DNA of 64,000 nucleotides from an uncultured candidate division Zixibacteria bacterium (GTDB taxonomy: Bacteria > Zixibacteria > MSB-5A5 > UBA10806): positions 544,001 to 608,000 of the forward strand of contig CAWFQL010000012.1 of NCBI GenBank assembly GCA_963817915.1, read 5' to 3'. Position numbers and translations under genes: made by a program. Each line of letters starts with the position of its first letter. The first letter of the stretch is position 1. The notes under the pieces were generated by a model that saw only the letters and a program-made list of their open reading frames with translations, did not search any database and was not told the origin of the DNA. Below, piece after piece: positions 1-64,000 of the stretch.

Positions 1-179
1 TCGCGCTGGTCTTTATGGTGATCGATATGATAGTCGCCGCGACATATCATCTCGTGACCCCCGGGCAGGGGTTTGCCATGGCATCTCACGCCATAGAGGT
101 CGGCATCGCATTTCTCGGCCTGATATTCATCGGTCCCGGAAAATATACAATGATCAATTTATTCCATTCCAGGAAATAA
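1..179 (+). CDS. DoxX-family membrane protein, 3' end (partial)
   Basis: Frame 3 reads ...MIVAATYHLVTPGQGFAMASHAIEVGIAFLGLIFIGPGKYTMINLFHSRK*. The hydrophobic helices and GPGKY motif are typical of DoxX C-termini. Confidence 0.7.
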   Translation, partial: ALVFMVIDMIVAATYHLVTPGQGFAMASHAIEVGIAFLGLIFIGPGKYTMINLFHSRK

Positions 180-181
180 AT

Positions 182-220
182 AAAAAAAAGCCCGCTCGAA
201 TTCGAGCAGGCTTTTATTTT
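182..220. terminator. Bidirectional intrinsic terminator
   Basis: A-tract, GCCCGCTCGAATTCGAGCAGGC hairpin and T-tract between convergent genes. Confidence 0.7.
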
Positions 221-236
221 AGCCAAATTAAAGAGT

Positions 237-292
237 GTCGTCGGGTGGCCTCACCCGACGATTTTTCGCACGGGGTCAGGAACCCCTTCCAG
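237..292. repeat. REP-like palindromes
   Basis: GTCGTCGGGTGGCCTCACCCGACGA followed by a degenerate GGGGTCAGGAACCCCTTCC copy. Both families recur elsewhere in the window. Confidence 0.6.
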
Positions 293-303
293 TCACATGC
301 TAT

Positions 304-996
304 TTAAAAATTCAATTGCATTTTAATATTCGGCCCGACGGTACGTTTTTGAAAATCAACTGGTGAATATGCAATCTTTAGATTTTTGCTCAACTTTATT
401 TCGTTGAATGATAACCCTCCCTCACGATTCATCCGCGAGGCTGTGACCGGAGCATCGATCATCGACCAAACAGCACAACCCAAGGCCACGCCAAAGCCCG
501 TCCAGGCTACTCCGCCATTGCCATAAGGCTTGTCTATCCAAGTGCTATAAGTTCCGTAATCTACATAGGTTTCTTCTGTATATGGTAATTGCGTGAAAAA
601 TAAAATATACCCTGTCAGGCAAACTCCAAATTGGATTGCTCCTTTAATGGGCTGATTATTATAAACCTGACCTGCTCCCGGCACCAGCCATGATAAAACA
701 AACGCAACGGCCGGATTTTTCCTCGCAAAACCGCCTTTATTTGCGGTCACGTTCGATTGCCCGATAATTGGTTCCTTGGTGATCTTGGTAATATCGTCAT
801 ATTTATAGACAAATATATTACCGTCTTTTGTTTGTATTTTGAGCGATTGTCCCGGTATCTGCTCAAGTATGCTGCCTCTTATAACACTGCCACTTTTCAA
901 ATATACGACATCTTCCAATGTTTGTCCGGCCAAAACCGAAATCTGGCAAAAAAGCATGATGATAAGGATTGCGCCGATAAATCCAATGCTCTTCAT
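304..996 (-). CDS. Exported TM2-domain membrane protein, paralog A
   Basis: Signal peptide, DVVYLKSGSVIRG small beta domain, TM2-like KNPAVAFVLSWLVPGAGQVYN motif, C-terminal Phe; GGAGG RBS upstream. Confidence 0.8.
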   Translation of the reverse strand: MKSIGFIGAILIIMLFCQISVLAGQTLEDVVYLKSGSVIRGSILEQIPGQSLKIQTKDGNIFVYKYDDITKITKEPIIGQSNVTANKGGFARKNPAVAFVLSWLVPGAGQVYNNQPIKGAIQFGVCLTGYILFFTQLPYTEETYVDYGTYSTWIDKPYGNGGVAWTGFGVALGCAVWSMIDAPVTASRMNREGGLSFNEIKLSKNLKIAYSPVDFQKRTVGPNIKMQLNF

Positions 997-1047
997 TGTT
1001 CCTCCAAAGCCGTGCTTTTCATATCCAAACTGACAACTTACACTTCA

Positions 1048-1260
1048 TTAGAACCTATATGTCAATCTAAGGTTCGGGCATACTTATGGTTTTTTCAAAT
1101 CTGTCGGCGAAAATAAAAGTGCCAGACCTTTATGAATTGCAATTGATGAATACACCATCTTATTATTTATCTTGGTCTTGCTCGTTGGCGCGTTGATCAT
1201 AGACCAGATGGCACTACCAAGGCCGATTACCAACCCCATATAGGCGATAACAGCATTCTC
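1048..1260 (-). pseudogene. Relic C-terminal fragment of a third TM2-protein paralog
   Basis: Manual translation ENAVIAYMGLVIGLGSAIWSMINAPTSKTKINNKMVYSSIAIHKGLALLFSPTDLKKP*VCPNLRLTYRF* aligns with the flanking paralogs' ...WSMIDAPV...YSPVDFQKRTVGPNIKMQLNF*. No start codon; one internal stop. Confidence 0.8.
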
Positions 1261-1295
1261 GCGGGGTCAAGAATCCTTTCCTGACCCTTGCTAAA

Positions 1296-2000
1296 TTAAA
1301 AATTCAATTGCATTTTAATATTCGGCCCGACGGTACGTTTTTGGAAATCAACTGGTGAGTATGCAATCTTTAGATTTTTGCTCAACTTTATTTCGTTGAA
1401 TGATAACCCGCCCTCACGATTCATTCTGGACGCCGTAACAGGAGCATCTATCATTGACCAAACATGCATTCCAAATCCAACCGCAAATCCTGACCAAGCG
1501 ATCGCGGCATTGCCCTTATCCTCAGTACCCCAATAGCCATAATCATATGTATCATAGTAGTTATATTTCCAGACTTCTTCCGTCCGAGGCAATTCTACAA
1601 TGAATAAGGTATATCCGACTATTGCACCGGCCAACTGCAAAATTCCCTTACCGGTTTGCCCATTATACATCTGGCCAACTCCCGGAACCAGCCAGGAAAG
1701 CACGAATGATATCGCGGGGTTTTTATAACCGGCTGGCCTATTAGTCAACGGTCTATCATTTCTTGTCCCGGGGGGCGACTCTTTAGTAATTTTTTCTACT
1801 TCGTCGATTTTATATACAAAGACATTTCCGTCTTTGGTCTGAATCTTCAGAGTCTTGTTTGGGATTTGCTCCGTGATTATTCCCCTGATAATGCTGCCAT
1901 TCTTCAAATAAACTACATCATCTAATGATTGCCCGATGCCAATTACAAACGGCATAGCTACCAAAATCGCCAGAAAGAAAATCACTAACGATTGCTTCAT
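1296..2000 (-). CDS. Exported TM2-domain membrane protein, paralog B
   Basis: Same architecture as 304..996. Start set at ATG 2000 (MKQSLV), preceded by a GGGAGGA RBS. Confidence 0.8.
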   Translation of the reverse strand: MKQSLVIFFLAILVAMPFVIGIGQSLDDVVYLKNGSIIRGIITEQIPNKTLKIQTKDGNVFVYKIDEVEKITKESPPGTRNDRPLTNRPAGYKNPAISFVLSWLVPGVGQMYNGQTGKGILQLAGAIVGYTLFIVELPRTEEVWKYNYYDTYDYGYWGTEDKGNAAIAWSGFAVGFGMHVWSMIDAPVTASRMNREGGLSFNEIKLSKNLKIAYSPVDFQKRTVGPNIKMQLNF

Positions 2001-2135
2001 AAGTCCTCCCATTGCGGCATTTTGCCGTTTAATTTGCATACTTATTAAAATTTCAAATACAAATAAGGCAATAACATAGCCTGATTAAATAGACTATAAT
2101 TACCTAAATTAGTCAAGAAATTTATTTCTATGCAT

Positions 2136-2253
2136 GGTCGGGTCTCCTACACGACCGACCGGTATCTTTTTATCCCTGTGCGGTCGGGTTGTCAGACCCG
2201 ACGGCCATCCAATTTTATTTTTTCCTGGTGGGGTCGGGTCGCCGTACCCGACC
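2136..2253. repeat. Cluster of three REP-like GGTCGGGT-N6-ACCCGACC palindromes
   Basis: Copies at about 2136-2160 (degenerate), 2181-2204 and 2232-2253. Confidence 0.7.
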
Positions 2254-2273
2254 GCAAAGTGCATGTTTGGATA

Positions 2274-2498
2274 TTATCCCTTCAGCGCCGGCGACGCCTC
2301 CCGTAATGCCTTGAAAAACTCCGGGATTTCGCTATCGAATATCATGATTCTGCTTTTCTGATATTCTCCGTCAACCTTCTTCGATTCGCACATACTTAGG
2401 TATTTACTGCCATTTGATGCTTCGCGGACATCGATAAAATACATTCTCGTCTTGGCCTTGATCGAGGCCGAAAATAACGATTCTTTTCTCTCTGGCAT
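2274..2498 (-). CDS. PUR-like (DUF3276) ssDNA/RNA-binding protein
   Basis: LFSASIKAKTRMYFIDVREASNGSKYLSMCESKK...RIMIF matches the PUR/DUF3276 pattern; GGAGG RBS. Confidence 0.75.
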   Translation of the reverse strand: MPERKESLFSASIKAKTRMYFIDVREASNGSKYLSMCESKKVDGEYQKSRIMIFDSEIPEFFKALREASPALKG

Positions 2499-2730
2499 AA
2501 TTCCTCCATTGTTTAAATGCCTTTCAGTTCATCTTATAATCTGCATTTTCCCGCTGTCAGCCTGAGTAGGTTGCGATTCCGAATCCGCCGACAGCCGGAT
2601 GAGAAACCCGACATCATTCAGCCCGGCTTTCGTGTGGTCGGGTCTCCGCACCCGACCATTCCTATGCTATCGCGTCGCTTGACTCGACTACTAATCACCT
2701 CCGGGCGGCAGTCGTCCACGACTGCCCCTC

Positions 2731-2785
2731 ACCTGTCATTCCCCATCCGTCGGTCGCCGGACTCAAGAGAGCTCGATGCGGAATC
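2731..2785 (-). repeat. Dispersed composite palindromic repeat (inverted copy of 36068-36122 and 36326-36380)
   Basis: Reverse complement GATTCCGCATCGAGCTCTCTTGAGTCCGGCGACCGACGGATGGGGAATGACAGGT is nearly identical to the two copies near 36.1-36.4 kb. Confidence 0.85.
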
Positions 2786-2809
2786 CATCTTGTTTTTCTT
2801 TCCTTTCTT

Positions 2810-3131
2810 TCTCGTGCGGTCGGGTCTCCGCACCCGACCGTTACAGTGTCCTATTCTCTCGCCACCGCCATAATCTAATATCCACCACTGTCAGAACCTG
2901 TCAGTGAAATTTCAATTATTTTAAAAAATTTTGGTTTGCTCTCAGGATGCCCGGCGCATTTAATTGCGTTTCGCAGTTTACTGCGACCGCACCGCACCTT
3001 GCGGTCAAAGCAAGCTTTGACACGCAGATAATTCTCGTGCAATCGGGTCTCCGCACCCGACCGTTTCTGTGCCCGCTCCTCCCGCCACCGCATAATCTAA
3101 TATCTCCCACTGTCAGAACCTGTCAGTGAAA
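2810..3131. repeat. About 100-bp direct repeat (2810-2909 and 3033-3131), each copy starting with a REP-like palindrome
   Basis: Both copies read TCTCGTGC..TCGGGTCTCCGCACCCGACCGTT...CGCCACCGC(C)ATAATCTAATATC..CCACTGTCAGAACCTGTCAGTGAAA. Confidence 0.85.
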
Positions 3132-3213
3132 ATGAAGAAAGCTGAAAATTTATTAAAATATTTATTCTGGATAATGAAATATATTTGGCGTTATATTGTA
3201 GTTAAATTGACAG

Positions 3214-4440
3214 TAGGAGGAAATATTGCCCCATCCAAATATTGACCCGAACAGCGTTCGTTTAGGATGCATAATGTCTGAAGACCCATTAGATGATTAT
3301 ATTTACGCAATACATCCTCAATCACTTGCTTTCAGTTACAAAGATTATGACAACATTGGAATGAAAAGCTGATACAAGCTAATGCGATTATAGTCTGTTT
3401 GGAGAGCAAAATATTGACGATAATAATCGGAGAGCTATATTAATCACTAAACTGGCCGGAATTATACCATGATAGCTATAGTTATTAACGGCGATGCAAA
3501 TTATGCGACGATGCATTGTATTATCCTATCATTTGTGGTTTTAATTGAAACGAGATTTGTCAAGGCATTCAGATTATGAAATGCGTAACTTCCATCAAAT
3601 TATGGGGGTGCAGAAGTGAGGTAATAGTAAACCTCGCAAATACGTTAAGTTCTCGTCTACAGGAGAAATGATGGCAATCGAGTCGTTTCGAGAGCGCGGA
3701 TTCTCCTCATCCAAATTTCCTGAATTATCGACGAAAGAGGCATTTTATGACCTTCACGGAACTGTTACGTAATGTATAAAGCTGACTGTCGACCCAAATA
3801 AAATAATTCGACCTTGGGTATTTCATATTTCTTTCTAATTGGAGCGATTGTCTAATTATTATTTGAAATAGGTGCTATGCCAAGCAGTTTTACATCATGT
3901 GGAAGTCGTCGATAAGGACTTTTCACCAAGGTGATTGTCAAGGCAAATTGCTCACCTAATTGACCTTTATCTCAGACAGCCTTTCAACTGATCATACATT
4001 TATATTGTACACATCATTAAGATCAATTGCGTGAAAAGTGGAATAGAGATGTAAGAGATTTATCAATGCAAGGTGATTCAACACTTTTTCCAATATCTGA
4101 AAAGGATATTGAGTCCATAAAGCTGATAGTAACACCTCTTGAAACGAAAATAGTAATAATTATTACGAGATAGATATTCGGACCTGGGTAATGGAAACTG
4201 GCACAGCTTGATTTACCGGCTATTTAGGATTTCTCAAAAAGCTTTTGAATGTGTGGCTAGTGCCAATGATAAAAACTAAAATAGGACCACCAATCGCTTC
4301 ATGAGTAATTATTACAGGTGCACCTATATCGGGACAAACTATTAGTCATAAAAACCGTCCTTATTCTTAGGGAATTACAAGATGATCCCAGGTCCTACTA
4401 TTCATTTACAGACTTTCCAGACTAACCTGAATTGAGGTCA
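3214..4440 (+). pseudogene. AT-rich, probably decayed coding region
   Basis: AGGAGG RBS and TTG start (MPHPNIDPNSVRLG...) followed by about 1.2 kb with no ORF of 60 aa or more in any frame. Product not recognisable. Confidence 0.3.
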
Positions 4441-4523
4441 CTTTAGCGAATGCTTTTCCGCGGTTTCTTGAATCCCTTCCAGCCCCATCCTGTCAGCCAT
4501 CATTCCTCATTTCCACTTTAATC

Positions 4524-4552
4524 TTGCCAAAAATGCCATCCCTGTTTATCTT
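4524..4552 (+). promoter_or_regulatory. Sigma70-type promoter for tRNA-Ala/SRP RNA/dnaX
   Basis: TTGCCA-N17-TATCTT ending 16 nt upstream of the tRNA. Confidence 0.55.
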
Positions 4553-4568
4553 GAAATTAGAGTCTTTT

Positions 4569-4641
4569 GGGGCAGTAGCTCAGCTGGGAGAGCGGTACGT
4601 TCGCAACGTACAGGCCGGCGGTTCGATCCCGCTCTGCTCCA
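4569..4641 (+). tRNA. tRNA-Ala(CGC), CCA not encoded
   Basis: Cloverleaf: GGGGCAG/CTGCTCC acceptor stem with G3:U70, D-arm GCTCAGCTGGGAGAGC, anticodon arm GTACG-TTCGCAA-CGTAC, T-loop TTCGATC, discriminator A followed by TTT. Confidence 0.95.
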
Positions 4642-4651
4642 TTTAAATTAT

Positions 4652-4940
4652 CGTGCTAGGCGGGGAGCTAGCGGTGCCCTGTAACCCGGAAACCGCTATA
4701 CCGGGGTTGAATTCCCATCGGCGGGCCCGAGACTTGAGAAATTTGCCCGGCCGGAAACGTCCAATGATGGCCTCAAAAACTGTCAAAAGGACCAGATCCC
4801 GCGCAACGGACGACCGTCCAACCCCGTCAGGACCGGAAGGTAGCAGCGGTAAGCGGTAACGGCGTGTGCCGCGGGGAAGTCTGGCCCCAGTGAATGGCCG
4901 GATCGAATCCTCGAGGCGACGGAACAACGATGGGTGCACG
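4652..4940 (+). ncRNA. ffs: Large (Alu-domain) bacterial signal recognition particle RNA
   Basis: 5' CGTGCTAGGCGGGGAGCTAGCGGTGCCCTGT Alu-like segment as in Bacillus scRNA; helix 8 motif TCAGGACCGGAAGGTAGCAG; terminal pairing CGTGC/GCACG followed by a T-run; directly upstream of dnaX. Confidence 0.92.
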
Positions 4941-4967
4941 TTTTATTTTTTGATACGATAGGGGAAA

Positions 4968-6642
4968 ATGTCTTACTTAGCTTTGGCAAGACGATATCGA
5001 CCCGGTGACTTCGAGAATATTCTCAGCCAGCACCATGTCACCACTACGTTCAAGAATGCGGTCAAGAGCGGCCGTATTTCGCATTCGTATCTTTTCTGCG
5101 GCCCGCGCGGCACAGGGAAGACCACGACCGCCCGCGTCCTTGCCAAGGCCCTAAACTGCGAAAAAGGCCCGACACCGGAGCCCTGCGGTCAATGCAATGT
5201 CTGCAAGGAAATCACCATGGGCTCGTCGCCCGATGTTTTCGAGATCGACGCCGCCTCCAATCGCGGTATCGATGATATCCGCGACCTGCGCGAGAATGTC
5301 CGTTACGCGCCGGTGGGGGGAAAGTACAAGATCTACATCATCGATGAAGTTCATAGATTGACCAAAGAAGCCTTCGATGCGCTCTTGAAAACATTAGAGG
5401 AGCCGCCATCTCATGTCATCTTTATATTCGCGACAACTGAACCACAGTCTCTTCCGGCAACTATTCTTGTCGCGCACTCAGCGATATGATTTCAAACGGA
5501 TTCCCGATCACATCGTTGGCCGAGGCGGTCAACTCTGTAGCTTTGAAAGAAGGTTTAGAGATTGATCCCAACGCCGCCCTGCTGATAGCCAAAAAGGCGG
5601 ATGGGTCATTCAGAGATGCCTTGTCACTTCTTGATCAGCTTTCGAGCTTCTCCGAAAAACGGATCGATTCCGATCTCGCCGCGGAAATACTTGGGTCTGG
5701 TGAAAACGGAATTACTGCAGAGTATTTCCGAGGGAATTATCAATCATGACGTCAGGCAGACACTTGGACTTTTCGCGCAATTATTCCAATTCCGGCGGCG
5801 ATTCGCAGGAATTAGCCGAAGCCTTGTCCGGATATTTCAGAAGCCTTCTGCTGATAAAAAATGGTGTCGATGATGTCGAGATTTTGGCTCTGGACAAAAC
5901 CGAAATCGATTCGGGCAAGACCTTGCTTGGCGATATCGATACTGTCGATCTACTTAGATATTTTACCGCCTTCGCCGATTACAAGGGGATGGTCAGGCAA
6001 GGTCAGGACCCCGATTATTCGTTCGAGATGACTTTGGTCAAAGCCTGTTCGATGGACAGGGCTGTAGCATTGGATGCGATATTGAGAAAGATACCATCTG
6101 CGCCCTCCACAGCCAGTCAAACGGCATCATCCAGGACTGCGCCTGCGAGATCGCCGTCTGCTCCTCGTAAAGAAGCGACTTCTCCATCTGACGAGATACC
6201 CAGCGGCCCTGAGCCTGAAATGTCTGATAATATCGATTCGTCAATTCCGCTTGAAAATGGTGTCTCAGCCAATTCTGGTTCTATCGGTGACCAATGGAAG
6301 GACTTGTGCCAGTTTATTTTCAAACGAAGTAAGCCGTTATATGCCTTATTCATGATAGGCAAGCCACTCAAGTTGGAGGATGGAGTTCTGACAGTACAAT
6401 TCGAATCGGATTACAATTACCAATATGAGCAGCTTTCCCTATCTGAAAAAAGACAAGCGCTCGAGGAATCCCTGAAGGCCTTCTTCGGCACACCAACGAA
6501 AGTAAACCTGATTAAAGGAACTTCGTCCAATCAGAATAATGTTAATAAGAAGAGCGCCAATGACTCAAAAAATATTTTCGAGGGAGCCCCGGGCGCCAAG
6601 AAGCTTTTTGATCTGTTGGGGGGCGAAATTACAGGTCAATAA
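4968..6642 (+). CDS. dnaX: DNA polymerase III subunit gamma/tau (about four frameshifts, near 5469, 5505, 5690 and 5787)
   Basis: [12 protein letters not shown], Walker A GPRGTGKT, zinc Cys cluster, [17 protein letters not shown] and [12 protein letters not shown] are restored by removing single bases. Confidence 0.93.
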
Positions 6643-6701
6643 GCAATGGGGGAGTTTTTAATATGCATGAATATTTTTTAAAATTAATTAGAGGAGCGTA
6701 T

Positions 6702-7019
6702 ATGGCTAAAGGCCTCGGTGATTTGATGAAGCAGATGCAGGCCATGCAGGCTAAAATGGAAAAGATGCAGGAAGAGTTGGCTGATAAAAGGATCGAGGCC
6801 TCGTCCGGCGGCGGCATGGTCAAAGTTGTCGCCAATGGCAAACAGGAAATTCTCGAAATTAAAATTGATCCTGAAGTCGTAAATCCTCAGGAAGTCGAAA
6901 TGCTGGAGGAACTCATCCTGGCCGCGGTAAATCAGGCCAAAGAAAAGGCTTCAGAGCTTCAGATGGAAGGCCTTTCCGGCTTGACGGGCGGATTGAAAAT
7001 ACCCGGTCTGCCGATGTAG
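6702..7019 (+). CDS. ybaB: YbaB/EbfC nucleoid-associated protein
   Basis: MKQMQAMQAKM...SGGGMVKVVANG...LILAAVN motif; GAGGAG RBS; dnaX-ybaB-recR synteny. Confidence 0.92.
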   Translation: MAKGLGDLMKQMQAMQAKMEKMQEELADKRIEASSGGGMVKVVANGKQEILEIKIDPEVVNPQEVEMLEELILAAVNQAKEKASELQMEGLSGLTGGLKIPGLPM

Positions 7020-7026
7020 TAGCGGT

Positions 7027-7617
7027 ATGCCGATAGCATTAGATGAACTCATAATTGCCCTATCCTCCTTACCAGGCATTGGTAAAAAAAGCGCTGCCCG
7101 GTTGGCGTTTTATCTGCTCAAACGACCCCCCGAGGAATCGGCGGAACTTGCCCAACGAATTATCAAAGCCAGACAGATATTAAAACCTTGCACCAATTGC
7201 GGAAATCTCGCTGAAGACGATCTTTGCGATATTTGTGCTGATAACAGTCGAAATAAATCGGTTGTTTGCATTGTCGAGGAATCATCCGATGTCGCCGCCA
7301 TCGAATCGACTAATGAATACAGAGGAGTCTATCATGTTCTTTGGGGCGCGCTGTCTCCATTGGATGGAGTTGGCCCCGAGAATCTAAATCTCTATACATT
7401 GAAAAATAGAATTAAATCCGGTGTCACCGAAGTAATTATTGCCACCAACCCTTCCACGGAAGGCGAGGCGACATCTTCTTATATTTCCGCAATTCTAAAA
7501 GATACCGGTGTCAAGATTACTCGCATTGCTCGCGGACTTCCTGCGGGAGGTTCGCTCGAATTTGCCGATAAGACCACGCTTTCGCGAGCCATGGAAAATC
7601 GTACCTCGATAGAATAA
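7027..7617 (+). CDS. recR: Recombination protein RecR
   Basis: LPGIGKKSAARLA HhH motif, C4 zinc finger, Toprim ATNPSTEGEAT. Confidence 0.96.
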   Translation: MPIALDELIIALSSLPGIGKKSAARLAFYLLKRPPEESAELAQRIIKARQILKPCTNCGNLAEDDLCDICADNSRNKSVVCIVEESSDVAAIESTNEYRGVYHVLWGALSPLDGVGPENLNLYTLKNRIKSGVTEVIIATNPSTEGEATSSYISAILKDTGVKITRIARGLPAGGSLEFADKTTLSRAMENRTSIE

Positions 7618-7787
7618 TCCATATATACCAATTTTGCGGCAGGTCGGGTGCCGGCTGAAGCCGGCTTTGACCTGCCGCAAATCCTATCCGATTCAGAGAA
7701 AAAAATAACCTCCATCGGGAGGGACCATAATGGAGGTTATTCCTGTTACGCGTTTCAGGTAATTTCACTTGGAGCGCGTATACCCTG

Positions 7788-8231
7788 TTATCTAACTGCT
7801 AATTCGGCCTCCATGTGGATCATCATGGATTCTACTGTAACCAATTGCTGAAATTTGCTGAGCTGACCCATGTCCAGAATTGTACGAGCCCGTACAATCG
7901 CCTCTAATTCGGCAATCTTATAATTGGCGAGGAAATCGTAGTATTCTTTCACCAGGCCCTGGACCGCGATACTGTTCATGTCGGTCCAATTGGATGTGAA
8001 TTTTTCGATTTCGGCCAATCTGATATCTGCCTGCACCTTTGCGTCCATCAGCTTCTGCTGTGTGGTCTTTTCAATGATCTCCAATTTCTTAACCTGGGAG
8101 TCGGTTAACGACAACGATGTCCTATATTCAAGTATTTTTGTTACTTGAGTTTTGGGGAGATCAACGGCCATCGATGCAGTTGCGAAAATCATTACCATGG
8201 CCATCGCGATTCCTATTGTTTTTCTCAACAT
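7788..8231 (-). CDS. Exported helical protein (Spy/CpxP-like)
   Basis: Signal peptide MLRKTIGIAM..., LSLTDSQ motif, helical content; AGGAGG RBS before ATG 8231. Confidence 0.55.
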   Translation of the reverse strand: MLRKTIGIAMAMVMIFATASMAVDLPKTQVTKILEYRTSLSLTDSQVKKLEIIEKTTQQKLMDAKVQADIRLAEIEKFTSNWTDMNSIAVQGLVKEYYDFLANYKIAELEAIVRARTILDMGQLSKFQQLVTVESMMIHMEAELAVR

Positions 8232-8427
8232 TCTAAACCTCCTGTTATTGGGATTTTGTTTTATTTGACTTATCGTGTTCGGCTTATTATCTTTTTGAAC
8301 ATAGAGGGCATTTAACGAGTTCTCCTGCTTGGGGTCTCTGATCTTCCGGATTAATATGGCGGCCAACCAATTTTGCGGAAGACCAAAGCCCTCTTTTTTA
8401 TTTCACACCTTGATATACGGAAAATAA

Positions 8428-8462
8428 AAATGGCGGTTTCATTTATCTTGAAACCGCCATTA
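8428..8462 (-). terminator. Intrinsic terminator
   Basis: ATGGCGGTTTCA-loop-TGAAACCGCCAT hairpin with a T-rich tail on the minus strand. Confidence 0.7.
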
Positions 8463-8480
8463 TTAATAAAAATTTGCTAC

Positions 8481-8877
8481 TTATGCTTTGATGCTAACTA
8501 AAATCACTCCTAATAAAATCAATACCAATCCTGCCCATTTTATCGCGCCGAATGGTTCTTTGAGCCATATAAATGATACCAAGCACTACTAAGGCGTATC
8601 CGGTGCTCATCAAAATCGGATATGCGACCGACAATTGAGTTTTCGAAAGAACCACTATATAGCCCGCCACCGATGATACATATCCAGCCAGCCCAATCAG
8701 CACAAAAATATTTGTTATCGAGGCGATTCCAAATTCGGTAATGCTCCTTGATCCCATTACGCCGACCTGGTTCATTCCAATTTTTAGAAATACATGTCCG
8801 CAGACATTCAAGGCGATGACAAATATCATGAGAATTATAAACATGGTTTTCCAGTTCCGCTTAGATTGTGTTTTCAA
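8481..8877 (-). CDS. SMR/EamA (ArnE/F-like) small membrane transporter (frameshift near 8580)
   Basis: GHVFLKIGM and LSVAYP motifs. A one-base shift restores ...VSFIWLKEPFGAIKWAGLVLILLGVILVSIKA* ending at 8481. Confidence 0.7.
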
Positions 8878-8886
8878 TTTATATTG

Positions 8887-9975
8887 TTAATAAGATTTGA
8901 ATAAGGCTCCCCATTCGCTGGTTTTGAGCCAATTGTTGAAGATCTTCTTGCCCTTGAATGGATACCACAACCTGTCATGATAAAATGCCGATGCGAATAC
9001 GAAAATATAGACCAACGGAGTATGGAATAACAGTTTTTGGAAAATCTTCAATGGAGAAAACCAGAAAATATCACCAGCCTTGGACGCCAGATTATCGCCT
9101 ACAGTGAACCCGAAATTGACTTTGGAAATATCCTCACCCCGAATTTCGATCTCTTCGATTCTTCCGCATCCCAGGCCAGCCTCATGGGCGATTCTGATAA
9201 AATGAATCTTCATGGGATCAAATCCCATCATCTTGGCCGCGACAGCGTCGATCGCCACCTGATCGGATGAGGCTAATATATAATCTTTGATATGCGGCGT
9301 CATGGTGCGAGGGCCGGGCCCGGAGGCCGCGGTAGTGCCATCCATGAATGCGAATATCCCCGGATGAATCTCCTTTTGGATCGCAAGCAAATCAACCAAA
9401 GTCTTATGAATTTCCGAATGAGTGTAATGCCGCTTGGTGGAAAGCAGCCCGCCGAATGCGTTTTTCATCGAGCCGGTTGTAGTAGTATAAATATGAGTCT
9501 TCATTGTGGGTAAATGGACTATATTTTTGCCAATCATAAATTCCGGAATTTTAATTCCTTCGGAAAAGATCCTGTCAAGAACCATCATCTTTGCTTTGGG
9601 AACATATCGTATCCATTTTAAATCATTCGGGTCATTATTATATCGTTCGGGAATACCGTACTTTTCATATATAGGCTTAAGCTTAAGCAGCCTGCCGCCA
9701 AGATATGGATCGGTCACGACTGTATTATTATGGACTGCGGCCAAATCTTTTAGCCCGGCTGATTGCAGCGATTTTATTGTCCCTTCTAATTGCCAGGGGA
9801 CCGTGTTGGCTCCCGGGAATGGCAAATGCCAGGAAATATTATCTTTCAGGATCGTGGTTTTATCCGCGGGAAGCGCCTGCTTTATCCCGGCCAGTTCGCC
9901 TAATTTTATATAATCAGCAATCACATTCTTCGGATTGGTTTTTAAAATCGATACGACAGATTTAAGTGAATTCAT
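8887..9975 (-). CDS. DUF362 domain protein
   Basis: ILKDNISW, LPTMKTH...TGSMKNAFG, GPGP and DQVAIDAVAAKMMGFDP motifs. Confidence 0.8.
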   Translation of the reverse strand: MNSLKSVVSILKTNPKNVIADYIKLGELAGIKQALPADKTTILKDNISWHLPFPGANTVPWQLEGTIKSLQSAGLKDLAAVHNNTVVTDPYLGGRLLKLKPIYEKYGIPERYNNDPNDLKWIRYVPKAKMMVLDRIFSEGIKIPEFMIGKNIVHLPTMKTHIYTTTTGSMKNAFGGLLSTKRHYTHSEIHKTLVDLLAIQKEIHPGIFAFMDGTTAASGPGPRTMTPHIKDYILASSDQVAIDAVAAKMMGFDPMKIHFIRIAHEAGLGCGRIEEIEIRGEDISKVNFGFTVGDNLASKAGDIFWFSPLKIFQKLLFHTPLVYIFVFASAFYHDRLWYPFKGKKIFNNWLKTSEWGALFKSY

Positions 9976-9987
9976 TAAAACCTCGAT

Positions 9988-10860
9988 TTAGGTGAATTGA
10001 ATCACCAAAATTACCGCCAATAACCATAAAACCACACATAGCATTAACGGTATATCGGTGATCATTAGTTTCGTGGGATTGCCGCCTTCTTCTTTCTTAA
10101 ATATCAAATACAGATAGCGAAATATCCCGTACAGCACAAACGGGATAGTCAATGAAAGCCATTTAGTGCCGAATCGTGTCTCAATTTCAGGCGACATCGT
10201 GTAGAATGAATAAGCCACTACGGTCGATGCCGTAACTACCGAAATCATCTGATCCAAAAATGGAGTCGAATAATTCTCCAATGATTTTCTATGATCAATC
10301 GCGTTTACGCTCAAAAGCACCAATTCGTGGCGACGTTTTCCAAATGCCAGAAAGAGCGCCAATAATGTCGTACAAACCAAAAGCCATGGAGATATTGGAA
10401 CCGATATCGCTAAACCACCCGCGACCGCCCTTAAAACGAATCCAGCGGCTATTACCATTACATCTATGATTACAATTTGCTTCAAAATGGCAGAATATCC
10501 AAGATTAATTAATAAATAAACTATGAGACTTATCATAGTCGCCAGGTTGATATTAATCGAAATCACAATTGATGCTAGCCCTAAAAATGCCGATGCCGCC
10601 ACTGCTACAGATATCGGTACGTTGCCCGATGCTATAGGACGTTTCGATTTTATCGGATGATTTCTGTCTTTTTCTCTATCAAAGACATCATTCATTATAT
10701 AAACAGCCGATGATCCCAGACAAAAAGCGCCGAATGCCAATATAGCCAGGCCCCATTTATTGATATCATCGAATTCTACCGCGAATATCAATGCCGCAAA
10801 AATCACCAGGTTTTTTACCCAATGCCCCGGCCTCGCGCTGATAATTAAACCTTTAATCAT
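9988..10860 (-). CDS. UbiA-family decaprenyl-phosphate phosphoribosyltransferase-like protein
   Basis: RPGHWVKN, NDVFDREKDRNHPIKSKRPIASG, GKRRHEL and GIFRYL motifs. Confidence 0.85.
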   Translation of the reverse strand: MIKGLIISARPGHWVKNLVIFAALIFAVEFDDINKWGLAILAFGAFCLGSSAVYIMNDVFDREKDRNHPIKSKRPIASGNVPISVAVAASAFLGLASIVISININLATMISLIVYLLINLGYSAILKQIVIIDVMVIAAGFVLRAVAGGLAISVPISPWLLVCTTLLALFLAFGKRRHELVLLSVNAIDHRKSLENYSTPFLDQMISVVTASTVVAYSFYTMSPEIETRFGTKWLSLTIPFVLYGIFRYLYLIFKKEEGGNPTKLMITDIPLMLCVVLWLLAVILVIQFT

Positions 10861-10920
10861 AATTGATTATACTTAAGATTCATTGAATTTAAAAGCGTTG
10901 AATATTGTTCGTATCATTAA

Positions 10921-12327
10921 TTATAATCTTAGCTTTGAAATAAATTCTTCCACTTCAGGCACGCCGCCCTGCAATATCAGATAGCCATCGAATGGCTCTC
11001 GTTCGGTAATCTCACCCGAAAACGGCTTGAGCATCATCTCCTGAACTTCTTCGAGATTATGCGTATGCCCCAAGACCCATCCGAGTTTAACATAGGCTAC
11101 TTCAGGCAGCATATTGCCTGTTGGTACTACGCCTAAGTGCATTAAATCTCTGCCGGTGTCATAAACGAACATCTGCACATAGCCCCAGAGTGTCTGCACT
11201 GTCATATAGACCGCAACACCCTTTTGCACGGCTTTCTTCAATGGCTCATAAAGCGGTTTGTTGACATGTCCTAATCCTGTACCTGCTATTACAATTCCTT
11301 TATAGCCGTTGTCAACCAGGCTTTCGATAATATCCGGTTTCATGTTCGGGTAATAATACACAATAGCCACTCTATCATCGAAAACCGAATCCACCAGTAC
11401 TTCCCGATCTTTACGCCGTTTTTTAAATACGTCTCTTACCGGCGTCATCTTGCCAGGTTCTACCATTGCCAATGGCACATCACCAATCGTCCTGAATGTC
11501 GAACGATACGATGAATGCATCTTTCTGACGCGCGTGCCCTGATGGAGCAAGTTATATTTATCCGATGTCGGTCCATACATACAGACCATCACTTCCGCGA
11601 TATCAGCGTAAGCCGCGGTCCAGACCGCGCAGCGAAGATTGAAGGCCGCGTCCGATGATGGTCTGTCGGATGATCTTTGCGAGCCAACCATCACGATCGG
11701 CACTGGCGAATTCTGCACCATGAATGATAATATTCCCGCCGTGTGATGCATCGTATCGGTACCATGCCCGATTACTATGCCATCGACTCCATTGCGGATT
11801 TCCCGGCCGATCGCTTCTGCGGTAATTTGCCATTGCTCCGGCCCCATGTTTTCTGAAAAAATCCCGAATAGCTTTTCTGTTTTGAGATTCGAAATATCAG
11901 CCAATTCCGGCACGGCTCCATATAGCTCGCCGGGGCTGAATGCCGGAATAACTGCGCCTGTTCTGTAATCAAGTCTTGACGCAATAGTGCCGCCTGTTCC
12001 AAGCAGGGTGACATTCGGCTTGTCAGGATCGACAGGAAAATCCTTTTCGGGGATTTTGTAATGAGCTTCCTTATAGCCGACCTCTTTGGCTTCGCGAATT
12101 GTAGTCGCCAGTATTCCGATATTATAGCCGTTATGCATCTTGAGCACGATATGCCTGTCGTCCGCTGTTTCCGTGCGGGGCAGAATTATTCCCTTAAATG
12201 AGCCCCTGTCCGTCGTAATTTCGACATCAGACCAGACCTTGACTCCAAGCTCTTTGAGCTTGGCCAGCGATAATCCCTTGTAACCTTTATAAGTTGTCGA
12301 ATCGTTGTTGATCGTATTTTGTGACAT
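10921..12327 (-). CDS. gatD: Glu-tRNA(Gln) amidotransferase subunit D (archaeal-type GatD)
   Basis: GatD N-terminal domain (FKGIILPR...HIVLKMHNGYNIGI) plus asparaginase-type core TGGTIASRLDYRTGAV, HGTDT, SQRSSDRPSSDA, VRKMHSS, MLPEVAYVKLGWVLG. Confidence 0.9.
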   Translation of the reverse strand: MSQNTINNDSTTYKGYKGLSLAKLKELGVKVWSDVEITTDRGSFKGIILPRTETADDRHIVLKMHNGYNIGILATTIREAKEVGYKEAHYKIPEKDFPVDPDKPNVTLLGTGGTIASRLDYRTGAVIPAFSPGELYGAVPELADISNLKTEKLFGIFSENMGPEQWQITAEAIGREIRNGVDGIVIGHGTDTMHHTAGILSFMVQNSPVPIVMVGSQRSSDRPSSDAAFNLRCAVWTAAYADIAEVMVCMYGPTSDKYNLLHQGTRVRKMHSSYRSTFRTIGDVPLAMVEPGKMTPVRDVFKKRRKDREVLVDSVFDDRVAIVYYYPNMKPDIIESLVDNGYKGIVIAGTGLGHVNKPLYEPLKKAVQKGVAVYMTVQTLWGYVQMFVYDTGRDLMHLGVVPTGNMLPEVAYVKLGWVLGHTHNLEEVQEMMLKPFSGEITEREPFDGYLILQGGVPEVEEFISKLRL

Positions 12328-12332
12328 ACTCC

Positions 12333-12800
12333 CTAAGTCCGTTTGTACATCCAGGTCAGAAGGTGATTGAATCCCAACTTTTCCCAGAAATTAATAGTGT
12401 TGATATTTTCCCTCGCCACCAAAAGCTCAATCTGATTGATTCTTCGTTTCCCAAAAAACTTCATGGCGTCATTCACCAGCATTTCGCCAATGCCTTGACG
12501 GCGATATTCTGGCTTAACATATAGATCGCCTATAAAGCCGAATCTTTCGAGTTTGAAGTATTTTGGTTTTGTCGAGACATAGCAAAAACAGAATCCTACC
12601 AATTCATTGTCAATCTCCGCTAATAGAAGGCTGGCATCGGGATCGTTAAAACGTTCATTCATCTCGGTTAGAAAAATCTTTTTGGCATCCTTTTGAATCG
12701 AAAAAGAATTATTCATCTGGCTATTGTAAGCCATAAAATCTTCCCAGAGTTGACTGATTTTTAATATCTCATCTTCTCTGGCTTTTCTGATATTAGCCAC
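12333..12800 (-). CDS. GNAT-family N-acetyltransferase
   Basis: LYVKPEYRRQGIG acetyl-CoA motif; FWEKLGF. Confidence 0.9.
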   Translation of the reverse strand: MANIRKAREDEILKISQLWEDFMAYNSQMNNSFSIQKDAKKIFLTEMNERFNDPDASLLLAEIDNELVGFCFCYVSTKPKYFKLERFGFIGDLYVKPEYRRQGIGEMLVNDAMKFFGKRRINQIELLVARENINTINFWEKLGFNHLLTWMYKRT

Positions 12801-12902
12801 GCGCTAACGTTAATTCCGTTGGCCTATAATGTCAAGCGCTGAAATCGATTGAGTGAATTCATGAGACTTGACTATCTGCCATATTAAAAGTAGATTTGCG
12901 TC

Positions 12903-13103
12903 ATGTCGTCATCGCTCGTCGAATTTTTCAAGGCTCATCCGTTCTTAGGGGTTTTTATCATTGTATTTATGGTGCTCCCCATGATCGGCGCTGTCGTTCA
13001 TATCATCTTAAAAGCCATGGGCAAAAAGGGGATTGACAACAGTGAGACCGATTCCGAAATGCCGCCGCCCGATGACGACGATGATTCTATTCCTAAGTCT
13101 TGA
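12903..13103 (+). CDS. Small membrane protein
   Basis: 66 aa, one long hydrophobic segment and an acidic tail. Confidence 0.55.
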   Translation: MSSSLVEFFKAHPFLGVFIIVFMVLPMIGAVVHIILKAMGKKGIDNSETDSEMPPPDDDDDSIPKS

Positions 13104-13318
13104 TCAATTTTTGATACTTTTACGAAATCAACATAAGACTTATCAGCTTTTGATCAGTTAATTATTACCGGGAAATTGTTGGAAATAAACCATATATATA
13201 GTCCAATTCCGATAAGAAATTTTGAAATTTCAGCCGTGTTTCATTTGCGATAAAATCTAACTATCAATAAACTAACGCCTTAATAAGCCGGTTTCATTTA
13301 GCCATATCACGAAGGGAT

Positions 13319-13336
13319 TGGGAACGCCACTTGCAT
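13319..13336 (+). promoter_or_regulatory. Putative sigma54 (-24/-12) promoter
   Basis: TGGGAACGCCACTTGCA has GG-N10-GC spacing and is close to the TGGCACG-N4-TTGCA consensus. Confidence 0.5.
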
Positions 13337-13446
13337 TTATTACATCGTAGTAATGTTCAAAGGTTAAGCAAATGGTGTTCCTGCCGATAACAGATATGGT
13401 TCTTTCTAAACCGGATTACGGCAGGACGCCCTAAATAGGAGGCGTC

Positions 13447-13587
13447 ATGGCCAAGCGAAGAAAACCTCAAGTAAAGTTACCCGAGAAAACTTGCTGGCAT
13501 CTCTATAGCCTGCAGAATCTCAACGCTGAAAAGTTCATCAAGGTAGTCGGCAAGATTCTGAAACGAGATTATCTCGTAATTAAATAG
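13447..13587 (+). CDS. Small basic hypothetical protein (46 aa; below the ORF-track cutoff)
   Basis: AGGAGG RBS 4 nt upstream of ATG; MAKRRKPQVKLPEKTCWHLYSLQNLNAEKFIKVVGKILKRDYLVIK*. Confidence 0.55.
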   Translation: MAKRRKPQVKLPEKTCWHLYSLQNLNAEKFIKVVGKILKRDYLVIK

Positions 13588-13660
13588 TCAGAAATGCCTT
13601 GACAGTTTTCTCATGAAAAGATAAATTTCCTCGTCTTTTTGGTTGAAAGAGGGGACGCTG

Positions 13661-14575
13661 ATGGTTTCGAAAAAATTTAGTGTAATTATCGTTCCGAAAG
13701 AGAGCGGTAAAATGATCTCGGGCGAGTTCAGCCAACGAACCCTGGCACTCGCTTCTGCGTTAATTTCGATTTTTATCCTGGCCAGTATATATTTTACGAT
13801 CGGATTCCTGAAATCCAACATCGATAGAAAAAAGATGGCCAGCCTCGTTACGGAAAACCGGACTCTATCTGCCAAAGTCGGCAGCCTGGAATCCGCGGTT
13901 GCCATGCTTAAAGATGATGTCACCAAAATTATCACTCAGGACGAAAATATCCGTCTTGTTTTTGATCTGCCTCCAGTAGATCCCGAAATCAGACAGGTGG
14001 GTATCGGCGGTGAATCGGCGGAAACTCCGACTTTTAGTTCCAAAGCCGAAGAACGAGCCTGGATGGTCGAGGGTGATATCAACAAGCTCGACAGGCAGCT
14101 CAATCTCGAAAATGCGTCATTCGATGATATCTACACCAAAGTCCAGAGCAAGAAAGAAATTCTGGATCATACGCCTACAATTCAGCCTTGCGATGGCCGA
14201 TTCTCGCGCGGCTACGGCATGCAAAGAGATCCATTCACCGGCCTTTTCCAATCTCATAATGGTATCGATATCGCCGCTCCTCGCGGCACACCGGTCTATG
14301 CTACCGCGGCGGGCGAAGTAGTTTTTGCCGGATATCAGAATGATATGGGAAATTATATTAGAATAAATCATGGCAACGGTATCGAATCATGCTATGGCCA
14401 TCTGAATAAAATCAATGTCAGAACCGGCCAAAATGTTGACAGGCGCGACCTGATAGGATTTGTCGGTTCAACCGGATATTCCACCGGCCCTCATCTTCAT
14501 TATGAAGTGCATGAATTCTCACGAGCCGTCAACCCTAATAAATATATAATTAAGTTGCTTTTAACCGGGCTTTAG
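13661..14575 (+). CDS. M23-family metallopeptidase
   Basis: N-terminal TM, coiled coil, HNGID...YGHL...STGPHLHYEV motifs. Confidence 0.92.
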   Translation: MVSKKFSVIIVPKESGKMISGEFSQRTLALASALISIFILASIYFTIGFLKSNIDRKKMASLVTENRTLSAKVGSLESAVAMLKDDVTKIITQDENIRLVFDLPPVDPEIRQVGIGGESAETPTFSSKAEERAWMVEGDINKLDRQLNLENASFDDIYTKVQSKKEILDHTPTIQPCDGRFSRGYGMQRDPFTGLFQSHNGIDIAAPRGTPVYATAAGEVVFAGYQNDMGNYIRINHGNGIESCYGHLNKINVRTGQNVDRRDLIGFVGSTGYSTGPHLHYEVHEFSRAVNPNKYIIKLLLTGL

Positions 14576-14600
14576 TCCGACGCCCGATTTATGGATAATA

Positions 14601-14627
14601 GACCCCTCTACCCGAGGGGTTTTTTTA
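14601..14627 (+). terminator. Intrinsic terminator
   Basis: GACCCCTC-TACCC-GAGGGGTT followed by a T-run. Confidence 0.75.
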
Positions 14628-14643
14628 TTGTTAATAATTTTAT

Positions 14644-15093
14644 TTGATGTATATTTCCAAAATGGAAAAAGCCCTCATATCTCGATGCCTCCTCGGCGAA
14701 AAATGCCGCTGGGATGGACAAATTATCAAATACGATGTCGATAACATGCGGCAATCCAACGAGTTCGTGGCTATTTGCCCGGAGATGGATGGCGGTCTGT
14801 CATGTCCCAGACCAAAAGCCGAAATTCATAATGGAGATGGATTTAATGTACTTGATGGCAAATCCAGTGTCCTGAATGCTGAAGGAGCAATTATTACCGA
14901 TAATTATTTAAAGGGGGCACAAAGGGCCCTGAATTTGGCGTTAACGATGAATATAAGAAAGGTGCTGTTGAAAGATAAAAGCCCTTCCTGCGGCGTTAAG
15001 CATATATACAATGATGGAAAGCTGATTGACGGTATGGGAGTAACGGCGGCGTTGCTACAACGTCATAATTTGGAGTTGATTTCAATCGAATGA
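14644..15093 (+). CDS. DUF523 / 2-thiouracil desulfurase-family protein
   Basis: SRCLLGEKCRWDG, CPE...GL..PR and KSPSCG motifs. Confidence 0.85.
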   Translation: MMYISKMEKALISRCLLGEKCRWDGQIIKYDVDNMRQSNEFVAICPEMDGGLSCPRPKAEIHNGDGFNVLDGKSSVLNAEGAIITDNYLKGAQRALNLALTMNIRKVLLKDKSPSCGVKHIYNDGKLIDGMGVTAALLQRHNLELISIE

Positions 15094-16022
15094 ATAATAA
15101 GAATCATCACAATCATGAAGGACACGATCATCTTGAAACCGGCAATAAGATAGCCGGGAAGCTGACCTGGGCTCTGATAATCACAATTGCTCTTTTTGTT
15201 GCTGAGCTTATCGGCGGAATTATGACAAATTCCTTGTCGCTCAAATCCGATGCTGGCCACTTATTCGGCGATGTCTTGGCCTTAGGTTTATCGCTATTCG
15301 CGGCCAGGATAGCGTTACTGCCTCCTTCTTCGAAGAGAACCTACGGATATCACAGGGTCGAAGTCCTTGCGGCTGTTTTTAATGGTGTCACGCTTTTCGT
15401 ATTGGCCGGCTATATATTTTATGAAGCGTACCAACGTCTTATTCATCCGGAGCCTGTCAAATCCGCGGGAATGCTGATTATCGCCATAATTGGTTTGGCG
15501 GGGAATCTTTTTGTAATGATGAAACTTCACGGCTCATCACAGCATAACCTGAATGTTCGCGCCGCTTACCTGCATGTTGTAGGCGATATGCTGGGCTCTG
15601 TGGGAGTCGTCGCAGGCGGCCTCATAATGATTTTTTCCAACAATTATCTGGCCGATCCTCTAATATCATTTTTTATCGGAGCGATAATCCTATACGGCGC
15701 GTTCGGAGTGCTCAGGGAGGGTGCCAATATTCTACTGGAAGGAATGCCTGTTTCGATAAAATACAAAGAGCTGATGGCTGATCTGGAATCGCTCGAAGGC
15801 GTCGTATCAATTCATGACCTGCATGTTTGGACCATCTCCTCATCGAACCTTTCGCTTTCCGCCCATGTCAAAATACCGGATCAGTTGACACATTCATCCC
15901 AGCAGGTTCTCCAGAAGATAAATGATATGCTGCAGTCGAAATACAATATTTATCATACCACGATTCAGCTTGAATGCGATTGTTGCGAGGGTGTCGAGTG
16001 CGGATGCGGAAGCCCCATCTAA
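15090..16022 (+). CDS. Cation diffusion facilitator (CzcD/ZitB-like)
   Basis: His-rich N-terminus; SDAGH, TYGYHRVE, LHVVGD, HDLHVW and HTTIQ motifs. Confidence 0.92.
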   Translation: MNNKNHHNHEGHDHLETGNKIAGKLTWALIITIALFVAELIGGIMTNSLSLKSDAGHLFGDVLALGLSLFAARIALLPPSSKRTYGYHRVEVLAAVFNGVTLFVLAGYIFYEAYQRLIHPEPVKSAGMLIIAIIGLAGNLFVMMKLHGSSQHNLNVRAAYLHVVGDMLGSVGVVAGGLIMIFSNNYLADPLISFFIGAIILYGAFGVLREGANILLEGMPVSIKYKELMADLESLEGVVSIHDLHVWTISSSNLSLSAHVKIPDQLTHSSQQVLQKINDMLQSKYNIYHTTIQLECDCCEGVECGCGSPI

Positions 16023-16104
16023 ATTTCTGTACCCTATTTTTTAATGCTGTTTTAAGCAACTTTAAGCGAACGATTGAGTATAAAAAAACCGAGCAGGAAA
16101 AATT

Positions 16105-17628
16105 ATGAGACGATTTAAGGGATTAATTTTAATGATCATTATCGGAGCCATCCTTGGCGCGGTATTTATGTTAGTAATTTTGGGTCACTTCCCATCATTT
16201 TCAGGCAAATCGTCTCAGCCTCAAAATCCTCAGGCAATCGGCAACTCATCCGAAATCGACACTGGCACGATTCAGCAAAATAATAATCTGGATATCGCCG
16301 AAGATAATATCACATCGACAAGAAAAAATTCTATAGTCAAAGCCTCTCAAAAAGTCGGCCCAGCGGTTGTTTCGCTTTCAGTAGTGCAAGTAGTTCAAGC
16401 CAGGACACAATCACCATTTGGCTCCGATTTCTGGGATTTCTTCTTCCTGCCGCCGCCCGCCCGTGAACGGCAGGTGCTGTCGTTAGGCTCAGGCGTGATA
16501 ATTAATCCCGAAGGGTATATACTTACCAATTACCATGTGGTCGATGGAGCGCAGGAGATAAAAGTCACTCTCACAAATGGCGACGAACTACCCGGCAAGC
16601 TTGTCGGGAGCGATCCGGTTACCGATTTGGCCGTAGTAAAAATATTGGCTGACAACAAGCATTTCCCGAACGCCTCTTTAGGCAATTCCGATGATCTTAT
16701 CAGCGGTGAATGGGCCATAGCAATCGGCAATCCATTCGGCTATCTGCTTGATGATCCCCAACCTACTGTCACTGTCGGCGTAATTTCCGCGGTCAATCGC
16801 GATATAAAGCCCGAAAAGGGGCAGGTCGCTGTCTATCGCAAGATGATTCAGACCGATGCCGCGATCAATCCGGGCAATTCCGGAGGCCCGCTTGTCAACG
16901 CCCTTGGCGAAGTAATCGGTATCAATACATTCATTTTTACATCGAGCCGTGGCTCCGAGGGAATTGGATTCGCGATTCCGATAAATCGCGCGAAAATTGT
17001 GATTTCCGATCTTTTGAAATATGGCGAGGTCGTGAAAAGCTGGATCGGACTGCAGGTTCAAAATATCACGCCTGCCCTGGCTCAGAGTATGAATATCGAT
17101 CGCACCAAGGGAATCGTCATTACTTCGATTGCCGATAATTCTCCGGCTTCTAAAGCCGGCTTTAAGGTTGGAGATGTTCTGATAGCGGCGGGCAAGGCGG
17201 AAATATCCAGAACACCGGATTGGGAAGAGGTTGCCAACTACGCCAGAGTCGGAAGAGAATTGCCTGTCGAAGTATTGCGTGATCGTAAGGAATATACTAT
17301 AAATGTAGTCCCCGATGAAATTCCCACAAGGAATGCCGCCCATAAATCCGACAAATTCGGAGTCGAGGTTGCGCAGATCACTCATGATGTGGCAAGCTAC
17401 ATGGGAATAAAGGACCCTCAGGGAGTGCTGGTAATGGGTGTCAAGGACTCCGAGACCGCTTCCAGTTGGGGACTTCAGGAAGGCGATATTATCCGCCAAA
17501 TAGGAAACCGCAAGATTGCCGGGCTCGATGATTATTTATCGATCATGTCTAAAATAGAACATGGCTATAGAATCGTAATTACGATTGAGCGCGATGGCAA
17601 TATGTACTTCATTCAAGCGATAACTTAA
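16105..17628 (+). CDS. htrA: HtrA/DegP serine protease with two PDZ domains
   Basis: TNYHVV, TDLA and QTDAAINPGNSGG catalytic triad; two PDZ-like repeats. Confidence 0.92.
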   Translation: MRRFKGLILMIIIGAILGAVFMLVILGHFPSFSGKSSQPQNPQAIGNSSEIDTGTIQQNNNLDIAEDNITSTRKNSIVKASQKVGPAVVSLSVVQVVQARTQSPFGSDFWDFFFLPPPARERQVLSLGSGVIINPEGYILTNYHVVDGAQEIKVTLTNGDELPGKLVGSDPVTDLAVVKILADNKHFPNASLGNSDDLISGEWAIAIGNPFGYLLDDPQPTVTVGVISAVNRDIKPEKGQVAVYRKMIQTDAAINPGNSGGPLVNALGEVIGINTFIFTSSRGSEGIGFAIPINRAKIVISDLLKYGEVVKSWIGLQVQNITPALAQSMNIDRTKGIVITSIADNSPASKAGFKVGDVLIAAGKAEISRTPDWEEVANYARVGRELPVEVLRDRKEYTINVVPDEIPTRNAAHKSDKFGVEVAQITHDVASYMGIKDPQGVLVMGVKDSETASSWGLQEGDIIRQIGNRKIAGLDDYLSIMSKIEHGYRIVITIERDGNMYFIQAIT

Positions 17629-17825
17629 TCAATTATTTCCCTCCGTTTACAATCTAATAGCCGGGGCTTTCCAGCCCCGGAAATAAGTGCAACTTATAAT
17701 AAGGTCGCCTATAATCGATATTTAATTAGATACCGAATTTAATATGCATTGTGTATTTTTCCATAATCATCTAATTGACATCGAATCACTTTTCACTGAT
17801 ATTGCGACGTTACATTTATTCCGCG

Positions 17826-17853
17826 TGTCGTCGGGTCGCCGTACCCGACGACA
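17826..17853. repeat. REP-like palindrome
   Basis: TGTCGTCGGGTCGCCGTACCCGACGACA has the same core as 2232-2253. Confidence 0.75.
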
Positions 17854-17905
17854 TATCGGCAATAATGACTAGGGCGGAAACACGCTATTGTAAGGTGTAT
17901 AATGT

Positions 17906-19280
17906 ATGGAAAATTCGCTAAAAAGAAATCAAATAATCAAATTGGAGATCGAAGACCTGGCGTTTGGCGGCATGGGAGTCGCCAAGGTCGATAATTTCGT
18001 GGTCTTTGTCGAATCGGGGCTTCCGGGTGATATTGTCGAAGTCACTATACGACGTATCAAAGGCAATTTTGCCGAAGCCAGAATTAATAATATTCTGACA
18101 CCTTCATCTCATCGTATAGCCCCGGTCTGCGAGCATTTCGATTACTGCGGTGGCTGCAAATGGCAAAATCTCGAATATGCGATTCAAAAAAAATACAAAG
18201 AAGATCAGGTTCGTTCGGCGCTGATTCATCTGGCCGGTATCGCCGATCCACCGGTCGAACCGATTATCAGCGCGCATAAGATTTATTATTATCGCAATAA
18301 GATGGAATTTTCATTTCATGTGGGAGAGAAAGGCGAAACTCTTCTTGGGTCTTCATGTCGCGGGGAGATTCCAGGATATCTTCCAGCTCAACAAATGTCA
18401 TCTGCAATCCGAGCTTTCCAATGAAATAGTAAAGTATGTCAGAAGCCGTTCGGTGGAGCTCGGACTGCCTCCCTATCATATTGTCACCCATCAGGGCTTT
18501 CTGAGATTTCTTGTCATCCGCGAAGGCAAATTTACAAACCAGACATTGATCAACTTTGTAACCGGTCAGGGTGATTATCCCAATCTAAAAATTCTGGCCT
18601 CGGAGATCGCGGAACTGTTCAAGCCTGTGGTTTCGATCTCTCAGACTATCAACTCCGCCAAGGCCAATATCGCTCGTGGAAGCGAGACCATTCTTCTGCA
18701 CGGGATTGACCATATTCATGAGATTCTCGGTGAACGAAAATATCGAATTTCGGCGAGTTCATTCTTCCAGACGAATAGTTATCAGGTCCAGAGATTATAT
18801 GACCTTGCAGTTGAATTAGCCCAGCCCGAAAGATTCGAAAATATGCTTGATCTCTATACAGGCACCGGGACTATCGCCATCTATTTCGCGGGAATGGTTA
18901 ATAAGGTAACCGGTGTCGAGTCAGTGGAAGCGGCAATTGAAGATGCCAAGATCAATGCCAGACTCAATTCTGTCTCCAATTGCGATTTCCTGGCGGCCAA
19001 TGTCGAGGATTTCCTCAAAAATGAAGCTCTGTCGGATAGAAAATATAATATCGTAGTGCTCGACCCGCCGCGCGCCGGATGCCATCCTGATGTGATCAAA
19101 GCGTTAATAGCCATGAAGCCCCAAAAAATTGTCTATATCTCCTGCAATCCCGCGACACTCGCCAGAGATCTCAAAATGCTTCTTGAAAATGAATACAACC
19201 TCGATAGGGTTGTGCCAATCGATCTTTTTCCTCATACTTATCATATCGAAGCCGCCTGTCGATTGAGCTTAAAAAAATAA
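17906..19280 (+). CDS. rlmD: 23S rRNA (uracil-5)-methyltransferase RlmD/RumA (frameshift near 18348)
   Basis: TRAM domain, CEHFDYCGGC Fe-S motif, YRNKMEF, SFFQTN, DPPR.G, YISCNP and DLFPHT.H.E motifs across two frames. Confidence 0.9.
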
Positions 19281-19422
19281 CTATTATATATCCTTGGCCG
19301 CGAAGGTCAGATCGCTATAACGTCATAGAAAATATCAGGTTAGCGTAGGCCCGTTCGATTCCAAAATAATATCCGAAATTCTTCATATATTTCCGCCCGA
19401 TGCCGATAATATTATAGACATT

Positions 19423-20538
19423 ATGAAGATAATTCAATCATCGAATATTCACATCGGGAAATGCTTCGAGAAGCAAGGCTTGGCCGGTAATAAGCTTAGG
19501 GCCGCAATCAAGAAGACATTTTCCGCAATTATCGATCTCGCGAGATCGGAATCAGCCGACCTGCTTTTGCTGTCCGGCGACCTTTTCGATTCCAACGATA
19601 TTTCGCAAAATCAGCTCGATTTCTTCATTTCGGAAGTCAAGCGGCTCGAACGAACCAAGGTCGCGCTTTTGCCCGGAACTAAGGATCATTACAAAACCGG
19701 CGGCTTTTGGGAGCAGTGGAATGCGCTCAATCCGGCCGCAAATTTATTGCTTATGACGAATATCGAATCCCCATATATAGAAATCCCTTCGATCTCCACT
19801 ACTCTATACGGAATTCCATGCATGGCAGAGACATCGCCAAGAAATCCATTGAAGAATCTCAAACGTACAGGGAAAAATAGATACCATGTCGCGATGGTAT
19901 ATGGGAATTTGATCGATGACAAAAATCCAGGCGGCAATATTTATCCTTTTACCCCCGATGATCTTATTGCAGGCGGATTCGATTATTATGCCTTGGGCGG
20001 CCAGTTGACTATGAGAGACTGTTCTTCGATCGGAATTCCCGCGGCCTATAGCGGATCGCCTGAAGCAATCTCGCCCGAGCTCGAGGGTGCAGGTAATGTT
20101 CTCATAGTCAAACTTGAAAGAGAAAATGTCACCATAGAGCCCAAAAAAGTTGGCAATATCTCATGGAAAGAAATCGAAATACAGATGAATGATGTCGCCA
20201 GTATTGATGATTTGAAAAGCAAAATCAACAAACTCAATGGCGATGGAGTACTGCTTAAAGTTACATTGAAAGGCCTCGTATTACTTGATGCCAATTTCAA
20301 TATCAAAGAACTTACCAACGAGCTTTCCGATAATTTCCTGAAATTGGAAATTATTGATAAAATGAGTGTTCTTCCCGATGATGTAGTCGAAGTTAAACTC
20401 CATGAGAAAACTATCATGGGTCAGTATCTTAAGATAATGGTCGAAAAAATGAAGACCGCCAAGGGTCCCGCCCGCACCAATCTCGAAGAGTCATTGAAGG
20501 TCGGCTACTCATTGCTTTCAGGAAAGGAGATCTGGTAA
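19423..20538 (+). CDS. Mre11/SbcD-like metallophosphoesterase-fold protein with degenerate metal ligands
   Basis: Overall SbcD/YhaO layout (GDLFD, DYYALG, YSGSPE) but DxH->NIH, GNHD->GTKD, motif IV H->Y and GHxH->GGQL. Confidence 0.8.
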   Translation: MKIIQSSNIHIGKCFEKQGLAGNKLRAAIKKTFSAIIDLARSESADLLLLSGDLFDSNDISQNQLDFFISEVKRLERTKVALLPGTKDHYKTGGFWEQWNALNPAANLLLMTNIESPYIEIPSISTTLYGIPCMAETSPRNPLKNLKRTGKNRYHVAMVYGNLIDDKNPGGNIYPFTPDDLIAGGFDYYALGGQLTMRDCSSIGIPAAYSGSPEAISPELEGAGNVLIVKLERENVTIEPKKVGNISWKEIEIQMNDVASIDDLKSKINKLNGDGVLLKVTLKGLVLLDANFNIKELTNELSDNFLKLEIIDKMSVLPDDVVEVKLHEKTIMGQYLKIMVEKMKTAKGPARTNLEESLKVGYSLLSGKEIW

Positions 20539-20539
20539 A

Positions 20540-22654
20540 ATGCAGATTTCCCAGCTATTCCTGAGAAATTTCGGCAAATTCGAAAATCTTTCAATCGATT
20601 TTACGCCGGGCCTGAATATAATCAAAGGTCCTAACGAAGCGGGTAAATCGACTTTGGCCGAAGCGGTGACTGCCGCCTTTTTCATGAATCCTGAAAAAAA
20701 TAGCGATCAGATAAAAAAGATTGTGAAGTGGCGTTGCGATGACGCTCCATCCCTCATGGCGGTTCTGAACACTGGTACAGACTCATTTAAGCTCATCAAG
20801 GATTTCAGCAAGGGCGTGACAGAATTGGTCGGGGATAAGGCCGCTTCAAAGGAAAAATCCGGCAAGGATGTCGATGATTGGCTTACAAGTCAATTGGGGA
20901 TGTCATCGGAAGAGATTTTTAAAGCAACCGCTTGCATAAATCAAGGGGAAATGAATCAGATAGAGGGGTCGATCGGGGCAATTCAGGGAAAACTCGAATC
21001 GCTCGTGACCGGCGGCAGGGAAGATGAAGCGGGCTCAATGATAATTGAAAAAATCGAGCAAAGAATTCGAGCTATAACCGGCCCGGACGGTGTGTCAGGA
21101 AAAGAGCTTGCGAGGATCAACGAGATCTCAAAAGATATCGATTATAATATCGAAAAGCTATCGCGGGATATCGCCACGCTCAGGACCAGGAGAGCCGATC
21201 TGATTCAGGTGGAAGTTGCTTATAAGAATGTCAAAGAGGACTTGCTGAAAAATAAAGATACTTTTGAAAAAAACAAAAAAGCCACGAAGCTCGAGCAGGA
21301 ATATCAGGCCAGGATCAAGGAATGCACCGATCTGGAAGCAAAGTCCGTAGAAGCCAAGGAATCGATCAAGAAGATAAAAGAATACCGCGATCGGCAGGCT
21401 CAAGCGAAAAAAATAGAATCTAAGGACATCAAGGAATTAGAAACAATTGAGACAAATCTTAATTATCTTCAGCCCAAAAAACGGGAATTAGAAGAGGATG
21501 TCAACGAGGCCACGCTTGATTATCATGCTTACCATATCGGAATAGTTTATTATGCCAGCACTGGAATTGGAATCCTTGGCAGTGTAGCGTCCGCGGTATT
21601 CTATTGGCTTAATGTTTTTAGCGGCATCGCCCCATACAGTCTGGCCTTATCGATCGGACTATTCGTATTGGGTGTCGTTGCTTGTATTTCCAGGAGACAG
21701 CATAGAGCCTATCTCAAAAACAATCTGGAAAAACAAAATCACAAGCTTGGGGAATTGGATTTCGAAATAAACCATCAAAGCGAATTGCTCAAGGATATAC
21801 TCAGAAAATACCTGGTATCATCGACTGACGATCTCAAGCGCAATCTCTGGCAAAATGACGAGCTTGAAAACCAGGTAGCGCGCGAAAAAGAACGTTACGA
21901 CAGCCTGATTCACAATTCCACTTCCGAGGAAATCGATAAAACTTTGGATCAATTAAACCAGCAGATTGCCAATATGGGAATCGAGCGCAAAGACCTTGTG
22001 CAATACGTCGTGGATGAATCAGAGGTAAATCGGCAGCAACTGATAATCGATCAATTTCAGGAGAGAATCAATGACCTCGAGCGAGAACGAGCTGTTCTAC
22101 GTAGCCAGATTGAGACCGCTGAAGGCGGCACGGAACTTTTATCAAGCTATATCGAAAGAAAGGCCGAGCTAAAATCGCGCGCCGAGGATTTATTGCATGA
22201 AGTGGCCATATTAGGGCTAACAGTCCAATGTGTAACCGAAGCCAGGCAGAATGTTTTGGTTTCGACTCTCGAAGTGCTAAATGGCAGAACATCCGAAATT
22301 CTCGGTAGGCTGACGTCGGGAAAATATTCCAAAGTTCGTTTTGACAAATCAAATCTCAAGTTCGAAGTCTATTCGGAAGACAAAAAGGAATGGGTCGACC
22401 CTGAATCCGAGTTGTCGGCTGGCACAGTAGATCAGATTTATCTTGCCGCACGGCTGGCATTGGCCGATCTGATTTCCGAAGACAGATATCCGGTCATGAT
22501 TTTGGATGATCCATTTGTCAATTATGACGGCGAACGGCTGGAAAACGCCATGAAAATAATCAAAGAGATGTCTCAGAATCACCAAATTCTCCTGCTAACC
22601 AGCCAGGATAATTTCGACAAATGGGCTGATTCAACAATAGTTCTTCCCAAATAA
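20540..22654 (+). CDS. Rad50/SbcC-like (YhaN-type) coiled-coil ABC-ATPase with two central TM helices
   Basis: Walker A GPNEAGKST, long coiled coils, two hydrophobic helices near aa 335-385, signature LSAGT, Walker B ILDDPF; expected switch His region reads TSQ. Confidence 0.85.
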   Translation: MQISQLFLRNFGKFENLSIDFTPGLNIIKGPNEAGKSTLAEAVTAAFFMNPEKNSDQIKKIVKWRCDDAPSLMAVLNTGTDSFKLIKDFSKGVTELVGDKAASKEKSGKDVDDWLTSQLGMSSEEIFKATACINQGEMNQIEGSIGAIQGKLESLVTGGREDEAGSMIIEKIEQRIRAITGPDGVSGKELARINEISKDIDYNIEKLSRDIATLRTRRADLIQVEVAYKNVKEDLLKNKDTFEKNKKATKLEQEYQARIKECTDLEAKSVEAKESIKKIKEYRDRQAQAKKIESKDIKELETIETNLNYLQPKKRELEEDVNEATLDYHAYHIGIVYYASTGIGILGSVASAVFYWLNVFSGIAPYSLALSIGLFVLGVVACISRRQHRAYLKNNLEKQNHKLGELDFEINHQSELLKDILRKYLVSSTDDLKRNLWQNDELENQVAREKERYDSLIHNSTSEEIDKTLDQLNQQIANMGIERKDLVQYVVDESEVNRQQLIIDQFQERINDLERERAVLRSQIETAEGGTELLSSYIERKAELKSRAEDLLHEVAILGLTVQCVTEARQNVLVSTLEVLNGRTSEILGRLTSGKYSKVRFDKSNLKFEVYSEDKKEWVDPESELSAGTVDQIYLAARLALADLISEDRYPVMILDDPFVNYDGERLENAMKIIKEMSQNHQILLLTSQDNFDKWADSTIVLPK

Positions 22655-22737
22655 TAGTCATAAATCAATTCCCCCAAAAACCTTTTATAAAAATCTCTTG
22701 ATTTCAATGCTATAACCCTTTTTTATATAATTGCCAT

Positions 22738-23232
22738 ATGGAAAATCTATGGGCGGCCTGGCGCCGCGATTTCATTTTGGGCCCCAAAGAGAATGGATGC
22801 GTATTCTGCAAAAGATTGAAGCAGCATACTGACCGCGACAATCTGATACTTTTCAGGGCTCGTAAAACCTTTGTAATTATGAACCGCTATCCGTACAATG
22901 GCGGCCATCTATTAATCGCGCCCAAAGCCCATAAGGCTGATATACAAAAACTGACCCCATCCGAATCCGCCGAAATGTTCGAGCTTTCTCGAATCGCCAT
23001 TGGCATGCTTAAAAAGATAATGCCGGCCGACGGATTCAATCTGGGAATGAATTTAGGTGAAATCGCCGGGGCAGGCATCGCCGATCATCTTCATGTGCAT
23101 GTAGTGCCTCGTTTCAACGGTGATACCAATTTCATGCCGGTTGTAGGCGATACCAAAGTGCAGTCTTTATCGCTTTACGATATCTACGACATGCTGAAGC
23201 CGAAATTCGATTCCATCAGAGGGAAATTTTGA
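22738..23232 (+). CDS. HIT-family nucleotide hydrolase (Ap4A phosphorylase-like)
   Basis: LWAAWR, CVFC, NRYPYNGGH, intact HLHVH triad, GDTNFMP. Confidence 0.9.
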   Translation: MENLWAAWRRDFILGPKENGCVFCKRLKQHTDRDNLILFRARKTFVIMNRYPYNGGHLLIAPKAHKADIQKLTPSESAEMFELSRIAIGMLKKIMPADGFNLGMNLGEIAGAGIADHLHVHVVPRFNGDTNFMPVVGDTKVQSLSLYDIYDMLKPKFDSIRGKF

Positions 23233-24827
23233 AGATTCCCAAAAAGAAAGAACTGCTTCAACTTCAAAAAAAATACCGCACTGATAAAAAGATCGGCGAG
23301 GTTTATGGCGTACCCGCGAGACTGGTAGCTTATTGGCGTTCGAAGAAGAAAATAGGCCCGTATTCTTTCCCGAAATATTCCGAAGACAAAATTATGGATA
23401 TTTGGGAAAGGTTCGGTGATGATGCCCGCGCCGGAACCGAATTGGGAATCTCCAAGGCCGGATTCAGGCAATGGCGCCGGAAATATGACATCATAGACAA
23501 GCCGATTCAGTTAAGGCTCGAGCAGCTCGAGCTCCCTTTGACCGATATATCAAAAAAGAAAAATTCGCGAAAAGAAACCATTGTCCAGCGAATCCTTGCC
23601 AGGAAGGCAGGATTGAAACGAGCCGACGTCGGCCAATTTATCGAAATCGAGCCAGACCTCGCGATTTCCAACAATAACGCCATCGATGTTATCAATCAGA
23701 TGGCGTCACTTGGCACTGATAGAATATGGGATCCATCAAAGATCGCGATTGTCCTTGATCATAGAACGACCAGCGAATCCAACGGTTCGATTCATAAATA
23801 TAAAACCGCTCGGGAATTTGCCAAAAAGCATCGAATCAGGAATTTCTTCGATCTCGGAGAGGGAATGTGTCATCATCTTGTCCTCGAACAGGGCCTCGTG
23901 CTTCCCGGACATACTATACTGGGGACCGAAACCTACGCGACCACCTATGGCTGTATCGGGGCATTTTCCGCCAAAATCGATGTCTTAGAAATGGCGGCAT
24001 TATGGGCGACAGGCAGGATATGGCTCAGGGTCCCGGAAACCATGAAGATCGTATTAAAGGGACATTTGAACAGGGGAGTATTCGCGAAAGATATTATTCT
24101 GAATCTAATTCGCGATATTCCGGTCAGCGATGTTGATTATAGGGCGATTGAATTCTCCGGCCCCGCCATTCAAGCGATGTCAATGGCTGATCGTTCAATC
24201 TTGACAAGTATGGCCTCCGAAATGAAGGCGAAATCTGCGATCATTTCAATCGATGAGATGGCATCGAGATATATGAAGAAAATTACAAAGATGAAATTCT
24301 GGCCGATAACGCCTGATCCCGATGCCGCCTATAGCCATGAAATCGAATTTGATATTTCCTATCTGACTCCGCAGATCGCCTGCCATGCCGGGGCCAACAA
24401 TACACGTCCTATCGAGGAAATGGTTGGCAAAAAAATTGACCAGGTAATATTGGGCAGTTGTATCAATGGGAAAATCGAGGATCTCGAAATCGCCGCCGGT
24501 ATTTTAAAAGGACGAAAAATCAATCGCGAATTGCGGATGACAATTGTACCGGGTTCGAGAAAGACATACCTCGAGGCTCTCGAAAAGGGGTTGATCAAGA
24601 TATTCGTTGAATCCGGCTGCGCGGTTGCGTATCCCGGACTCGATTCGTATTCGGGAGTCGATGATAGCATCCTATCTTCCGGGGATAAAATAATGACTAC
24701 GACCGGTTATCAAACCGATATCGAAAATGATAACGTTAATTCCGAGATATTTATTGCCTCCCCGGCAACCACGGCAGCCTCGGCGCTCGAAGGTATAATT
24801 GCCGACCCGAGGAAATATATCAAATGA
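23229..24827 (+). CDS. Tandem-HTH fused LeuC/homoaconitase large-subunit homolog, predicted catalytically inactive
   Basis: About 110-aa N-terminal extension with two HTH-like motifs, then full LeuC fold (WATG..W.RVPE, AKDIIL, GSC.NG, ASPATTAASALEG.I.DPR). CxxC, DSHT and NRNF motifs are replaced. Confidence 0.85.
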   Translation: MKIPKKKELLQLQKKYRTDKKIGEVYGVPARLVAYWRSKKKIGPYSFPKYSEDKIMDIWERFGDDARAGTELGISKAGFRQWRRKYDIIDKPIQLRLEQLELPLTDISKKKNSRKETIVQRILARKAGLKRADVGQFIEIEPDLAISNNNAIDVINQMASLGTDRIWDPSKIAIVLDHRTTSESNGSIHKYKTAREFAKKHRIRNFFDLGEGMCHHLVLEQGLVLPGHTILGTETYATTYGCIGAFSAKIDVLEMAALWATGRIWLRVPETMKIVLKGHLNRGVFAKDIILNLIRDIPVSDVDYRAIEFSGPAIQAMSMADRSILTSMASEMKAKSAIISIDEMASRYMKKITKMKFWPITPDPDAAYSHEIEFDISYLTPQIACHAGANNTRPIEEMVGKKIDQVILGSCINGKIEDLEIAAGILKGRKINRELRMTIVPGSRKTYLEALEKGLIKIFVESGCAVAYPGLDSYSGVDDSILSSGDKIMTTTGYQTDIENDNVNSEIFIASPATTAASALEGIIADPRKYIK

Positions 24828-25318
24828 AACGAACGATTGAAGCCACTGCGCAGCGACTGAGCGACAATATCCAATGCAAAACGATCCTTGCCGAAAAATA
24901 TTGGCTGAATAGCTCGATTTCTGAGATTACGCAACATCTCTTTGAGGGCTATGCAGTCAAACATCCGCCTCGAATCGCGGAAGGCGATGTTATTGTAGCC
25001 GGGAATAATTTTGGAAGCGGAGTATTTCACGCCAATACGGTTAACGGACTCAAGGCTTTAAAGGTATCGTGCATAATCGCATCTTCCATTAATCGTATTT
25101 TCTTCCGCAATGCCATAAATATCGGCCTGCCGCTGGTTATCAACAATCAGGCCTATGATAAAATCGAATCCGGCGAATTAATAAAGATTGATTTTGAAAA
25201 GGGAGTAATATCGTGCAAAAAAGGCTCGCTTTTATTTCCACCATATCCGGATTTCATGCTAAGGTTCCTCAGTGCCGGCGGCCTGATTGGATACGCAAAA
25301 AAGAAAATAGGCGCTTAG
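24824..25318 (+). CDS. LeuD/aconitase swivel-domain homolog, degenerate
   Basis: GDVIVAGNNFG and RIFFRNAINIGLP present; DNIDTD->DNIQCK and GCGSSRE->GSGVFHA; ATGA overlap with the upstream gene. Confidence 0.85.
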   Translation: MKRTIEATAQRLSDNIQCKTILAEKYWLNSSISEITQHLFEGYAVKHPPRIAEGDVIVAGNNFGSGVFHANTVNGLKALKVSCIIASSINRIFFRNAINIGLPLVINNQAYDKIESGELIKIDFEKGVISCKKGSLLFPPYPDFMLRFLSAGGLIGYAKKKIGA

Positions 25319-25344
25319 AAAAATAAATTTGATCGAATAATAAC

Positions 25345-25373
25345 AAAAAAGGGCGAAAACATTCGCCCTTTTT
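25345..25373. terminator. Bidirectional intrinsic terminator
   Basis: AAAAAAGGGCGAA-AACA-TTCGCCCTTTTT between convergent genes. Confidence 0.85.
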
Positions 25374-25393
25374 ATTAGAAACCTTTATCGCTT

Positions 25394-26467
25394 CTACTTC
25401 AATAATGTCATCCTCATCGTGTGAACATCCTTACCGTCGGTTATGCGATAGAAATATATTCCCGACGATACGGCATTCCCGCTATTATCGGTACCGTTCC
25501 AGGTAACCGAGTAGGAGCCTTTTTCCAATGAACTATTGACAAGATCCTTTATCAGCGAGCCGGTGATATTATAAACCGCAAGGTTTACATCTCCGCCAGC
25601 TGATTGGAAATTAATCTTGGTTTCAGCATTGAATGGATTCGGATAATTCTGGCTTAATGTAAAGTTGTCGGGCAGGGATGGAATTTCGACTATGCCCGTA
25701 GGCTGCCGAAGATCTGATACCGGTATTTTTGCGCCCTGAACAATGTGCTTGGCACCAGTTCCGGTTTGGTCGGACTGAACAAAGGCAATCAACTCGCAGC
25801 TATCGGCTACAATAGGACTCGGCGTGGTGAAACTGACTGCAAAGGTCGTATCATCGCCGGCATTAAGCGTGATTGCCAGGCCATTGGTGCCGGGAAACAT
25901 ATCTCTGAAGACGCTTTGGTGCCAATCTCTGCCATAAATTCCATTGTAATATATACCGGATTCGGTGAGAGCTATTCTCAATTTTAGGGAAGTATACCCG
26001 GGGGCTTCTTCCGCGACAATTCTAACCGAAACGACTCCCCTTAGGGAATCACGATCGAATGTGCCGGACAGTTGCATGAATAATGGCGAAGGAATCAGGC
26101 TTTCAGTTTCGATTCGTGTTTCATACTGCCCATAACTACTCGGAATGATGTTGCCATCAATCCTCATATAGGGGACATATGGAACGTTGTAATAGTTTTG
26201 AGTGCGAGTACGACAATCTGACATGTTGTAAAGCCAGAACATGTCATTGCCGGGGCTCGGCCACCACACATGGTAATTGATGAGCGCAAGAATATCTGCT
26301 TGCTCAATACGCAACCGATCTAAGACCAGATCGGCGGATGGACAATTGGGTCACGTAGTGCTGGTAAAATTTTCGCCAACCACCATTCTATCGGCGGCGA
26401 CGACGATGCTGCTCATACTAATTAGCGCTATGGCCATTAGCATCACAAATTTTTTCGCAACTGACAT
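25394..26467 (-). CDS. Secreted Omp28-like thioredoxin-fold selenoprotein with C-terminal FlgD/T9SS-like domain (Sec at codon 39)
   Basis: AGGAGG RBS, ATG 26467, signal peptide, then RMVVGENFTSTT-UGA-PNC in frame with the annotated 25394..26314 ORF (YH..WP, YYNVPYVP..RIDG, LIAFVQ, QNYPNPFN). 357 aa. Confidence 0.85.
26314..26353 (-). promoter_or_regulatory. UGA codon plus putative bacterial SECIS hairpin
   Basis: Minus strand UGA CCCAAUUGUCCAUCC GCCGAUCUG-GUCU-UAGAUCGGU: a stem starting about 15 nt after the UGA with a G-containing apical loop. Confidence 0.65.
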
Positions 26468-26660
26468 TAAGCCTCCTTTGGTGTCAATTTAGGGTTAATA
26501 TAACTTCTTTTCGGTTTTTTGCAACAATAAACATTTGCCCTTGTCAACTTCACATTCTTTAACTTGCTGTCTTTCAATGGCATAGCCGGATTTTTAAATA
26601 TCGCTCCGTCATTCATTTTTACGGTTTAGGGTAAGATCATCCAATATTTTATCGCCATAT

Positions 26661-28109
26661 CTAAAATCTCGAAAAAACGGTGACTCTTGTTCCTCGAAAT
26701 GTCGCTCTCACCTGGCAGACTCCGGACGAGCAGAGCAATCCGCCTCGTTCACCACCATGGAAAACGATTAGCTCATGGGATTTAAATCTAAGGGTGGCTT
26801 CGACATATGCCATTTTCTTGGAATCACTTGAATACTTATTATTCGATTTTGATCCGCCGAAATTGATTTGAAACAAACTTCCCCGCGAATAGCCCAATAT
26901 AGCGTAATCCTCATGATATGATGGCAATTCATTTGGCCAGAATCGTCTCGAATAAAGTGTTGCCGATACTGTTTGTTTTTCATCGAGATAGTAATATCCG
27001 TCAAAGTACGTTTCGATTTCTCTTCCTTCGGGGACATTCGGCGAAGAATCAAAACGGTCCCAGTGAAAATTGATCGTAGTTTTCGAAATCGGACTCCATC
27101 GCACACCGACAAATTTTTCCGCGAGATATTCATGTAGGGAATCTCTTGAATAGGCTTCCGAAAACGCCAGATCGAAAGTGAGATCGTAGTTAGGGGAGAT
27201 TAAAGTGCCGATCTGATACCCGTATTCGCTTAGTGTGCCCTTAAGCGAGGCCAGCGATCTTCCCTGATGACTGACCGGAGGCGGCAAATTAAACGATGAT
27301 ATCCCCAGGAAACCGGGATACAGCAGGCGGAAATAGTTTTTATACTCGCCGTAGATATTGAAAACTCCCTGATTCACTGAACTCGTGAAGTAGATGCCGT
27401 CGCCTGATATGGGATTGCCGAATTCATCGACTCCTTTTTTCATCGCGTATTCCGCATAAATATCAAAAGGTCCATAGGTGAATCCTGAGTTAAATGCCGT
27501 CAGGTTTATATTGGCGGCTTTTTCAGAGGCAACAATATTGTTTTGTTTGAAGCGCACATAGGAGAATCCGGCCTTAACAGGCGCGATGGGTTTTATGGCT
27601 CCCCTTGCGCCCCGGATAATAAATTCTCTTTCGCCGGTCAGCGAATTTAGGGCTCTTGCCGATAAAGCATCGAATTCATAGTGGTCGTAAAGCCCGGAGA
27701 ATTTGACGCCATCGAGGTTGTTATCGAAATTAACAACATCGTCGAGGAAGGCGTTAAGGGTAAGGCCCCTGTCGAATGCCTGATAAAAATTGCCAAGGTG
27801 AACAGTCAATCCGCCGTCATGCCATCCGAAATATCTCTGAACTGTTTTTTCATAGGACATATCCGGTTTGTAAGGCTCCAATACTCTTAGCCAGGTTCCG
27901 GCATAGAAATCACCAAGATTGAAATCGACATTAAAGCGATTATCAAGCGAGTCTTCTCGAGTATCCCCATGATGCCAGTACTGCATCCAATTGGCCGCGG
28001 AAACGGTCCAAACATTGCTCTGGGCAAGGCTCGAAGCGGGCGCTAGTAGCCATTCTGCCGCAAAGACCGCCAATATCGCCGCGGCGTAAAGAAGATATTT
28101 ATGCCGCAT
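26661..28109 (-). CDS. Outer-membrane beta-barrel-like protein (DUF6029-like)
   Basis: Signal peptide, GNFYQAFDRGLTL...DNNLDG motif, C-terminal GGERGGLLCSSGVC..FRG and terminal F. Confidence 0.65.
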   Translation of the reverse strand: MRHKYLLYAAAILAVFAAEWLLAPASSLAQSNVWTVSAANWMQYWHHGDTREDSLDNRFNVDFNLGDFYAGTWLRVLEPYKPDMSYEKTVQRYFGWHDGGLTVHLGNFYQAFDRGLTLNAFLDDVVNFDNNLDGVKFSGLYDHYEFDALSARALNSLTGEREFIIRGARGAIKPIAPVKAGFSYVRFKQNNIVASEKAANINLTAFNSGFTYGPFDIYAEYAMKKGVDEFGNPISGDGIYFTSSVNQGVFNIYGEYKNYFRLLYPGFLGISSFNLPPPVSHQGRSLASLKGTLSEYGYQIGTLISPNYDLTFDLAFSEAYSRDSLHEYLAEKFVGVRWSPISKTTINFHWDRFDSSPNVPEGREIETYFDGYYYLDEKQTVSATLYSRRFWPNELPSYHEDYAILGYSRGSLFQINFGGSKSNNKYSSDSKKMAYVEATLRFKSHELIVFHGGERGGLLCSSGVCQVRATFRGTRVTVFSRF

Positions 28110-28652
28110 TTATTTCCCCAGGTCCGACTTGGTAGTATCAGCGGTCAGGGAAACAAGATTGTCCTTGATTAACTTTTCAACCGCAACTTCGTCGCCGGGC
28201 TTGAATCCCACCGATGAAAAAATGATTTTGCCCTGCGGATCGGTAAGCACTGAATATGGGGTCGCGAAACCCTTGAATTTACGTCTGAAGACTTCGCCGT
28301 CATTATCGAATAAAACATTGAATGTCCAGCCACTTGATTTTACGAAGGCTTTTGCTTTCCCATAGGCCTTAGGTCCTTCGCTATTGATAGCATATACAAT
28401 AAATCCCTGGTCTTTGTATTTTTCATAGAGTTTTTCAACAATCTTGAGCTCTTCGACACAGGGCTTGCACCATGTCATCCAGAATGAAATGTAGATAGGA
28501 CCTTTTCTGAAGTTATCCGATAACTTTACGATTTTGCCATCGATATCGGGCAAAGTGAAATCGGGCACCATCTTTGTCTTAAACTCCTGGCCGTAGGCCA
28601 CTGAGCCTATTAGCAGCGCCATAACCACACAAATTGCAGTCGATAATCTCAT
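28110..28652 (-). CDS. TlpA-family disulfide reductase
   Basis: PDFTL.DIDG and FWMTWCKPC motifs; signal peptide. Confidence 0.9.
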   Translation of the reverse strand: MRLSTAICVVMALLIGSVAYGQEFKTKMVPDFTLPDIDGKIVKLSDNFRKGPIYISFWMTWCKPCVEELKIVEKLYEKYKDQGFIVYAINSEGPKAYGKAKAFVKSSGWTFNVLFDNDGEVFRRKFKGFATPYSVLTDPQGKIIFSSVGFKPGDEVAVEKLIKDNLVSLTADTTKSDLGK

Positions 28653-28897
28653 GTCATCTCCTGTTTGCTTATAAATATTAAGTTAATGTTTCCAATTTGA
28701 TAATTAATGATTCAACAATTAATTGAATTTCTTATGAACGTGTTTGGTTGTAGATTAGACATTGGCGGAATAATCTTCTTCATCTTGGTAATAGTTTAAT
28801 ATTATATAGCTAATTGTCAATTGAATTTTGATGATTTGGCTTACTCAGATAAGATGGCTATAAAGACCGTTTAGGTCACTTTCAATAGTCCTGCCAT

Positions 28898-28935
28898 AAA
28901 AAAAAACGCCGACGTATCGACGCGTCGGCGGTTTT
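28898..28935 (-). terminator. Intrinsic terminator
   Basis: CGCCGACG-loop-CGTCGGCG hairpin with a long T-run on the minus strand. Confidence 0.7.
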
Positions 28936-28951
28936 ACTTTGATTGATTTTT

Positions 28952-31900
28952 TTAGAATTCGGCCCCGAATGAAAAATACCATTCCGGTCTTGGTGCGAAA
29001 TGTTTCAGATTCGTGGCCCAGGCTACATCAACCCGGAGCACAAAGATGCCTAAATTCGCGCGCGGCCCAAATCCGATACCGCCAAGCATTTCGCCCGGAC
29101 GTCTGACAGTATCCTTTACAGGGTCTCTAAGATGGGCATGAGAGATATTACTGCTACTGTTCGAAGTATCACCCCAGGCCATTCCCATATCCCAGAAGAG
29201 CGCGCCTGATATTTGCCCCAAGGTCATCGGCAATGGAAATTGCATTTTAAAATAATCAATGAATGGATAGCGGAATTCGAAATTCGTGATCCAATATCTC
29301 GTTCCAGAGTCAGAAAAGTATTTGTATCCTCTGAGCGGAACAACTAACTCATTCAGGTAAATATCCTTCACATTGAATATATCGCCTTGAGATCGTTTGG
29401 GGCCTATCCAGTTCGCTGTTCCCCCCATATAATACCTCTTGGCATCGGGACCTCCTGAAGCCGCGGCGCCAAACCTGAAGGCGAAATTATAGCGTGTCCA
29501 AAAATGCCAGTAATTGCGGTAATCGGCCTCAACAGCATGATATGAAAGGTCTGAACTGACCACCTTTATAGATTGTTCAAGCGCAATTTTATATCGATGT
29601 CCGGATACAGGTCCCACTATTCCCCAGATGACGGAATCATTGATATATTCCAGATTTGCATTTAGTATGTTTTTCGTCTCATTGTCCTTGCCATTATAAT
29701 CAAAATTATCTCTGGCAATTGTGGTTTGCGAAAGAGTGAAATCCAGACGCGTAAATTTCGAGAATGGATATGACACATATCCCTGAGCTCCGTAAACGCG
29801 GTCCGAGAAATAAAAGTTATTGTAATCGTCGTAATATAGATTTTTAAAGTGGAACACACCGAAAGCCAGATTCGGCCTGTGAGCGGTATATGAGTACGCC
29901 AGTTGAAAATTCGATTGGTCTATCGTATTGACTAAATCGGTGTACAAGAAGAAGTGATGATTGCCAAACATATCCGAAACCGAGAGATAGGACTGTCCCC
30001 GCAAACCGTAGAAATTGTCATAAGTAAATCCGCCGGATACCAATTCGGGCGCGAATTTTAATTTGTAAGGGTGTTCAATATAACTGCCGTCCGCTTTTTG
30101 GTATTTAAGTGTATCCAAAACGGCATGTAAGGAATCAATCTCAATATTCTGGGAAGTGGTCGTATCTGCAGGAGTTTCGCTTTGCTTTGAGACAATTTCG
30201 CTTTCGCCCGCGTGAAATACATAGGTGCTGAAATCGAGGTTTGCTTTTTTGGTTGTATCCGGTTTGACAGTAACCGTATCCGATACCGCCACGACTTTGG
30301 GTACAAAGAAATTTTTATCGCCGCTTCTCAGCTTTTTCATGAAGGAAGTCAAAGACAATTCACTTTTGTCATCGCCGACATTTTTGATATTTTTAAGCGC
30401 GTAAATATCGAATCCCAATTTAAAGAATCCTGAGTATGCAATTTGATCGCCGTCGGGTGACCAGGTCGGGGTGAACGCTCCGGAAATAAGATTTGTTACA
30501 GGGAATGTCTTCTTGGTGGCGATTTCATAGATATAAATATTATCAATGCCATTGCGGTTAGATATGAAGGCAATCCTCTGGCCGTCCGGAGAGAATGCCG
30601 GCTGATCATCTTTATATGGTGATTCAATCAGGGGCGAAATCGTGTCAGCCTCGGAGTCGCAGAGGAATATGTTGTAATCGCCATATTTAAATGTCGAATC
30701 CGGTATTCCGTTGAAGGGCCTATCCGACGCGAACGCCAAAAAGCGGCTGTCCTTATCCCATGAGGGATTGGTGTCATCGTATAGGTCGTTCATCAGCTTG
30801 TCTAATTTGCCGGTGTCCAGATGATAAACATATATATCGGCAAAACCATGATCTATTCCTTCGAACGCTATCTTCTTACCATCGGGAGACCATGATGGAT
30901 TTCTCATTTCGCCTAATTTAAGATCGATTTTTTTCTTTCGCTTGCCATTATCAGCGTTATAGATAAGAAGCATGTCTCTTCCGTGGCTCTTTCCTACAAA
31001 TGCCAGTTCCGTACCATCAGGTGACCAGGTAAGCCCCGAGACATACGAATGCAATGATTCGAGATCGCCAGATCGTTCGGCTTTTATCAGATGCGATATG
31101 ATTTTACCATCTACAGTGGAAATAATGAAAACATCGTTATATCTGTCGGAGTAGCCATTTTGCGGATTAGCACGATCGGAGAAGAACGCGAGTCGGTCGC
31201 CCTTTGGTGACCAGACCGGTTTCTGATTGTATAATGAGCCGTCCTTGACATGATTTGTCAATGCTTTGGAAATTTCCTCGGGCTCTTTTCTTTCGGCAAT
31301 TTCGGGCCAGTAAACACGCCTTAAGTCCTTCTGCCAGTCATCTGAAAGGTCCTGAATCGAGACTCCCAGCGCGGCTTTCACTGCCCGTTCCATGGTCTTA
31401 TGATATTTGCCCTTATTCAATATTTCGGCTATTTTTTCTTCACCGTATTTTTCGGAAATATATTCCAAAGCGGATTGGCCACCTTTATACGCGAGAAAAC
31501 CGTCGAGAAAATCGAGCGGAGGCATATAGCCTGCTGTAATAGCATCTCGCGCGTACATGTCGGCTTCGAGTTCCCATCCGTGTCTTGAAGAAAATTCGGC
31601 GTAACCCTCGGAAAACCATAATGGCGGCTGGAATAGCGCCTCCGCCGATAGGATCGAACGCAGGGTATTGCCATAAAGTAAATTGAACCAAACCGCATGG
31701 GTTAATTCATGATGAAGCACATGGCGAAATTCTTCATATGAACCTGTGAATGGAATGGTCATCCTATTTTTGAACGCTTCGGTAACGCCGCCGACACCTT
31801 CCGGTATAATATCCGAAATAACATTGGTTTGTTCGAATTCACCGTGAGACGCGTATAGAATTACCGGGACCCGTTCGGTAAGATTGTAGTTGAGCTGTTC

Positions 31901-32113
31901 TTTGATCTCATTGTAGGCAACTTCAAGTGTTTTAGCCGCGAATGTTGCCAGGGTGTCTTCGCCTTTATAAAAGTAGACATCGAAATGTGGTGTCTGGATA
32001 TAGTACCAGTCAAAATTTCGATACTGGACCTTATTTTGGCCGAATGTGGGTTCTTGCGCCGATGCTGTTACCGCCGCCATGATTGTCATTACGTATACAA
32101 ATATTTTTCTCAT
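28952..32113 (-). CDS. Gluzincin (peptidase MA-like) + PD40/TolB beta-propeller + Omp85/BamA-type barrel protein
   Basis: FGQNKVQY, HELTH...WFSEGYAE, repeated WSPDG, LRGY (VRGY-like) motif and terminal FSFGAEF. Confidence 0.85.
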   Translation of the reverse strand: MRKIFVYVMTIMAAVTASAQEPTFGQNKVQYRNFDWYYIQTPHFDVYFYKGEDTLATFAAKTLEVAYNEIKEQLNYNLTERVPVILYASHGEFEQTNVISDIIPEGVGGVTEAFKNRMTIPFTGSYEEFRHVLHHELTHAVWFNLLYGNTLRSILSAEALFQPPLWFSEGYAEFSSRHGWELEADMYARDAITAGYMPPLDFLDGFLAYKGGQSALEYISEKYGEEKIAEILNKGKYHKTMERAVKAALGVSIQDLSDDWQKDLRRVYWPEIAERKEPEEISKALTNHVKDGSLYNQKPVWSPKGDRLAFFSDRANPQNGYSDRYNDVFIISTVDGKIISHLIKAERSGDLESLHSYVSGLTWSPDGTELAFVGKSHGRDMLLIYNADNGKRKKKIDLKLGEMRNPSWSPDGKKIAFEGIDHGFADIYVYHLDTGKLDKLMNDLYDDTNPSWDKDSRFLAFASDRPFNGIPDSTFKYGDYNIFLCDSEADTISPLIESPYKDDQPAFSPDGQRIAFISNRNGIDNIYIYEIATKKTFPVTNLISGAFTPTWSPDGDQIAYSGFFKLGFDIYALKNIKNVGDDKSELSLTSFMKKLRSGDKNFFVPKVVAVSDTVTVKPDTTKKANLDFSTYVFHAGESEIVSKQSETPADTTTSQNIEIDSLHAVLDTLKYQKADGSYIEHPYKLKFAPELVSGGFTYDNFYGLRGQSYLSVSDMFGNHHFFLYTDLVNTIDQSNFQLAYSYTAHRPNLAFGVFHFKNLYYDDYNNFYFSDRVYGAQGYVSYPFSKFTRLDFTLSQTTIARDNFDYNGKDNETKNILNANLEYINDSVIWGIVGPVSGHRYKIALEQSIKVVSSDLSYHAVEADYRNYWHFWTRYNFAFRFGAAASGGPDAKRYYMGGTANWIGPKRSQGDIFNVKDIYLNELVVPLRGYKYFSDSGTRYWITNFEFRYPFIDYFKMQFPLPMTLGQISGALFWDMGMAWGDTSNSSSNISHAHLRDPVKDTVRRPGEMLGGIGFGPRANLGIFVLRVDVAWATNLKHFAPRPEWYFSFGAEF

Positions 32114-32188
32114 CTCACCTGCCCGTTAAGCTACTCTGTAAGGAATTAAACATCCCAATCGACGAGTCTGTTCCGAACTCCACCTCTA

Positions 32189-33451
32189 TTACACGACAAC
32201 ACGAGATATATTCCCGCCAAGGCCGAGTAATTTATTTTCGATACTTTCATAACCCCGGTCGATATGATAAACTCTCAAGACTTCCGATTCCCCTTTGGCG
32301 CCCAGTGTCGCCAGAACCAGCCCTGCCCCGGCGCGGATATCCGATGCCATTACCGAGGCACCGTTGAGCGGCATGCCGCCGGTGATGATGGCATCCTCGC
32401 CCGATACCTTTATTTGCGCGCCGAGCCTCTGAAGTTCCATGACATGTGTAAATCTTTCAGTAAAGACAGTTTCTTTTATGTACGAAGTGCCATCGGCAAT
32501 CAGGGCGTAAGACATGATCGCGGCCTGTAGGTCTGTTGGAAATCCTGGGTAAGGGAAGGTCGTGATTTTAACCGGCGCGGCTTTGCCTTTGCGGGACGCT
32601 GATATACTATTTTTGCCGATTTTGAATGTCATGCCGGATTCGGTCAATTTGGATAGTAATATTTGAAGATCGTCGGCGTTGGCAGGAGCAAGCTCGATTT
32701 TGCCGCCGCAGATTCCGGTGGCCAGAATAAATGTGCCGACTTCAAGGCGGTCGGGCATTACTTTATATTCAGCGCCGCGAAGTTTTTTGACGCCGGTAAT
32801 TTCCATTCGAGTTGTGCCTTCGCCCTTAACTTTGGCTCCCATTCGATTGAGGAAATTGGCCAGATCGACAACTTCAGGGTCGCAGGCGGCATTGATGATT
32901 GTGGTAGTGCCCTCGGCCAGGACGGCGGCCATCATGATGTTTTCGGTTCCGGTATGGCTGGGGCGGTCAAAGAAGATTTCGGCCCCTTTAAGAGCCTTGG
33001 CCATAGCGGTGATATACCCCTGACTTTCGTGAACCTTGGCGCCCAATCGTTCGAACCCGGCGACATGCTGATCGACAGGACGAGGACCAAGGACACATCC
33101 CCCTGGCAATGACACGCGGGCCTTGCCGATTCGTCCAAGGAGCGGTCCCATTACCAGGAATGACGCTCTCATCTTCCTGACCAGATCATATGGCGCGACA
33201 TGGCTCTTAATATTGGCAGCGTCGATGACCATGCTGCCGGCTTTTTCGTCGTGATCGACAGTGACTCCGAGCTCTTTGAGCACTCCGCCCATTGTCCGGA
33301 TATCAGCGAGATTAGGGATATTGGTCAATGTAGTCTTGCCATTTTCGGCCAATAATGATGCCACGATAATCGGTAATGCGGCGTTTTTCGAGCCGGAAAT
33401 CGCTACTTTTCCAGAGAGTTCATTGCCTCCCCTGACAATAAATTTATCCAT
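32189..33451 (-). CDS. murA: UDP-N-acetylglucosamine 1-carboxyvinyltransferase
   Basis: GSKNAALP, RKMRAS, PGGC.LG.RP, PGFPTDLQ, DIRAGA and HIDRGYE motifs. Confidence 0.97.
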   Translation of the reverse strand: MDKFIVRGGNELSGKVAISGSKNAALPIIVASLLAENGKTTLTNIPNLADIRTMGGVLKELGVTVDHDEKAGSMVIDAANIKSHVAPYDLVRKMRASFLVMGPLLGRIGKARVSLPGGCVLGPRPVDQHVAGFERLGAKVHESQGYITAMAKALKGAEIFFDRPSHTGTENIMMAAVLAEGTTTIINAACDPEVVDLANFLNRMGAKVKGEGTTRMEITGVKKLRGAEYKVMPDRLEVGTFILATGICGGKIELAPANADDLQILLSKLTESGMTFKIGKNSISASRKGKAAPVKITTFPYPGFPTDLQAAIMSYALIADGTSYIKETVFTERFTHVMELQRLGAQIKVSGEDAIITGGMPLNGASVMASDIRAGAGLVLATLGAKGESEVLRVYHIDRGYESIENKLLGLGGNISRVVV

Positions 33452-33559
33452 GATACCTTTCCATTTCGCTTTTTTTATCTTAAATCGGAACAGCCGTCCG
33501 ATTATACGTCATCAGATTCCTTTTGCTCCAAACTCGCCCATTATATTATAATTGTCGGC

Positions 33560-34297
33560 ATGGAGCAAGAATTAAGGGGGGGCAAAAAAGTATATTTCAT
33601 ATCCGATGCCCATTTGGGGATTCGCGAGAGTCCATCGGAGCGGGAAGACAGGCTGATCGCAGTACTGGATAGGGTAGAGGCCGATGGTTCGCATTTGTAT
33701 ATTGTCGGCGATCTGTTTGATTTCTGGTTCGAATATAAGTACGCTATTCCCGGAGCCTTCTTGAAAGTATTGGCGAAGCTGCTGAGGCTGACTCAGGCCG
33801 GGGTCAAGGTTTTCTATACGCCGGGGAATCATGATTTTTGGATGAGGGACTATCTCAAACGGCAAGCCGGAATCGAGCTTACCGGCGACTGGCTCGAGGT
33901 CAATCATTTCGGGAAACGGATCTATATCACTCACGGCGATGGCTTGCGCAGGGACGATGTCGGGTATCGTTTCATCAAACGGATATTTCGTAACCGTTTC
34001 TGTGTTTGGCTATATTCGCAGGTGCCGGTTAATCTGGCTTATCGAATGGCGATGGGGACATCGCATGCTTCCCGTCAATACACCAACTCCCGCAACCAGC
34101 GCGACCCGCACGATTATATCGAATTCGCGCGAACCAAGACAGCAGTCGGATACGACGCGGTGGTCATGGGGCATGTTCATCATCCGCAGATTGAGGATCT
34201 GGGCAATGGGCTGTACATCAACTGCGGCGACTTCTTCGAAAGCTTCAGCTATGTGATTCTGGATGAGCAGGGATTTAGGATGGAGAGGGCGGAGTAG
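33560..34297 (+). CDS. lpxH: UDP-2,3-diacylglucosamine diphosphatase (LpxH-like)
   Basis: ISDAHLG, GDLFDFW, GNHD, HGD and GHVH motifs, all intact. Confidence 0.8.
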   Translation: MEQELRGGKKVYFISDAHLGIRESPSEREDRLIAVLDRVEADGSHLYIVGDLFDFWFEYKYAIPGAFLKVLAKLLRLTQAGVKVFYTPGNHDFWMRDYLKRQAGIELTGDWLEVNHFGKRIYITHGDGLRRDDVGYRFIKRIFRNRFCVWLYSQVPVNLAYRMAMGTSHASRQYTNSRNQRDPHDYIEFARTKTAVGYDAVVMGHVHHPQIEDLGNGLYINCGDFFESFSYVILDEQGFRMERAE

Positions 34298-34307
34298 GGA
34301 AAAGATC

Positions 34308-35519
34308 ATGGATAAAACTATTTTCAGAAATATTATTGAAAAAAATGAAAACGATTGTCTCGATTTCAAAATAAAATGTAAAGCATTTGAGTCAAAAGAA
34401 ATTGGTCCTAAAGCAGAATTAGCAAAGGATATTTGCGCCATGGCGAATAATGGCAATAAAACTAGTTACATTGTTATTGGCGTTTCAGACGATAAGAGAA
34501 ATTATTTGTCAATTTCCAATATGAAGCTTACTGAAGAAAATTTACAGGATTTCTGCAAAACTGCGATTTATCCTGTGCCTACCGTAAAGCTTTTTCGCGA
34601 TAAGTATCTGAAATCGTCATCTCGATTTTCAAATACAGAGTTCGCGGTCATCCAGATAGGCCCCCACGCAAAACAGGCGTTTAGGCTCGCGCGCGATTTT
34701 ATCAATCATGACGAAAAGGTAAGTTTTAGAAAAAATGAAGTATGGATTAGACGCGGAAGGATCAGCGATTTAGCGACGCCAGAGGAAATAGTTAATCTTA
34801 GTCGCAAAAATGCTAGACTGCATATCGAAAAAAGCGGGCATAATGTTGATTACTATAGGCTCCCTATGAAAGAAAAATATAATGCTATCATGAAGGACTT
34901 GAAAATTTTAATATCCGAACACCAGGGCAAGTTCTTAAAGCATGATTTCATCCTAAAATTATTTGAGGAAACTTTCGTCTTTAATATTCGAGTTGCTGAT
35001 AAATTCGGAAAGGATTTATTAGACTACTATCTTAGAGGTCGGGCTTTTGGGCATATTATTTTAGTTGTTTCGGTAAATAACGTTAGCCGTGGTTCCTTTT
35101 CGTCTTATTCGGATGTGTTATTCAAAGAAAATTGGGGTTGGTTTTCGAATTTTGAAATACATGGTGGCCAATCCGCCTATAATTATTTTGGAATATTTGT
35201 GCCACTTCAGAACAATTATATGCCATTTACAGTTATTTGTCTATCGAACGTAAGGAGCAGTGATCACCTTAGAAGGTCATTCTTAAGTCTTATAAATTAT
35301 TTAAATAGCGATATTAATGTCCAAAATAATTTGCAAGAATCCCGCGATATTATCAATTCTCAGCTTTTTGAATGGCTAAAACTCCCTAAGAAATTTGCTA
35401 CATTTCACAATATAAGAGACCAGGGAACGAAATTATCTCTAATATCATCGGCAAAGCGAGTGCTTAAATATAGTATGAGCGATACGGTAAAGTCCCTTTC
35501 GAAAAATACTATCGCCTAA
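34308..35519 (+). CDS. Schlafen/AlbA_2-domain protein
   Basis: E...LDFK...ELAKDICAMAN...YIVIGVSD and WIRRG...LATPEEI motifs; AT-rich relative to its neighbours; C-terminal half unrecognised. Confidence 0.8.
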   Translation: MDKTIFRNIIEKNENDCLDFKIKCKAFESKEIGPKAELAKDICAMANNGNKTSYIVIGVSDDKRNYLSISNMKLTEENLQDFCKTAIYPVPTVKLFRDKYLKSSSRFSNTEFAVIQIGPHAKQAFRLARDFINHDEKVSFRKNEVWIRRGRISDLATPEEIVNLSRKNARLHIEKSGHNVDYYRLPMKEKYNAIMKDLKILISEHQGKFLKHDFILKLFEETFVFNIRVADKFGKDLLDYYLRGRAFGHIILVVSVNNVSRGSFSSYSDVLFKENWGWFSNFEIHGGQSAYNYFGIFVPLQNNYMPFTVICLSNVRSSDHLRRSFLSLINYLNSDINVQNNLQESRDIINSQLFEWLKLPKKFATFHNIRDQGTKLSLISSAKRVLKYSMSDTVKSLSKNTIA

Positions 35520-35856
35520 TTTATTCATTGCGAGCAACATAAATCAGTCGCCCAAATTTCTACGAAATTTAGGAATATGACCCAAAACCACAAGGGGTTT
35601 TGTGCTACAATCTTGAAACGGGTTGTTTCATCCTAATTTCATTTTATTGCTTCCTTTAATTATTTTCGTCATCATCCATTTTCGTTTTTCATTTCTGCGC
35701 CACATTAAGTCCGCGGTAGCCGGACAACTAATGTGGCGCTGGATCCCAGGATCCACATCGTCACATTTTCCGGCTGTCGCCGGACTAGAAAGCGGGGCCC
35801 CCGTCCTTCCATCTATCGGGGGTTTTGAAAACAAATGCTGGTTGAACGGTTTTGGA

Positions 35857-36462
35857 CGGTGAACCATCAGGAAAGGGTTCCTGACGGTGCGGAGGTAGGA
35901 TGCGGTCACGGCAGGCCCGCCACCGGCGGATAAACCGTGACACGCAGGAAATTTATTCCTGCCGTAGAGACGCAAGATTTTGCGTCTCTACCAAGACGGA
36001 TGATACGCTGGGTTCGTGTCGGCTGAGGGCAGCCGACACCACGGGAGGTCGCGCAATGGCGGGGCAAGATTCCGCATCAAGCTCTCTTGAGTCCGGCGAC
36101 AGACGGATGCGGAATGACAGGTTTGTCATTCATGCGGTGAACCGTCAGGAAGGGGTTCCTGACGGCGCGGAGGTAGGATGCGGTCACGGCAAGCCGTGAC
36201 ACGCAGGAAATTTATGCCTGCCGTAGAGACGCAAGATTTTGCGTCTCTACAAAGACGATGATAAGCAACTTTCGTGTCGGCTGAGGGCAGCCGACACCAC
36301 GGGAGGTCGCGCAATGGCGGGGCAAGATTCCGCATCAAGCTCTCTTGAGTCCGGCGACTGACGGATGCGGAATGACAGGTTTATACTGGTGGGGGTAGCC
36401 GACACCGCGAAAAGGTTCGCAATGGCCGGGCAAGATTCGCGTCAAGTGCGGAATGACAGGTT
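35857..36462 (+). repeat. Tandem composite repeat of REP-like palindromes (BIME-like)
   Basis: Two near-identical units (35857-36124 and 36135-36382) plus a partial third, each a string of hairpins including GTAGAGACGCAAGATTTTGCGTCTCTAC. Confidence 0.9.
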
Positions 36463-36542
36463 GGCGCGATATAATTCCAGATTGATATTGACTATATGCC
36501 GCACCCAATTATATTTGGATTTCTTTAGGATAAGGATTGCCG

Positions 36543-38765
36543 ATGGAACCGAAAGTAGATTTAAAATTAGCCAAAGAGCACGGACTCAGCGAAGAGGAAT
36601 ATAAGAAAATCCTCGCCATTCTCGGACGAACGCCGTCCTACACCGAGCTTGGAATATTCTCCGTCATGTGGTCGGAGCATTGCTCATATAAAAATTCCAT
36701 AGCTCAATTGAAAACATTGCCGCGCGAGGGCCCGGCGCTTCTGGCCAAAACCGGCGAGGAGAATGCCGGAGCTATCGATATCGGCGATGGGCTGGCGGTG
36801 GTATTCAAGATCGAATCGCATAATCACCCATCGGCGGTGGAGCCATATCAGGGAGCGGCCACCGGAGTCGGCGGTATTTTGCGCGATATATTCACGATGG
36901 GCGCCAGGCCGATTGCGGTTTTAAATTCGCTTCGTTTCGGATCGCTTGAGAATCCGCATGTGCGCTATCTATTCGATGGTGTCGTGCGCGGTGTCGGCGA
37001 TTACGGCAATTGCTTTGGCGTACCGGATGTCGGCGGCGAAATCTATTTCGAGGATGCCTACACCGGGAATCCGTTGGTCAACGCCATGGCGATCGGAATT
37101 GCCAAACATTCGGAATTGATTTCCGCGGTAAGCAAGGGCGAGGGGAATATCGTATTGGTGGTCGGCTCATCGACAGGCCGGGACGGTATTCACGGCGCCA
37201 CATTCGCATCGGAAGAGCTAACCGAGAAATCGCAGGCGCGAAGACCATCGGTGCAGATAGGCGATCCCTTCACGGAAAAATTACTGCTCGAAGCATCGCT
37301 GGAAATAATTCGTCAGAAGTTGATTGTCGGTATTCAGGATATGGGAGCGGCGGGGCTGACCTGCTCGTCATCGGAGATGTCCGCGAGGGGCAAATCGGGT
37401 ATGAAGATTTCAGTCGATGAAGTTCCTGTACGTGAAGAGATGATGACTCCCTACGAAATCATGCTTTCGGAATCGCAGGAGCGAATGCTGGTTATCTGCA
37501 CGCCCGAAAAATTAGATGAAGTCAAAGCGGTATTCAAAAAATGGGAGCTTCACGCCAAAGAGATCGGCCAGGTAATTTCGGGCGGGCAATTGGTCGTGAC
37601 ATCAGGCGGCACTGTTGTCGCGGATATTTCGGCGGAATCATTGGTGCTTGGCGGCGGCGCGCCTGTTTATGTGCGCGAGCAGAAACGGCCGGCATATTTG
37701 GATGATATCGAGAAATTTGATTTGGGCTCAATTGCAATTCCGCGCGATCTAAACAAGATTCTCGAGCAATTATTGGGGACTCCGAGTATAGCATCCAAAC
37801 GATGGGTATATGAGCAATACGATACATCGGTAAGGACTGCCACGGCTGTTGGGCCGGGATCATCGGCGGGAGTTATTAGAATTCGCAAAACCAAGAAAGC
37901 GTTGGCTATTTCGACAGATTGCAATGGCCGTTACTGCTACTTGAGCCCGAGAGAGGGGACGAAAATCGCGGTGGCGGAATCGGCGTTGAATGTGGCAGTA
38001 GCCGGAGGCAAACCGGCGGCGATAACCAACTGCCTGAATTTCGGCAATCCATACAATCCGGAAATATATTATCAGTTCGCGGAATGTATCGCCGGAATGG
38101 GCGAGGCATGTACCGTATTACAAACTCCGGTAACAGGCGGCAATGTCAGTTTCTATAATGAAGACCCAAAAAGAACTGTATATCCCACGCCTGTAATAGG
38201 GATGGTTGGAATTATCGATGATGTAAAAAATATCACGACCAATGATTTTAAGGCGACGGGGCACGACATTTATCTGATCGGCGAAAATAGAGATGAAATC
38301 GGCGGCTCGGAATATTTGAAGACTATTCATAATCTGATCAGCGGAAAAGTACCGGCACTCGATCTACGGGTTCATTCGAAAACTATCGAATTAATCTTAG
38401 AATTGATAAAGTCAGGGCTAGTGACTTCGGCGCAGGATTTATCCGATGGCGGCCTGGCAGTCGGTCTGGCGGAATGCTGTTTTAAGAATGGAATCGGGGC
38501 AGAGGTAAGATTGGAATTAAGCGCCCGCAATGACAGCCTGCTTTTCGGCGAGACACAATCACGAGTAATTTTTACGGCATTGCCCGATAATGATAAATCG
38601 ATTTTATCAATTGCCGAAAAATATAAAATCCCGGTGACCAAAATCGGCAAAACCGGCGGCGATAAATTGAAAATTAATGATATTATAGATAGACCTGTCA
38701 GCAAGCTTCGCAATATTTATGAAAATACTATTCCAAAATTGATGGAAACTGTCGCGACCGCTTAG
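36543..38765 (+). CDS. purL: Phosphoribosylformylglycinamidine synthase subunit PurL
   Basis: [48 protein letters not shown] motifs. Confidence 0.97.
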
Positions 38766-39322
38766 CGGGTCATTTCCAACGCTATCAATTGATTTCTATA
38801 ATTCTCTCTAACAGACTTTAAAAATTCTATAGCCAAATCCTGGCAATAATCCGGATACGACCAGGGGTTAGCGACAAATTCGCCCCTGATATAGCGCAAA
38901 GTTAGCTCGGCCCAGATATGATCGCGCAAATATATTCGATGCGAAAAATTCTTGGTTGAGGCTAAGACCAATTTGGATTCTTCTAAATAGCCGGGATCGA
39001 GATTAACTGTTCGTTTGCCGTCGTGTGAAAATTTGGTTTCGATCTCGATTGTCTCATTCTTGATATCTGCCAATGAATCGGGCATGACAAGTTTTTCGAA
39101 GGAGTAAAACTGCTTGGATAAATTGGATCCCATTTCGTCATTATAGTATTCGGTGAATGTAAATTTGAATTGCTGTGATTTATGATCGATCAATCCGAAT
39201 TTCGATACCAGAATTTTATCCACTGAATCCAGATCGACAGCGTTATCGAATAGCACGCCGCAGATCAATTTAACAGGTTTAACTTCAGGTTTTCCGGCGG
39301 ACATCGGCGCATGCCTTGACAC
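38762..39322 (-). CDS. DUF4416-family protein
   Basis: [29 protein letters not shown] and WSYPDY motifs. Confidence 0.8.
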
Positions 39323-39959
39323 ACAACCCGCAAATCAGCAAGTTGTAATTTTTTTCGTGGGCGAACTGTTTTATCTGAGTGTAGCACTTATCGAAGTCGT
39401 AACCGTTCTCGGTGATAGCATCGGCAGGACAGGCCATCATGCAGGCCATGCAATCGTCGCAATCATTTTCGATTGGCGAATCAAGAGTCAACGGCATGTC
39501 GGTGAATAATGATGCAAGCCTTATCCCCGCGCCGAAATCGGGATGAATCAGCAGATTGTTTTTGCCCATAAAGCCGATTCCGGCTTCGACAGCGGCATGA
39601 CGGTGCGACAAGTGGGAATTCTGTTTTTTGAAATCGATTATGAACGACGCCGCGACAGGAATGACATCGTAGCCTTTGTGCTGAATCAAGCGCGCTATTT
39701 GATGGGTGATATCATCAAGAGCGGCGTTCACCTGGCGGTAATGGGTCTTATAAATCTGATTGGGGCGGTCGACCAAGGATTCCAAAACAGCCTTCTGCAA
39801 TCGAATCCCGATGCTGATCGTAAATGGCAATTTCTTCACGGAGTCATGCAATTCCGGATCGATATATTTGTAAAGCTTCGATGTCTCCGCTACGCCGAAC
39901 GCGTCGACGCCCTTTTCGATTGCGAATTGTCTCAGCAATTCATGGTTCTCGGTGATCAT
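39285..39959 (-). CDS. QueG-like 4Fe-4S dicluster protein
   Basis: SHRHAAVEAGIG..GKNNLL, CDDCMACMMACP and ICGLCVKAC motifs. Confidence 0.8.
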   Translation of the reverse strand: MITENHELLRQFAIEKGVDAFGVAETSKLYKYIDPELHDSVKKLPFTISIGIRLQKAVLESLVDRPNQIYKTHYRQVNAALDDITHQIARLIQHKGYDVIPVAASFIIDFKKQNSHLSHRHAAVEAGIGFMGKNNLLIHPDFGAGIRLASLFTDMPLTLDSPIENDCDDCMACMMACPADAITENGYDFDKCYTQIKQFAHEKNYNLLICGLCVKACADVRRKT

Positions 39960-40011
39960 ACTAAGGAATGGTAAAGATTTTAACGGCGAATGTCAAATTG
40001 CATCGGACTTT

Positions 40012-40140
40012 GGTAGGGTCGGGGTCCCTGACAATAGTGCGGGACTTAAGTCGTCAGGAAGGGATTCCTGACGACGCAAAGACGGATGCTACCCACGGAT
40101 TGCTTCGTCGTCCGGCAACTGCCGGACTCCTCGCAAAGAC
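40012..40140. repeat. Cluster of REP-like palindromes
   Basis: GTCGTCAGGAAGGGATTCCTGACGAC (family shared with about 35866, 36143 and 1263) and GATTGCTTCGTCGTCCGGCAACTGCCGGACTCCTCGCAAAGAC. Confidence 0.7.
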
Positions 40141-40275
40141 TATTAAGCAGGGTTTAGAGACAGGCTCAAAAATTTTGACGAAGCGGGTGTTTGCATTTGC
40201 GTATAATCCCGGTGAAATGTCATTGACTCTCTTAATTTCATAGAGTAATTTGATTTATCAGCAAATTATGGAGGA

Positions 40276-41935
40276 ATGGTGGATTTAAAAAATATAAAGG
40301 CGCCCCGCGGTAATAAGCTCACATGCAAGAGCTGGCAGCAAGAAGGGGCCTATAGAATGCTTCTCAATAATCTCGATGCCGAGGTGGCCGAGAAACCCGA
40401 AGAGCTTGTAGTCTATGGCGGAATCGGTAAGGCTGCCCGCAATAAGGAATGCCTGATGGCAATCCTGGATTCGCTCAGGAATTTAGAGAATGATGAAACG
40501 TTGCTGGTTCAATCGGGCAAGCCGGTCGGGATTTTCAGGACACACGAATATTCGCCGCGAGTACTGATCGCCAATTCCAATCTGGTGCCAAAATGGGCGA
40601 CCTGGGATGAGTTTAGAAGGCTTGATAAATTGGGACTGATCATGTACGGCCAAATGACGGCCGGATCGTGGATTTATATAGGCACTCAGGGGATATTGCA
40701 GGGGACTTATGAGACATTCATAGCCGCAGGTGAGCAGCATTTCGCTGGCGACTTATCAGGCAAATTTATCCTGACTGGCGGTATGGGCGGAATGGGTGGA
40801 GCTCAGCCATTGGCAGGGACAATGGCGGGCGCTGTGATTCTGATTGTCGAAGTGGATGAAAAACGGATAGATCGGCGTATCGCCAATGGCTATTGCGACA
40901 GGAAAGCTCAGGACGCTTGACGATGCCATGAAGCTGGTCAATGGGGCTGTCAAGGCCAAGGTGCCGCTCTCGGTCGGGCTGGTCGGGAACTGCGCGGATA
41001 TCCTGCCGGAGATGGTAAGACGGGGAATAGTACCTGATATGGTCACCGATCAGACATCGGCGCATGACGAACTCAATGGCTATATTCCGCATGGAGTCTC
41101 GTATGAAGAGGCTTTAGCGTTAAGAAAATCAAATCCCGATAAATATATGAAAATGGCCTTTGAATCGATGGCGATTCATACGCAGGCGATTCTCGATCTG
41201 CAGAAAAAAGGATCGATCTGTTTCGATTATGGCAACAATTTGCGTGGACAGGCCCAAAAAGCTGGAGTCAAGAACGCGTTCGACTATCCCGGATTCGTGC
41301 CAGCGTATGTCAGGCCGCTATTTTGCCAGGGCAAGGGGCCGTTCAGATGGGCCGCCTTATCCGGCGATCCGAAGGATATCGTAGTCACTGATCAGGCTGT
41401 GTTGAGGCTATTCCCGGATAATAAGCCGTTGGCGCGATGGATAAAAATGGCTGAAGAAAAGGTGCACTATCAAGGATTGCCCGCGAGGATTTGCTGGCTG
41501 GGATATGGCGAACGGGATAAGCTCGGCTTGGAATTCAATAGGCTTGTCAGAGATGGCAAAATCACCGCGCCGATCGTAATCGGCCGCGACCATCTCGACT
41601 GCGGCTCGGTGGCATCGCCTAACCGCGAGACCGAAAGCATGAAGGACGGCAGTGACGCTATCGCCGATTGGCCGTTGCTTAACGCCATGCTCAATACGGC
41701 ATCGGGTGCGTCTTGGGTATCGATTCATCATGGCGGCGGGGTCGGCATGGGGCTTTCGATCCATGCGGGACAGGTATTAGTTGCGGATGGGACTAAGGAG
41801 ATGGATAATCGAATCGAACGAGTTCTGACCAACGACCCTGGTATAGGCGTGGCGCGCCATGTCGACGCCGGATACGAAGAAGCTATCAATGTAGCCGATA
41901 AAAAGGGTATCAACATACCGATGAGGAAGAAGTAG
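40276..41935 (+). CDS. hutU: Urocanate hydratase (frameshift near 40907)
   Basis: [36 protein letters not shown] and HHGGGVG motifs across two frames. Confidence 0.95.
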
Positions 41936-41948
41936 GAATATAGATAAA

Positions 41949-43262
41949 ATGGCCGAAATAAAAAAGTCAGAGCATCTCATTGTAAATGGCGATTCTCGCG
42001 ATATGTCTCAAATTCCGGATGAGGCTGTCCAACTAGTTATTACATCACCTCCTTATTGGCAATTGAAAGATTATGGCCATAAAGATCAAATTGGCTTTGA
42101 CGATTCTTATGAGAATTATATTAATAACCTGAATCTTGTTTGGAATGAATGTTTTAGAGTTTTATCTCCAGGATGCCGGTTGTGCATCAACATAGGCGAC
42201 CAATTCGCCAGGTCTGTTTATTATGGCAGGTACAAGGTTATTCCCATAAGAACCGAAATAATCAGATTTTGCGAAACAATCGGTTTAGATTATATGGGAG
42301 CCATAATCTGGCAAAAAGTTACCACTACAAATACGTCCGGTGGCGCTTCCATAATGGGGTCATTTCCATATCCAAGAAATGGAATATTAAAATTAGATTA
42401 CGAATTCATCTTGATATTCAAGAAACTTGGTATTTCTCCAAAACCTTCGAGGGAACAAAAGGCAAAGTCAAAAATGACTATCGAAGAATGGAATCAGTAC
42501 TTTGCGGGCCATTGGTATTTTAATGGCGTAAGGCAGGAAAAGCATCTGGCTATGTTTCCAGAGGAACTCCCGAAAAGATTAATCAAAATGTTTAGTTTTA
42601 CCGACGATACTGTTCTCGATCCATTTTTGGGGAGCGGAACAACATCTCTTGCCGCAATGAATCTTCAAAGAAATTCTGTCGGCTATGAAATCAATGATGA
42701 CTTTTTGCCAATAATAAAATTAAAATTAGGGGTTAATGATCCCAAGCTTTTTGGAGAATCCTCCCAAATCAAATTCATTAGACAAGAATTGCCTAAATCA
42801 GGTTTTTCAGAAAAATTGAAGCAGTTGCCTTATCTATTCCAGGATAATGTCAAGATAGACAAAAAAATCGATCCAAGAAAACTCAAATTTGGATCCAAAA
42901 TTCAAAAGGATGATACTTCGCAGGATAAGTTCCACAGAGTCAGAAGTATTCTTGATGCAAATTTATTGGAATTGGATACCGGCGCGATAATAAAGTTGAT
43001 TGGCATCGAGCCATTAATATCCCGGCGGCTAAAGGCCATAGAATATTTAAAAAAGTTGGTAATTAATGAGCCGATCTATTTAAAATATGATGATGTTAAA
43101 TATAAAGATGATGAAAATTTACTAGCTTATGTTTATTTAAAAAACAAAACCTTCGTAAATGCCAAATTAATAAAAGCTGGGCTTGCAAACCCTGTAATCA
43201 ACTATGACTATAAATATAAAGATAGGTTTAAAACATATTGCGAAACAGCTCAAAAGGAATGA
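41949..43262 (+). CDS. Beta-class amino-methyltransferase (probably m4C) fused to a C-terminal SNase-like domain
   Basis: Motif IV TSPPY precedes motif I DPFLGSGTT; C-terminal IKLIGI...LLAYVYL...VNAKLIKAGLA resembles thermonuclease. Confidence 0.85.
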   Translation: MAEIKKSEHLIVNGDSRDMSQIPDEAVQLVITSPPYWQLKDYGHKDQIGFDDSYENYINNLNLVWNECFRVLSPGCRLCINIGDQFARSVYYGRYKVIPIRTEIIRFCETIGLDYMGAIIWQKVTTTNTSGGASIMGSFPYPRNGILKLDYEFILIFKKLGISPKPSREQKAKSKMTIEEWNQYFAGHWYFNGVRQEKHLAMFPEELPKRLIKMFSFTDDTVLDPFLGSGTTSLAAMNLQRNSVGYEINDDFLPIIKLKLGVNDPKLFGESSQIKFIRQELPKSGFSEKLKQLPYLFQDNVKIDKKIDPRKLKFGSKIQKDDTSQDKFHRVRSILDANLLELDTGAIIKLIGIEPLISRRLKAIEYLKKLVINEPIYLKYDDVKYKDDENLLAYVYLKNKTFVNAKLIKAGLANPVINYDYKYKDRFKTYCETAQKE

Positions 43263-43871
43263 ATGGATAAAATAAAAATAAAAAACAAGGAAATAGCTGA
43301 GCTTCTTGATATCGAGGTTCCATTATTTCCTAAATATGTAACTCAGATAATAAATCTCGCAAATCAAAACGCGCAGGGTACGCGACCTAAAATAGTTGGT
43401 CAAATGTCCGAATTAGTAACCGAATCAAAATCGCAGAACGTTCAAGAATGGGAAGAATGGTATGCTAAGAATTTTCCTGAATCAATAGATAATGCTACTG
43501 ATAAAATATGGAATATGATCCTGCAATTGAAAGATGCGATTGAAAAGATCGATGAAGAAATGGTAAGAAGTTGGGCAAAAGACCTTGTAATCGCTAAGAC
43601 CTTTATAGGAATGTGTTTTCAAAAGGCTGTCTTGATGAAAATTGCGGAATACAAAAATACAAGCTATCGATTTTCCTCAAAACAAGAGGAATCAAAAGGA
43701 ATTGACGGGTGGATAGGTGATATTCCCGTATCCATAAAAGCGGAAACCTATAAGACAAAAATGGGCATCTCCGAAATCATCAACTGTAAAATGATTTATT
43801 ATTCCAAGAAAAAAGATGGGATATTAGTTGAATTTGAGGATTTCGATGTAACCTCAAAGGAGAACAAGTAA
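43263..43871 (+). CDS. MjaI-family type II restriction endonuclease
   Basis: FPKYVTQIINLANQNAQGTRPKIVGQMSEL and EESKGIDG.IG..PVSIK motifs; abuts the methyltransferase. Confidence 0.8.
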   Translation: MDKIKIKNKEIAELLDIEVPLFPKYVTQIINLANQNAQGTRPKIVGQMSELVTESKSQNVQEWEEWYAKNFPESIDNATDKIWNMILQLKDAIEKIDEEMVRSWAKDLVIAKTFIGMCFQKAVLMKIAEYKNTSYRFSSKQEESKGIDGWIGDIPVSIKAETYKTKMGISEIINCKMIYYSKKKDGILVEFEDFDVTSKENK

Positions 43872-43873
43872 AT

Positions 43874-45142
43874 ATGCAATCCGTCAAAGCATCATTACTA
43901 ATAAAAAACGCGGCGCAATTAATCACATTGCATGATCAACAGAAGATCGGGCCTAAGACCGGCAAGGGGATGTCGGATTTGAATATTATAAAAGACGGGG
44001 CAGTCGCGGTTTTTGGATCAAGGATTGTCGCGGTCGGCGAAACCAGTAAAATCCTGAAGCAGATCAAATTGGAGAAAAAAGCTAAAATTGTCGACGCCGA
44101 AGGGAAAGTTGTCACGCCGGGCTTGATAGACCCTCATGCCCATCCAGTTTACGCCGGGACTCGTTCCGATGAATTCGAGATGCGGCTGGCCGGGAAATCA
44201 TATATGGATATCGCCAAGGCCGGGGGAGGGATTGCCTCCACGGTCAAAGCTGTTCGCAAAGCGTCGAAAAAGGAACTAAAAGATAACGGTAAAGTATTAT
44301 TAGAACGGATGCTGTCATCGGGTACAACCACAGTTGAGGCCAAATCGGGGTATGGTTTATCCACCAAGGATGAAATCAAGCAATTAACCGCCATCAAAGA
44401 ACTCAATGAAGAATTGGATATCGACCTTATTCCGACCTTTCTCGGCGCGCATGATATACCATCAGAATTCAAAAAAGACCCCGATCAATATGTGTCATTG
44501 GTATGCGGAGAGATGATACCGGAAGTGGCATCGAAGAATCTCGCTGTATTCTGCGACGTATTCTGCGAAAAAGGCATCTTTACTACGAGGCAAACTCGGA
44601 TAATCATGCAAACCGCGCAAGCGTTCGGACTGAAGATAAAGATTCATGCCGATGAACTCTCCAATACAGGAGGCGCGGAATTGGCGGCGGAGTTTGGGGC
44701 TATCACAGCGGATCATCTGGTTTTTGTGGGAGATGAAGGGATTCACCTGATGCACAAGGCGGGCGTGATCCCCGTGCTTTTGCCGGGGACGACATTTTTC
44801 TTGGGCCTGGAACGATTCGCGCCAGCGAGGAAGATGATCGACAAGGGCCTGCCGATAGCGTTGGCTACGGATTGCAATCCGGGCTCATCGATGATCGAAT
44901 CGATGCCGATTATCATGACTCTGGCCTGTCTATCATACAAAATAAGTCCGGCAGAATCATTGTGCGCGGCTACTCTGAACGCCGCATTCGCGATCGATAA
45001 GGGGAATGAATTGGGCTCGTTGGCGTTGGGTAAATACGCTGATATGGTAATCTGGGATACACCTGATTATCGCGATATTTCTTATCATTTCGGTACCAAT
45101 CTTGTAAAAGATGTAATCAAACGAGGGGAGAAGGTCCGTTGA
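43874..45142 (+). CDS. hutI: Imidazolonepropionase
   Basis: PGLIDPHAH, EAKSGYGL, LGAH, DVFCE, HADEL, ADHL and TDCNPG motifs. Confidence 0.95.
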   Translation: MQSVKASLLIKNAAQLITLHDQQKIGPKTGKGMSDLNIIKDGAVAVFGSRIVAVGETSKILKQIKLEKKAKIVDAEGKVVTPGLIDPHAHPVYAGTRSDEFEMRLAGKSYMDIAKAGGGIASTVKAVRKASKKELKDNGKVLLERMLSSGTTTVEAKSGYGLSTKDEIKQLTAIKELNEELDIDLIPTFLGAHDIPSEFKKDPDQYVSLVCGEMIPEVASKNLAVFCDVFCEKGIFTTRQTRIIMQTAQAFGLKIKIHADELSNTGGAELAAEFGAITADHLVFVGDEGIHLMHKAGVIPVLLPGTTFFLGLERFAPARKMIDKGLPIALATDCNPGSSMIESMPIIMTLACLSYKISPAESLCAATLNAAFAIDKGNELGSLALGKYADMVIWDTPDYRDISYHFGTNLVKDVIKRGEKVR

Positions 45143-45630
45143 GGATGGCCCTGTACGCGGCTTTGGTTGCCATGACATTAACCGGTATGTCATGTGGTGT
45201 ATATACGTTCTCGGCGTCTAATCTGGGCGATATCAAGACAATTGCGGTTCCAGTATTTGAGAACCAGACGACAGAAAGCGATCTTGGAAACGCTATGTCG
45301 GATCAACTCTCGAAGGCGTTCGTGGCTGACAACACGGTCAGGGTGGTTACCGCGCAAAAAGCTGATGGCATTTTGAGGGGGACTGTGGTATCTTATGTGC
45401 GTGAGGCTTATACTTATAGCCAGACAGAGGTAGTCAGTGAGTATATTTGCCGGTTGGGCGTGGATATTGAATTTCGGAATCGAAAGACGAACAAAATCAT
45501 CTGGGAAGAGAAAAATCTTTCTAACTGGGGCACATATAATTCCGCCACTGAAACTGAGAATGACGGGAAGCAAAAAGCTGTTGAAAAATTGGTCGCCGAT
45601 ATATTAAATAAGACAGTAAAAGGATGGTAA
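45139..45630 (+). CDS. LptE-like lipoprotein
   Basis: Lipobox-like GMSC-GVYTF, IKTIAVPVFENQT, ADGIL.G pattern. Confidence 0.75.
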   Translation: MRMALYAALVAMTLTGMSCGVYTFSASNLGDIKTIAVPVFENQTTESDLGNAMSDQLSKAFVADNTVRVVTAQKADGILRGTVVSYVREAYTYSQTEVVSEYICRLGVDIEFRNRKTNKIIWEEKNLSNWGTYNSATETENDGKQKAVEKLVADILNKTVKGW

Positions 45631-45642
45631 ACGGAGAATAAT

Positions 45643-46650
45643 ATGGGAATACGAAATTCCATGAAAATAATATTTTCAATACTGGCTATTACAGTGATAT
45701 TCGCAAATGTCTCGCAAGCAATTAATTCAAATGCGGGGACTGCCGCTTATCCATTCTTGAAAATAGGAACAGGAGCGAAATCCCAGGGCCTCGGCGGCGC
45801 GTTCGTAGGATTGGCTGATGACGAGACTGCCTTATATTATAATCCCGCGGGCATAACCGCCAAAGGGGTTTGGACTCAGGTCTTCGATGAAATATTAAAT
45901 AAACCGTTAAATGTAGCTCCCAAAAATCGCGTAGCGGCGTCCTATATTAATTATCTTTTGAATTTCCAATATGGATTTGTCGGATATATCCGCGATATTG
46001 ATGAAACGACTTCGGGCGGAGTCTCCGTGGTCTACCAAAATTATGGCACATTCAACAGGTTGGACAGTTCGGGTGTTCAGCTTGGCACATTTGGGGCATC
46101 GGATCTGGCATTCAATCTGACCTACAGCAAACGGATAAAACCCCGAATTTCTGTTGGAGCGACAGGAAAGATTATTTACGAAAATATAGACTCGTATTCA
46201 TCAAGCGGATTGGCGATTGATCTGGGGTTCATGTACCTTGTAAATGACGAGGGCACAACTCGATTCGGCCTAGCTCTAACAAATTTTGGGGCGCAATTGA
46301 AAGGGCTGACATCGACTCATAAAGATAATCTGCCGACCAAGTTTGCCGCAGGTTTATCATCCAGATTGAAGGGATTGCCGTTACTATTTTCAGGAGAAAT
46401 CGGGAAACCATTTGATAATGATTTTTATCTTGCCATCGGGGCTCAAGTAGTTTCCCTGGATCCATTTTTTCTCCGAGTAGGCTGGACCACTGCCGGCAAA
46501 GATTATAAGACCGGAGGCAAGCGAGACTATCTGGGCGGGTTTTCCGGCGGTTTCGGTTACGCATACAGAAATTATAAGGTCGATTACGCCTATTCCTCTT
46601 ACGGCGATTTAGGTTCAGTCCATAGAATCTCATTCGCGGCCGGATTTTAA
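45643..46650 (+). CDS. PorV/PorQ-family outer-membrane protein
   Basis: AYPFLKIGTGAKSQGLGGAF...YYNPAG, DYAY..YGDLG..H.IS and terminal F. Confidence 0.85.
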   Translation: MGIRNSMKIIFSILAITVIFANVSQAINSNAGTAAYPFLKIGTGAKSQGLGGAFVGLADDETALYYNPAGITAKGVWTQVFDEILNKPLNVAPKNRVAASYINYLLNFQYGFVGYIRDIDETTSGGVSVVYQNYGTFNRLDSSGVQLGTFGASDLAFNLTYSKRIKPRISVGATGKIIYENIDSYSSSGLAIDLGFMYLVNDEGTTRFGLALTNFGAQLKGLTSTHKDNLPTKFAAGLSSRLKGLPLLFSGEIGKPFDNDFYLAIGAQVVSLDPFFLRVGWTTAGKDYKTGGKRDYLGGFSGGFGYAYRNYKVDYAYSSYGDLGSVHRISFAAGF

Positions 46651-46653
46651 TCG

Positions 46654-47415
46654 ATGACGGCTACACGTCGAATTAGCGCGAAAAAATATATTTATACATT
46701 TGTGCTGCCGGTTTTACTGGGCGTGGTATTTTTGTCTAATCCGCTATTCGGTCAAGTTGATAGCAGCCGATTGACATTTACGTTGATGACCGGAGATATA
46801 TTGCTGCAAAAGCCCAACTCCGATGGCTGGATAAAAGCCGGTCCCGATAGTTCATTTGGAGTTGGTGACAATATCAGGACGAAAAAAGAATCCAATGCCG
46901 AAATTCACCTTGGAGATACACAGTACCTGAGAATTGCCCCGATGACGATAATCTCAGTCGATAGTGTCCTATATAAAGATCGTGTGCCAGTCTCATTTAG
47001 AGTTATAATCAATTCAGGTGATGTCTGGGGAGATTTGAAGAAGAAGGGGAATTCAACTCGATTAGATATTCAATCCGGCCCGATAAATACCAATATTGAA
47101 AATGGAATTTTTCGGATCAGTGTCGGCGCCGACGGAACGACAGAGCTAAAAATATATGAGGGAACTGCGTCGATCGAGCATTCGGCCGACTCGGCTTCAG
47201 CGGATACATTAACTAAGCCTAAAGCTCTTGAGCATTCAAAACCGGATTCGGCAGTAGCAGAGAATATCACTGCTTGGAAGGCATCTCTTGGCCCAATGGA
47301 AAAGTTGATTGTCACTGCCAAGGGCAAGATCGTTTATACTGGCAAATTCAGCCCTGACGATATCGATGAAAAAAGCGAATGGGTTGATTGGAATAAAAAG
47401 CGGGATTTACATTAG
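46654..47415 (+). CDS. FecR-domain protein
   Basis: GDNIRT...AEI and F.I.V..DG.TEL.IYEG FecR-like patterns; N-terminal TM/signal. Confidence 0.65.
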   Translation: MTATRRISAKKYIYTFVLPVLLGVVFLSNPLFGQVDSSRLTFTLMTGDILLQKPNSDGWIKAGPDSSFGVGDNIRTKKESNAEIHLGDTQYLRIAPMTIISVDSVLYKDRVPVSFRVIINSGDVWGDLKKKGNSTRLDIQSGPINTNIENGIFRISVGADGTTELKIYEGTASIEHSADSASADTLTKPKALEHSKPDSAVAENITAWKASLGPMEKLIVTAKGKIVYTGKFSPDDIDEKSEWVDWNKKRDLH

Positions 47416-47471
47416 TCCGAGATTTTAAACAGAAAAGCTACCGCCTATAGACCGATTTTTTACAATTGACG

Positions 47472-48773
47472 CTAATTTATTTTTTCGATTTTAAGTCGTT
47501 TGACTTTATGGCCCTGTTTTTCGGTGATGGTTATTCGCAAGCCGGCTATTGAAACAGTTTCATACAAGGCAGGAATATGTCCCTCGGAATTGATAACCAT
47601 ACCGGTAATGGATTCAAAGTCGCCATCGGGTCTTTGAACTCCGAATCGATTGCATAAAAGCTCGGCGTCGACATTGGCCATGACGATGGCCGACCCATCG
47701 GGCTTCATAATGATTTCTTCCTCTTCAACATCATATTCATCCTGAATTTCGCCAACTATTTCTTCGATGATGTCTTCCATCGTGATTAGCCCCGCGGTAC
47801 CTCCGAATTCATCGACCACGATCGCAAGGTGAGTTTTTTTCTTATTCATGTCTTTAAGCAGTTCGGATATTTTTTTTGAATCCGGGATAAACATGACCAG
47901 GCGCATAATGTCTTTGATTATGATAAGTTCTCGATGCTGTAGGACATTTAATAGGTCGCGAGTATTGATGATTCCTTTGATGTTATCGAGATTGTCTTCG
48001 TAAACAGGCAGGCGCGAGTATTGCTCGAGCGTGGCAGTCTTCAATATCTCGTCGGGCGGGTCGTTGATTTCCACAGCGATTATCTCGGTTCGGGGAGTCA
48101 TGGCATTGCGGGCGACAATGTCAGTGAATTCGAAAACGGAATGAATGAGCTTATGTTCTTCCGGTTCGAAAACGCCGTGCTGCAAGCCCTCGGACAACAG
48201 AATTTTAACCTCTTCCTCGGTTACGTACGATTCTTTTTTGAAGCCTTTGGGAACGCCAAGCAGTTTGAGGAATAAATTTGTCGACCAGGAAAGAAAATTT
48301 ATTATCACACTCAATATTTTAAGCGACCACCAGGTACCGGGGCCGACCCATAACGCTATTCTCTCGGAATATCGAATCGCCAACGCTTTTGGCACCAGCT
48401 CAGCAAGGACAAGGAATAGGTATGAGAGGATCGCTACGACGAATATGATTGAAATAGATTCAGCACTTTGTTGAATTGCGGGAATCGGAATCGACTGCGC
48501 TATAGGCTTAATTACCAGGACTGCGGTTGCGCCTCCGAGAGCGCTGGCCGCCGATGCTGTTACAGTCATCCCGACCTGCACAATCGCGAAGAAATTGTCG
48601 GGATTATTCTTTAATTTTTCGACAAATCCAGCCCTGCTGTCGCCGGACTGGGCAAGCTCCTTAATCCTGCTTTTGCGGACCGCAATTATGGCGATTTCAG
48701 ACGCCGAAAAAAAACCTGAGATGAAAACTAATATCAGTATAAATAGTATTTCCAGCCAGAACTTTAGATCCAT
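47472..48773 (-). CDS. HlyC/CorC (CNNM + CBS pair) membrane protein
   Basis: GFFSASEIA, ELVPK, MTPR, YSRLPVY and VDEFGGTAGLITMEDIIEEIVGEI motifs. Confidence 0.93.
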   Translation of the reverse strand: MDLKFWLEILFILILVFISGFFSASEIAIIAVRKSRIKELAQSGDSRAGFVEKLKNNPDNFFAIVQVGMTVTASAASALGGATAVLVIKPIAQSIPIPAIQQSAESISIIFVVAILSYLFLVLAELVPKALAIRYSERIALWVGPGTWWSLKILSVIINFLSWSTNLFLKLLGVPKGFKKESYVTEEEVKILLSEGLQHGVFEPEEHKLIHSVFEFTDIVARNAMTPRTEIIAVEINDPPDEILKTATLEQYSRLPVYEDNLDNIKGIINTRDLLNVLQHRELIIIKDIMRLVMFIPDSKKISELLKDMNKKKTHLAIVVDEFGGTAGLITMEDIIEEIVGEIQDEYDVEEEEIIMKPDGSAIVMANVDAELLCNRFGVQRPDGDFESITGMVINSEGHIPALYETVSIAGLRITITEKQGHKVKRLKIEKIN

Positions 48774-48787
48774 CCGTTAGCCCGGCT

Positions 48788-49639
48788 TTAAAGTCCCTCT
48801 CTGGCGTATTGCTGTAATCTCGCGACTCTTTCCTCGACCGGCGGATGAGTGGAAAATAAGGTCGTAAAGCTTTTGCCGGTCAATGGACTTACGATAAAGA
48901 GATGGGCAGTCGCGGGGCTGCCTCCCAATGGTACCTGCTGACTTTTACTATTAAGCTTGGTCAGAGCCGAGGCCAGGGATAAGGGTTTATGGGATATTTC
49001 GGCAGATGCCCGGTCGGCGCCATATTCTCGTTGACGGGAAATTGCCATTTGCACCATTGCCGCCGCAATCGGGGCCAATATGCCTATAAGCAGGACGAAA
49101 ATCAGATTTCCCCCGCGCGAATCTTCATCATTGCCTCCGCCGAAAAATGGCATCCAGCGCGCCATGAAGGCTACATACGAGATCGCACCCGCTATAGTAC
49201 CGGCAATCGCTCCAACTAATGTGTCCCTGTTTCTTACATGGCCCAATTCGTGAGCCATGACAGCGGTGAGTTCATCGTCATCGAGTATCTGCATAATTCC
49301 GTGGGTTGCCGCCACCGCGGCATGCTCTGGATTTCTTCCGGTCGCGAAGGCGTTGGGGCTTTCTGAGGGAATTATATAGACCTTGGGCATGGGCAAGCCC
49401 GCCATCTGGCTCGATGATCTCACGATTCTATAGAGCCTTGGCTCCGAGGCTTCATCGACGGTCTTGGCGCCGTACATGGCCAGGACTATCTTATCCGAAA
49501 ACCAGTAAGACCCGATATTCATGATCAATGCCATCGCAAAGGCGATAGTAACGCCGGACCTTCCGCCTATCAGATAGCCGACAAAGATTAAAAGTACCGT
49601 AAGTACTACAAATAAAAGAGCGGTCTTAACACCGTTCAT
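48788..49639 (-). CDS. htpX: Zinc metalloprotease HtpX
   Basis: PNAFATGRNP, AHELGH, SRQREYGAD and FSTHPP motifs. Confidence 0.95.
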   Translation of the reverse strand: MNGVKTALLFVVLTVLLIFVGYLIGGRSGVTIAFAMALIMNIGSYWFSDKIVLAMYGAKTVDEASEPRLYRIVRSSSQMAGLPMPKVYIIPSESPNAFATGRNPEHAAVAATHGIMQILDDDELTAVMAHELGHVRNRDTLVGAIAGTIAGAISYVAFMARWMPFFGGGNDEDSRGGNLIFVLLIGILAPIAAAMVQMAISRQREYGADRASAEISHKPLSLASALTKLNSKSQQVPLGGSPATAHLFIVSPLTGKSFTTLFSTHPPVEERVARLQQYAREGL

Positions 49640-49787
49640 ATTAATCCTCCCGTAGATTTAAATATCATTTCAAAACAACATAGTCAAGTCAAACAAGAAG
49701 CAACGAATTAAGCCCTATTAAACCAGTTTCTTGTTCCCTTAATGAGTCTTATACGATTATATTTGATTTATTCATGCAAAAATCTTG

Positions 49788-51050
49788 CTATTTTTTTGAG
49801 GCCAATGTCTTTTTGAAACCCTCAATGAGAGGTATCTTTTTGTAGACAGTGACTATAAGAATCAATTCTACGACAATCCAAGCCCAATAAACGAGTGTAT
49901 AATTGACCAAGACCTGTACATGTAATTTATCCCAAAGCCAGGCGCCGAAGGCCGCATTATGGGCTAATGGCATGCTAATTTGGCTGGCGGCGTACTGGAA
50001 AAATATCTGACTTGCCCATAAAATAAATAGGCCGGCCGCTTCATACCATTTGAAGACCATCTTGGATAAAATAACCGCGCCCAATATAGCCTGCGTGGCG
50101 GTAAGCAGGATTTCAGCCCTGTGTGCCCAATCAAATGGAATGCCTGCTACCCTGCCAAGGGCTATGCAGAATACGATTGGTATGATTGCGATTAATAAGG
50201 TCAATTCCGCAATTGCGGATGATGTCATATTCATTAACGCCATTGGAGCCTTGGTAATGCTTTTGGCCCAATAAAACGCGGAGACTTTTTCAGGAAATTC
50301 CGAGAGAAATGGCGCCAACCATTGTATCAGCATGAAGGCCGGCACGCCCATTACGAACGATAATCCTATTGCCGATTCAAGAAACGGATCGGCTACAACC
50401 AAAATCCCGACTCCGCCGACAATGAAGCATGACCAGATGAGAAGATTTCGTTTCCAGGGTTTTCTGGTCAAAATATATTGGGGAATCATTTCAAGGTCGC
50501 TGATGGCTTCTTCATCCTGCGCCGGTAATTTGAGCAAAATTGTAATGTAAATTCCATAGACCGCAAATAAAACCAGAGTGTCAAAAAGCGACAAGAATCC
50601 TTTGATTACTATTACAAAAGAATAGAGCGACGCGACGAAAAGACCCACAATCTCGATCGCGTGCTCATGCTCAAGCCTTATTTTCGGGAAAGCCAACTTT
50701 TTATTTCTGCCCATATAGAAGGCTGAGGCGGTGACATATATCAACGGCCAGCCCAGCCCCATCAGCAGTCTCGACGCGCCGGTAAAATTGGCCGTCATCA
50801 AGCCTATATTGGCGGATGTTGGGAATTTGCCGGCATTCCAGGCGATAAACCCCTCGACCGTAAATTCGGGCAGGGTTTGAATCAATGCCAGCAATGTCAG
50901 CGCAAATGCCTGCGAAACCAAAAATTGAGCGGCTTCAGCGCCCCAGGCGATTACCAGAGCGGCGAAAATTATCGAAGGGAAAGTCCAGATCGCTTGGAGA
51001 GCCGACGATTTTGCGGACGCTTCACTAAGATTTTCCAGATTTTTCAACAT
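49788..51050 (-). CDS. Ca2+/cation antiporter (CaCA)-like membrane protein
   Basis: Multi-TM protein with two alpha-repeats (QTLPEF...ANFTGA and SEFPE...NMTSS). Confidence 0.75.
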   Translation of the reverse strand: MLKNLENLSEASAKSSALQAIWTFPSIIFAALVIAWGAEAAQFLVSQAFALTLLALIQTLPEFTVEGFIAWNAGKFPTSANIGLMTANFTGASRLLMGLGWPLIYVTASAFYMGRNKKLAFPKIRLEHEHAIEIVGLFVASLYSFVIVIKGFLSLFDTLVLFAVYGIYITILLKLPAQDEEAISDLEMIPQYILTRKPWKRNLLIWSCFIVGGVGILVVADPFLESAIGLSFVMGVPAFMLIQWLAPFLSEFPEKVSAFYWAKSITKAPMALMNMTSSAIAELTLLIAIIPIVFCIALGRVAGIPFDWAHRAEILLTATQAILGAVILSKMVFKWYEAAGLFILWASQIFFQYAASQISMPLAHNAAFGAWLWDKLHVQVLVNYTLVYWAWIVVELILIVTVYKKIPLIEGFKKTLASKK

Positions 51051-51056
51051 GATTTT

Positions 51057-51962
51057 TTATCCACGAATAATTTTAGAAACAATATCGGCGCGGGTGATAA
51101 TTCCAACCAGACGCCCATTCTTGATTACCATCAATCTTTCGAGGTCCTTATCGATCATAAAGGCGACAGCTTCGAGGGCAGGTCTTGAGTCCGAAATAGT
51201 ATGGAAACGAGTGTTCATGATATCTTTAACTTTTGTTTTATTATCGCGCAGAAGCATTTCATGCAGCGGCTCAAGTTGAGATAGATTCGCGGAGTTCTTC
51301 AATATCGACTTGTAGTCGGGAATAAAGCTTTTGAGTATATCCTTATCCGTGATTTCGCCGACTATCTTGCCATCGGAATCTGTCACAGGCACGCCGCTGA
51401 TATTATATTTGAACATGATATTTGCCAGGTGTTTCAATCCGTCATCGGGCGATACGCGGGGAACTGTATCGGACATCAGATCGCTGACATTGAGGAATCT
51501 GCTGACTGTGATATTAGTGTTTTCGATTATATTCATTAATTCTTCAACCGATTCCGCCTTTACGATCACATCCAGCATTCCGGGCTGACGGGCGAAATTT
51601 GCAAGGCCGGAAAGTGTTTGCAGATAGAGTTTTGAGATATTCCGCGGTGTCAGAATAAGGAAAATTGCCTTAATCGGTACATCATCAGGGCTTTTATCGG
51701 AAAATCCATATTTGTTAATCCCGAATACTATATATAAATCGGACACCGTGTCGGTGCGAGCGTGAGGGAACGCGAAGCCCCTTCCAAATGATGTCGAGCC
51801 GCATGATTCCCGTTCGATAACAGTCTTGATTATCTCATTTTTGTCTTTATCAGGATATTTTTTACAAAATAGATCTGCCAGCCTTTGGACCGCCGCCATT
51901 TTGGTATCGTCGACTAAAGTTATATCGATCAATTCGGGATCAAAAAATCTGGCAAGATTCAA
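51057..51962 (-). CDS. PTS EIIA(Ntr/Fru)-like domain fused to a CBS pair
   Basis: ERES.GST.FG.GFAFPHAR EIIA motif with His, followed by two CBS repeats. Confidence 0.85.
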   Translation of the reverse strand: MNLARFFDPELIDITLVDDTKMAAVQRLADLFCKKYPDKDKNEIIKTVIERESCGSTSFGRGFAFPHARTDTVSDLYIVFGINKYGFSDKSPDDVPIKAIFLILTPRNISKLYLQTLSGLANFARQPGMLDVIVKAESVEELMNIIENTNITVSRFLNVSDLMSDTVPRVSPDDGLKHLANIMFKYNISGVPVTDSDGKIVGEITDKDILKSFIPDYKSILKNSANLSQLEPLHEMLLRDNKTKVKDIMNTRFHTISDSRPALEAVAFMIDKDLERLMVIKNGRLVGIITRADIVSKIIRG

Positions 51963-51965
51963 TTT

Positions 51966-52653
51966 CTAAGTCTCCAATCCTTGATCAATCTCTGATGATT
52001 CTCTTTCATTATCGGCCAATAATTTCCCGGCAGCAATGGTATTCATAATTTTGGGGGACGACACGCTTCCCGAGACGATAAATTTAAGCGCCTCCTCAAT
52101 TGTGATATCGAGATAAGTTACTTCGCTTTCCGGATAAAGGATCGCGATTCCGGTAAAGGGAGTCGGGGTGTTTGGGATAAAAATACTCACGAATTCTCTT
52201 TTTGCTTCTGATGATATTATAGTAATCCGGTTCGCGAGGAGACCCATTGCGAATATACCTTTGCGCGGATATTCAACCAAAACCACTCTTTCGAAACTTT
52301 TTTTTTCCCGGGACCGCAAAACCTTCCACCACCTGTCTTGCCGCTGAGTAAATCGTATTGAAATATGGGATTTTCGTCGGCGGGGTTTCCAGAAATTGAA
52401 AATCTCTTTGGCCAAAAACATTGGTGGTTAAAATACCGGTGAGGTTATCAGCGCCAGGGTAACCAGCCAATCCCATCAAAGGGAAATCGATATGTTTTCC
52501 GACCAACTTGAACAAATCAGGGCCGAGAAAATTATCGATAGATTCGATACGAAGTTTCAGGACAGCTATGGCGACAAACAGGGGAACGATAACCAGAATA
52601 CCGGCGATAAATCGGGTTTTGATCGTTTTCTTTATTTCGTATTTGATATCCAT
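51966..52653 (-). CDS. DUF502-family protein (frameshifted)
   Basis: FIAGILVIVPL, KIPYFNTIYSAARQV, FERVVLVEYPRKG and FIPNTPTPFTG motifs spread over frames. Confidence 0.8.
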
Positions 52654-52769
52654 CGTATAGATTATTCAGTTAATATTTACAACTGTCAAGCGGAAAAGGA
52701 GATTCTCCATTCAACAAAAAATCCGGCCTTTGGGTAAAAGCCGGAAAGATAAATTTCCAGATATCGTTA

Positions 52770-54196
52770 TCAAAATTCAGGGAAAATTGCCTTGGCCGCC
52801 TCGCTAGCCCACGCATCAAGTTGTGATGGCATCATGCAAATTATGGATCACCATGACGCCGGATGCCATAATACCAAATGCCAGGGCGGGCCCGAAGGGC
52901 AGCTACGGACGGCGTTCAGATTATGGAACATCATCTTTCTAACAATATTCATATAGTAAAATAGCGACACTACCGACATTAGGACTGCCACTACCACCAG
53001 CCAATAAACCTGTCCTTTGATAGCGGCGGCGAAAAGCCAGTACTTGCCCAAGAATCCGGCCGTAGGCGGGATTCCCGTTAGTGATAGCATGAATATGGTC
53101 ATCATCAGTGCCGCCATCGGATTCCGTTTATTCAGGCCGGCGTAATCATCGATATTGTCTGAACCGGTCTTATTGGAGAAGCCTATGGCAACCATGAAGG
53201 CGCCTATATTCGCGAATACGTACGCGATCAGGAATATCATCATTCCGATTATGGAGTAGCCATTGACCGCCACCAGCGCGACGAAAACATAGCCGATCTG
53301 GGCAATCGATGAATAAGCCAGCATCCTCTAATATTTGTCTGCGTGAGAGCGACAAAATTGCCTACTACCATCGCCAACACCGCTACAATTTCCAAGACCA
53401 GTACCCAATCCGTTTTGACCACAGAAAGCGCGCCAAAGAATACGCGTACGAAGGCTACCAGTCCGGCGGCCTTTGAGGCGGTAGAAAGGAATGCCGTAAC
53501 CGGTGTCGGTGCGCCTTCATAAACATCGGGCGCCCACATATGGAATGGCGCCGCTGCCAATTTAAAGCCGAATCCGGCGATTAGCATTACTATGGCAAGT
53601 GTAAGAGCCGGTTTAAGCTGGGTGGCGGCTAATTCCCAGGATTTCATTTCGGAGAAGATCGTGGTTCCTGTCAGGCCGTAAAGAATACTCATGCCGAAGA
53701 GAAGAATCCCCGATGACGCTCCGCCGATGATCAGATATTTTAGACCAGCTTCGGTGGATTTAAGATCCTTCTTCATGTAGGCGGCCATGACATACAGCGG
53801 TATGGTCGCCAATTCCAGCGAAACATAGAGCGTAATAAGGTCGCTGGCGCTTGAAAGGAAAAGCATGCCAGACGTAGCCAACAGCATCAACCCATAGAAT
53901 TCGCCCTTATGCCTAAGCCTCAATTCCACAAAATCAAGCGAGGCGATTATGGTTAATATCGCTGAGACCAGGAATATCAGATTAAATATCTTGCTGTAAC
54001 TATCGGAAATAAAGGTACCGGCAAATCCCACTCCAGAATCGGTATTAAACACTAGGAAGATCGTGAACAAAAGTCCAAAAATTGATAAATATCCTATTCC
54101 CATCTTGTTTTGGCTTTTGCGAGTAAAATCGACAATTAATACAAAGATTGCCCAACAGAAGAGAAATATCCCTGGAATGATTAATGAAACGTTCAT
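52770..54196 (-). CDS. nuoN: NADH-quinone oxidoreductase subunit N (several frameshifts)
   Basis: EAGLKYL, FKLAAAPFHMWAPDVYEGAPTP, MLAYSSIAQ and SLTGIPPTAGF motifs. C-terminus ...AWASEAAKAIFPEF* ends at 52770. Confidence 0.9.
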
Positions 54197-55725
54197 TTTC
54201 CAACAACCGTTTGAATCAGGTTATTAACGGTACCATCGATGAAAACATTCAGCGTCGATGGCAGCACGCCCACCAACAGCGAGAGTATTGCAAGCGGAAC
54301 CAATGTGAATATTTCACGGCCGTTCATTTCAGTCAGGCCTTCCCATTTAGTATTGAATTGGCCCAAAAACATCTTCTGAATCATTCGCAAAATATATCCC
54401 GCAGTCAGCACCACTCCGAGAACCGATACGATTACTATCCATTTGTCTACATACAGGGATTCATATGTGCCGACAAATACCATAAATTCAGACACGAATC
54501 CGCTGAGAAGAGGCAGACCCAATGACGCCATCCCGAAGAAGGTGAAGAATGCCGTATAAACGGGCAGCTTTGCTCCGAGTCCGCCGAATGCCGCTATCTC
54601 TCTCGTATGAGCCCTATCGTAAATTACGCCGACCATAAGGAACAGCGCCCCCGTGATGACACCGTGAGAAAACATCTGGAACAGGCATCCCGATACTCCC
54701 AGAGTTGTAATCGCGCTGATGCCAAGCAGACAGTAGCCCATGTGGGATACCGAGGAGTACGCGACCAGCTTCTTTAAATCTTTCTGGGCCATAGATACCA
54801 AGGCTCCATAGATAATTCCAATAAGCCCCAGTATCGCGATTGGAATCGCATATGCTATGGCCGCCTTAGGGAACATGGGAAGGCAGACTCTGAGCATGCC
54901 ATAGGTTCCCATTTTGAGAAGGATACCCGCCAGAATAACCGATACGGCGGTAGGCGCTTCGACGTGAGCATCGGGTAACCACGTATGGAATGGCCATACA
55001 GGTACTTTGATCGCGAACGCCACAAAGAACGCGGCGAAAACCCACATTTGGAATAAATGAGAGTACATGCTGTTTTGCTTGACCAGATCCAGCATATTAA
55101 GCGAATTCGTGGTAAAATACAGAGCCAGTATGCCAATCAGCATGAATACCGAACCAAATAAAGTGTACAGGAAGAACTTGATGGCCGCGTATTCTCGTCT
55201 TGGGCCGCCCCAGATACCAATCAAGAAATACATCGGCACCAGCATGATTTCCCAGAAGATATAGAATAAGAAGAAATCCAGAGCGCAGAAGACACCCATC
55301 ATACCGACTTCAAGTAGCAGGAACCATGCGAAATATTCTTTAACCCGTTCTTTGATACCGAATGACGCTATGATTGAAATGAAAGACAATAATCCGGTCA
55401 GAAAAAGCATCGGCACTGAAAGACCGTCGGCGCCCATAAGATAGGTAATATTGACTTGGGGAAACCATGGGACAGGATGGGCCGATTCAAATATGAATCC
55501 CGGAGATGTGCTTTGAATATGGAAAAGCATCCCGGATCCCTTGGCGGCCAGATAATACCATAAAAGATAAATCGATAGTAAAAATGGTATCAAGGAGAAT
55601 CCGGCGGCAGTCATCCGAATTGCGCCTACTGATTCCTTTTTCAGAAGCAAAACGGCGAAGACCCCGATAAGAGGGATAAATGTCATCCATGTCAATATAT
55701 TGAAAGGAAATGTTACGGGTTCCAA
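54193..55725 (-). CDS. nuoM: NADH-quinone oxidoreductase subunit M
   Basis: FWEIMLVPMYFLIG.WG, HTWLPDAHVEAP and KKLVAYSSVSHMG motifs. Confidence 0.96.
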   Translation of the reverse strand: MEPVTFPFNILTWMTFIPLIGVFAVLLLKKESVGAIRMTAAGFSLIPFLLSIYLLWYYLAAKGSGMLFHIQSTSPGFIFESAHPVPWFPQVNITYLMGADGLSVPMLFLTGLLSFISIIASFGIKERVKEYFAWFLLLEVGMMGVFCALDFFLFYIFWEIMLVPMYFLIGIWGGPRREYAAIKFFLYTLFGSVFMLIGILALYFTTNSLNMLDLVKQNSMYSHLFQMWVFAAFFVAFAIKVPVWPFHTWLPDAHVEAPTAVSVILAGILLKMGTYGMLRVCLPMFPKAAIAYAIPIAILGLIGIIYGALVSMAQKDLKKLVAYSSVSHMGYCLLGISAITTLGVSGCLFQMFSHGVITGALFLMVGVIYDRAHTREIAAFGGLGAKLPVYTAFFTFFGMASLGLPLLSGFVSEFMVFVGTYESLYVDKWIVIVSVLGVVLTAGYILRMIQKMFLGQFNTKWEGLTEMNGREIFTLVPLAILSLLVGVLPSTLNVFIDGTVNNLIQTVVGK

Positions 55726-55740
55726 CTAATCCTCCTATTA

Positions 55741-57918
55741 TCATACCAGCTTGATAAATATAAAGACCACCGCGCCTATGAAAATCACAAGCCCATAGGT
55801 CTGAAGTTGACCGGTTTGTATTTTGCGAATCTGTTTGCCGAAGAACATTGAGATATATCCGCTGCCATTGACAGCGCCATCAACCACTATAACATCGAAT
55901 CTCTCGTATGCCCATGAGAGGAACATTGTCAGTTTTCCCGCACCATTGACTATGCCATCGATGATGAGCTGATCGAATTTGAATAATATTTCAGCGAAGA
56001 AATATGTGAATCTGATTATAGTACCATTATAGAGCTCATCGAAATACCATTTATTATAAAGGAATGTGTAAATCGGTTTGAATCGCGCGGCCATCTTCAC
56101 GGGGGAGATCGCCCCTTTGACGTACATTAAGTAGGCCAGGCCGATACCGGAAAGCGCGATCACCAGCGATCCGAACATCAGAATCAAATTGGCCGGGGCA
56201 TGATGGACAGCGCCGAAATAGACAAATGATGAATACCCCTTTGATAACCAGGGAATACCTACCCAGCCGGCGAATATCGAAAGGACCGCCAGTATCTGCA
56301 ACGGCACCGTCATACTTTTCGGTGATTCGTGAGCATGATCGTAGGCGTGCTGATCACGAGGTTCGCCGATAAATGTCATAAAATATAATCTAAACATATA
56401 GAATGCCGTCATGAATGCCACGAGTATGCCAACGGCGAGAAAACCGTAATGGCCTCCGGCATAAGCGACAGCGAAAATTTCGTCTTTTGACCAGAATCCT
56501 GATAGCGGGAATATACCGGCAATCGAAAGGCTGGCGATCAGGAAAGTCATCGATGTTATCTTGAGCTTTTTTCCAAGTCCGCCCATGAACTGAATGTCAT
56601 TGGTGTGGACAGCGTGAATGACCGAGCCAGCGGCGAGGAATAAGAGGGCTTTGAAGAAAGCGTGGGTCATTAAATGGAATGTTCCGGCTGTATATCCTGC
56701 GAGCCCTAATGCCATGATCATATACCCAAGCTGAGAAACTGTCGAATAGGCGAGTACTCGCTTGATATCATTTTGAACCAATCCAATCGATGCCGCCAAA
56801 AATGCCGTGAATGCTCCAATACAAGCTACCACGTACATCATAGTCGGGGAGATCATTATAATTCCCATCATACGGGCGGTGAGGTATACTCCGGCGGCAA
56901 CCATTGTCGCGGCATGAATCAACGCGGAGACTGGGGTCGGGCCTTCCATAGCATCGGGCAACCAAACATGCAGCGGGAACTGAGCCGACTTGCCAACCGC
57001 GCCAGCGAACATTAATATACCCGCGATCCCGACCAGCCACATCATATTTGGCGCGATCTCACCATTGAATATCATATAATTGAGCTCCGGCAATGATGCC
57101 GAGCCGACTGCGAATATCAAAATCATCAAGCCAAGCAGGAATCCCAAGTCGCCGATTTTTGTCGTGACAAAAGCCTTCTTACCGGCATCCGAAGCCGATT
57201 TCTTTTCAAACCAGAAGCCGATCAACAAATACGATGTTAAACCAACCAGTTCCCAGAATACGAACATCAGGATATAAGTCCCTGATAAAACAAGACCAAG
57301 CATCGCGAAAGTGAATAACGACAAATACGCGTAATATCTGGCGAATCGAGGGTCGCCATGCATATAGCCGAGCGAATATATCTGCACAAGCGCGGCCACT
57401 ATCGTGACTACCATTAACATGATGGCAGTAAGAGGATCGATATAGATTCCCATTGGTACTGAGAAGACACCTTTTTTGCCATGTCGCTGAGGCTCGGGGA
57501 ATTTGAGATTATGAGTTGAGCCTCCATGCTCCGATGTTCCGCCGCCATGAGACTCGCCGGCTATGGCAGCGTGGCTCGATGTATCCTCGTGGGCAATGGA
57601 AGGTGGTTCATGTGAAATTAATGAATCGGCTCCAACATGCTCGACGCCCGGAGGCATGGATAACGTGGAATCGATGGGGGCGGCGTTTTTCGCGCCAGAC
57701 ATGCCGTAATCGCCGAATGATAGCCAATCGACCCAATATTCCTTGGGTTTCGGATCAACCAAAACTTGAATCAATACTACGAATGATAATACGAATGAAA
57801 GCAGAACCATCGAAATCGAAAAATAGCTCGAAAGTTTGTTGTTCTTATTGAAGAAGAAGATTATCAGAATGGCTGATAAAAGGGGCAGAGCGGCGATAAG
57901 CCAACTATAAGGCAACAT
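55741..57918 (-). CDS. nuoL: NADH-quinone oxidoreductase subunit L
   Basis: KSAQFPLHVWLPDAMEGPTPVSALIHAATMV and THAFFKALLFL motifs; His-rich insertion near the N-terminus. Confidence 0.96.
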   Translation of the reverse strand: MLPYSWLIAALPLLSAILIIFFFNKNNKLSSYFSISMVLLSFVLSFVVLIQVLVDPKPKEYWVDWLSFGDYGMSGAKNAAPIDSTLSMPPGVEHVGADSLISHEPPSIAHEDTSSHAAIAGESHGGGTSEHGGSTHNLKFPEPQRHGKKGVFSVPMGIYIDPLTAIMLMVVTIVAALVQIYSLGYMHGDPRFARYYAYLSLFTFAMLGLVLSGTYILMFVFWELVGLTSYLLIGFWFEKKSASDAGKKAFVTTKIGDLGFLLGLMILIFAVGSASLPELNYMIFNGEIAPNMMWLVGIAGILMFAGAVGKSAQFPLHVWLPDAMEGPTPVSALIHAATMVAAGVYLTARMMGIIMISPTMMYVVACIGAFTAFLAASIGLVQNDIKRVLAYSTVSQLGYMIMALGLAGYTAGTFHLMTHAFFKALLFLAAGSVIHAVHTNDIQFMGGLGKKLKITSMTFLIASLSIAGIFPLSGFWSKDEIFAVAYAGGHYGFLAVGILVAFMTAFYMFRLYFMTFIGEPRDQHAYDHAHESPKSMTVPLQILAVLSIFAGWVGIPWLSKGYSSFVYFGAVHHAPANLILMFGSLVIALSGIGLAYLMYVKGAISPVKMAARFKPIYTFLYNKWYFDELYNGTIIRFTYFFAEILFKFDQLIIDGIVNGAGKLTMFLSWAYERFDVIVVDGAVNGSGYISMFFGKQIRKIQTGQLQTYGLVIFIGAVVFIFIKLV

Positions 57919-57966
57919 CAGATAATTCCTCCGACAGCTATTTTCGAAACGATATTAATCACATTA

Positions 57967-58275
57967 TCACCATTTCATGAAATTGATCTTATCTACTTCA
58001 ATGCCTCTGAAATTTCGATAGAGCAGCATTACGATGGCCAGGCCGACCGCGGCTTCAGCGGCGGCGATGGTTATGATGAAAATAGAGAATATCTGGCCCG
58101 ACATCCCAACCGGATTGACATATCTTGAAAATGCCACGAAATTGATATTCACGGCGTTAAACATCAACTCGATTGACATTAAAACGCCGATCGCATTTCG
58201 TCTGGTCAATAAGCCGAATACCCCGATACAAAACAGGGCAGAAGCTAATATTAGATAATGAACCAAGCCGGGCAT
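57967..58275 (-). CDS. nuoK: NADH-quinone oxidoreductase subunit K
   Basis: RRNAI..LMSIELM.N and [10 protein letters not shown] motifs. Confidence 0.96.
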
Positions 58276-59130
58276 TTATTTATCCTTCTTAGATATTACG
58301 ATAGCGCCAATCATCGCAGCCAAAAGCAAGGCTGAAACGACCTCAAACGGCAATACGAATTTCGACATTAGCAATTTGCCGATAATCTCGATATTATTAT
58401 TTGAAAGTTTTGTAGTCAGTGTCATGTTTTGGTTGTTAATGCTGCTTACAACCCATTTGGCCGATCTAATTGCGCCATAATTTACTTTGTCGCTCCAAAC
58501 CTTGAGATTAATCGATTGGCCATGAGTAAACAAAGTATCGGTTGTCGAAAAATCTGATTTGGATGAGATCATATAGCCGCTCGCCAAACCTTCATCGCTT
58601 CTCGTGGGAAGAGATATATAGTTGTCTGGGTCTTTTGCTCGAACTGTGAAAAGGCCGCTGGCAAGGTAATTTTGATTCAAAGTATCTTCAAGGTCGACTA
58701 TCCAACTCCACTGAATATCATTTGATGGTAAATCGGATATTTCGATTGAAGCTGACCAAATGCCCTTGTTGGGATTGGGTTTATCATATGTACTAAATGT
58801 TTTGGTTACCGCGAAGATTGATAATGCCAGAAATATCGCGCTGATGATTGCGGCGGGCCAAACCTGTTCATTGGTCTGCCTGATTGATTTTGACTGAATC
58901 TGGTATGTGAGCATAATCGCGAAGAGGATCAAGATCGTTATCGCGCCAACATATATAAGCACCTGAACCGCTGCCAAAAATTCGGCATTGAGCATCAGGT
59001 AGATTCCGGCGACCATAAAGAATGCCAGAACCAGCATCAGCGCCGAATGGAAAACATTGCGGAGAGTCACGACCAGCAACGCGGATATTAAAATTACGCC
59101 AGACAACAAATAGAAAAGCGATAGGTTCAA
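58276..59130 (-). CDS. nuoJ: NADH-quinone oxidoreductase subunit J with a large loop insertion
   Basis: AEFLAAVQVLIYVGAI and LPFE..S.LLL.AMIGA motifs, separated by about 125 extra residues. Confidence 0.92.
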   Translation of the reverse strand: MNLSLFYLLSGVILISALLVVTLRNVFHSALMLVLAFFMVAGIYLMLNAEFLAAVQVLIYVGAITILILFAIMLTYQIQSKSIRQTNEQVWPAAIISAIFLALSIFAVTKTFSTYDKPNPNKGIWSASIEISDLPSNDIQWSWIVDLEDTLNQNYLASGLFTVRAKDPDNYISLPTRSDEGLASGYMISSKSDFSTTDTLFTHGQSINLKVWSDKVNYGAIRSAKWVVSSINNQNMTLTTKLSNNNIEIIGKLLMSKFVLPFEVVSALLLAAMIGAIVISKKDK

Positions 59131-59684
59131 GCCTTATCCTCCGTCTGGATATCTTTGCCAGGGTTATCAGATTTATTAACCGGAGCGGATGCATCGGGCG
59201 CGGCGGCTTTCGGGGCCGGTTTCGGCTTCCGCTTCTTTTCGTATTTTACATCGCGGCCGAGTTCCTGTAACTTGGCCTTATCATATATAAGGTCGGCCTT
59301 ATCGAATGTCGCGAATTCATATTTGCCGGTCAGCTTGATGGCGTCGAAATTACAGACTTCCTCGCATATGCCGCAGAAACAGCATATAGTATTATCGATT
59401 GTAAAAATATCGGGATGGCGGTTTCCGGCCTCATCCTTCATTTGAGTAACCGTAATAGCGGCGACAGGGCATTGCTTCATGCAAACCTGGCAGGCATTGC
59501 AATTCAATTCGCCGTTTTCAGGGTCCGATAGAAGCACTACAACTCCACGGGATCGTTCCGGCATCGGCCAACGTTCGGTTGGATACTGGAGCGTTACAGA
59601 TTTTCCGAAAAGATATTTGAGTGTGGTCTTGAGACCAATAATCAGATTTTTGATTCCGGATATTATGCGTTTTAACGTTTTCAT
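59127..59684 (-). CDS. nuoI: NADH-quinone oxidoreductase subunit I
   Basis: TLQYP and two 4Fe-4S motifs (CNACQVC...CP; CCFCGICEEVC). Confidence 0.93.
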   Translation of the reverse strand: MKTLKRIISGIKNLIIGLKTTLKYLFGKSVTLQYPTERWPMPERSRGVVVLLSDPENGELNCNACQVCMKQCPVAAITVTQMKDEAGNRHPDIFTIDNTICCFCGICEEVCNFDAIKLTGKYEFATFDKADLIYDKAKLQELGRDVKYEKKRKPKPAPKAAAPDASAPVNKSDNPGKDIQTEDKA

Positions 59685-59685
59685 A

Positions 59686-60744
59686 TTATTTGAATATATA
59701 CACTCCGAATGCTGTCAGAATAATGTTGGCGAATGAGAGCGGAAGAAGGAATTTCCACGCGAACCCCATGAGTTGATCGACTCTTAATCTGGGATAAGTC
59801 CACTTCACCCACATCATTACGAATATCAAGAATAATGTTTTACCTACGAACCATATCCAGCTTGGAATAAATGACAGTCCGGGAATCGGCGGCTGCCATC
59901 CGCCGAGGAACAACGTTGTCGCAACGGCGCAAACCGCGAACATGCTGGCAAATTCCGCCATAAAGAATAAAGCGAATTTCATTCCAGAATACTCGATATT
60001 AAAGCCTGCCACCAATTCTTGTTCGGCCTCTGGCAAGTCAAATGGGGTTCTATTCGTTTCCGCTGTCGCCGCGGTAAAATATATTCCAAATCCGAGAATT
60101 TGCGGCAGCCAGTACCATTTCCAGAAGTAGGGCCCCTGAGCCTGGACAATGTCTACCATTGAAAGCGATCCGGCGAGCATTACAGCTCCGAGAACGGAGA
60201 GAGTCAACGGCACTTCATAGGAGATCACTTGTGCGGCCGATCTCATGCCGCCAAGCAGCGAATATTTATTGTTGGAAGCGTAACCTGCCATTAGAATCGA
60301 TATGACGGTGAAGGTCGTAATAGCCAATATATAAAGTATACCGATATTAAGGTCGCGGGCTATCAACCCTTTGCCGAATGGTATTACAATGAAGGCCGCG
60401 AGAGCGGCGGTAAAACAGATCACCGGCGCCCAGAAGAACACACGCTTATCAGCCGAAGTTGGAGTAATATCCTCTTTTTGTATAAGCTTGATGGCATCGA
60501 CGATTGTCTGCAAAACTCCATGCCAGCCGGTTCTCATTGGACCAAGTCTATCCTGGAAATGCGCCGAAATTTTCCGTTCCCACCAAACCAGGAAAATAAC
60601 CGAAATAAGCACTACTGCTAATATTGCCGCTCCTGCAAATACCATTACAAATATATCGAGCCAGAAAACCGGAATTCCATTGGCATGGCACCATAGTGTC
60701 AAAGAGCTATAGATATTGGTCAAAAGCTTATCAAATTCAAACAT
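59686..60744 (-). CDS. nuoH: NADH-quinone oxidoreductase subunit H
   Basis: ERK...QDRLGP, AETNRTPFDLPEAE and PRLRVDQLM motifs. Confidence 0.96.
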   Translation of the reverse strand: MFEFDKLLTNIYSSLTLWCHANGIPVFWLDIFVMVFAGAAILAVVLISVIFLVWWERKISAHFQDRLGPMRTGWHGVLQTIVDAIKLIQKEDITPTSADKRVFFWAPVICFTAALAAFIVIPFGKGLIARDLNIGILYILAITTFTVISILMAGYASNNKYSLLGGMRSAAQVISYEVPLTLSVLGAVMLAGSLSMVDIVQAQGPYFWKWYWLPQILGFGIYFTAATAETNRTPFDLPEAEQELVAGFNIEYSGMKFALFFMAEFASMFAVCAVATTLFLGGWQPPIPGLSFIPSWIWFVGKTLFLIFVMMWVKWTYPRLRVDQLMGFAWKFLLPLSFANIILTAFGVYIFK

Positions 60745-61868
60745 TAACGGTCAACCTCCGGAAGTACGACATCGAGAGACCCAAATATCGCCACCAGGTC
60801 GGCGATCTTCCAACCGACCGCGATTCGCGGTAGGCATTGAAGATTGCAATATGATGCCGTCCGAATCTTCACCCTGTAAGGCTTTTTCTCGCCTTCTGAT
60901 ACGATATAATATCCCATTTCGCCGCGAGGCGCCTCGATTCGCGAGAACACTTCGCCTTTTGGCGGCTTGAAGACGGCTGGTATCTTTGCTTTTATAATAT
61001 CACCTTCGGGGAGGCCGCCTAACGCCTGTTCTATAATGTTGCAGGATTGGCGAAGCTCTTCAATACGGACGCTATATCTATCCCAGACGTCGCCTGTCTT
61101 CCCGGTTGGTATCTTGAAATCGAATTTAGGATAGACTGAATATGGATCGACCTTGCGCAGATCCCATTCGTAATTTGACGCTCTAATATTTGGTCCGCTC
61201 GCGCCCAGATTTTTCGCAAGATCAAGCGGCAATATTCCAACTCCCTTGGTTCTTCCGAGGAAGATCGGATTTTGTGTCAAGAGCGCTTCGTAATCGTCAA
61301 CTTTTTTGCGGAAATCGACAACGAATTCCTGGCATGATTTGGCAAATTGAGGGGGGATATCCCTCGATACGCCGCCAATCCTTATATAATTGTATGTCAG
61401 TCGTTGACCGCAGGTCATTTCGAATAGATCCAATATCCATTCTCGTTCGCGGAAGGCATACAGAAATGGAGTAACAGCGCCCAGATCGAGTGACAACGGT
61501 CCAAACCATACCATGTGCGAAGCAATTCTATTGAACTCCACCATTATGACACGAAGATATTCCGCTCGTTCGGGAATTTCGATCCCAGCCAATTTTTCCA
61601 CAGCCACAGCCCAGGCCAGATTAGATGGCATCGACGCGCAATAATCTATTCTGTCTGTAAATGGCGTAAATTGATTGTATGTTCGATTTTCGGCTATCTT
61701 TTCTATCGATCTATGTAAATATCCAACATGCGGTGTAATTTCGCGAATGAACTCGCCTTCCATCTTCAATACGAGCCGCAACACGCCATGAGTGGATGGG
61801 TGCTGAGGGCCCATATTAACGATAAATTCTTCTTCGCGAAGTCCTTTGGTATCTATGGTCTGGCTCAT
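60744..61868 (-). CDS. nuoD: NADH-quinone oxidoreductase subunit D
   Basis: NMGPQHPSTHGVLRL, GYLHR, EAPRGE and terminal EVDR; no NiFe CxxC motifs. Confidence 0.96.
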   Translation of the reverse strand: MSQTIDTKGLREEEFIVNMGPQHPSTHGVLRLVLKMEGEFIREITPHVGYLHRSIEKIAENRTYNQFTPFTDRIDYCASMPSNLAWAVAVEKLAGIEIPERAEYLRVIMVEFNRIASHMVWFGPLSLDLGAVTPFLYAFREREWILDLFEMTCGQRLTYNYIRIGGVSRDIPPQFAKSCQEFVVDFRKKVDDYEALLTQNPIFLGRTKGVGILPLDLAKNLGASGPNIRASNYEWDLRKVDPYSVYPKFDFKIPTGKTGDVWDRYSVRIEELRQSCNIIEQALGGLPEGDIIKAKIPAVFKPPKGEVFSRIEAPRGEMGYYIVSEGEKKPYRVKIRTASYCNLQCLPRIAVGWKIADLVAIFGSLDVVLPEVDR

Positions 61869-61872
61869 TCTA

Positions 61873-62346
61873 TTATTTCTCCGGCATCGGAATAAAATCC
61901 GGACCGGTCCAGCCCTTTCTCATGGGATATCCGCTATTCCAATCCTCATCCAATAGCAGCGGACGAGGGTCGGGATGATTTTTGAATATGACTCCGAACA
62001 ATTCCATTGCTTCTCTCTCATACCAGGCGGCATTTTGCCATATATCGGATATTGTGCCGATTTCGGGATTATCTTTATCCAATTTGACTTTGGCAACCAT
62101 ATTATGCCGCTGGCCATGCGATGATAATGATAGCACGACCTCGAAGCATTTGTCCGGATAATGAACCGCGCCTAACTGGAAGAGGTAATCGAAATCCAGC
62201 GAGGCATCCTTATATATATATTCGCAGAAATCGCGATATTTATCTTTAGAGATATAGATAAACGGCTCCGGCTGCTTGATATCGATAACTTCAATATCCG
62301 AGCCGAATTTATCTTGAATTTTTTTTATTATTTCTTCTTTGGTCAT
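61873..62346 (-). CDS. nuoC: NADH-quinone oxidoreductase subunit C
   Basis: WYEREAMELFG..F..HPD.R.LLL...GYPMRK motif. Confidence 0.94.
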   Translation of the reverse strand: MTKEEIIKKIQDKFGSDIEVIDIKQPEPFIYISKDKYRDFCEYIYKDASLDFDYLFQLGAVHYPDKCFEVVLSLSSHGQRHNMVAKVKLDKDNPEIGTISDIWQNAAWYEREAMELFGVIFKNHPDPRPLLLDEDWNSGYPMRKGWTGPDFIPMPEK

Positions 62347-62371
62347 TTAATTGGCATCAAAAGATTGAATA

Positions 62372-62896
62372 TTAGACGATTTTTTTGTCCGAAGCCCAAT
62401 CGGCTATTTTTTCTTTCCGGATTTTTTCCTGCAGTTTCATGCAGCCCTGCATCAATGATTCCGGACGAGGGGGGCAGCCGGGAATATAGACATCAACTGG
62501 AACAACCTTATCAATGCCTTTTAAAACAGAATAACAATCGTAATAGAATGGCCCGCCATTACAGGCGCATCCGCCCATGGCGATTACATATCGGGGTTCG
62601 GCCATTTGTTCATGCAGCAGCTTGACACGTTTGGCCATCTTGTGGGTTACAGTTCCGGCGACAAACATCAGATCAGCCTGTCTTGGAGACGCTCTGAAAA
62701 ACATTCCGAATCTATCGAAATCGTATCGGGACGCACCCGTTGCCATCATTTCGATAGCGCAGCAGGCCAGCCCAAAGAGCATATACCACATGGAATCGGC
62801 ACGGGCTTCATTAAGGACCCAATCCATTGATGTTGTGACAATTCCGCCGCCGGGTATTTTTTCGATATAAGCGGGTACTTTTTCAATTACACCCAT
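62372..62896 (-). CDS. nuoB: NADH-quinone oxidoreductase subunit B
   Basis: [17 protein letters not shown] and [12 protein letters not shown] motifs. Confidence 0.96.
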
Positions 62897-63243
62897 TTTA
62901 ACGCATCCTTTTTCCAGGCATAGGCTAATCCGAAAATCAGAATAGCCAAAAATATTAGCATTTCAACCAGGGCAAACAGGCCGAGCTTCTTAAAGGCTAC
63001 CGCCCATGGAAACAAAAATACTACTTCAACATCGAATATGACGAATATCAAAGCATAAATATAGTAGCCGACATTATATTGAATCCAGGACGAGCCCACA
63101 GGCACTTCGCCGCATTCATAGTTTTGATTTTTTATTTTGCTGGGTCGGCTGGGTCTGACCAGGCTGGCTATAAATAAAGTGACCAGCACAAAGCCCATAC
63201 CTACTATAAGGAATATTCCAATTATTGAATAATCACCAATCAT
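62887..63243 (-). CDS. nuoA: NADH-quinone oxidoreductase subunit A
   Basis: YECG and [15 protein letters not shown] motifs. Start placed at MIGDYS (63243); 63273 is possible. Confidence 0.94.
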
Positions 63244-63697
63244 CTTTCGCATCCCTTTTGTGAACCCATTCACTACCTCTCACAAAAATCTTTTTGAAAA
63301 AAACTCAATTCGTCAAGAATGTCAAGATTAATTTTTAGATTTATTAATTAATTTCATTTTCAGGCAAAGATATATATCAAATTGATAATTGACTCAAAAC
63401 CATTTTTTGCCAAAAAATTATCAATCATGCCTTTTCGATGATCTATAAAGATATTGATCCATGATCAAATTCTATCATAATATCGGATTTAAAATCTGCC
63501 GTAAATGAAGTTTTGAAAATCAATATTGTATAGGATTAAGCAGTTGAATTTTTATCAGAGCCTTCATCTGATCGAAGAAAAAATATGAAATCAAAATGTT
63601 TTACCAAAAAAAATGATGCAAAAATAAAAATTATTGAGAACAAATATTTTATTCATTTAGTTTGACAGAATGGGATGATGATTATAAAATCAAAGCA

Positions 63698-64000
63698 ATG
63701 AAAGTCACTATCGGAAGAACAAGCGAACGATTTGCCGCCAATCTTGAGCAGCTGAAGAAAGAATCAACTGATCAGATTAGAAGATCATTCGATTCTATAG
63801 TTACTCTCAAGGATTTTCTTTCTGAGGCTGATGCTATTCAGCAAACCGAGCGATATACGAAACTCGTATCGAAGCTTGATTCGGTTGAAAAACGTCTTTC
63901 GAGATTCGAGGACTCGCTCAGCGATCGAGTCAGCAAGCTTATCCGCGAATACGATAAATTGAAATCGGAAGTCGACGGTGTAGCGCAAGAAAGAAAAATC
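63698..64000 (+). CDS. Coiled-coil hypothetical protein, 5' part (runs off the window)
   Basis: Open frame MKVTIGRTSERFAANLEQLKKES...VAQERKI with no stop before the window end. Confidence 0.6.
   Translation, partial: MKVTIGRTSERFAANLEQLKKESTDQIRRSFDSIVTLKDFLSEADAIQQTERYTKLVSKLDSVEKRLSRFEDSLSDRVSKLIREYDKLKSEVDGVAQERKI

Follow-up and report, generated by a model that had tools for sequence, protein, structure and literature searches.

A helix-turn-helix head fused to a degenerate LeuC-type subunit: a candidate pseudoenzyme regulator of the Zixibacteria

Comparison with described aconitase-family proteins

The isopropylmalate (IPM) isomerase and homoaconitase of M. jannaschii (MJ0499/MJ1003 and their partners; structures 4kp1, 4nqy, 4kp2, 3vba and 2pkp) share with the locus described here a common fold, the split into two subunits and the adjacency of the genes. 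The locus lies in the window, by which we mean the whole 64,000-nt stretch of Zixibacteria DNA that was analysed and to which all coordinates refer. The M. jannaschii enzymes are without the 105-residue tandem helix-turn-helix (HTH) head of the window protein, whereas the window pair is without two of the three cysteines, the Asp-Ser-His residues, the NRNFxGR arginines and the Ser-Arg of LeuD. Unlike enzymes of the M. jannaschii type, it adjoins a HIT-family gene and not genes of the leucine or lysine pathway.

IRP1/IRP2, B. subtilis CitB and E. coli AcnA/AcnB likewise belong to the aconitase superfamily and have a regulatory role linked to nucleic acids, as we infer for the window protein. 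IRP2 is non-catalytic. Proteins of the IRP/CitB type are single chains of four domains (about 850–900 residues) whose opened cleft is the site of RNA binding; the window body, in contrast, is of the LeuC type (about 415 residues) with a separate small subunit, and its putative binding module is the appended HTH head. The window large subunit matches IRP1/IRP2 at E values of 5e-07 to 8e-06 over only about 130 residues.

Pseudoenzymes and trigger enzymes are known concepts, and BirA and NadR are examples of trigger enzymes fused to a DNA-binding domain. Those of the PutA type carry a metabolic enzyme and a DNA-binding module in one chain, a layout shared by the intact members of the present family. 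The family differs from them in enzyme class (an Fe-S hydro-lyase) and in the head (tandem HTH_23-like), and most of its members, including that of the window, are predicted to be enzymatically dead. PMC3715855 defines trigger enzymes, gives PutA as an example and names aconitase as an RNA-binding trigger enzyme. In the literature on Zixibacteria with aconitase or isopropylmalate, on pseudoenzymes of the aconitase superfamily and on trigger-enzyme aconitases, represented mostly by titles and the beginnings of abstracts, no description of the fusion was found.

The transcription unit and its degenerate subunits

The unit is read from the plus strand and starts with a HIT-family gene resembling Rv2613c/Ap4A phosphorylase (22738..23232, 164 aa). 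The large subunit ORF (23229..24827, 532 aa) begins with TTG; this start and the HIT stop codon overlap in a TTGA at 23229–32. The degenerate LeuD-type small subunit (24824..25318, 164 aa; assigned by TIGR02087 and the 3vba alignment) overlaps the large subunit as ATG/TGA (ATGA) at 24824–27. A preliminary description, made from the letters of this DNA, had proposed this ORF layout with its ATGA overlap and a full-length LeuC/LeuD pair, and the ORFs, Pfam and NCBIfam agree with it.

Promoter-like boxes are tentatively placed at 22698..22731 on the plus strand (TTGATT, 22698–22703; TATAAT, 22726–22731). The TATAAT box ends 6 nt 5′ of the HIT ATG, a placement that suggests a leaderless or very-short-leader mRNA. 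The position of the boxes relative to the HIT start is conserved across the clade of the window, and their k-mers are enriched. A sigma-70 scan of 22600–25500 returned 7 sites against 6.0 expected and missed the HIT-proximal boxes because their spacer is 22 nt. In one subclade a stem-loop was suspected before the HIT gene, but an RNAalifold prediction from 10 sequences contained 0 pairs. A terminator-like palindromic hairpin (25346..25373; 12 pairs, with an A-run before and a T-run after) sits between the degenerate LeuD and the convergent downstream gene; terminator-like sites are no more numerous in this region than in shuffles.

The large subunit is composed of the tandem-HTH head (residues 1–105, 23229..23543; defined by the AF2 fold, profile homology and conservation), a flexible linker (about residues 106–116, 23544..23576) and a degenerate LeuC/HacA-type aconitase-family body (residues 117–532, 23577..24827; defined by Pfam/NCBIfam, alignments and fold), all on the plus strand. 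Residues 178–522 match Pfam Aconitase (PF00330) with an E value of 5.8e-63 (213.9 bits, cut-off 28.7), and the subunit passes PRK00402 (NF001614, NCBIfam; 409.8 bits against 385). It fails the LeuC equivalogs TIGR02083 (363.5 against 610.65) and TIGR00170 (161.3 against 560.25); intact members of the family also score below the LeuC equivalog cut-off (491–513 against 610.65). Homologues are annotated as '3-isopropylmalate dehydratase large subunit', a label that would mislead reconstructions of leucine biosynthesis in the Zixibacteria, an uncultured phylum.

Residues were compared by alignment with the M. jannaschii IPM isomerase/homoaconitase subunits (large, 4nqy/4kp1, E 3e-83; small, 3vba, E 1.6e-28), and every motif replacement claimed in the preliminary description is seen there. 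In the large subunit, MVHD is replaced by ISNN and GADSHT by GTETYA, with the catalytic Asp-Ser-His columns occupied by Glu, Thr and Tyr. The Cys-x-x-Cys loop reads GLDSY, with Leu and Tyr at the cysteine positions, and only the cysteine of GSC(I)NG remains out of the three Fe-S ligands. SNRNFRGR has become TGYQTDIE, so that the NRNFxGR columns hold G-Y...E and the substrate arginines are gone. The Asp-His pair of LDHR is retained. Judged by these residues, the window pair is ruled out as a classical Fe-S hydro-lyase.

The scaffold itself is kept, as had been claimed: the full-length model of the large subunit has a pLDDT of 86 and superimposes on 4kp1 with a TM score of 0.92 (rmsd 2.4 Å, 422 columns). 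The low-confidence loops of the body (180–184, 475–481 and 496–502) are the former active-site loops. The linker falls below pLDDT 50 at residues 97–111 and varies in length and sequence among orthologues.

The small subunit passes LEUD_arch (TIGR02087; 123 bits against 108.95) and Aconitase_C (PF00694; 28.7 against 22.8). Relative to 3vba, VDTD is replaced by IQCK and GCGSSRE by GSGVFHA, with loss of the catalytic Ser-Arg. Of 52 positions in its N-terminal half, which holds the substrate and catalytic residues, 20 agree with the consensus of intact LeuD; of 55 in its C-terminal half, 34 do. In degenerate pairs the dN/dS of this subunit is 0.21–0.32, three to five times freer than in intact LeuD. 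On sequence grounds the window LeuD is a relaxed, eroding remnant.

The tandem helix-turn-helix head

In the AF2 model, built on 81 sequences, the head forms two three-helix bundles with a pLDDT of about 90 over residues 1–90. The helices of module 1 span residues 6–16, 19–26 and 30–39 and those of module 2 residues 52–62, 65–72 and 76–85. This fold and the profile homology support the two HTH-like repeats that had been noticed earlier. The head has a net charge of +11 and, over 81 species, a mean column identity of 70%. Twenty-three of its columns do not vary at all, and R37, K39, K40 and R83, basic positions of the recognition helices, are likewise invariant. The N-terminal extension is genuine: orthologues can be aligned along its entire length, and their starts coincide with that of the window protein (59 ATG, 14 GTG and 8 TTG; n = 81).

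VIA-align matched the head to a phage repressor:DNA complex (Z 6.1) and to other HTH DNA binders, with Z of 4–6 possibly reflecting only a common helical arrangement and with module 2 barely covered. Foldseek returned no structure at E ≤ 0.001, its weak rows having E ≥ 0.17; the weak structural rows (Foldseek/VIA) were Mos1, SETMAR, DUX4 and POU. Matches in the ESM Atlas (0.82–0.83, under the 0.9 level) were to HTH_23-type clusters and serve as leads only. Tethered three-helix modules are also found in the N-termini of mariner/Tc1 transposases, in paired and POU domains and in multi-HTH repeat proteins. Unlike mariner/Tc1, the window head has no transposase or other known effector attached, and its structural scores are weak (VIA Z at most 6.1).

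Both repeats give sub-threshold matches to HTH_23, HTH_28 and HTH_Tnp_1. In the window, module 1 scores 15.3 bits with HTH_23 (cut-off 24.6) and module 2 scores 14.3 with HTH_28 (cut-off 25); HTH_23 reaches 23.7 against 24.6 in orthologue P0116. The family profile matches multi-repeat proteins (3–8 HTH units) that pass HTH_23 cut-offs, with E values of 1e-38 to 1e-7. It matches P0151 (HTH_23, 97 bits) at 1e-35 and P0160 (HTH_50, 47 bits; HTH_23, 36 bits) at 7e-25, and a 136-aa two-module protein is also found; all matches pass HTH_23 or HTH_50 cut-offs. Seven of the eight clusters of multi-HTH relatives are nameless and one is a 'hypothetical protein'. PF28406 is present on 3 of the best 120 homologue clusters and might be a recent family covering the head.

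An operator was sought by k-mer enrichment in 76 upstream regions, and only the promoter-like boxes emerged: CTTGATTT is present in 19 and TGTATATT in 18 of the 76, against a shuffled maximum with a mean of 11.3 and a top value of 16. Across the genome there are 304 copies of CTTGATTT, where about 148 would be expected, and they show no bias towards ORF starts. Of the extended box there is a single copy; neither the k-mer nor the footprint search gave an operator.

Distribution, selection and proposed role

Of 285 Zixibacteria genomes, 265 carry the head (194 of the 198 of high quality; 126 of 130 genera), as a single match in nearly all of them and always inside a long frame. The best 120 homologue clusters encode 523–555 aa with 99–100% coverage. 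The candidate had been put forward as new; it is not peculiar to the window genome but a phylum-wide single-copy gene with a catalytically intact ancestral form. Relatives were collected in 156 genomes and 80 loci were kept.

In all 80 loci that could be tested, the large subunit is preceded by a HIT gene on its own strand, which upholds the suspected conservation of this neighbour, and it overlaps the large subunit by 4 nt in 46 of 78. The window HIT protein matches Pfam HIT at E 3e-12, and HxHxHxx is kept by each of the 78 orthologues. Matches of the family profile to 6af2 (E 3e-42) and to the Ap4A phosphorylase 3ano (E 1e-41, profile positions 2–159) extend along almost the full length; the protein fails the NCBIfam equivalog (130.9 against 290).

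The fusion family forms one clade against the plain paralogues (98% SH-aLRT). All nine key residues are present in 20 of the 75 full-length copies, and the other 55 are degenerate, each differently. Degenerate copies fall into clades of 17 and 38 rows, each with 100% support. The window copy belongs to the clade of 17, where it has the longest terminal branch (0.53) and is among the most decayed. Several relatives in this clade (L007, L009, L014, L008, L006, L013, L010 and L019) keep all three cysteines, and cluster binding may therefore persist in them. A LeuD gene follows in 19 of 20 intact loci (the single miss has 370 nt of contig left), in 7 of the 17 rows of the window's clade and in none of the 38 rows of the other. 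The ancestral fusion had a complete Fe-S hydro-lyase site, and slow-evolving lineages, all of which retain LeuD, still have this form. In the two large degenerate clades the ligands, catalytic residues and substrate arginines were freed and then drifted differently in each lineage. The preliminary description had counted orthologues with CxxC, DSH and SSRE against its own reading; they do exist (20 of 75), but as separate slow-evolving lineages, and they are not evidence of recent decay.

Degenerate orthologues are under the purifying selection that had been anticipated, with a body dN/dS of 0.02–0.15 (12 pairs with finite estimates; the window copy, with dS saturated against its nearest relative, is left out). 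The corresponding values are 0.00–0.06 for the degenerate head and 0.03–0.09 for the intact body. The head is almost invariant (conservation of 83% and 91% in the two degenerate clades), and the body is a well-folded aconitase scaffold (mean 64% and 61%). Catalytic columns are 100% conserved in intact rows and 13–60% in the degenerate clades, and no derived residue has become fixed at an ex-active-site column in either clade. The old active site in degenerate bodies is relaxed, not rebuilt. Ligand sensing at this site, one of the roles first proposed, is unlikely because the ex-site columns lie at or below the body mean and none is newly fixed. The degenerate LeuD, proposed as the partner, makes a weak case as an obligate one, since its evolution is three to five times freer than that of intact LeuD and most degenerate relatives no longer have it.

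The window protein is very probably a non-catalytic pseudoenzyme that is maintained by selection and carries an HTH head; that it is also a DNA-binding regulator we regard as an even question. An intact-looking enzyme in some lineages and a near-universal fusion argue for the conversion of an enzyme to another job, probably regulation. For the whole, the best explanation, and on balance a probable one, is a Zixibacteria-wide HIT/HTH-LeuC unit in which an ex-enzyme keeps its conserved role in a nucleic-acid-binding head. The basic tandem-HTH head would carry the selected function, its two tethered modules binding nucleic acid, most likely DNA, as the heads of paired, POU or mariner proteins do, and the aconitase-type body would have a structural or regulatory part. 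The intact forms would be trigger enzymes, with enzyme and regulator in one chain, and degenerate forms, including that of the window, dedicated non-catalytic regulators.

Head conservation as extreme as this throughout a phylum is unusual for an ordinary operator-specific repressor, and another partner could account for it. The head might dock on a macromolecule that is itself very conserved, such as RNA, RNA polymerase, the HIT enzyme or some other protein, as part of a phylum-specific core factor or an enzyme-regulating subunit. We consider this rather unlikely, although the head is conserved at the level of a housekeeping protein (70% mean column identity in 81 species), the gene is near-universal and single-copy, its coupling to an active-looking HIT enzyme is tight (4-nt overlap in 46 of 78 loci) and the operator search was negative. 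Every structural neighbour and every sequence relative of the head is of a DNA-binding HTH class, and the basic recognition-helix positions R37, K39, K40 and R83 never vary.

A bolder and doubtful extension of the preferred regulatory reading makes the HIT/HTH-LeuC unit a core, phylum-defining nucleic-acid-linked module whose ancestral Fe-S hydro-lyase read metabolite or iron-sulfur status directly at DNA by means of its own tandem-HTH head. The ancestor might have been the cell's own short-type aconitase, working with the co-translated Ap4A-phosphorylase-type HIT enzyme, and the enzyme half would have become a pure scaffold in most lineages after another aconitase took over. If true, it would provide a natural gradation that leads from bifunctional trigger enzymes to dedicated pseudoenzyme regulators.

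That the pair is still an enzyme, with cluster-free or altered chemistry on the aconitase fold, is very improbable. Full-length frames, purifying selection, the translational coupling of LeuD in the window and the partial retention of the CHQ His/Gln, the GTD Asp and G..GR across degenerate copies would fit such chemistry, but no ex-active-site column has a fixed replacement in either degenerate clade, replacements differ among close relatives, the ex-site loops are the least confident parts of the body and most degenerate lineages no longer have the small subunit needed to complete the site. Recently inactivated relics in neutral decay are hardly credible and are contradicted for the large subunit: the long window branch (0.53) and the relaxed LeuD with its eroding N-terminal half point that way, but frames are open and full length in 55 species, dN/dS is 0.02–0.15 in degenerate bodies and 0.21–0.32 in their LeuD, the head is invariant and the decay is clade-wide and old.

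We know of few cases in which intact bifunctional forms and many independently decayed forms of one single-copy orthologue exist side by side. The approximately 265 natural variants (fully intact, cysteines-only or fully dead, some with the small subunit and some lacking it) could tell which parts of the fold of an Fe-S enzyme remain necessary after catalysis is lost and how a metabolic enzyme turns into a regulator.

The preliminary description had called for a check for a separate intact leuCD. The window genome does contain two intact aconitase-family pairs besides the degenerate one; their identity as leuCD is not demonstrable, as they pass no equivalog model and LeuA_dimer (PF08502) is found in 0 of 11 genomes (five with the intact form, five with the degenerate form and the window's own, 93.9% complete). 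All control genomes matched LeuA_dimer, and the idea that decay tracks the loss of leucine biosynthesis was rejected. Long single-chain aconitase types, taken as frames of at least 662 aa with PF00330 in one long stretch, are missing from the window's own genome; they occur in none of the five intact-form genomes and in all five degenerate-form genomes.

Lost active site of the fusion gene and its distribution

Three genes of the window lie on the same strand with overlapping ends: a HIT gene (22738-23232), the 532-aa large-subunit gene (23229-24827), starting from TTG in a TTGA overlap with the HIT stop, and a 164-aa small-subunit gene (24824-25318), coupled to the large-subunit gene by an ATGA overlap. 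Residues 178-522 of the 532-aa protein match Pfam Aconitase (E 5.8e-63). The protein narrowly passes the NCBIfam subfamily models PRK00402 (409.8 bits versus 385) and hacA_fam (residues 117-528) and fails every equivalog; the 164-aa protein is above the LEUD_arch cut-off (123 versus 109). The motif replacements claimed for both subunits in the preliminary description are each seen in alignments to the solved M. jannaschii subunits. Two of the three cluster cysteines of the large subunit are lost, the Asp-Ser-His triplet is replaced by Glu-Thr-Tyr, and the arginines of NRNFxGR are absent; the Asp-His pair of LDHR is retained. In the small subunit (LeuD*, the asterisk marking lost catalytic residues), GSSRE has become GVFHA.

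The name LeuC/LeuD is only a family label here, since no equivalog is passed and LeuA_dimer was found in none of the 11 genomes searched for it. Intact family members (all nine key active-site residues kept) score above the cut-off for subfamily models alone (PRK00402, 579-592 bits) and fall short of all LeuC, HacA, and aconitase equivalogs, and the same holds for the two intact plain paralogues of the window genome. In L002, one of the two paralogue pairs, the genes are flanked by an Iso_dh-family gene and mdh; the other pair (L001) adjoins a putative CoA-transferase-like gene.

A protein search with the window large subunit gave 986 proteins at E ≤ 1e-3. The best 120 clusters are all 523-555 aa long, with query coverage of 99-100% and identity of 44-59%, and their named members are Zixibacteria proteins annotated as isopropylmalate dehydratase or homoaconitase. 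Scanning one genome per species located relatives in 156 genomes, from which 80 loci were retained. The head alone (the first ~105 residues) matches in 265 of 285 Zixibacteria genomes and 126 of 130 genera, and in 194 of the 198 genomes with at least 90% completeness and at most 5% contamination. Nearly all genomes have a single match, located within a long frame, mostly ~480-630 aa unless a contig end intervenes. HTH-LeuC is thus a phylum-wide family and not a private oddity of the window genome.

The tandem-HTH head

Over 81 sequences, the head has a mean column identity of 70% with 23 invariant columns; the whole protein, at 35-59% identity, is well below this. The net charge of the head is +11 and the body is about neutral. 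The AF2 model of the head consists of two three-helix bundles (pLDDT ~90), with helices at residues 6-16, 19-26, and 30-39 in module 1 and 52-62, 65-72, and 76-85 in module 2. In Pfam, both modules of the window head are sub-threshold. No Foldseek match reached E ≤ 0.001, and double homeodomains, POU domains, and mariner heads are among the weak hits at the top of its list. VIA-align, run against 48,161 chains, aligned module 1 (residues 1-43) and barely covered module 2. Module 1 matches DNA-bound HTH domains, namely a phage immunity repressor (Z 6.1, rmsd 2.1 Å, 43 residues) and, with Z of 4.8-5.3, Reb1, GcrA, FapR, TyrR, NtrC, Fis, resolvase, Mos1, and SETMAR, although by the tool's own note Z values at these levels may reflect a common arrangement alone.

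The strongest support for the predicted HTH identity comes from profile homology. A profile of the 81 heads searched against 1.84 billion representatives matched 363 proteins at E ≤ 0.001; those from outside the family include proteins with 3-8 tandem units and a 136-aa two-module protein, and these pass the HTH_23, HTH_28, or HTH_50 cut-offs. On this evidence we assign the head to the tandem HTHs of HTH_23 type, in agreement with the two HTH-like repeats proposed from the window alone, and infer that it binds DNA.

The multi-HTH relatives P0144, P0151, P0152, P0154, P0158, P0162, P0167, P0222, and P0254 are uncharacterised proteins with 3-8 tandem copies of the HTH unit, and none has a name on record. 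P0162 (773 aa) carries its array behind a TFIIB zinc ribbon and TFIIB repeats and is an archaeal TFB-like protein.

Intact and degenerate forms

Five of the 80 loci, in which the gene runs off the contig (L011, L024, L037, L039, and L051), were left out, as was L081, whose orthologue (5986-6756) reads as a truncated frame of 252 aa ending within the body, which may reflect a genuine truncation, a frameshift, or an assembly error. The remaining 74 loci and the window make 75 rows, which were scored at nine key positions (three Cys, Asp-Ser-His, and Asn-Arg...Arg). All nine are kept in 20 rows; the window belongs to the 55 degenerate rows, whose replacement residues differ between lineages. In a tree rooted on the two plain paralogues of the window genome (IQ-TREE, LG+G4, short search, SH-aLRT only), the whole HTH family falls on one side (98%). 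Within it, an open polytomy gives rise to four groups: the intact forms make up two rows and an 18-row clade (99%), and the degenerate forms a 17-row clade that includes the window (100%) and a 38-row clade (100%). The intact rows have short branches, and the window is the longest terminal branch of its clade (0.53). Decay within this clade is graded, with all three cysteines kept in eight rows and one in the window. The ancestral state was intact. Single copy number and a constant context mark the dead forms as orthologues that decayed in situ rather than as spare duplicates.

Nei-Gojobori dN/dS for close pairs is 0.02-0.15 for degenerate bodies (12 pairs with finite estimates), 0.00-0.06 for degenerate heads, and 0.03-0.09 for intact bodies; the window is saturated against its nearest relative (L007), and the estimates come from other pairs. 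The full-length model of the window protein (72 sequences, pLDDT 86, pTM 0.74) superposes on 4kp1 with a TM of 0.92 and an rmsd of 2.4 Å over 422 columns. The enzyme fold has, as first proposed, been retained under selection. Low confidence is confined to the linker (97-111) and three former site loops (180-184, 475-481, and 496-502). The catalytic columns, 100% conserved in intact rows, are 13-60% conserved in the two degenerate clades, where the body averages are 64% and 61% and head conservation is 83% and 91%. A derived residue is fixed at none of the former active-site columns. The old site has been released and not rebuilt, which argues against a new catalytic pocket there and against the ligand sensing suggested in the preliminary description.

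Of the 20 intact loci, 19 have LeuD downstream on the same strand, five of them with an extra gene between it and the large subunit; the single miss has only 370 nt of contig left. In the window's 17-row clade LeuD is found in seven rows, absent from nine with at least 1.7 kb of room, and not judgeable in one; in the other degenerate clade it is found in none of 38 rows. Its dN/dS is 0.02-0.13 in intact loci and 0.21, 0.24, and 0.32 (the last near saturation) in degenerate ones. Agreement of the window's LeuD* with the intact consensus is 20 of 52 positions in the substrate-loop and catalytic-motif half and 34 of 55 in the structural half. This subunit has the look of a relaxed remnant, perhaps still able to dock on the body; it is not essential to the family function, and the case for it as an obligate partner is weak.

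The HIT companion and the proposed selected function

In 79 of 81 loci the fusion gene is directly adjoined by a HIT-family ORF; in one more the ORF lies 330 nt upstream, and the remaining locus starts too near the contig edge to judge. The neighbour seen in the window is therefore conserved, and the linkage is obligate. A 4-nt overlap of HIT stop and fusion start occurs in 46 of 78 loci; all 78 HIT orthologues retain HxHxHxx. Over almost its whole length, the HIT profile matches the Ap4A phosphorylase Rv2613c (3ano, E 1e-41) and 6af2 (E 3e-42). Beyond HIT, the neighbourhood varies by clade (seven loci), with no leuA or leuB nearby. A TRAM-methyltransferase gene and then SbcD-like and SbcC-like genes are near the unit in the window's family; in one intact family, recR, along with dnaX and ybaB, is located upstream, and aroA downstream. 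The unit thus has DNA-metabolism neighbours in two unrelated contexts, possibly by chance. In the window, the SbcD-like (Metallophos) and SbcC-like (AAA_23/AAA_27, SbcC_Walker_B) genes (19423-22654, plus strand) are directly upstream of HIT, and L007 and L008 have the same order.

The dead Fe-S site, the retained fold, the purifying selection, and the near-invariant tandem HTH are shown by the data. We propose that selection acts on nucleic-acid binding by the head. Intact forms would act as trigger enzymes, in the sense of PMC3715855, and dead forms would be dedicated regulators. In the main rival reading, the head would dock on a different conserved macromolecule; the extreme head conservation, the core-gene status, and the HIT coupling favour this rival, and the uniformly DNA-binding character of the head's relatives speaks against it. 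Residual enzymology and neutral decay are both poorly supported. The family would be placed among the enzyme-derived regulators or pseudoenzymes, an already known kind; searches of the literature outside subscription journals yielded no description of an HTH-fused or non-catalytic LeuC-type protein.

K-mer and footprint searches of regions upstream of HIT and of the window genome found no operator for the head. In the regions upstream of HIT that were compared (the window and L005-L084), both degenerate clades have a -10-like box (TATAAT, GTATATT, or TATCTTA) that ends ~6-9 nt upstream of the HIT start codon, and they lack a Shine-Dalgarno, pointing to leaderless or near-leaderless HIT mRNAs. 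The window boxes (within 22695-22740) are spaced 22 nt and are not called by a sigma-70 scan. In the 18-row intact clade, HIT is preceded by a leader of ~30-40 nt containing AGGAG, and its start codon is often TTG. A conserved box (…CAA…GATAG) ~55-80 nt upstream of HIT, beyond the HIT promoter, occurs in a subclade of the 38-row degenerate clade (L031, L066, L076, L040, L072, L046, L054, L056, L032, and L062) and is absent from the window's clade. The box resembles a covarying hairpin, but RNAalifold predicts no pairs; it could be a protein-binding site.

Frames of at least 662 aa with one long PF00330 stretch occur in five of five degenerate-form and none of five intact-form genomes (few independent lineages), and the window's own genome has no such frame; their tracking of the degenerate form is a lead. 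The complete chromosome carrying L055 (G007, degenerate form) encodes AcnA-like (893 aa) and AcnB-like (865 aa) frames beside the dead HTH copy, and PF00330 revealed no further short LeuC-type gene there. In the window genome, the intact large subunit of L002 (742-2355, minus strand, contig C6) has a ~120-aa C-terminal tail with a Lys/Ala/Ser-rich, histone-H1-like end and is a second aconitase-family protein with a basic appendage. The small subunit of L001 (959-1387, minus strand, contig C16; 142 aa) is without the N-terminal substrate-recognition-loop region and matched no NCBIfam model at E ≤ 1e-30. Among the window genes downstream of the unit, at 25394-26314 and 28952-32113 (both minus strand), is an Omp28/FlgD-Ig protein bearing a type IX secretion C-terminal sorting domain, as would fit an FCB-group organism.
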